Positions 1 to 64,000 of a stretch of 64,000 bases of DNA are shown here, in pieces. The stretch is from the NCBI GenBank assembly GCA_053919585.1, contig CM132787.1; one strand, 5' to 3'. Source of the stretch: Euprymna scolopes (taxonomy: Eukaryota). The notes below the pieces were generated by a model that searched no databases, had not been told where the DNA came from, and saw nothing but the letters and a program-made list of their open reading frames with translations. Numbering within the stretch: position 1 is the stretch's first letter; every line of letters begins with the position of its first letter. The position numbers and the translations under genes are program-made.

Positions 1-1234
1 CTTTTTTAAATAATGGAAGTCAAACCTAGTTCTCTAATTATTTTTAGAAAACGTTTAAATTCACCTTTTAAATAGCAACAATGTAGCAATTTCCCTGAAT
101 CAATGCCGAAATCTTTCGGTTGTTAGAGTAATAAATATTAACAATATTTTACAACGTCAGCTAATTTGGGAAACGATAAAGCCGGGGTTAAATTAAACAA
201 CTTTTCATAGTTGTTGGTTCTGCTTCAGTAACCCTTCTAGATGACTGTTTTTTTAATAATACAGTAAATTTGTTTCTCTTTCCAACATTCTTCATTACAG
301 TAATTTTATACTTAAATTGTTTTCTGAGATTAGTTTATTGCTCTATTTTTTTATCCTGTGCTTTTTTTATTAGTGCATTTCTCTCTTCACTTTCACTTGC
401 ATCTCGTTTTTCTGTTGTAAACATCAGATAAGTCATAACATTAATTTTATCTCCTTTATCTACGTTACGTTTTGTGTCTAGATTATTAGACACACTTACG
501 CCCGAATTTGTCTCTTTGCGGCTAAATTCTTCGAGACACTTACGGCTTATGTGCTGTCTTAATAACTCAGCAATTTTGGACTAGAATATTCGAGACAGTT
601 ATGGTTAACACCTAACCAAACGGGTATATGTAACATCTCAAATGTACTAAAAGCAAAACATAAATAAATCCGATTCGGTTTATTTATGTTTTTGCAAAAG
701 GCAACAATATGTACTATTTGTTTTTTTTTTTCTAACTAGTTATTTAGTCTGCCACGAGAGTTCAACTCATGCTGCCTCAACAATGGCTTAAGAGTCTCTT
801 GTCACCATTATGAGGCAAAACGCTCATCTCAGCCAGCTCGTGTTTTTGTTTCTCTCATCTCGCAAGCTAGTTATTCTACATCAACGTCTGCTATTTTTTA
901 CGCACCCATACGTGCTCTGCTACATACCTTTTTCCGAAAATGTATTTACAAGAATTTAATTAATCCAGCTTGAAGTGATAAAAGAAAACTCGAAAGTCCA
1001 CGCACTAAAACATGAATAAATTGTTTTGGTGTATGGGCTGGTCAAATTAATATTTTATATACAATTTTCGTAAGAAATGCCTTACCTTATATATGTTTTT
1101 TCTTTGTAAAAATAAAAGACTTCTCCCGAGTTTTGTAATATGTAAAAACAATGACTTAATACGTTGATCGAAAATAAAACTCAGTTCTCTTTTCAAATAA
1201 AGGTAATGTATGGTTTTTTCAATTTTTTGTTCAG

Positions 1235-1266
1235 ATATTATATGGGAGCGGTGTGGATGTGTTTAA
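1235..1266 (+). other. Possible terminal coding exon (xIIWERCGCV*), resembling a TGF-beta/cystine-knot C-terminus
   Basis: Pyrimidine tract + CAG acceptor (ttttttgttcag, ends 1234), then AT ATT ATA TGG GAG CGG TGT GGA TGT GTT TAA; AATAAA at 1338-1343. Only 10 codons and no upstream exon found. Confidence 0.25.
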
Positions 1267-1877
1267 GCTTGGTTATGCAAGAATACTGCATTAAATGTTA
1301 AAAATATGTTCTAAATAAGTTAATTCATGCAACAGCTAATAAAAGTTTGAATAGGTTTTAATCTTTTTCTTATTCCTGAGTCTGTAAATTTACCAATATT
1401 AAAAGGAATATTTTTATTTTGGTAATAATATTATTCCTTGCTTTTGGATAATCTGCCGAACACAATTGTTATAATGTTAATTGTGTTCCAAGATACATTT
1501 ATGCATATATGTTTTTGTGTGAATTTGTGTAGTACTATCGCTCCCCAGGAGGGTTACTTGGTTGATGAACGTCTTGGGAATGCAACCAGTTCCACGGGGA
1601 ATGAACGATATCCAACGATATCTAAACGATAGGCATATTCTGGAAACACAAGGAAACGGGTCGATCCGTCGTCGACTATAACTGTTTGGTACGGGTCGCA
1701 TTATGTGTGGTCATTGCAGGAATCTTCCCATCGTCGCTTGTTGCGTGTTCATTGCAGCTTTCTGTCGTCGGCATTAATGGTATGCTGAAATCGAACACTT
1801 GTATGAAAACAGCGACAAAATACATTTTATAAAAATATATATAATTTATTAAACAGTTAACAAGTTAGGAAACATAT

Positions 1878-2220
1878 TTAGTCGACCCATCGCGTACAGC
1901 GACAAATCTCAACTGTCTTTACAACAATCAAATTATAGTTAATTTCTCTCTTTCTTCATTGAAAAAGAGAGAAAGGAAGTCAATGAGAGAAATAGAGAAA
2001 GAAAGAGTGAGAGAATGAGAGAGAGAAATATGCTTTTCACACAATGTTTTAGTTTTCAACTTCAGATATCCGCGTGTAAATCTGACCGCTAAAAGTTTCA
2101 TAACACCTGTCACTCAAACCCAACCGACATGATGTAACGTTCCCAAACTCAAAAAACACCTGCATGAAACGTTTATAACTGCATCACAAAGTCAGGCACA
2201 AGGTTAGAAACTAGATATAG
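1878..2220 (-). mobile_element. Possible non-autonomous Helitron-like fragment
   Basis: Minus-strand 3' end has a small hairpin (gtcgctgtacgcgat) followed by ...gactaa; internal GA-rich tract; the other end reads ctatatctag. Confidence 0.25.
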
Positions 2221-3419
2221 GGGTTATTAATGTAGCAGCCCCCAGCTCCCTTAAGAGGGGATACGTTATTGTGCCACATTTGGTGTTCTTTTTTGGTCGT
2301 GCTGTTGCCCTTCTTCTCTTACATCAACCCTCGATTCCTTCTCCGCATCCTCTCAGGCATTAGAATTATACATCTTTCTGCTCGTCTGATATATTTTGCA
2401 CCAACTACATGAATAGTTTTTCTTTAGTTGAAACTTCCTCTTTAAAATTTTTGACTAAAATAGTTTTCATAAGTTTTTCCAAGTCTTGTGACTCATTGGT
2501 CCCTATTGCTCAGTTCTTTTAAACGAGATTATTAGAGATAACCCTAGTTAATCTAATCCTTTGTTTTGTTAATGGGACCTTTTTGTTTCTTAACGATTCA
2601 ACCCCTGTTGAGCGAGATTGTTCAATACAATTTTAGCCTATTTTGTCTCTAAAGTGCACAGTGTTTTTGTACGAGATTATCCGAGACAATTACTGTTCAC
2701 ACCTTACTCAACGAGCCATAAGCATTTTCCGTGCCCTCAAATTCATCAAAAATCAATATTATACAAAAAATATGGCAATTTCTCCTTTACTTGTCACAAT
2801 ATGTTTTTGGTCTTGTTATTAAACGTCATCAGTTCAATATAATGCGAGCGCTGATAATTCACTCACTACTCTCTAATTCCCACTCATCCTTAAGCTTATT
2901 CGTTTGGTAATCGACCCATAAAATATTCAGGCACTAACTTTTAATAGCCACGTTACATTTCATGCCCGGTAAATTTGATGCGCGTCCGAATTCTTTTTCA
3001 ACTTTTAGACTGTATACAGCAAAAAATTCGTCGCTATTTACATTCTCCATCTCTATATCCGAGGACTGTGAGCAAGCAAATGCTTAGTAGGCATTTTTTA
3101 CGACAGTGGCAATCAAATCTGTTGCGCCTCATCGTCAAAAAGCGTGTCAGTTTAAAATAATAAATGTTTTTATGCTAAGCGTATTATCTAACCCCCACGC
3201 TCTTGCTTATAAGGTATTTACAAAACTAGAACGACGAAAAATATTATTATTTCAGTGTTTTGTATTTACTGATCAGCATACGCCTCCAATATAGACAAAG
3301 TTTACGAGAAATAGACAAAACACTTCTCCAGAATCCCGCTTAATAGCAAAAACAGACAACATTTCTACCGCCCCAAGCACAAACGGGCTTAAAAGTACAT
3401 ATCCAGAACGTTAAATAAG

Positions 3420-4420
3420 ATCTATGTTCCGTGTTGGGCGCCCAGTACGCAAAATTACTACGGAATACGAGAATAAACAAAATAAACACACTTCCGAATA
3501 TCTGTTACAAGCCCTGTTAAAACAGCAAACAGAAAGATGGATGGACGTGATAGAAAATGGAGACCTTACTCGATGCAGGCGACCTTTCTGGCGCACGATC
3601 AAAAAACTAGATCCTGAAAAGTCGAACCCCAAATCAGCATTACCGATAGGAACTGACAGAATTACACAATACCTTAGATCCATGAAGCAAATCCCAGACA
3701 ATAACTTAGACAGCTCTATCATGAGGAATCTTAAACAAACCCTAAGAACGCCATCAGCGTGGAACCGTACCCTAAATGCACACATACCACCCACAGAATT
3801 AAAAAAAAAATCAACAACAAACAATATGGCAAAGCCTCAGGTGTGGATGGGCTTTTCTCGATATGATCACGAACCTTGACATCATTGACTTCACAGATCA
3901 CCTCTCACTACTGGAGACACACCAAAATAATAGCAGTTCTTCGAGGCCGGAAAACGAGCTTATGGGCTAGCAAGCTACAATGCTGTCTCTCTACTAAGTT
4001 TCCTCTACAAACTACTAGAGAGAATCAACCTGACAAGACAGGCTCACTTCCTAAACTTACGTATCTCAAAACAATAAGCTTCGGGCAGAATAAAATAAAA
4101 TAAGATTGCCAAAAGACACAACTACATAAAAATGTAGCCGTAACGCGGTTGGGAGTATTCAAAACCGTACTCATAATAACAAATTGGACACTGCTACAGT
4201 GCTGCAAAATATTGCGCCCTAGTATGGTCTCGGAGCTAACACACAATATAAATTGGAAATAAAATCAGAGAAACTATGCATATTACCTCAACATGTCTGA
4301 AGTCAACCCCAACACAATGGCTATTAATAGCAAACTCAATCGCACGACCCCACATAAGGAGGGAAGAGGTAATTCAAAAACGGATTCAAAGCATCAAAAA
4401 CACACCAGGGACTTAACAAG
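3420..4420 (+). mobile_element. Degenerate LINE ORF2 fragment (Ingi/Jockey-group-like)
   Basis: ORF 3424-3879 has the pre-RT segment ERWMDVIENGDLTRCRRPFWRTIKKLDP, followed by frameshifted RT-entry-like sequence (WRHTKIIAVL); many stops. Confidence 0.45.
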
Positions 4421-5503
4421 CCAACATTTTAAAGGTTCTCCAACTCGCCCATACTGAAGTCCCCAACGCCGATATACAACTGAAAAATGTTTGATTCCTT
4501 CTTTTTGAACTGTTTATGTTGCTTGTCATGATATTTACAAAACCCCACCGTTCTGCCGTTCTGACACCAGCTTTAAAGAAGCTCCTCATCAGCGTATGGC
4601 AACATATTTATCACACCCGGTGCGTTTTTCTTCTCTCATCATGCTGGCATCGCCAGCCATTTTTCGCCTTCGACTTTACATATTCATCTTCCCTTGGAAC
4701 GAACTTGGCTTCCCTTAACCTCATGCTTGCATTAGCCAGGAATTTCTCGCCTTCCATTTTACACCTCTATCTTCTTCGACGCAGACTTTGTTCTCCCCAT
4801 GATTCCGTGGAGTATTATTTCTGTTTTTTCTTCTAAGCAAGCCCGCGCATATTTCCCAATCAACATAGGTGTTTTTTTCAGTTACTGTTGCTAATATCTT
4901 GGCAAGACATTAAGCTCCTGTTGATATTTGTACAATGGGCTGATACGCGCACCGCCTAAGTGACACATTATTTGTGTTTCTTACGTAAACTGCTACCAAC
5001 ATATAATGCAACAATTATTGCATTTCTCTTTTTGTCGCAATGCTTTCTGTATTTCGGTGGTAGCCAATCGATAATTTTGTTTATTCACTTACTACTTTTA
5101 CTTTCATTAAATATTTTGTTTGTAAACTTTAATCATTAGACGCTTCGTAACGAACTTGCGTTTAATGTTTATTGCTCATAGATATGTTACATTCGATCAC
5201 TAGGAAATCTGATTTGTTGTTCGAATTCCCCCACACAAGTTCGTTTCAATTAAGAACAAACTCGTTACACACATATTTCCTTTATCCGAGGATTCTGTTG
5301 AGCTTTCGGGTGAACGGAACCTAGGTATTTCTACTGAGAAATAATCAATAGACGAATATAATCAATAGACTAATAGTTATAATTACAATAAATTATTTTG
5401 AGTTACAAAGAAATTAAAGAGTAATGTTCAAAGGATGTGTTCATTAAAAAGAGGTTAATCTCACTTGGACTATTTTTGGTTCATAATAGGGTAGAGATTT
5501 ATT

Positions 5504-6180
5504 TGCTGCCCACCTAAGCAAAATGTGGCACAAGGCCGGAAAGTGGGAAACCAGCAGGCTCCCCTAAAGAAGGGGTACTCCTGCAATTGTAAAAATTGCC
5601 TGAGTAACCCCGTCGGCATTCCCCGGTCGGGCGCCTCAGGCAGTAAGCAATGAACTGACTCAAGCCTCAGTCAAACAGGTGTTGGGCCGGTTCCGGCCCC
5701 TCACCTGTTGGGGTGAGGGTCAAGTGACGAATCATTGACGAGTACTTCTACCCTGTATCCCTGCAGCTGAAGCCGCTAGGAGACACATCCCATCATGAGA
5801 GATTCCTAATGGGGTATATATTTAAATGCTGCCCATATCAGCATTATGTCGCACAAGGCCGGAAAGTGGGAACCCCGCAGGCTCCCCTAAAGAAGGGGCA
5901 CTCCTGCAATTTTAATAATTGCCTGAGTAACCCCGTCGGAATTCTCCGGTCGGAGCGCCTCAGGAAGCAAGCAATAAACTTGCCCCACCGGTAAGCACCG
6001 GTGGCAAGGCCTGGGAGGGTGGACGGCGTCCAACAGGTGCTGGGCCGGGTCCCGGCCTCTCGCCTGTTGGGCGGAGTGTCAACTGACGAATCCTTGATGT
6101 GTACAACCCTATCGCCCTGCAGTCGAAGCCGCAAGGAGACACATCCCATCATACAAGGTTGTATAATGGGGTATCCTCCC
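5504..6180. repeat. Two diverged tandem copies (5504-5826, 5827-~6180) of a GC-rich, hairpin-dense ~325-355 bp unit; putative structured-RNA element
   Basis: Both copies start tgctgccca and share gcacaaggccggaaagtgggaa, gcaggctcccctaaagaagggg, cctgagtaaccccgtcgg, aacaggtg..ggccgg..ccggcc..cctgtt and ggagacacatcccatcat..aatgggg; at least six stem-loops per unit. Confidence 0.85.
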
Positions 6181-6799
6181 TGAAAGTTGGGGTATTCTAT
6201 TTATGAACACTGACGATAGAAACTGACTAATCAAAATCATTTACGTTCTATTATCAACCAATCAGAAATCAGAATTGCTCCATAAGAATTGACTCTTTTA
6301 AGCATTCCAGCAAATATTTCTTCGTGTCAACACAATATTGATCTTTTGTACTTTGTTTGCAAAATTCTAATTTCCAGAACATGTACAGAACACCGAGCCA
6401 CTAAATTCATCCTATCAAGAACTTGTATTGAATGGCAACTTACCGGATAAACTTCTGAAATTAAACATCGCTTTTAATTACAAATGGGCCAAACGGGAGA
6501 CTTTACTTCGATGGATCTGTATCAAAATTCGAATTGTACAAAAGTAATTAAGATACAGAAATAGTCCTGAATCTATTGTAACTGTCTTTGAGGAATTAAT
6601 AAAATGCTAAGATGAAAGTAGCCTATATTTGGTAATGTGAGAAGCCTTTTACGATGGCTGCAAGAATATTATAAGAGAGAATTAGTTATCGAAAGGAAAA
6701 ACTGAAAATCATTTCTTTATATACTTAACTCTCATCTTTAAAACGGGCAAAAGCCGAGCCGATTACACATTGTATTATAAGAGCCGAAACAATAGCAAA

Positions 6800-7330
6800 T
6801 TAATTAAAAATATCTGGCGAATTTTTTACCGTTAGTCTCCATGATATTAAAGGGTACCGAGTGGTTTGAAGCCGTTTACGATAGTAAGACCTCAAAAACA
6901 ACACAACAAAACAAAATAGTCGTTTCAACGTAGCATTAAGGAGCTAAGAGGAACCTAAGAAAATTATTACAGAAATAAAAATCTAATCTACTATAAAATT
7001 AAAAAATGGCCACTTACAAGAATCAAAATAAAATAATACCTTTACCTCGATTAAAAGCTGCAACATTTCCAAAAACAAAGAATAGAACAAACATTATTTA
7101 CTATAAGTGTGGACACACCAATCATATGAAAAAGACCGAATTCAAACTCCCCTGAAGAAAACTATTTATACACGCTCGAAATGATAAAACGGCAGGTCTG
7201 TATATCGAAGAAGAAACAGAAAAATAATTTAAAGAAAACCATGTCGTTCGCTCCTTGGAATCTAGCTGTTGACAACTCTTATATTCGTTGCTGTCTTTTT
7301 AGTAGTATCCCTCTCGTCTTTCAGCGTGTT
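6800..7330 (+). mobile_element. Highly degenerate gag-like remnant
   Basis: Decayed zinc knuckle YKCGHTNHMKK near 7100; no ORF remains. Confidence 0.25.
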
Positions 7331-8332
7331 AATAAATGCGCTGCATTGTGTACATATGTTTCAATATAAGCTCGTGTGTTTGTATATTTTTTTTTTGCTT
7401 TATTTCACACCCTTATATCTTTCCAGCTCGATAATGCCAGACGTACGACGTATCAACTAATTTGAGGGAAATTTCTGATAACTATTACATGCCTAAATAA
7501 TAAGAGAACCATATCTTGTACAATTGTGATTGACGGCCGTTTATGATACAACAAACACTTAATGGGTCTACAAACACTAGACTGTAGATTACTGACTACG
7601 CGTCATTTCGAACCAGTGATCTAAAAAGTTTATATTGTAACTTAGGTGCTGAATGGACAGTTCTTTTTTGCTACAGCTACAGTGCAGCCGTTACGTCTTT
7701 ATTTCATAAAGAAGTTCAGTTTCATGATTAAAAGATAATGTTACGTACACGTCAGGTTTATTAGTTGGCCGCCAAACAATTTTGTTTTCCATTTGTTTAA
7801 AATCATATTTAAATTTAAAGATTAGTATATCTGGGCCCGGTCTTAGATTTACATGAATTTAAGCAAATTACGAAAAAGGACAGGACGTGTTATTCCTTTT
7901 CTTATTCATTGTGAATTTTTTTTAATCCGTAAAATAAAAAAAAAAACTAGATCTATTTAGTATTTTAAGCTGAGGGTCGAATACCCAAATAATATATTCA
8001 CAACAAATATAGGTTCAAGTAAGAATTTGGACTCCAAACTTATATTTAAAACCAAATAAACTATTTGCTAAATTAAATTCGAATGTTATAATTTCTGATA
8101 TGATATTACATAACCGATTCGTAATACTAGTATTTTTCTAGTATTATTATTATATTACCGGTTAATTAAAGTCCTCATAAACAACAAAACATCAAAAGTC
8201 AAGCAGAAAAATTAAAAAAAAAACAATCAACCAATACTAACAATTGTTTTCTCCATGTTTCCGACCCGGATTGTTCCGTTGTTCTCTCCATTTTTTGCTA
8301 CTACATTCTCTAGTGCGGTAACATTTTTAATA

Positions 8333-8375
<43 letters not shown>

Positions 8376-10713
8376 TGAACGTTTACTGTGGAAAGTCTGC
8401 ATTTATGACGCCAAATAATCTAATCTCTAACGTAATCGTTACATTTTATTTTATAACCTAAAACCATCTAAAGGAGCAAGAAATAAAATTCGAGTCAGCT
8501 TTTTTTAATCCAAATGAAAAGTATTGCTTAACAGAAATGTTAAAGGAACGCATTATATTTTGTTTTAAATGTTTGTTCGCCATTTAGTAAAAAAAAAAAA
8601 ACAACAGAAGAAACTCTACCGTGTCGAACATGTGCTTTTTTCTTCTGCCGCGTTTAAACGTCTGCGTATCCGATCACAACGCTAGTTTTAAATGCTCACG
8701 CAGGCCCCTTTTTCATCGCTATGTCGCCACATCGTTTTTTTTTTTTTACCTCTCTATTCTTCTCGCTATTATGTCTGCAATTCGCGCTAGGACACGCAGT
8801 CGTGTCCCTATTTTTATCCGGCTTGCATCTTGCCTTAAAAATTTCTCTCGAACTGACTCCAGCTTCTAAGTTGTCTGTTCGTCCACGTGGTTCTTTTTTA
8901 CTCAGTTTGTCCTTTTTTTCTTTTTCTCCGTTGTGTCGTCAGCTTCCGCCACGGGTGTCCCATTCGCATTGTTACAGACATACGTATATATTTATTTGCG
9001 TGTTTGTGTATAATTTGATGTTTCTATTTGTTCTGATATGTTTCTTCTTTGATACGTGTATGTTTATACGCGGTTACCAAACCCGTTACTTAGAAGCATG
9101 TAAGAGAATCGAGTAATTTAAAATACTTGTATTTATTTCTACAATTCCCCTAGCAAAGCAGGTTGACGTTCTCATAGCACTTACCCATTAGGGTGTAATA
9201 CTTTTATAAAGCACCACGAGCCATTAGAATCAAATCTATTGAAAACAGAATTATTCTATTATCTATAGAAACTTAAAGTTGAAACAATACTCGCCTTGCA
9301 GCTCACTGAAAAAGTCAGGTGAAAAAGCTATTCAATTGTTTCCAGAGAGACAGTTTTTTTTAAAATATTTTTTCAGAACAATAAGTTCTTTGTTTCGCTC
9401 GTGTTCAGTTCTTAATCGGAAGGGCCCCCAGCGTAAAAAATCCATGTTCTTATATTTATACACTTTTTTTTATAGAAGACATTATGCAATTTCAAGAATA
9501 TCGACAATGTTAACATAAATATTTAAACTATATTAATAAATATTTTCGTAATGTTCAGGAATATTTTACCAAATGTATATAATAGTTTAATAAGTTGCAA
9601 ATAGTATTACAAATACTTATATATATTTATTTAGATAATCATTTTCATAATTATAATGATGAAGATAAAAGCAGAGAATAACACATGAAAATTTGATTTT
9701 TTTCTCGGTGAAATTTATATATAATCTTAATTTTGTTTTCGTGTCTATGCACAATTTAAAATATGCGCCCTCGTTCACTAGACTGGATGAATCGTTTATT
9801 GGATATGAATAACATCTGCTATATCGCATGGGTTATTGACAGCGTTTTGTCGTTAATATTTCAAAAGAATATAATGTTTATTAAATGTATAACGTAAACA
9901 ATCAGCCGAATGTATAAAAGTTGATAAAAGCCTTTTAAAATGCAATAAAAGAGACATCCACAGAAAAGGTACGAGAGTCCGTATCTTAAGATATGCGAGT
10001 TAATATCTCCATTTTTAAACTGGACAACATTATTCCGTATGCAGCCACAATGTTTGCTAGTTTAAGGCAACATTCCATCTGTAGGGGTTCGATTACTTCG
10101 AAAGTAAACAACACAAATTCCACTTTAAGTTTCTGGGTCTATGCAACTAATGATCATTCGCAGATGTTAAAAAATAAAGTATAAATATGTGACTCTTAGG
10201 AAGTAGTGATATACCATATGTAGAAGCTATGCACATAAGACGAACCACAAAACGAATTGAATTGTTAGAGAATAAAGGTGCAAACTAAAAACGAGATTTA
10301 TGAGCAATGTAAATTATTAAATGACTTAAAATGTTATAATTTTGATCTGATTCCACTCGTTCATAAAAAATCTGGTTCAGCAGTTGTTTGCATAAACTAA
10401 GTCGCACTCATACTGTTCAACAATATAATAGTGTTTTTATAAAAATATCCACAACTCTCTATCTTCTTATTGATCTATTTTTGTATGTGTCTATTTTTTA
10501 GTATCTTATGTGCGCGTGCAGCTGTGTGCATAGGAAAGTGGGTGTATGTATACACATGATGTAAAATGTTCCACCCAAAAATGTACGCGAGATAGTGAAG
10601 ATATTTTTCTCTAACACTATATAGACATTGCATTTTATGATGTATGAATAATAAAACTATGAGGAAAATCCATACTGACACTTAAAAATGATATATGTAT
10701 TAAAAAGACCAAA

Positions 10714-10946
10714 TCGTAATATTTTAATACCGTGGTGAGATTGGAGGCACCGCGNNNNNNNNNNNNNNNNNNNNNNNNNNNNNNNNNNNNNNNNNNNNNN
10801 NNNNNNNNNNNNNNNNNNNNNNNNNNNNNNNNNNNNNNNNNNNNNNNNNNNNNNNNNNNNNNNNNNNNNNNNNNNNNNNNNNNNNNNNNNNNNNNNNNNN
10901 NNNCAGCACGGCGCCGTGAATCTCATCACGGTATTAAAATTTACGA
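10714..10946. mobile_element. MITE-like inverted repeat spanning an N gap
   Basis: tcgtaatattttaataccgtggtgagatt (10714-10742) versus aatctcatcacggtattaaaatttacga (10919-10946); the interior is mostly Ns. Confidence 0.5.
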
Positions 10947-10959
10947 CTTTGTTCTTTTG

Positions 10960-10961
<2 letters not shown>

Positions 10962-11021
<60 letters not shown>

Positions 11022-11084
11022 AGAGAGGGGGAAAGAGAGAGAAAGAAATAGAGGCAGGCAATCACACGCGTACAAACACAAATA

Positions 11085-11123
<39 letters not shown>

Positions 11124-11125
11124 TG
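10962..11125. repeat. (TA)n, GA-rich and (TG)n microsatellite cluster
   Basis: Directly visible. Confidence 0.95.
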
Positions 11126-11485
11126 TGACAGAATTAAACTTAAAAATGAATTTCTAAAGATAAGACAAACCAATCCGGATAAAAAAAGATCTACATTAGG
11201 GGGAAATTAAAAAGTATAATTCGTTACATAATAATTAGTAAAATTACATAAGAACATTACTTTATTGTAAATCTAATAAATGGATGAAAAAGGGAAATCG
11301 GAAAGGTTTCTTCTCATTTCAACTTCCTCTACCCCTTATAGACTTCAGAATGTAATGAAGACCACATGTAACTTTACTCTTTATTCTGTATACTAATTCT
11401 CTTTTTCACTCTCTCCTTCGCTCTCTATCTCTTTCTCCCTCTCCCTCTCTCTCTCTCTCGCTTTCTGTCTCTCTCTATCTACATA

Positions 11486-11526
<41 letters not shown>

Positions 11527-13555
11527 TATATAAGCATATGTTCTTTAACTTTATTAGATTATCATGTCGATAAAGATAAGGTCGATACCCATAATTTAAA
11601 AAAAATAAGGGGAAAACAGTTTTTCTCCTGACATTTTAAAGCTAAATATATCAGATTCCAAGAAAATTTTGCGTTATATAAAGGTATGGGCAGAATAGAT
11701 AAACCCGATTGTATATACATTTTAGGTTACAAATGTAATAATAAAAGTAGATGCAATGAAAGATGATGAAGGCAAAACATTTCAACGGTAAAAGAAGAAT
11801 AAAGCAAGTAAAGAGGACTGACGTCGGGTAGTGCAATATTTAATAAGAAAAAAGATGTAAATAATAGTTTGGGTAAATACTAAGAGCATGAAGGCGATCC
11901 GGCATTTAAAGGGATTCTATTCAGGAAAATATTGCATTTACGCAAGGTTTGTAAAAAGATAAGTCCCCCCCCCCCGAAAATAAAACCCTAATAAACACAT
12001 TCTTTATGTGAAAATATTTATTAAAACGCCCAATCTTATTCCTTCAGTGAACGTGAAAACCTGCGTAAGCTAATGATGTTTTTAATGAATCAGTAAACCG
12101 TGTCTATAATACGTATCCGTGTATATAATCGATGTAGACCAGGTGTAACGCTTTGATGTAATGTTTAGAGGAATATTTAAAAAAAAATATGGAACATGTA
12201 AACTGACCGATCTAAAATATTTCTGAAAAAGGCCTAACGTTTTACGTAAGACATTCGTTATGAGTGTTTTAGATACTAAAGTGAAAATAGTGAATGATAG
12301 AAAGGAGAAGGAAAGGAACGTGGAAGCACTTTAATTGTAAATTCGAAAGTTATATTTCTGAAAAATGTCGTAAACAACTAAAAACTTTGGTCGTAATAAT
12401 AACGTAAAAATATACTTTAGAAATTTCACAAAGAATAAGTTGGACGAAAAAAAGACGAAAAAACAGCAGCAGCGGAAGAAGAAGAAGAAATAAAAGAATA
12501 CCAGCTGAGTAAAAATCAAAACCAACTGGCTGATAGCCAGTCATACAAAAACGTGTTTATTTACGAACGTTGGGAGCGAGGCAATAAAATAAACTCCATT
12601 CATAGTGATGTATTAGCTTCATGGTAACAAGACGCACGCGAATTAAAGTTAAAAAATAGCTGGAACAGTTAAAGTAAACTTCTTAAAACAGCAATTCATT
12701 TTTTATTTTTTCTGCAAACATTTTGCTTCAGCTAACGTGTCTTATAGTGAAACCGAAATGGATTTTTCCGTGTTTGAAAATAGCATTCCCTTAATCGAAG
12801 TAATACAACGTCTAACGGTAATGTATTGGTACAAGTGCTATAATGTCATTCTGGTGAAAACAGAACTGAAATTGAAAGCCAACGTAATATGCATGCAAGT
12901 AATGAATTAATGTAATTAAATAATGAACCGATGTCTCTTAGCTAATATTATGGCGAAGAATAGAAGAAAGGATTAAGAAATCGAGTAAAATGGGTGATTA
13001 TAACGTAGTAATGCAACAGCAGTGACAGCGTCGGTTCAATAAATAAAATAGAACATTTAAAGAAAGTTAAAGAAATCGGTGTATTCTTACAGAGAAATCA
13101 CCACGCCACTACAAGTTTTGAAAGATAAGTGCGAAAAATTTTTACATTAATTCTTTAGATAGTGTCTTATAATTGAAATTGTTAAATAGAATGAGACTCA
13201 GCACTTGCACAAGCCAACTTCTAAAAGGTACGCAATTACAAAGGAGAATTCCACTATATGAAATAAAAAACTTAACTACAATTGCAAATTAGAAAAATAA
13301 GATCATCATCTGCTTACCATGTAGCTGTTACCGAGATTTTAAAGAGGACAGCTATATATAATGCATAGATCTCCAGTGGAAAATATAACTTCTCCAATAA
13401 CACAATGTAGACGGTTTCCATTTATACTCATATATAAAAGTAATGAGATATTAAAAATATACATAAATAAATTTAATAATAGTAACAAGATTATAAGATG
13501 TATTCTGCGACTTATTCATTAGAATATATACGAGAATAAAAAATGCAAAAAAGCT

Positions 13556-15353
13556 TTAGTACCTTAAGACCAAACAGGTAAATAGATGAGAGGAAGGAAA
13601 ACCAGGTGGCGTCATCTGGACTGCAGGCGGCACTGGACCGGAGTTTATCTTGCTATCAGCGTAATCAACCTCGAGACACTTCTCGCCATGTTTTTTCATT
13701 ACATCCATCCTTTTTGCACACCATACTACCGCAACCAGTAACACACATACCATTATTAGCGTGTTTATTCCCGCTTCTGTAATCACTACTTCATCGAATC
13801 TATACCAAGATTCCTATCCTCTAGACCGACTAATCGGGTCTGTAGTTCTCTAAAATCTATTCGCCTTACTTCTCCCACATCATTTGGTAACTTGAGTCGG
13901 GTAAGCGGCGGCAACCGACGGACTAGGGGATCCCAGAGGTTAATAAGGTTAATCAAATGGACTGTCGCCCACTCTACATCACGCGTTCAATAAATACCGT
14001 TCGTCGACTTGATAATACGCAGGTAACCCCATACCCTTTCCGCGGGCTTCACACCCTTAGTCCAATTCTATTATAATTAAACGCGGATTCACGTTAATTA
14101 CCCCGTAGAGCATATCCTGGACAATTCCAAACTCTGTTGCGCGGACACTAACCAAATGCCTTCGGCTACTCTTACAGCCCTCACTGCCCACTTCATCCTT
14201 GCAGACGCGATTCACCATTCTCTTATTCCCCTGGAATAATCCCAATACACACAGCTCATGATCTCCAGTCACATATATCGGACTCTGTGACCGACAAATT
14301 CCATGGCAAATTGATTAGACACTCTTGTGTTTTTCGCCTGTTCAATAGAATAAATTTATCCCTCGCCATATTAAACGCTATGTATTCAGTTTCCAACCGG
14401 TAGCTGGCTACTAGCCCCAGCCTGGATGTGTCCAGTGACTATGGAACGGATGGAGTGATGACCTGATAAACCTCATATCGACCTCCTCGGTCCCAGAGGG
14501 GCACAAACACCATAACCAATATCTTTCCAACTTCTAACTGTGCACTACACCTCACGGTGTTATTATACTCTCACAGCCCTACTTCTGGGCTCACGGAGAT
14601 TTGTAGACGCGACGGGAACTTTTGTCTGATATCCTTTCGTAGCTGATCCGGGCTTATTACACTGCCCCAATGTTAGGACATCCAATTGTGCCCTTATATA
14701 AGTGGTCCAATCGACCAGCGACTGCTCGGTAGTAAACATATCTGTAGGAAAGCTCCGTCCCTTGGAAACTCAGTTTCGATTCGACCAGACACATTCCATA
14801 ATTCCACGTGTAAAACTTCCAGTTGCCTAACGATATCATTAAAACGTTCTCTGTTTTCTTGCATTTCTACTCTAGTAATATTTAATATCAAAAACCGCTC
14901 CTAGATAACTTGTTCTAAGGTCTTCTGTCCCCGCTCTAATTCCTCTATCCGTGGCTTTACTAAACCGAGGTGTTCGTCAGGACCACCCCGAATAATGCCT
15001 CCAATGCGTTGCCTATTATAGGAATAACCGCTCTCTTAGGCCTGTGTTCCAGGTTCCTAAATCTCTGATAGTGGTCCCTTAAGATGCACGACTCGTCCTC
15101 CAAGGGATACAGTGTATGTATATATTGCTCTACGTGCTCACATGTGCGAACTAATGTATTTCTCAACACGTCTAATTGATCAATTCTCTTCTGATGTGTG
15201 CTAATGTGTTCTCTATACGGCCGCAAATCATTCACTAATATCACTATCCGATTTGACTGCGGTAATTTTCGTGAAAATGGCACCCCTTCTCACTATCAGC
15301 GCAGTGGACGTCATATCAGTCCCCAAAAGAAACATCATCATAGTCTCCTTCAT
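13556..15353 (-). pseudogene. env: Decayed env gene, copy 1 (baculovirus F / errantivirus-type class I fusion protein)
   Basis: Signal-like N-terminus; furin site plus fusion peptide RPKR/AVIPIIGNALEALFGVV (~15024-15043); heptad ILNITRVEMQENRERFNDIVRQLEVLHVELWNVS; Cys-rich region (ELCVLGLFQGNKRMVNRVC); C-terminal TM (INTLIMVCVLLVAVVWCAKR). Frameshifts and stops present. Confidence 0.85.
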
Positions 15354-16393
15354 CCTTGTAACGGCAGGAAGAAATTACTTCGTCCACGACTCAGCTGTCC
15401 AAATGATACACTATATAACGAGGTGTGGTGTTGGCTGTGCTTAAAAAACTGTCTGTGGTCGCCCCATGATACAATACAGGAAAATACGACTACGGTCGCT
15501 CGATGGTGACCTACAAACAAATGAATGAAGAGAGAAAAAATGTAAATTCCCATGTAACCGTCTCCCTTGGCTATGTTGTGTGTGGATACCCTGCCTAGGT
15601 GGCGACTATGGCCGACCAATGACGTCATACAAAAAATGAAAACAATTTCCCAAGGGCTCATCCCTTGGCTATGCCGTATGTGGATCATTCAAAGTTTAAA
15701 GCATAATTTTTCCTTAATAATTATAAAAATTCCCACAATTTGTGGTGGCTCTTATCAACGACAACTGATCAACCCGCAGGGAAGCTAACCGCGTCATCAG
15801 TTGTTGTTCAAAGATCTCTGACAAAAAAAAAACTGTATGCCTGTAGCAACATAATCTTCCACTCTACAAGTGATTTTGCTTTTTAAAGTGGCAAAAATTA
15901 AAAAAATATTCCTCCTTAGTAACGACCGTGGTCGACCAATGCCGTCACACAAAAATGAAAACAATTTCTCCTGGCCGAAAAAAAATATCTTTCGTCTTAG
16001 AACAGCTGTACTGACAAGATATAATAGCAGGCCATACAGGATAGGCACCATCGACAGGAGCAAGTCGCCAACAATGACTGTCCCCGGTAACCAGACTCCA
16101 ACCTCTACGATTTAATCACCGGCTGACCCAACGGTCTCTCGCATTAAGGGTTTAATCATCATCATCTTCCCTTACTCTTACGTCTAGCCACACCCCTGAA
16201 TGACCGCAGGGCTGTCGATGGCCAGAGGCGTCAGTTTTGCGATAAGACAATTTCCGGTTGGATCCATAACCGAAAACCATCCAACGAACATTACAGCGGA
16301 ATACAACCCTCCCTAACCCCACAATAGTTCCAACACATACTTTGCCTTCATCTGGAATGTCATCGATTAAGTCGTCATTTTAACCCACACTTC

Positions 16394-19300
16394 TCATTGG
16401 TAGTCACAAATCTCAGTATCGTTATCCGAAGGCCTATCAAAGCAGGTCATTGGTGGGCCTGGCACTACTATATGTCGCAGGTCTCTCACATGACCTGGCA
16501 TTCCATCGATCGATATATCTTGCATACCGGTATTCCCATCACGCGTCCTACTCCATACTTTGTAGTGCATCGTCCGTGTGGAACTTTTACCCACACTCGG
16601 TCATCCGTTTTGTAGACAGTTTACCGTTGACTGTCTATCGGTGCTGTTATTCCGTTGATTCCTTACAGTCGTATGCAATATCAATGGAGCATATTGGCAG
16701 GTGCTGCAGCAGAGGACAAGTCATCATTTGGCTTAATGTTGTACCAATATACTGTCTCTGGTATGGTAGACTGTTTCCTGATTGAAATCATTTTGACATT
16801 TCTATTACATCGCTCGATGATGCCGTTACCGGAGGGAACATATGCGCAACGAAATCTAAGTCCGATCCTCCATTTGTTCATGAAGGTTGCTCCGAAAGGC
16901 AGTATTACTGTCCTTTAGAATCTCTGCCGGCTGACCTCGTTCATAGAAACTAATTTATAGTTGATTTATTATAGATTTTCCATCTTGCCGAGCGATGCGT
17001 CGCCAGACAGTAAACCGAGCGCAGCCGTATCAATTAGTGTCAAAAATGGGCCCCATCGTAATGAGTAATATCCATCGCTATCATATGCCATGTTTGTTCA
17101 ATATTTAAAGTCCCCTTTGACCAGTGGATGGGCGACGGATCGATCGACTGACATTCTATGAATCCTTTGATGACTGTTCTCAAGGCGGCCTTGGAAACCC
17201 CAGGGTTAATTCGCTTCACAAAGTAGAGTTCGCTTCATACTAGGATGACCAAGCTCACAGATGAAGTGCAGACAGGTTGAACATGTTCGGTGTTCCTCTT
17301 AATCGCATCATGACACCGATGAGGCAGTCTCGTCAATTGATCCGCCTTGTTTTGGCTAGATTTGACCAAGATTACCCCCAATCGATAGCGCATATTCCTT
17401 CACCAGTTTCATTATTGTATCAAGGCACCGTCGGATAAGCATCTCACTCATAGCTTAAGTCCGTAGCCTGGCTCTGTCGATAAGGGTACTCACGGGAGAC
17501 CCATTTATGATCACATGTAGAATCGGTGAATAAGTGCAAGATGGTCATATTCCAGAGGATTTCCATGTTCATTCCTTTAACAATGGCATCGAGTTCTGCT
17601 AGGTTTATATGTTGGGAGTACTTTTCCGGACGTAACCAGTCCCATTATATATCAACGACACACCAGTAGCGAGAGACCTTGCATTGGCCCAGACGTCAAG
17701 AGCTTTGTCTTTGATGCACAATTTGCCTTGCGCCGGCTCTTGTGAGAACCTCCTTAACAATGGTGTTGAGAGGGGCATCATTTACTCTGTCGTCCCATCC
17801 TGTAGTGACGTCAGATGTTCTCCTTTTGAAAAATGCCACAGCAACACGAATCCAACCCCTCACAGGAAATTGTCCAACCAGCACTTGCCACAAAGTGAAA
17901 ATATATTTCGTCGCGTGATGATCTGAGGTATTCTGGGATCTTGTTCCTTCTTCGCCAACGCAGAGCATTATACTCTCCCCAAGCATGCAAACCAAGAAAT
18001 CGTGCACCATTTTGCAGTTTCTCTGGTTCTTTGCTGAGAAGTCCGAAGTTGCTGAGATGCTCCGTTAAATGTGCTGCAGTCACAACACATTCGTCTTCAT
18101 ATTCATCATCAATATAAGCAGATATTGCTTGCTGTATACGCTTGTTCTTCGCCAGGATATCATCAACAATGGTTTGCATGATATATGGTGCCACATTGAA
18201 TCCGAACCCCATACATGTCGGGCAATACATCTGCCTTTTGATAATTACTGTTTGCTATGGTCACAGTGATTTGTATACACTTATTTAAAGGTATGCCTTG
18301 CGAGGGTACAACGCCGATTCATTTGATCCCGCCTGTTGCCATTCTCTCAATTTTTCGGTGAATGACTTCACGGGTCGTAAATGGGTCTAGATGTTTATTC
18401 AATTCCCGATAGTCGATCACCGGCCTCACATTTTATTGATGTTGCTGAATGACCGCCATTACTGGGACACATCCCTTTGGTGGCCCCAATTCCTTCTCTG
18501 GCTCCGGAACCAACCATCCATTATAAATCCAGGTCTGTAGCTCAGCATCATAGTCTCCGCGGGCTTTCGCAGGGATGTTATACTCTGGCACTCGATTGTA
18601 TAATTTTTGTGGTGGCTGGTCACCGGACCACTTCCACGGTACGGTCTATGTTTCGGTGCGTTGGTTGAATTCTGCACAAAAGTCGAGTTGTTTCGGCTGA
18701 ATGATCGCACCCAAAAGCAAAAGATGTCTCAACAAATTGTGCCTTGCCTCCCTTATCAATATGCGCGCTGCCAATTTCCTGATGACGTCTATCCCTTGAA
18801 GAAGGTCAAACCCTAAAGGTTTGCTGTCCACCACCAGTACGTAAGCCTTCAGAAGATTCCTGATGCTAATATTAATGTTATACTGCCAACACCATGGTTT
18901 AACACACTTCCGTCCTGCCATCAAAATTGTGGTATTCTTCCGTATTTTGGGTTGACATAACGACCTACTCACAACCGATGATGAGCAGCAAGAATCCACT
19001 AGCGCTATCCGAACTAGCCCGTCGATCTTTATCTTTATCACGGAGAGCAACTCCTCAGGCTTATGGGGGCAGAGAGTGGTGCTGGCCTCTCGACTCTTGC
19101 CTGGTTTCCCGGAAACCTTGATGCCAAATATCCTTGCTTTTTGCATCGACAACAGTATATCTCTGGAAGCACCCAGCAAAGCAAAGTGATTGACATGTAA
19201 CTGCATACTGCTGGTTATAGGATGAAAGGTGCTCAACACGCACGTAAGTAAGAATGTTGTGTGTCCTGATTGCTGCAGCGACGGGTTCCTCCACATCTGC

Positions 19301-19720
19301 TTCCTCCGTCATAAGAACCCAGGCACTCGCAAGGATCTGCTCCAGAGTCATCCGTTCCATTCTGGAAAATCCCCGCAAATACTGCAGTTCACCCAGGTGT
19401 TCATCTACAGTTTCCCCAAGGCGCAAATGACGGAAGACAAACTTGTCATATGCCACAATATGCCGGCGTAAAATTCACGGGGAGAGTTGGTTTTACTTGC
19501 TTCAAATCCGCCCTTTGGTCATGGGTTAATTTCTGGTATATTGACAGTGCGCCACTGAGTTGAAAAGCACGCTCAACATTGTCAACCTCACCTATTTCAC
19601 ACACCAGTTCCACCTGTTCCAACATTTCGAAAACTGTGTAATCACGTGAGATTCCATGGAGCTCAAGGATAAGACGGATATCAAATGCTTTGCTTGCCGA
19701 AATAGCTTGAAATCTGCAGC
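16394..19720 (-). mobile_element. Decayed LTR-retrotransposon gag-pro-RT-RNase H-integrase
   Basis: Gag start AFDIRLI; protease ALVDSCCS and KPLGFDLLQG; RT MGFGFNVAPYIM and SAYIDD; RNase H HINLAELDAI and LHLFTDS; integrase MDITHY, RCAYVPSGNGIIERCNRNVK and GMPGHVRDLR. No LTRs recognised. Confidence 0.9.
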
Positions 19721-19980
19721 CTCACTTTCTTTCTCACTTTAAGCCGGAACTTTCTTTAGAAAGGGACTTTTCTCATCGTTTTCTCTGCTTGAGCAAAAGC
19801 GCAGTAATCTATGCACCCGAGTTCCGAGTTTTATTCCTCTAAAATCTCAGGAGTTCTCGCGGTTAATCATACCCTCTTTCCCATAAACCAACCACGTATA
19901 TCGTTTCTTTTTCTTTTGGAGGTGTATTAGAAGAATTAATACTTACAGAGTTTTGAGGAGACTTTCCGCACGTACACCGA

Positions 19981-20033
<53 letters not shown>

Positions 20034-20059
20034 GAAAGAAAGAGAGAGCTATAGATTCT

Positions 20060-21720
20060 TGCTTCATCTCGTTAAACATCTTCGATTCTACATTGACTTT
20101 CTAATGTTAAAACTTGTTCCAGATGACATGAATAGTAAAATGCCACCTATGTTTCTAAATATAAGAATTGAAAAATAAATACAAAATGTATATCGCCAGG
20201 AATATCTCCTTGTTTTAAAATATTGTTTACAAATATTTCATCTGAGATCTAACCATTGAATGTAACTCGAGCTTTCGTATCTCGGTAAAATTCCCTAAAC
20301 ATGTGCACAAATTTAGACTGAAAATTAAACTTACCAAATCCCTTTTATAAATGACCTGCTACAAGAATATTTGTTATCCAATTCATATTTCTTGTATATG
20401 GTGAGTGGAAAATATTATAGCCATTGAGGCTTTATGATCTTCAGCTACGTTGATTTTCCGATATTACCAATGAGCATATATCCCTCTGCTCTTATTTAAG
20501 TAGGACCCGTGCAAGAACTTTAGCAAGAGTAATTCTCCAATGATTGTGGAATGGTTTCAATATAATGCTGCACAATATGTCTGTTTATATTAGATCCAGC
20601 AGAATGTGTACTGCAGATTTTCCAGTTCTGATGTGGGTCAAAGCATTATCCACTTTCTATATTGATGGAACGTTAATTATGTAGTGCTTTATCCCAGTAT
20701 GCGTAAACCTCCAATCACTTCATCTATAGCATATGCTTTATAGAAGAGTTCGAAGAAATAATCCTACAAGCATTTCAAAATTTTGTATAAATCCTGTATT
20801 AATGACATATCATATTTGGAGTTCTATCCAAACACCAGATGAAGAATTACAACCTTGATTTTGAGTCTGTTGTATCAGATGCAGACTCTATTTTCAATGA
20901 TATGTAAAGTCACGGTTCTTGTTGCAGAGTATCCTTACTTCCTTGTAGTGATTAATAACAAATGTATGATCATGTGTGCAGAGGTAAGGAAGCTTCTCAT
21001 AAAGACAGTGTTTCTTCCTGAAGTAATGTATTGATCTCCTAATAATTTTCACAAAACCAATCCTTATTCCATCTTTTGTAAGCCTAACACATATGAACCT
21101 GATGAATATATTCTTTCTTTCTGGTTCAATTTATCGAAAACGACACTCTCTAATCTTTCCTTCACACAAAGCAGTAACTCAGTATTCTATATCTTGCCAA
21201 CATAAATGTGCACGAATTCAAAGTCATGTCATGCGTGGCGTCTTGCATATGCGCAAATTGAACTTTCCTTGAACCAAGTAAAGATCCAAATCATATTCAG
21301 CGCTACGCATAAGTTGAACATTAGAAATATTTGCACGATCGCGTTTGCAATTGATAATGAAATAAATTAGATTAATATGCCTGTGTTCTGAGATATGTCA
21401 AAGTTGTTCCATACTTAAGTTTTTGATGGAAGAAAGTATTGTCAAGTACACGTAGTTGCTGAGAACAGAAATCCACTAAGCGAAACCACAACTATATATT
21501 TTGCCAACTTAGTGTCGATGAAAGCATTGCATAACTACCTGACCTTATTAGCACGAGCTTTGAATTCTGTAAACATAATATGCTTTTTTTATTGTAAGGT
21601 ACTAATGATGTTGCCTTATGTAGTATCTTTAAGAAAGTTGGGATGTTTTAGTCTCTCACTAGCTAGGTTGCAGCAGAGACATGAAAAATCGAGAAAAACC
21701 GACTGCATAAAAGTCTAATG
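20060..21720 (-). mobile_element. Decayed RTE-clade LINE (endonuclease + RT)
   Basis: VQLMRSAEYDLDLYLV (endonuclease end) and KFVHMFREFYRDTKARVTFNG*ISDEIFVNNILKQGDIP (RT). Confidence 0.75.
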
Positions 21721-22280
21721 TAAAGTTTTATGAGTTCACCAGTCACAGCAGAATGTCTCTCAATCTTGTCCACCCGGGATAATTTTATCGCGAAAACTAT
21801 CCCACCACAACGACGCTGATCGTTTGGCAGAAAGTAGAATAAACTAATCCTTACTCAGTCGAATGGTCTTCCTCAGGGAGGCGAATCTCTGCCACAGTAG
21901 TTATATTAATATTTATTTACTAGGGTTATTTCTTGTCAATATCCAAGAGGTTTCTTAAATTTTAATAAGCGATATTTTATTTGTTACGGATTTATCATGC
22001 GTTTTAACATTCTTTCCGATATTTTTGTTACGTACAAGCCAAAAGCCGTCAGTTGTAGTTGCTGACAAGCTTGAACAGACAATTGAATATTATTTTCCTA
22101 TCCGATTCATACAAAAGATAGGGGAACAGTACTCTCCCTCAACAAGGCTACTAAGACGCAGAAACCACTACCGAAATCTGTCTATATCAATGAAGGAAAT
22201 ATGACGATGTAAGGATAATACTCCTGCTTTACACCTGTGGATTTGTAGCTTTGAGAGGCGTGCCATATATAATGCGCCTG

Positions 22281-22612
22281 TGTAACCCCTCCTCGTGAAG
22301 AAACTGGTTAGGACCTCTGTTTATCTTGAAATCTCGGCACATGTCGTCTAGTCTTCTCGTAGGGTTGTTACATTGAATCCAGTATGCTGAAAGCCAATAT
22401 CGAAGCCGTATGCAGGAAGAGAAACAAATTCGTGTACTCTAGTCTACAGAGTTAATTTTCACAAGCTTATGTACAAATGTCTTTGCAAATATCAATCAGT
22501 TCTTAGTAAGTTTTTTGAAAGTCTCAAATCTCTTCACAAACAGCGACAGACGGGTAGATGAGGAAGTAAAAGGGTCGCGTCCCTATACGGTCTGTTCTTC
22601 TCTTCTTGACCG
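22281..22612 (-). repeat. 3' LTR (alignable part)
   Basis: Begins tgtaacc on + (ends ...CA on -); roughly 80% similar by eye to 29880-30200 (shared gtgtactctagtctacagagttaattttca and tcaaatctcttcacaaacagcgacagacgggt). Confidence 0.85.
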
Positions 22613-23456
22613 TTTGTCTTTTTTTATAGTTCGTCGTCAGATTTGTTTCAAAGACCCCTTTCTCTATCCTTAAATTACCCGTCAAATAGTGTAACATATA
22701 CACAATCCCATATCCACCCATTAATTAGGGTTTCCCCTCCTTTTCATTCAAAAGCCTATAAGAAAGTCAATTCAAAAAGTTCGTAAAATTATCAAAAACG
22801 TAAAAGTTCCAAGTTCTCAGCGCTAATAGAGTTTCTTTTTTTCCACATGCAGGTTTTTTTCTTTGTTTGAATTATTTTTGTGAATGAAAAAAGGAATATA
22901 CAAAGATAAGATAATCATCATTTAAAAATTGTCACTCAATAAATTGCATCACATTCATCAATAAGCTTGTAGAAGTTACTTCCCTTGGTTAAATTTTTTG
23001 TCCCTTTTGTTCAAGGTTTTATAAGAGTTGTTCCCCTTTTTCCAATTTCTTTTTATCAATTCAATCATAGTTCAATTATTTTGTGTTTCACATAGCCACA
23101 GTCACAATTTACAAGAGTTTTTCTCACTTCGCTGCTACTAACAGCACAGTCTCGTAATAAAGGGTATACAGCCCTAATAAGTATTCTCAAAGGATCCCTG
23201 CTTTGTATTGGGCAAGGGCAATCTTTCTCACTAAGCAGTTGTAGTTGAACCATCACCTTTTATTTCATCGTTCAAGTCTTCTTTATAAGCATCTTGTAAG
23301 AATTTCTTTCATTGAGGATTTCTTCTCAGCTCAATAGACGGCCATTCAAGGTATCCTTAGCACTTTCTTCCGACGGTTCTTAGCTCAGTGCCCTGCAAGA
23401 ATTGTGTGTAAAACAGAGAAAAGAAAAGAAAAGAAAGGAAGATCTTCAAGTGGTCT

Positions 23457-25361
23457 TCAGTTCATTTTGATTTCAGTATCATGGAAGTCTCTGGGTTGCA
23501 CTTCGTTTTCGTCAGCACGAGCAGCCGCATTTTCCAGAATCACAGGCAGTTCCGAACCAGGTTCTCCCCCGTCATCTGTGCAGTTAGCCTCAAGATGTTC
23601 ATCACCTTGCTCCATTCCCATATTCGCTCTCTTCACAAACCATTCAACCAACAACAACATCACAATTATCGTTACTAGCGTGCTCACTCCCGCTCCTGTA
23701 ACCATTAATTTATGAAGCCTATCCCTAGTTTCTGTAATCTCCAGACTGTTTAATCGGGCCTGTAATTCACTCATATCTATTCGTCTAACTCCTCCCATAG
23801 ATTTTGTCGGGTATGTAGCAGTGAACTATGGATCAGGAGGTCCCAGGGGGTCAGTGAGATTTGTCAATTGGTCATTCGACCACCCAGGTGCTTTTAACAA
23901 ATACCGTTCCTCAACCTAATAATACGCAGGTAATCCTATGCGCATTTCCCGCGGTTCACAAGCCCAGTCCAGTTCTACCATAGTTAAAGGTGGTCCAACC
24001 TTGATTATCCTAGTAGTCGTATTACCGCATACCTTACAAAATTCAATCTTCTGTTGCGTTGATATCAACCAGGTGCCTTCAGCTACTCTTATAGCCAATG
24101 GCAAAAGACCACTTCAACTTTGCAGACGCTATGTATCACTCTCTTACCTCCCATAAAATAATCTCAACACACACAACTCATGTTCTCCAGTGACATAGAA
24201 CGGAGTGTGTGGCCGGCAAACTCCAAGACCATTATTTCGACATATTCCTGCCTCTCGCTGATTCAACAGCATAAGTCTATATCTTGCCATATTAAACACT
24301 ACATATTCGGACTCCACTCTGTACCTGGCTACAAACCCTTACTTGGGTGTCTCCACTGGATATGGAACGAGTGGAGTAATAACTTGATAAACCTTGTATT
24401 TAGTTCCTCGATCCCAGAGGGGTATAGATATAAACACTAATATTCTTTCAGCTTCAAACCGCGCACTACACACCAGGGTGTTATAATATTTCCCCAATCC
24501 TTTCTCGGGGTTAACTGGAAGTTGTAGGCGCGATGATAATTTTTTGCCTTATATCTTCTAACACATTTCGCAGCTGATCCGGACTTATTACAGTAGGGGG
24601 CAAATGTCCTAACGCTAGGGCGTTTAAATTGGCCCCTATAGGACTGACCCACTCAACCAATGGCTGCTCGGTGCGTTGTAACCGTCGTAGCGTATGCATT
24701 AACTTTAAATATATCTATAAAGAGGGTTCCCCTCTCGAAAACTCAATCTCAATTCGACTAGACACATTCGACAATTCTTCATGCAAAATGTCCAATTGAC
24801 TGATTATATCATAAAGACTGTCCCTATTTTCCTGCACTTCTACTCTCGTGATATTTAGTATTGATAACCCCTCCTTGGTAACTTTTGTAAACGTTTCCTG
24901 TCCTCGCTCTAACTGCTCTATTCGGGTCCTTATTAACTCGAGATGTTCTTCTGTAACCACTCCACATAATGCCTCTAAGGCTTTGCTTACTATTGGTATA
25001 ACCGCATCTTAGGACTGAGTTCCAAGTTCCTAAATCATTTATAATGGTTCCTTTGATCGGTCCACCGGCGCCTCAAAATGTGCGTCTCGTCCTCTAAGGG
25101 ACCCAATATCTGCATATATTGCCCCACCTGTTCATAGGTACTGACTAATTGCATCCTTAATATATTCAACTGCTCAATCCCTCTTTTATGGGTGCTAATT
25201 AATCCCTTATAAGGAAGCAAATCATTCACCAGTGTTACCAGCCGTTTTGACTGGCTGATTATTACTTCGCTAGTTTTTCTGAAAGTGGCACCCCTTCTCA
25301 CAAGCAGCGCAGGTGATGTCCACAGCAGTCCTAACAGTAGCAATAACATGTTCGTCCTCAT
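23457..25361 (-). pseudogene. env: Decayed env gene, copy 2 (F-type fusion protein)
   Basis: MRTNMLLLLLGLLWTS signal peptide; AVIPIVSKALEALCGVV fusion peptide; heptad LSILNITRVEVQENRDSL; LALGHLPPTVISPDQLRNVL F-family motif; TM VSTLVTIIVMLLLVEWFVKR. Homologous to 13556-15353. Confidence 0.9.
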
Positions 25362-26637
25362 CCTTACAACAGCAGGAGGAAATTGATCGATCAGCAACGA
25401 AATCGTCCAACTGATACATCAAGAACAACGTATGGTGGCGGTTGCAGTTGACAACTGCGGTGGCTGCCCAACAATAAGGCATTGAAAGAAACACGACCAC
25501 ACCCAATCGAAGACGCATCATCAAAAAATGGAACGACGAGATAACAACACTGGAAGCACATATAAATCACCAGAGGCCATCTTCCCAGAGTAACACCGTG
25601 TGTGAATACTCTGTCTAATAAAGAAGGCGATAATGGTCAGCCAATAACATTAACAAGAATAAGAATAATTTCCACAGGTTCATTCCTCGGTTGTGCCGTA
25701 TATAAGATGTTAACCACGCCCCCAGCGCCTCACCCTAAAACGTGCCCGAGCGGGGCCTGCCCAGACACACTGAGTCAACCACAATTCACTACCTATCCTA
25801 ACAGTCCAGTTGAAATGTTCCGGAATCCATTCCAACGAATTACAAAAATTTAATTACTAAAATGCGTAAGGGATGTCTTTTTTTTTTCTCAATAATATCT
25901 CCAGGTGCGTACCTCACGCACCTGATTTACTCGCAATGGAAAAATCCATCTAAATAATATTAATCACTTTTCGCGCACAAATTGGGTGCGCTTAATTTAG
26001 TTATAACTTCACTCATTGATATTAATAATTAATTCCTCGTAATCCCTGCTAAAAGTGCGGCCTCTTAACTCATATCTCGCAAATAAGAAATCCTTCTTGG
26101 CTGAGGCAAAATTTTAATTCCTGCAAGGGTCAATTTAATATCGGAAACTAACGACTTTAATTATCCTCGACTGAACTCTCAATAATACTGTTCAGTTTAA
26201 TACGAAATCCTTCCAGACTGAGGTAAGAAAAACAATTTTTTTTGCAAAATTAATTCAACTCTCAAAAATTTAATATTTCCAAATATTCTCGTTTGGATAC
26301 ATGAAACACAATTCTCAGAAGTTTTAAATTCTTTTCGACTGATTGATTACTATTCCCGTTTTCCGTTTAAAAATAATGCATTAGTTATGTTTCTTAGCGC
26401 TTAATATTAAATCCGATCATGCGGTATGTACACCCAGGGGAGAGAGAGAAGAAAACACATTTTACTTTCTCTTCTTCTTCCTTTGTTAAAATTATACAAT
26501 ATTTTAAAATCACAAAAACCTTTGTTTTTACTGCGTTTTTTCTCTGCAAAATTAAATTATGCTATTCGCCGTCGATAGAAAACAACCTGTAAAATTTTTC
26601 GAGGGGAGCTCAACTAAACTATAAATATCTCTGGATA

Positions 26638-26698
<61 letters not shown>

Positions 26699-26719
26699 TC
26701 TCTACTCTCTTTTTTTCTT

Positions 26720-53574: not shown

Positions 53575-55330
53575 TAATGTTTGGATTCATCGGACTACTG
53601 TTTTCATTTTGTGTGTGATTTTCATAACGTTTCGCTCGATGTAAACTCGGACCTTATTCAGGTGTATCTTGTTGAACTAAAGTTCCTGTCGGACTCGGGA
53701 ATTTTGACGGAATTTCGCGCAGAACCCATAATTTACGTCAAGGGGGTAGCATGCTCTCGTTCTGTAAGCCATGATTGGATGGAGGTCCTTTATACTTTGC
53801 AATTGTATTTTTCTGTCGCCCACACTGGGTATTGAACTTTCAACCTTCAGGAAAACATCACTTTTATAATGGATTTTCCAAGTTATCTACACACTACGCA
53901 AGGGATCCTTGCAACTAATTCTGGTACAAGTTTTAGAAGCCTGTAAATATGAGTATTCATTACCAATTCTTACGTAATACCTCTTAACAACTCTTGATAT
54001 GCACGTCATTTACTATATATTGCTTTTGCTCGGTGTTGTACGCAATAGACAATTCCTTTTTTTACGTTAAATTGATGGTGGACGTTGAAGTTTAGGTACT
54101 ATCCAGTGAAAAATGGCCTTATGTATATTCTTTTTCCATTGTGAATGATATAGTTTGACGGATCCAGTTCACATGGTCTAGTAAAGTTTGAATATCTTCC
54201 TGATGGAGCCCGAATATGAATGTGTCGTAATTATATCGAAACTAAATTGTTGGATTTAATGGTGTTGATCCTATTGCCATTTCCCCGGTTTATTCCATGT
54301 ATGTATTGGGCCGTACTGCGGACAATGGTGATCCCAATGGTAGATGTCTCTCTTGTCGATATATATATATATATCAGATCCCATCATGAAGTATGTAGTT
54401 TTTACCCAAAAGGTCAACATCTACATCATATTGTCAATTGAGATGCAAGTGCATTTCTTCAGTAAGGTATAAGAACTCAGCTTATCCCTTACCACTGTCA
54501 GAGTCTCATCAGTGGGGACTTTCATGAACAGACAAATTACACCTAGACTCCCCATTTACTTTGAATGAATGGGAGCATTGTTTATTATTTCCATGAAGTG
54601 AGCTTAGTCCTTGACTCAGGAATTTTGACGAAATTTTAGGGGAACACTTCGCGGGGCTAACATGCTCTGGTTCTCTCAGCCATGACTGGATAGAGGTCCT
54701 AAGTAATTCGAAATTGTATTATTCGGTCGCCTACACTGAAGATTGAACCGTCCACTTACAGGAGAATAGAACCCTTACAATGGATTTTTCCATATACTCT
54801 AACTACTGCGAAATTGTTGACAATTATAATATAAATTTTAGGAGCCTTAAATCTATTTAATTTCTATTTGTAAATATGAGTATTTATTACCAATATATTA
54901 ACGTATATCTGTCTCTCTATATTAATGTTACTTGTATATATTATCTATTGTTTATGATTAATTGTTCCCATATCGTATTATATCCTATACTATGTCTTCT
55001 TAGTAATTGGTTATTCCCTAGTATATGTGTTTTATTATTCAGTCGTCTTACTCTCTACTGTTCTTCTCTGTCTATGATTTTTACTTCATCTCATGATGTT
55101 AGATTGGTTCCCTTGTCGTTTCAGATATGGACAGCTATACCTGATTTGTTTAATATCCCCACGTACTACAGCTTTTCGAAGTTCTTTTAACCGTACTCTT
55201 AGTTGATTACACGTCTCATTTTTGTATAGTTTTCCACATTTACATGGGATTTCATATACATAGTTCGTAGTCATGATTATTTCTGTTGGGTGGTTGACAC
55301 TCACACGCTGTTACCAGAAATGGATATCTT
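53575..55330 (-). mobile_element. Decayed, partially tandem Penelope-like element
   Basis: GIY-YIG YVYEIPCKCGKLYKNET (55086-55304); RT fragments at 53970-54850; the RT N-terminal region is duplicated at 53575-53960. Confidence 0.75.
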
Positions 55331-55435
55331 CTGAATACTGTCCTGATGTCATTTGGAATACATATTCGTTGAGGATTTTTTCAGACAAGCCTTCATATAT
55401 TGTATACAAACTGTGGTGAGCTTCAAAGTGGTGTT

Positions 55436-55499
55436 TTTGTGTATTGTCCAGATTTTTTGTGTATTGTCCAGATTTTTTGTGTATTGTCCAGATTTTTTG
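55436..55499. repeat. 20-bp tandem repeat, three copies
   Basis: Unit ttttgtgtattgtccagatt. Confidence 0.9.
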
Positions 55500-55618
55500 G
55501 TGCTGATGTTATACTCTCTAGATAGTTGTTTCCGTTCATCACTTGCCTCAAGTCGAAAACATTCCCGATTATGGCGAATTTCTTTTAATACTCGATTATA
55601 ACGGACTATTCTTGATAG

Positions 55619-55671
<53 letters not shown>

Positions 55672-58079
55672 ACAATACACTACACGCTTAATATATCAGA
55701 TGCTGTACGGTCATAATATATTACCGGGTGGAGAGTCAAATACAATTTAGGATACGTCGAATATTCTAAATGGTTATGAAAAGTGATCACATGTTAGATT
55801 TGTCGAAGCATACAGCACGTCGATGTGCTTCATGAAAATCAAATTCGAAGTAATTTCTTCTAGCTTAAACAGGAAATAAGTCTTATAGCTTAAATAAATA
55901 AGCTTGCCTCCAGTTTAAAATGCAACTGTTGTCAGTAATATATAAGTGAACTAAATAAAATTAAATATAAATTTAATTACAAATAAATTAAATATATTAC
56001 CTTAAAATAATATTCCTTAATAGAACAATTCAAACGATTCTATGGCAACAAAAAATTAATAAACAGATGACGATGATAATGAGTGAGACATATCTGACTA
56101 GGATGATTCTTGTTAACAGATATAGAGGAAAGGAAATATTTTCCTGGTGATGGTGGAGGCACATTACTTGTAAGGGGTGTACAATGCTCGTTACAAGATG
56201 AGGATAAAACACATTTACCTTTTCTATTGTAAGGAATGACGACACGAGACAACATTTACACACATAGTTGGTTTCTTTATTCTTCAACCGGCCGACTGGT
56301 GATGTCAGGAATTCCAACTTGGATCTACGCGGTCTATTTTATCCCTCCGCTTCTAAGGGGCTCTTCCCTCGATGTCCCCTAACTGATTCTCTGTCATCAG
56401 CTCTCTAACTTCGAACACATAGATTACTATATTGAGAAATCTCCTTTGTTTATGACGTCAGAAGTGTGTTTACCAATATGTCTACTTTCACGTGGATTTA
56501 CAAATGTTTGTCCAAACAGACTTTTGGCAAAGAAAGAATCCTCAATATAATTGTTTAATATCTAAGCTATTTTTAAACAATATTTTAATCCGCTTCGTCC
56601 ATTCTTTTAACTGACATATTAAATATCCAGCTTTCTAAAAGAATGGACAATCAACTCTTTTTCTGACATAAAAATATTATACTATTTCTAATAGAATTTC
56701 CAATGGACTGAATTTCTCAGATTTTTAATTCAATTATCTTTACCACGTGCCAACAGGGTTCGATTCTAGTCTCTTTCTAATAGCATTTTTACTTATCTAA
56801 TATGTCTTCCTACTTACATGAGAAGGGAGCAGGCCTTTCACGTAACACTTAGTATATTTAGAATTCCTGCTGCAATAAAAAGGTATGCCAGTCTATTTAC
56901 ACTATGAAAATTGATTTAGGAAACACTGTACTAGTTTTCCATATTAATTTAATTATGAAATAACAGAATCACGCAATAACACAACTTAATTATAATATTA
57001 GATTCGAACAAGCAAGGCAACCATGGCGGATTGATTTTTTAATTCTTTTTGAAATCTTTTCTTCGTCCAAATAACCGTTTCACATCTGTCAGGAACTGGC
57101 TGATGTAATCACCACATTTGTTTAAGTTCGAATACGTTCTGTCTTGATTCATCGTCTTGATTTACCTTACTAGTTTTGCATTATTTATAGACTATTTTTA
57201 ATTATTTTATTACATGCATAATTATTTCATTGCCTTATTATTTTAATAAACTGGCTGAAGTACAGCGCATTGTCAGGTTGTATTTGATATATATGAATAT
57301 TTTGTGCTCACACATAATTATCTTACTGAATTAAGAAAACATTAATAAATAATGGTTTTTTTTTTACATATCTTCTATGAAGTAGGAGCGGTAAGTGCGG
57401 TTTATTTCATAGAAGTTTCGTCAGTAGCATTAATTCTCTAGTTTATTGTCTTCTTTCAAAATATAATACAAAAATCTAGGTATTAATAAGATAGCGCTTT
57501 TGATTCCGCTTGCCGTAAAATATGTGTAAAAATATTTAAAATCTTGTAGATATTCGCATTTATTTATACAAAAATATGATGGCAAAAGCTTAAAAACCAA
57601 TGATTGTGCTATAAGCTAGAATCGAAACCAAAACATTTTACGTCTCAGCCGACGTTAGTACCGAGACAAATTTTATGTGATTATACGCAGAAAGAAGTAT
57701 AAACATGTCGGCTAGTTGAAAAGAACATGTCGCCTTTCAGCATGACGGTATATGCCGGTATGCTTTATTCACGAACCCAACCAATGATTTTACTCGTTAT
57801 AAACCATCCTTTGGGTATATTTACTATTATATGTTAATTTCTGTGTTATGTTACCAGTAGTTAAGGAATTAACCTCTTAAATATTTGCACACACATATTC
57901 TACTGTGTTAATTATATAGACTTGCAAACATTCCACGATGTTACTATCTTATCGGTATTAGATTTTTTCGTTTGTTTATAATATTACAAGTTTTCGTTTA
58001 TTATTAGTCTGGTATACTATAAACGTGTTTACAAATAAAATCTTCATAAATTGCCGCAATGGATAAGAATGTTTATTAG

Positions 58080-61073
58080 TTAAATGGTTAAATAATGCCG
58101 TGCCTTCGAAACCACAATCTATGAAGCATTCTTTCGTAAAAGTATTAAAAAGAAAAAAAAGAATTGAGTACTAAGCCCACGCATTCACTAACATCCATGG
58201 GCTTAGAACTAATTTAGCTGATATTGAAGCATTTCTTCTAACAAATACCCCGGATATATTAGGACTAAGCGAGATTAACCTACACTCCTCCATCCACTCT
58301 AACTACTTTAACATGCCTGGATATCTCCCACTCTGCCGAAAGGACTCTGACAGACATATGCACGGACTTAGAGTCTACATTCGTAACACCCTCCCCCTAA
58401 CTAGAGAAACTAACCTAGAAACGGACGATCCAGCCTTTATGTGCTTTAGACTAAACATACAACACTTTTATTTTATCTACCGCTCTCCCTCGACCCAGGA
58501 CTGCACGATAGTAAACAAAGTCTCTGACAGTATACACACAGCATTCTCCCTCAACACTAGCGCACAAGTACATGTATTTGGTGACTTTAATGTTCACCAA
58601 AAAAACTAGCTTGGATTCTCTGACCACACAGATGCAGCGGGCAGCACAACACATAGTTTTGCTATATCTCACTCCCTATCACAAATAGTTACGTTTCCAA
58701 CCCGTTTCCCTGACCAGCAAGAACAACAAGCATCACTTCTAGATCTGTTTCTGATTGCAGTTCCCGAGGATTGTACAACAGATGCTGACAGCCCACTCGG
58801 GAACGCTGACCATGCAGTGATAATGGTAGAAATCGCCCTAAATTCTAGACCCAAAACTGAAGAGTCAGTGCTCAAAACAACGAGATATTATAATAAGGCT
58901 GACTGGGAAGCCATTATAGATCTTAACAGAGATGCCCCATGGGAAAATATTTTTCTCTTCCTGCTGAACAGTGCGCAAATGAGACCACTGAATGGTTCAA
59001 AACAGCAATGGAAGCACATGTTCCCATGCGGAAATTTTATAGCAAACCCCACTCTCCCCAATGTTTTACTTCGACTTGCGAAACTGTCATTGCTCTAAGG
59101 CAGCATGCATACCGCAGATTTAACCGACATAATTCCAGTTAAAATAAACAGAAGTATATAGAAGCTAGAAATAACGTTAAGAAAGAAATAGCGACAGCCA
59201 AGAGAGAATTTACTGAAACCACTAAAAAACGCATCGAAGCACAAAAATTAGCCAATCGTGACTTCTGGAAAATCTACAGCAGTGTAGTAAATAATGGGCA
59301 ATCAACAATTGCCCCGCTACCAACAATCACGAGGTTGTTTGCTCAGCAACCGACAAGGCTAATATGCTTGCCAGCCGGTTTGCCTCAAACTCCACACTGG
59401 ACCCTTCCAACCACCCCCTACCTGACTTTCCTTTGCGGACAGACGCCACACTAGATGATCTAAAATTCACCCCTGCTCAGGTACATACTATCATAAAAAC
59501 ATTGACACTTCAAAAGCATGTGGATCTGATCTCATCCCAGCTGTGCTATTAAAAAAGTACTCAGCGGGAGTAGCTCCAGTTCTCTCCAAACTCTACAACA
59601 AATGCCTTAATTAATCCTGCTTTCCGGGCTATTGGAAAACTGTTTCTGTGGTACCAATATTCAAGAATTCTGGCGAAAGAACTGACCCATCAAATTATCG
59701 CCCCATCAGCCTCCTCCCACTTTTCGCCAAAATATTTGAAACCATAATAAACCATGCTCTAGTCCAGCACCTTACAGATACTAAACTTCTGACTGGCAAC
59801 AATATGGATTTAGACAAGCCCGTTCCACAGCGTACATCCTCACTGTAATCTCTGAACGTATATAACATTCACTGGACAAAGCGGGGGAGGGCAGAGCGGT
59901 AGCTCTAGATATAGCTAAGGCTTTTGTCAGGGTGTGGCATGAGGGTCTCCTCAGGAAAATCAGATCATACGGTGTCCCTGGTAGAATACTTAGCATAATT
60001 GAATCCTTCTTAGATAAGAGAAAAATCCAGATTGTCCTCTACGGTCGTACATCTAAACAGTGTGATATAAATGCGAGAGTGCCTCAGGGGTCTATTGTTG
60101 GACCTCTATTGTTCCTGATATTTATTAATGACCTCCCCGACAAAACTGCCTCTGAGGTGGGTATATATTTTGATGACACTACACTCTATTACAGGCATGA
60201 TAGGAAAAGAAATGAACACATATCTAAAGAAATGGCAAAAACACAAGAGGATGACCTCCAATCTGTAGTGGAATGGGGGCATAAATTGATGGTCACATTC
60301 AATGCTGCCAAGACTAAACTTGTTTCCTTCAATAATTACAAGAAACCTTCTCTGCTACCAATAGCAATGGCCAGTGACTCCCTGTCTGAGAGTACATCTT
60401 TCAAACTGCTTGGCCTAACGTTCACAGGAAACATGAGCTGGAACAATTATATTTAAAACATTGCCAGGGCTGCTGCGAAAAGGGTAGGCTCTCTCTACCG
60501 TGCTAGAAAACTACTGACACCTGAAAGTATCCTGCACCTCTATAAAGCGATCATTCGCCCTTGTATGGAGTATTGTTGTCACATTTGGGCTGGTGCATCT
60601 GCTACTAGTCTCTCGCTCCTAGACAAAGTTCAACAAAGAGTCACAAATCTGATAGCATCTATGTTTCAGCCTCTGTCCCATCGACGAAATGTTCCATCCC
60701 TCTGCTTGTTCTACAAGTATTTTAATGGTGAATCCTCTGACAGACTGCAGACACTTGTGTCCCCACGACGTAGACACCTTCGACAACCCCGACAGGCAGC
60801 TAAATCCCACCCCCACACACTAGAGATCCCTTGATGTAAAAGATCTTTCTACTCTAGTAGTTTCTTCCCCAAAACTGTTAGACTCTGGAATTCCATTCCA
60901 TGTTCCTGCTTCCCTAACTGTACTGGCATGCAGAAGTTCAAGTGTAACGTGAACCGACATCTTGCTGCCCAAATCCCTACATAGTGCCCCAGTAGTTGCT
61001 GCCCCTGATAGTAGCCCCGTACACCAAAGTAGCAATGTGCCTTATTTGAGGTGAAAATGTAATAAAAAAAAAA
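58080..61073 (+). mobile_element. Decayed CR1-group LINE, same family as 38935-41836
   Basis: FTNIHGLRTN, YRSPS, FGDFNVH, NYRPISLLP, VPQGSIVGPLLFLIFINDL, YFDDTT, MEYCCHIWAGA; same 3' tail as the first copy. Confidence 0.92.
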
Positions 61074-61524
61074 CTATCAGCTATAATCGACACCGACACC
61101 AAAACCTATTACAAGAAATGGAAGTCCATAACAATTAAACGACAGTCACTCAGATGTAAGCGTGAAACATAAAATAAATAACACACACGCTATCCTATTA
61201 ATATGTAGATGATCTTAATAAATAATTTTGAAAAGAATTCAGAATTAAGTAAAAATTTTAATATGAAATAAAACATTGTTAACTACTTCATGTGACAAAC
61301 AATGGGACTGAATTATGACAAATATTGGCAGAATCTTTGCAATTTTTAAATATTTACTTCGGATTTCCGTGATTTATAATTCTCTAGTTTTTCAAGATTT
61401 TCTCTCTAAACATTACTTTATATGTATATGGTTGGTAAAACTGGTTATTAGTAAAAACCTGAAGAGAGTGTTCAATACTATTGCAGAGCAAATATATTTT
61501 TTTATTTTTTATTACCGTTTTATC

Positions 61525-61670
61525 TGTTTGGTTACATGTGTTTCGGATGTTGGGTCATGTTTACGATCCAACAGCCTGGTCCGATTTTACAGAAACCCTT
61601 TTTCTGTAAGGTCTGACGAGGCTGTTGGATCGTAAACATGCCCAACATCCTATGCATATGTAACCAAACA
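61525..61670. repeat. 146-bp near-perfect fold-back (MITE-like or long hairpin)
   Basis: Paired arms tgtttggttacat/atgtaaccaaaca, catgtttacgatccaacagcct/aggctgttggatcgtaaacatg and ttacagaaa/tttctgtaa; abuts an N gap. Confidence 0.85.
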
Positions 61671-62807
61671 NNNNNNNNNNNNNNNNNNNNNNNNNNNNNN
61701 NNNNNNNNNNNNNNNNNNNNNNNNNNNNNNNNNNNNNNNNNNNNNNNNNNNNNNNNNNNNNNNNNNNNNNNNNNNNNNNNNNNNNNNNNNNNNNNNNNNN
61801 NNNNNNNNNNNNNNNNNNNNNNNNNNNNNNNNNNNNTTTACCTTTGTTGAGGACACCAATGTATACTTTCGTTAATTCTTGCATGCCGAGGAAAATCTGA
61901 GAAAGTGAACTTGTCTAACTTCAATAAAAACTTTAAAGCAAAGATTAAAAATTATCACAAAAACACCTAAACCATGACAACTTTATCAGGTTCGGCATCA
62001 AGCAGCCTGGAAATAAATCCTATAAAGCTTCCGTATACAAAATATTTCAAATCCAAAAGTAGGGAATTATATGAAAAAGATAAGCAGCTGTATAAAACTG
62101 TTTATTTTGTCATGTAAATACTATGGAATTATATAAAGATAAATGTGTTTTATTTGTGTTCTGCTAATAGAAAAATATATGTAAAATACCACTGACACTA
62201 CGCGGAATAGTAAAAGTTCATTAAGTCAAATACATAAAAAATCAGTAACGATCCATCAACTTTTATTGAAATGCAGTATATCCTAACTGCCAGTCATGTT
62301 GCTTTATGGGATATCTACTATTAGACAAAAATGGATCACACAGACCGACATAAATATATCCAAAATCAACTGACTGACTTAACTTTTCTAACTGAAATAT
62401 CAGTAGTTTGTTAATTGTTGATACCATTGCCTTAGGGAACCTGAATCGTTGCTCTTGCCGAGCCTTAGGAATGTTCCGCTATGGCAATAGTTTTCCTGAC
62501 CTCGATGCAGTGCCACACAGTGACGCTGTTTCAGCGCTAAACCTTTAAATGATTTTCCTCCCTTGCTAAACCAGCTTTCACGGTTTCAGCAAACAAAATC
62601 CCAACACGCTAACACATAAATCCAAGTTCCGAATACATACAAGTACAATGACACAGAAATAAATGAGTTTCAGAAATGAATACCTTTCTTTATATATCTG
62701 GTGCAGATAATCATGTAAAGCTCGTCATAAAAAAGCATGTCAAATACAAACATACAACGCTTTAGATAATTTTAAATAAAACCCAAATAAAGTAATGAAA
62801 AACTTAC

Positions 62808-63540
62808 CTTGATCCATTTCTGTATAAAATCTACATTGATTATCATCTAATAGACTAGGACACTGACCGGTTATTTTATGCTAACGACTTTAGTGTAACA
62901 CATTCAGAGAGATGGTTTACATAGTATAAACAAACCTTCTCTCATCCCTAGAAGACGTAGACTTATAAAATAGAAGTATTCTCCTTCGTACAAGCATTAC
63001 TGAACCTGCTTGTTCTGGCTCAAAAATATGGCGGCCTATCAATTCCTTAGTATCATGTGGGCTATAATATAGAGCATAACCCAAAGTCTATCATACTTGA
63101 GGGACTCTTAGACTGCACTGTCTCACTCCAAACCAATAAAAGACTGAAATGCCTATCAGCTGTCTGAACAGCATTATCCAGAAATTGACCATCTGAAGAT
63201 GGGCAGCAACTACACACAGAATAAGATTTACTGCATGGACCTTGTGATATTCCCTTGCGAGATATACGTGTCAAGTTTGGGAGAAGTCAACGAATATACA
63301 AAACATAAGACTCATCATTGGTTGCAGGAAGCCTGCTCAGCTGAAAAACAGGCATCTCCTCAGGTGTATTGTTGGTGTAAATGTAAGCAGTAGTTTCCAA
63401 CTAATGAAACCATCATTCATGTAGGTATGGATAATATACAGGGGCACTAGTTTCATAGCCTCATCTACTTCAGAACAACCTACTTTGCAGTTTGCGATCC
63501 AAATGCGCAACATAACCAAGCAAGTGTTAGTTGGCAATTA
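62808..63540 (-). pseudogene. Possible pseudogenised coding exon of an unidentified gene
   Basis: Less AT-rich; protein-like frames joined by frameshifts and stops; ends at a consensus donor CAAG|GTAAGT near 62808. No family recognised. Confidence 0.2.
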
Positions 63541-64000
63541 TTAAGGTCTTCTACGAACAAAGATCACTATATGAGATTTTATTCAATAAAAACATAGCTC
63601 TGTGGATTCAGCACCTCAGACAATTTTTTTGTGAAGTAGAATTCGACTCAACATACGATGCGCATGGGTACAACCAGTCAATGGCATTAAAGAAGGAAAA
63701 TACCAAGACATAAAAATGATTGCTTGGAAAGCAGCACATTAATATAATTATACAGAGTAAACTGACGTGTACTCAGAAACAATAGCATCAACTGTTTTCT
63801 ATGAGTATAAAAGAATCGATGTTGTGTACTGAGATGACAGCCTAGGGTAATTGATATCCGGTTTGGATCAAACAAGTAGGGAGATAGTTTATTAGCGAAT
63901 TTTAACGGCGTAGTTTGTCAGAACATTGTCCTAGTAAATGAAATCTATGTCATATATGCCCGGTCTTCAATGGTTTGGAAATAGACTATTAAATAATAAT

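What the first reader, a model, noticed from the sequence alone, without database searches (positions are those of the whole stretch)
5504..6180. Unrecognised, hairpin-dense GC-rich tandem unit with stems conserved over loops
Seen: two diverged head-to-tail copies keep their stems while loops change: gcaatt-gtaaa-aattgc versus gcaatt-ttaat-aattgc; ggccgg-tt-ccggcc versus ggccggg-t-cccggcc inside aacaggtg/c(a,g)cctgtt; cccatcat...aatggg with different interiors. One position carries unrelated hairpins in the two copies (tgact..agtca versus cttgcc..accggt-aagc-accggt-ggcaag). A possible pseudoknot pairs CCCA(C) in the TGCT/AGCA loop with GTGGG. There are no Pol III boxes, no credible ORF and no complete known ribozyme. 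Wobble pairs do not settle the strand: the terminal hairpin favours minus, another favours plus. Inference: a mobile structured RNA, either SINE-like or retrozyme-like with an unrecognised processing motif. Unit size and tandem layout parallel the hammerhead repeat at 33.4 kb.
Basis: partly seen in the sequence, partly recalled or inferred. Interest (0 to 1): 0.72.

Follow-up and report, generated by a model that had tools for sequence, protein, structure and literature searches.

The report
Site-homing SINE-like retroposon in copia LTR
The two GC-rich, hairpin-packed units are two separate insertions of a short non-coding jumping element that lands repeatedly at one short site inside the end-repeat (LTR) of a copia-type retrotransposon of a mollusc; it is a real, structured mobile RNA, but a variant of a kind already described, not a new ribozyme.

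Summary
There are two head-to-tail units, 85% alike, far more hairpin-rich than shuffles (z -6 to -8.5). Across 72 genomic copies several stems are kept by paired changes.

The units are not a free-standing tandem RNA gene or a retrozyme. They lie in the U3 part of an old, truncated Ty1/copia 5' LTR (about 5463-6479, + strand). Each unit is bounded by a copy of the target TAATGGGGTA.

The units are younger than their host: 87-90% identity to other copies, against 70-74% for the LTR tail and gag. They share almost no private mutations, so they are two sequential insertions, not a local duplication.

Elsewhere in this 5.9-Gb genome the unit (at least 10,000 copies) also sits outside LTRs. There it has 10-21-bp target duplications, a clean filled/empty site, one fixed end and one truncated end. 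That is the mark of target-primed retroposition of the minus-strand RNA.

No ribozyme, tRNA head or ORF was found. The LINE partner and RNA evidence could not be tested here. Earlier notes of this scan report the same element elsewhere in this genome, with a Tx1 LINE partner.

The closest published parallel is SINEU-3/Tx1-Mar in crocodilians. Verdict: a new variant of a known kind, of moderate interest.

The parts
5463..6479 (+). Host: old 5' LTR of a truncated Ty1/copia retrotransposon. Boundaries are approximate. The units below are insertions in its U3.
   Evidence: The head at 5463-5479 aligns to the LTR start of family members, and the tail at 6174-6479 aligns at 70% to the L049 LTR tail. 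LTR status of the family rests on an LTR pair, PPT, PBS and 5-bp target duplications.
5478..5493 (+). Target-site copy 1 (16 nt; core TAATAGGGTA at 5484-5493).
   Evidence: Direct repeats flank units in other LTRs.
5494..5800 (-). Retroposon copy 1 (307 nt; sense inferred as minus strand). It lacks the ~64-nt middle segment of most copies.
   Evidence: It carries 14 private rare variants, only 1 of them shared with copy 2.
5494..5537 (-). 3' tail module of copy 1: A-rich end (5494-5503), terminal hairpin H1 (5503-5521), 11-nt motif GGCCTTGTGCC (5527-5537).
   Evidence: Motif. Four H1 pairs covary in the family. The same module is found in repeat family Y, with a compensated stem.
5801..5816 (+). 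Target-site copy 2 (core TAATGGGGTA at 5807-5816), between the two units.
5817..6156 (-). Retroposon copy 2 (340 nt), from a different sub-lineage (H1 closing pair A-T instead of T-A; partial middle segment). Its tail module is at 5817-5860.
   Evidence: It carries 25 private rare variants.
6157..6173 (+). Target-site copy 3 (core TAATGGGGTA at 6164-6173).
6198..6207 (.). TATA-like box of the LTR (TATTTATGAA), 24 nt from target copy 3. A CCAAT lies at 6258-6262. Read on the minus strand the order is CCAAT, TATA, about 30 nt, then the target and unit.
   Evidence: Read from the sequence. The same layout is seen in other LTR types. Promoter use is inferred, not shown.
6480..6494 (+). Decayed primer-binding site (complement of the anticodon stem-loop of initiator tRNA-Met in intact relatives).
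   Evidence: The window copy was read.
6580..7125 (+). Decayed copia gag remnant (many stops and frameshifts); the element ends after the zinc knuckle.
   Evidence: tblastn against the L049 gag-pol frame, DNA identity of 74%, and no closer relative than 74% in the genome.

Best explanation
The region holds two independent insertions of a 310-385-nt non-coding, hairpin-rich, promoter-less SINE-like retroposon. I infer that its RNA sense is the window's minus strand.

The element ends in a tail module: an 11-nt motif GGCCUUGUGCC, a short hairpin kept by compensatory changes, and an A-rich AAAUAAAUA end without poly(A). I infer that a LINE reverse transcriptase takes this tail as its handle. Earlier notes of this scan name a Tx1-type LINE; I did not test that.

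The element is copied by target-primed reverse transcription into a preferred site (minus strand WACCCCAUUA, plus strand TAATGGGGTA). This site lies in the U3 of Ty1/copia LTRs, about 24 nt from the LTR's TATA box.

Each insertion leaves a copy of the target at both of its ends. Further copies can therefore land beside the first and build head-to-tail arrays, from 0 to more than 20 units. LTRs that carry units can also be multiplied by copia itself.

Shown here: the host, the target copies, target duplications and an empty site outside LTRs, one fixed and one truncated end, units younger than their host, and covariation.

Inferred: the strand of the RNA, the LINE partner, and transcription from the LTR's TATA read in reverse.
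For: Host:
- The flanks of the unit are conserved LTR sequence.
- Locus L049 has two LTRs (94.9% alike) with a polypurine tract, a PBS complementary to 15 nt of tRNAiMet, and the domain order gag / zf-CCHC / protease region / integrase / RVT_2.
- Solo LTRs have perfect 5-bp duplications.

Empty sites:
- All 5 gag-selected LTRs that I read out, and 13 of 29 LTR heads, run from the target straight into the LTR tail.

Mobility apart from copia:
- In L072 a truncated unit sits in a 183-nt repeat with a 21-bp duplication, and the neighbouring repeat is the exact empty site.
- Other duplications: L081 17 bp, L076 18 bp, L074 10 bp.
- The end GATATTTATT|TGCTGCC is fixed. The other end stops at unit positions 236, 320, 328 or about 370.

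Age:
- Window units are 87-90% identical to L049 units, but the LTR tail is 70% and gag 74%, with many stops.
- Across LTR types, units are 88.8% alike and tails 70.9%.
- The two window units share 1 rare variant out of 14 and 25.

Tail and structure:
- Repeat Y has the same tail module with a compensated hairpin.
- Four pairs of the terminal hairpin covary.

Abundance: 10,491 hits of a core 24-mer.

Published parallel: SINEU-3/Tx1-Mar, with tandem insertions sandwiching a 16-bp duplication, and Tx1 families that target LTR retrotransposons (PMC4494074).
Against: - No LINE with this tail was seen in the DNA I hold.
- Inside LTRs, the flanking repeats could also arise from unequal crossing-over of an intrinsic repeat.
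- Two truncated copies outside LTRs show no clear duplication (L013, L026).
- Wobble pairs do not favour the minus strand (241 against 218).
- The Fisher tests on covariation are not corrected for the relatedness of the copies.
Confidence: 0.68

Rival explanations
1. The unit is an intrinsic, variable-number tandem repeat of the copia LTR's U3. It would act as an enhancer-like or 3'-UTR RNA module, such as an export or stability element. It would be multiplied only by copia and by unequal recombination or reverse-transcriptase slippage. Copies outside LTRs would be occasional captures by other elements.
For: - Most sampled units lie in LTRs at one fixed position, bounded by head and tail.
- Copy number differs between the two LTRs of one element (L049: 1 and 2 units).
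- L033 has 11 units with a higher-order period, which points to local duplication.
- U3 is part of the copia 3' UTR, so hairpins could serve copia RNA.
- Three earlier notes of this scan read it this way.
Against: - It does not explain units that are much younger than their host LTR and gag in the window.
- It does not explain units 88.8% alike across LTR types whose tails are 70.9% alike.
- It does not explain the clean filled/empty site with a 21-bp duplication in an unrelated repeat, or the 17-bp duplication in L081.
- It does not explain the fixed-end, truncated-end pattern.
- It does not explain why the window's two units share no private mutations and belong to different sub-lineages.
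- Only about 2 of some 21 gag-selected copia 5' LTRs carry a unit.
Confidence: 0.2
2. It is a retrozyme-like or viroid-like element. The tandem units would be transcribed, cut by an unrecognised self-cleaving motif and circularised, then copied back into DNA by a Penelope-like or other reverse transcriptase.
For: - Unit size and head-to-tail layout resemble metazoan retrozymes.
- The fold is very stable on both strands.
- A hammerhead repeat exists at 33.4 kb in the same window.
Against: - No hammerhead, twister, HDV-like, hairpin, pistol or hatchet match on either strand, even at E up to 5-10.
- Arrays are explained by target-site copies at every junction.
- Single copies with target duplications and truncation at one end fit linear-template retroposition.
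- Neighbouring units in an array differ in age and lineage.
Confidence: 0.04
3. The hairpins are DNA-level palindromic binding sites for transcription factors (for example the paired E-boxes CAGGTG/CACCTG), so the region would be a composite enhancer.
For: - The units lie just upstream of the LTR TATA box on the copia strand.
- Several stems are perfect palindromes, including two E-boxes.
Against: - Paired, pair-keeping substitutions with no intermediate states fit base pairing, not half-site recognition.
- Copies retropose on their own to places without a promoter.
Confidence: 0.05

Closest known systems
SINEU-3 with Tx1-Mar LINEs of crocodilians (Kojima 2015, PMC4494074)
   Same: - A non-autonomous retroposon without a classical internal Pol III head.
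- A strong preference for one site in another transposon.
- Target duplications of about 16 bp, and frequent 5' truncation.
- Tandem copies 'sandwiching a TSD' that come from sequential insertions.
- Some Tx1 families in that study prefer LTR retrotransposons.
   Different: - No snRNA-derived head.
- The body is about 380 nt of conserved hairpins.
- The target lies in a Ty1/copia LTR, 24 nt from its TATA box.
- Arrays reach more than 20 units, and unit-bearing LTRs are also multiplied by copia.
- The LINE partner was not shown here.
Stringent-type LINE/SINE pairs that share a 3' stem-loop tail (Kajikawa and Okada 2002, as cited in PMC4494074)
   Same: The fixed 3' end has a short conserved motif and a hairpin whose stem is kept by compensatory changes. 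There is no poly(A). The tail is shared between different short families (unit and repeat Y).
   Different: Sharing of the tail with a LINE was not tested here. I know the named example (UnaL2/UnaSINE1) from memory only.
U3 tandem repeats of LTR retroelements (enhancer repeats; structured U3/R export elements of retroviruses)
   Same: Position in U3 upstream of the TATA box, variable copy number, and presence in the element's 3' UTR.
   Different: These units have their own insertion history, with target duplications outside LTRs, and are younger than the host LTR. The comparison with retroviral elements rests on my own knowledge and was not tested.
Metazoan retrozymes (hammerhead-bearing tandem repeats)
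   Same: Size, tandem layout, and a non-coding, highly paired RNA.
   Different: No self-cleaving motif was found. Junctions are target-site copies.

Membership tests
SINE in the broad sense (LINE-dependent non-autonomous retroposon) | Insertions flanked by target-site duplications of variable length | tested here: met
   Duplications of 21, 18, 17 and 10 bp outside copia LTRs, with an exact empty site for L072. Repeats of 10-16 bp flank the units in LTRs.
SINE in the broad sense (LINE-dependent non-autonomous retroposon) | Constant 3' end and variable 5' truncation | tested here: met
   One end is fixed in all contexts. The other ends at unit positions 236, 238, 320, 328 or about 370. That the fixed end is the 3' end is an inference.
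SINE in the broad sense (LINE-dependent non-autonomous retroposon) | 3' tail shared with an autonomous LINE of the same genome | not tested
   No LINE with the tail is in the loci I hold, and no further genome DNA could be fetched. Notes s1-295572 and s1-268955 claim a Tx1 partner. The tail is shared with short family Y.
SINE in the strict sense | Internal Pol III promoter head derived from tRNA, 7SL or 5S RNA | tested here: not met
   ARAGORN finds no tRNA-like head. Rfam gives no tRNA, 5S or 7SL match. Runs of four or five T lie inside the unit on both strands.
Retrozyme | Self-cleaving ribozyme (hammerhead) in each unit | tested here: not met
   No ribozyme family matches at E up to 10 in the window units or up to 5 in a well-kept copy, on either strand.
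Retrozyme | Unit-length circular RNA | not testable with these tools
Ty1/copia LTR retrotransposon (the host) | Two LTRs, 5-bp target duplication, PBS, polypurine tract | tested here: met
   L049 has an LTR pair at 94.9%, a PPT and a PBS. Solo LTRs have duplications CGCCC, GAACC, GCAGT and AAGAA. The PBS matches 15 nt of the anticodon stem-loop of tRNAiMet of this genome. In the window only the 5' LTR, a decayed PBS and a gag remnant are left.
Ty1/copia LTR retrotransposon (the host) | Domain order gag - protease - integrase - RT (RVT_2) | tested here: met
   Pfam on L049 gives Retrotran_gag_2, zf-CCHC, Pol_BBD, gag_pre-integrs, rve and SH3_retrovirus, then RVT_2.
Target-specific Tx1-type system (SINEU-3/Tx1-Mar type) | Preference for one site in another repeat, with sequential tandem insertions sandwiching the duplication | tested here: met
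   The same site is used in three LTR types, and similar WACCC-like sites elsewhere. Neighbouring units differ in lineage and age.
Target-specific Tx1-type system (SINEU-3/Tx1-Mar type) | A Tx1-clade LINE inserted at the same site | not tested
   Tx1-type ORF2 (zf-RVT) is abundant, with 22,411 first-look candidates and arrays of about 7.19-kb period. The loci could not be cut out.

The most novel reading that the evidence does not exclude
A promoter-less, highly structured retroposon that is a double parasite. It would use a LINE's reverse transcriptase to home to a site about 30 nt downstream of the copia LTR's TATA box read in reverse. Every new copy would then be born under a borrowed Pol II promoter and would carry a copy of the target as its leader. 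It would also ride inside the LTRs of active copia elements as a second way of spreading. Its conserved hairpins would serve recognition by the reverse transcriptase and the stability of the RNA.
Probability: 0.3. Interest if true: 0.6.

Novelty: new variant of a known kind. Interest (0 to 1): 0.4.

Why it matters
Published annotations of decapodiform cephalopod genomes report almost no SINEs and a large 'unclassified' repeat share (PMC13218726). This genome's size and contig count fit that group, which is an inference.

Elements like this one have at least 10,000 copies, no Pol III head, and hide inside LTRs. They would be part of that unclassified share and would be mistaken for LTR repeats or satellites.

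The case also shows how head-to-tail arrays can arise from repeated insertion at a target that each insertion rebuilds. It gives a natural set of compensatory variants of a retroposon tail hairpin that can be tested for recognition by its reverse transcriptase. If promoter borrowing and hitch-hiking on copia hold, it is a neat example of one mobile element exploiting two others.

Tried and rejected
- Tandem Repeats Finder did not report the pair.
- Rfam at gathering scores and at permissive E-values gave only noise on the window units and on a well-kept copy. ARAGORN found no tRNA-like part.
- RNAalifold on 53 copies gave a poor consensus because decayed copies break pairs. I counted pairs on the fold of one real copy instead.
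- Wobble-pair asymmetry did not settle the strand.
- The pseudoknot columns are nearly invariant, so there is no test.
- My first reading, an intrinsic U3 repeat of the copia LTR, was downgraded after a random sample of unit loci.
- No LINE carrying the tail is in the 82 loci I hold.
- Full-text search for the 11-nt motif found only unrelated primers.
- The bacterial promoter/terminator scan is not relevant to this genome.
The consensus line that DNA alignment printed was not used.

Full report
**What is there**

Window 5504-6180 holds two head-to-tail units of a GC-rich sequence. They align at 85% column identity. At one place copy 2 has about 34 more bases and copy 1 has a different short hairpin. 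Tandem Repeats Finder missed them because of these indels.

The stretch folds far better than shuffles:
- -285.2 against -236.95 +/- 7.85 kcal/mol, z -6.15;
- a better-kept genomic unit gives z -8.46 and -8.28 on the two strands.

Rfam finds nothing at gathering scores in the whole window and only noise at E up to 10 in the region. The same holds for a well-kept copy. There is no tRNA-like part and no credible ORF.

**The surroundings: a copia LTR**

The unit is abundant. A first look gave 2,688 candidates, and a core 24-mer has 10,491 hits with up to two mismatches.

The flanks of many copies are conserved beyond the unit. On the + strand they lead into a gag gene of the LTR-copia type.

Locus L049 shows a whole element:
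- two LTRs, 94.9% alike, with one and two units;
- a polypurine tract before the 3' LTR;
- a gag start codon inside the end of the LTR;
- the domain order gag, zinc knuckle, protease region, integrase, RVT_2.

The primer-binding site follows the LTR directly. It is the complement of 15 nt of the anticodon stem-loop of this genome's initiator tRNA-Met. From my own knowledge, this is the arrangement known from Drosophila copia.

Solo LTRs have perfect 5-bp duplications: CGCCC, GAACC, GCAGT and AAGAA.

In the window:
- the LTR runs from about 5463 to 6479;
- a decayed primer-binding site follows;
- a gag remnant lies at 6580-7125, full of stops and frameshifts.

The units lie in U3, upstream of the TATA-like box at 6198-6207.

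**Why it is not simply an LTR repeat**

Four results do not fit an intrinsic repeat.

1. Age. The window's units are 87-90% identical to those of L049. The LTR head is 75% identical, the LTR tail 70% and gag 74%. No genomic copy is closer than 74% to the gag remnant. Between LTR types, units are 88.8% alike and tails 70.9%.

2. Empty sites. All 5 gag-selected elements whose 5' LTR I read out, and 13 of 29 LTR heads in my loci, run from TAATGGGGTA straight into the LTR tail. Only about 2 of some 21 gag-selected 5' LTRs carry a unit.

3. Other contexts. A sample of 20 places taken from the first core-motif hits listed on contig 1 shows the unit in two further settings. One is a third, unalignable host with a TATA-like box at the same distance, where the period is 332 nt. 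The other is a set of unrelated sequences.
   - In L072 a truncated unit lies in a 183-nt repeat ('Y') with a 21-bp duplication. The neighbouring Y unit is the exact empty site.
   - L081 has a 17-bp duplication, L076 18 bp and L074 10 bp.
   - In all contexts one end is fixed (GATATTTATT|TGCTGCC on the + strand of the window). The other stops at unit positions 236, 238, 320, 328 or about 370.

4. The window's two units share 1 rare variant out of 14 and 25 private ones. They also differ at lineage-defining sites: the closing pair of the terminal hairpin and the middle segment.

Together these are the marks of target-primed retroposition of an RNA whose 3' end is the fixed end. That RNA is the minus strand of the window.

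**Anatomy on the minus strand**

Each copy ends in three parts: GGCCTTGTGCC (5527-5537 and, with one mismatch, 5850-5860), a 6-7-bp hairpin, and an A-rich end without poly(A).

Four pairs of that hairpin covary across the family with no mixed states:
- TA 42 / AT 29;
- TA 60 / AT 10;
- CG 67 / GC 2;
- TA 51 / CG 19.

Repeat family Y carries the same module with a stem changed on both sides.

Over all 100 local pairs of one real copy, 90.6% of cells in 72 copies are Watson-Crick. Nine pairs have double changes, against 5.1 +/- 0.7 (max 7) in shuffles and 1-6 with slid partners. These counts are not corrected for relatedness.

The proposed pseudoknot is built of invariant columns and stays open. 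Wobble pairs are balanced between the strands.

**The target and the arrays**

Copies of TAATGGGGTA stand at 5484-5493 (one mismatch), 5807-5816 and 6164-6173. That is before, between and after the units.

In other LTRs the six bases before this core differ from LTR to LTR, but are mostly the same at both ends of an array. Targets outside LTRs resemble the core (WACCC... on the minus strand).

Arrays hold units of different age and lineage. This fits sequential insertion at a site that each insertion rebuilds. Local duplication also occurs: L033 has 11 units with a five-unit higher-order period.

Both LTRs of L049 hold a unit with nearly the same junction. Copia therefore also multiplies units it carries.

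**How it most likely works**

Read on the minus strand, the LTR offers a CCAAT, then a TATA box, and about 30 nt later the target and the unit. Two further host types show the same spacing.

The element has no promoter of its own. A full-length copy outside any LTR (L081) starts with a short target-like leader.

I infer the following:
- source copies are transcribed from the LTR's TATA read in reverse;
- the RNA carries the target as leader;
- a LINE reverse transcriptase recognises the tail and primes at the target.

None of these three steps is shown.

Two tests could not be run. No LINE with this tail is in the loci I hold. Tx1-type ORF2 is abundant in the genome.

**Earlier notes of this scan (leads, not evidence)**

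After I had seen the duplications (my note), I found that the scan had met this element before on other DNA of this genome.
- Three follow-ups read it as a structured repeat inside a copia LTR.
- Two (s1-295572, s1-268955) read it as the short partner of an L1/Tx1-type LINE. They say the LINE shares its 3' end and homes to the same site.
- One (s1-279931) read a copy in a SINE as a capture.

My data agree with the second reading for everything except the LINE itself, which I could not test.

**Comparison with what is known**

Kojima (2015, PMC4494074) described SINEU-3 and Tx1-Mar in crocodilians. That system has a strong preference for one site in a Mariner transposon, a 16-bp duplication, 5' truncation and tandem copies 'sandwiching a TSD' from sequential insertions. 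Two Tx1 families there prefer LTR retrotransposons. The paper also discusses dependence on flanking transcription.

The present element works like that system. It differs in four ways:
- it has no snRNA head;
- it has a long body of conserved hairpins;
- its target lies beside a TATA box in a copia LTR;
- it also travels inside copia.

It fails the strict SINE test (no Pol III head) and the retrozyme test (no ribozyme).

**Verdict**

Noticed in passing
window 33392-34025 (minus strand motifs at 33423-33468 and 33768-33813): A 345-nt tandem repeat (1.8 copies, 98% alike) carries type I hammerhead motifs scoring 25.6 bits, below Rfam's gathering score of 34. It is already the subject of another finding of this scan.
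   Followed up: no
L072:1-1600 (G000:C1:22300823-22302423), also L068, L064, L076: Repeat family 'Y' is a 183-nt head-to-tail array of a hairpin-rich unit. It ends in the same tail module (GGCCTTGTGCC, hairpin, AAATAAATA) as the finding's unit and shares one inner hairpin with it. It is probably a sister family that stacks at its own target.
   Followed up: partly
L033:1768-2944 (G000:C3:143420000-143429999); L031:741-873: The U5 part of the copia LTR holds its own 64-nt tandem repeat, in 1-3 copies in most LTRs but about 18 copies in L033.
   Followed up: no
G000:C4:4110516-4126357 (L050-L052): A very long array of initiator tRNA-Met genes with a period of about 147 nt. The 23-nt anticodon-arm pattern has 1,563 hits in the genome, nearly all on one strand.
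   Followed up: partly
G000 e.g. C13:107133193-107205297, C11:49471938-49522462, C7:130898146-130948550: Tx1-type LINE ORF2 (zf-RVT domain, open frames of about 1,152 aa) stands in head-to-tail arrays with a period of about 7.19 kb, as expected for site-specific stacking. The DNA could not be fetched.
   Followed up: no
L016:1-1300 and L024:1-1300: Another element abuts the inferred 5' end of the unit. It ends in a 9-bp hairpin followed by an A-rich ...ACTAAATAT end, and it holds a short ORF with a CCHC zinc knuckle. It may be a further lodger at the same site.
   Followed up: partly
window about 10760-10900: A run of N (an assembly gap or masked stretch) shows as X in the ORF translations.
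   Followed up: no
window 3424-3879 (+) and 59866-60453 (+): Two open frames. The first resembles, from memory and untested, a LINE ORF2 fragment. The second has a LINE-type reverse transcriptase motif. Neither is adjacent to the finding or carries its tail.
   Followed up: no
window 34718-35185: A 32-nt tandem repeat of 14.6 copies, 88% alike.
   Followed up: no
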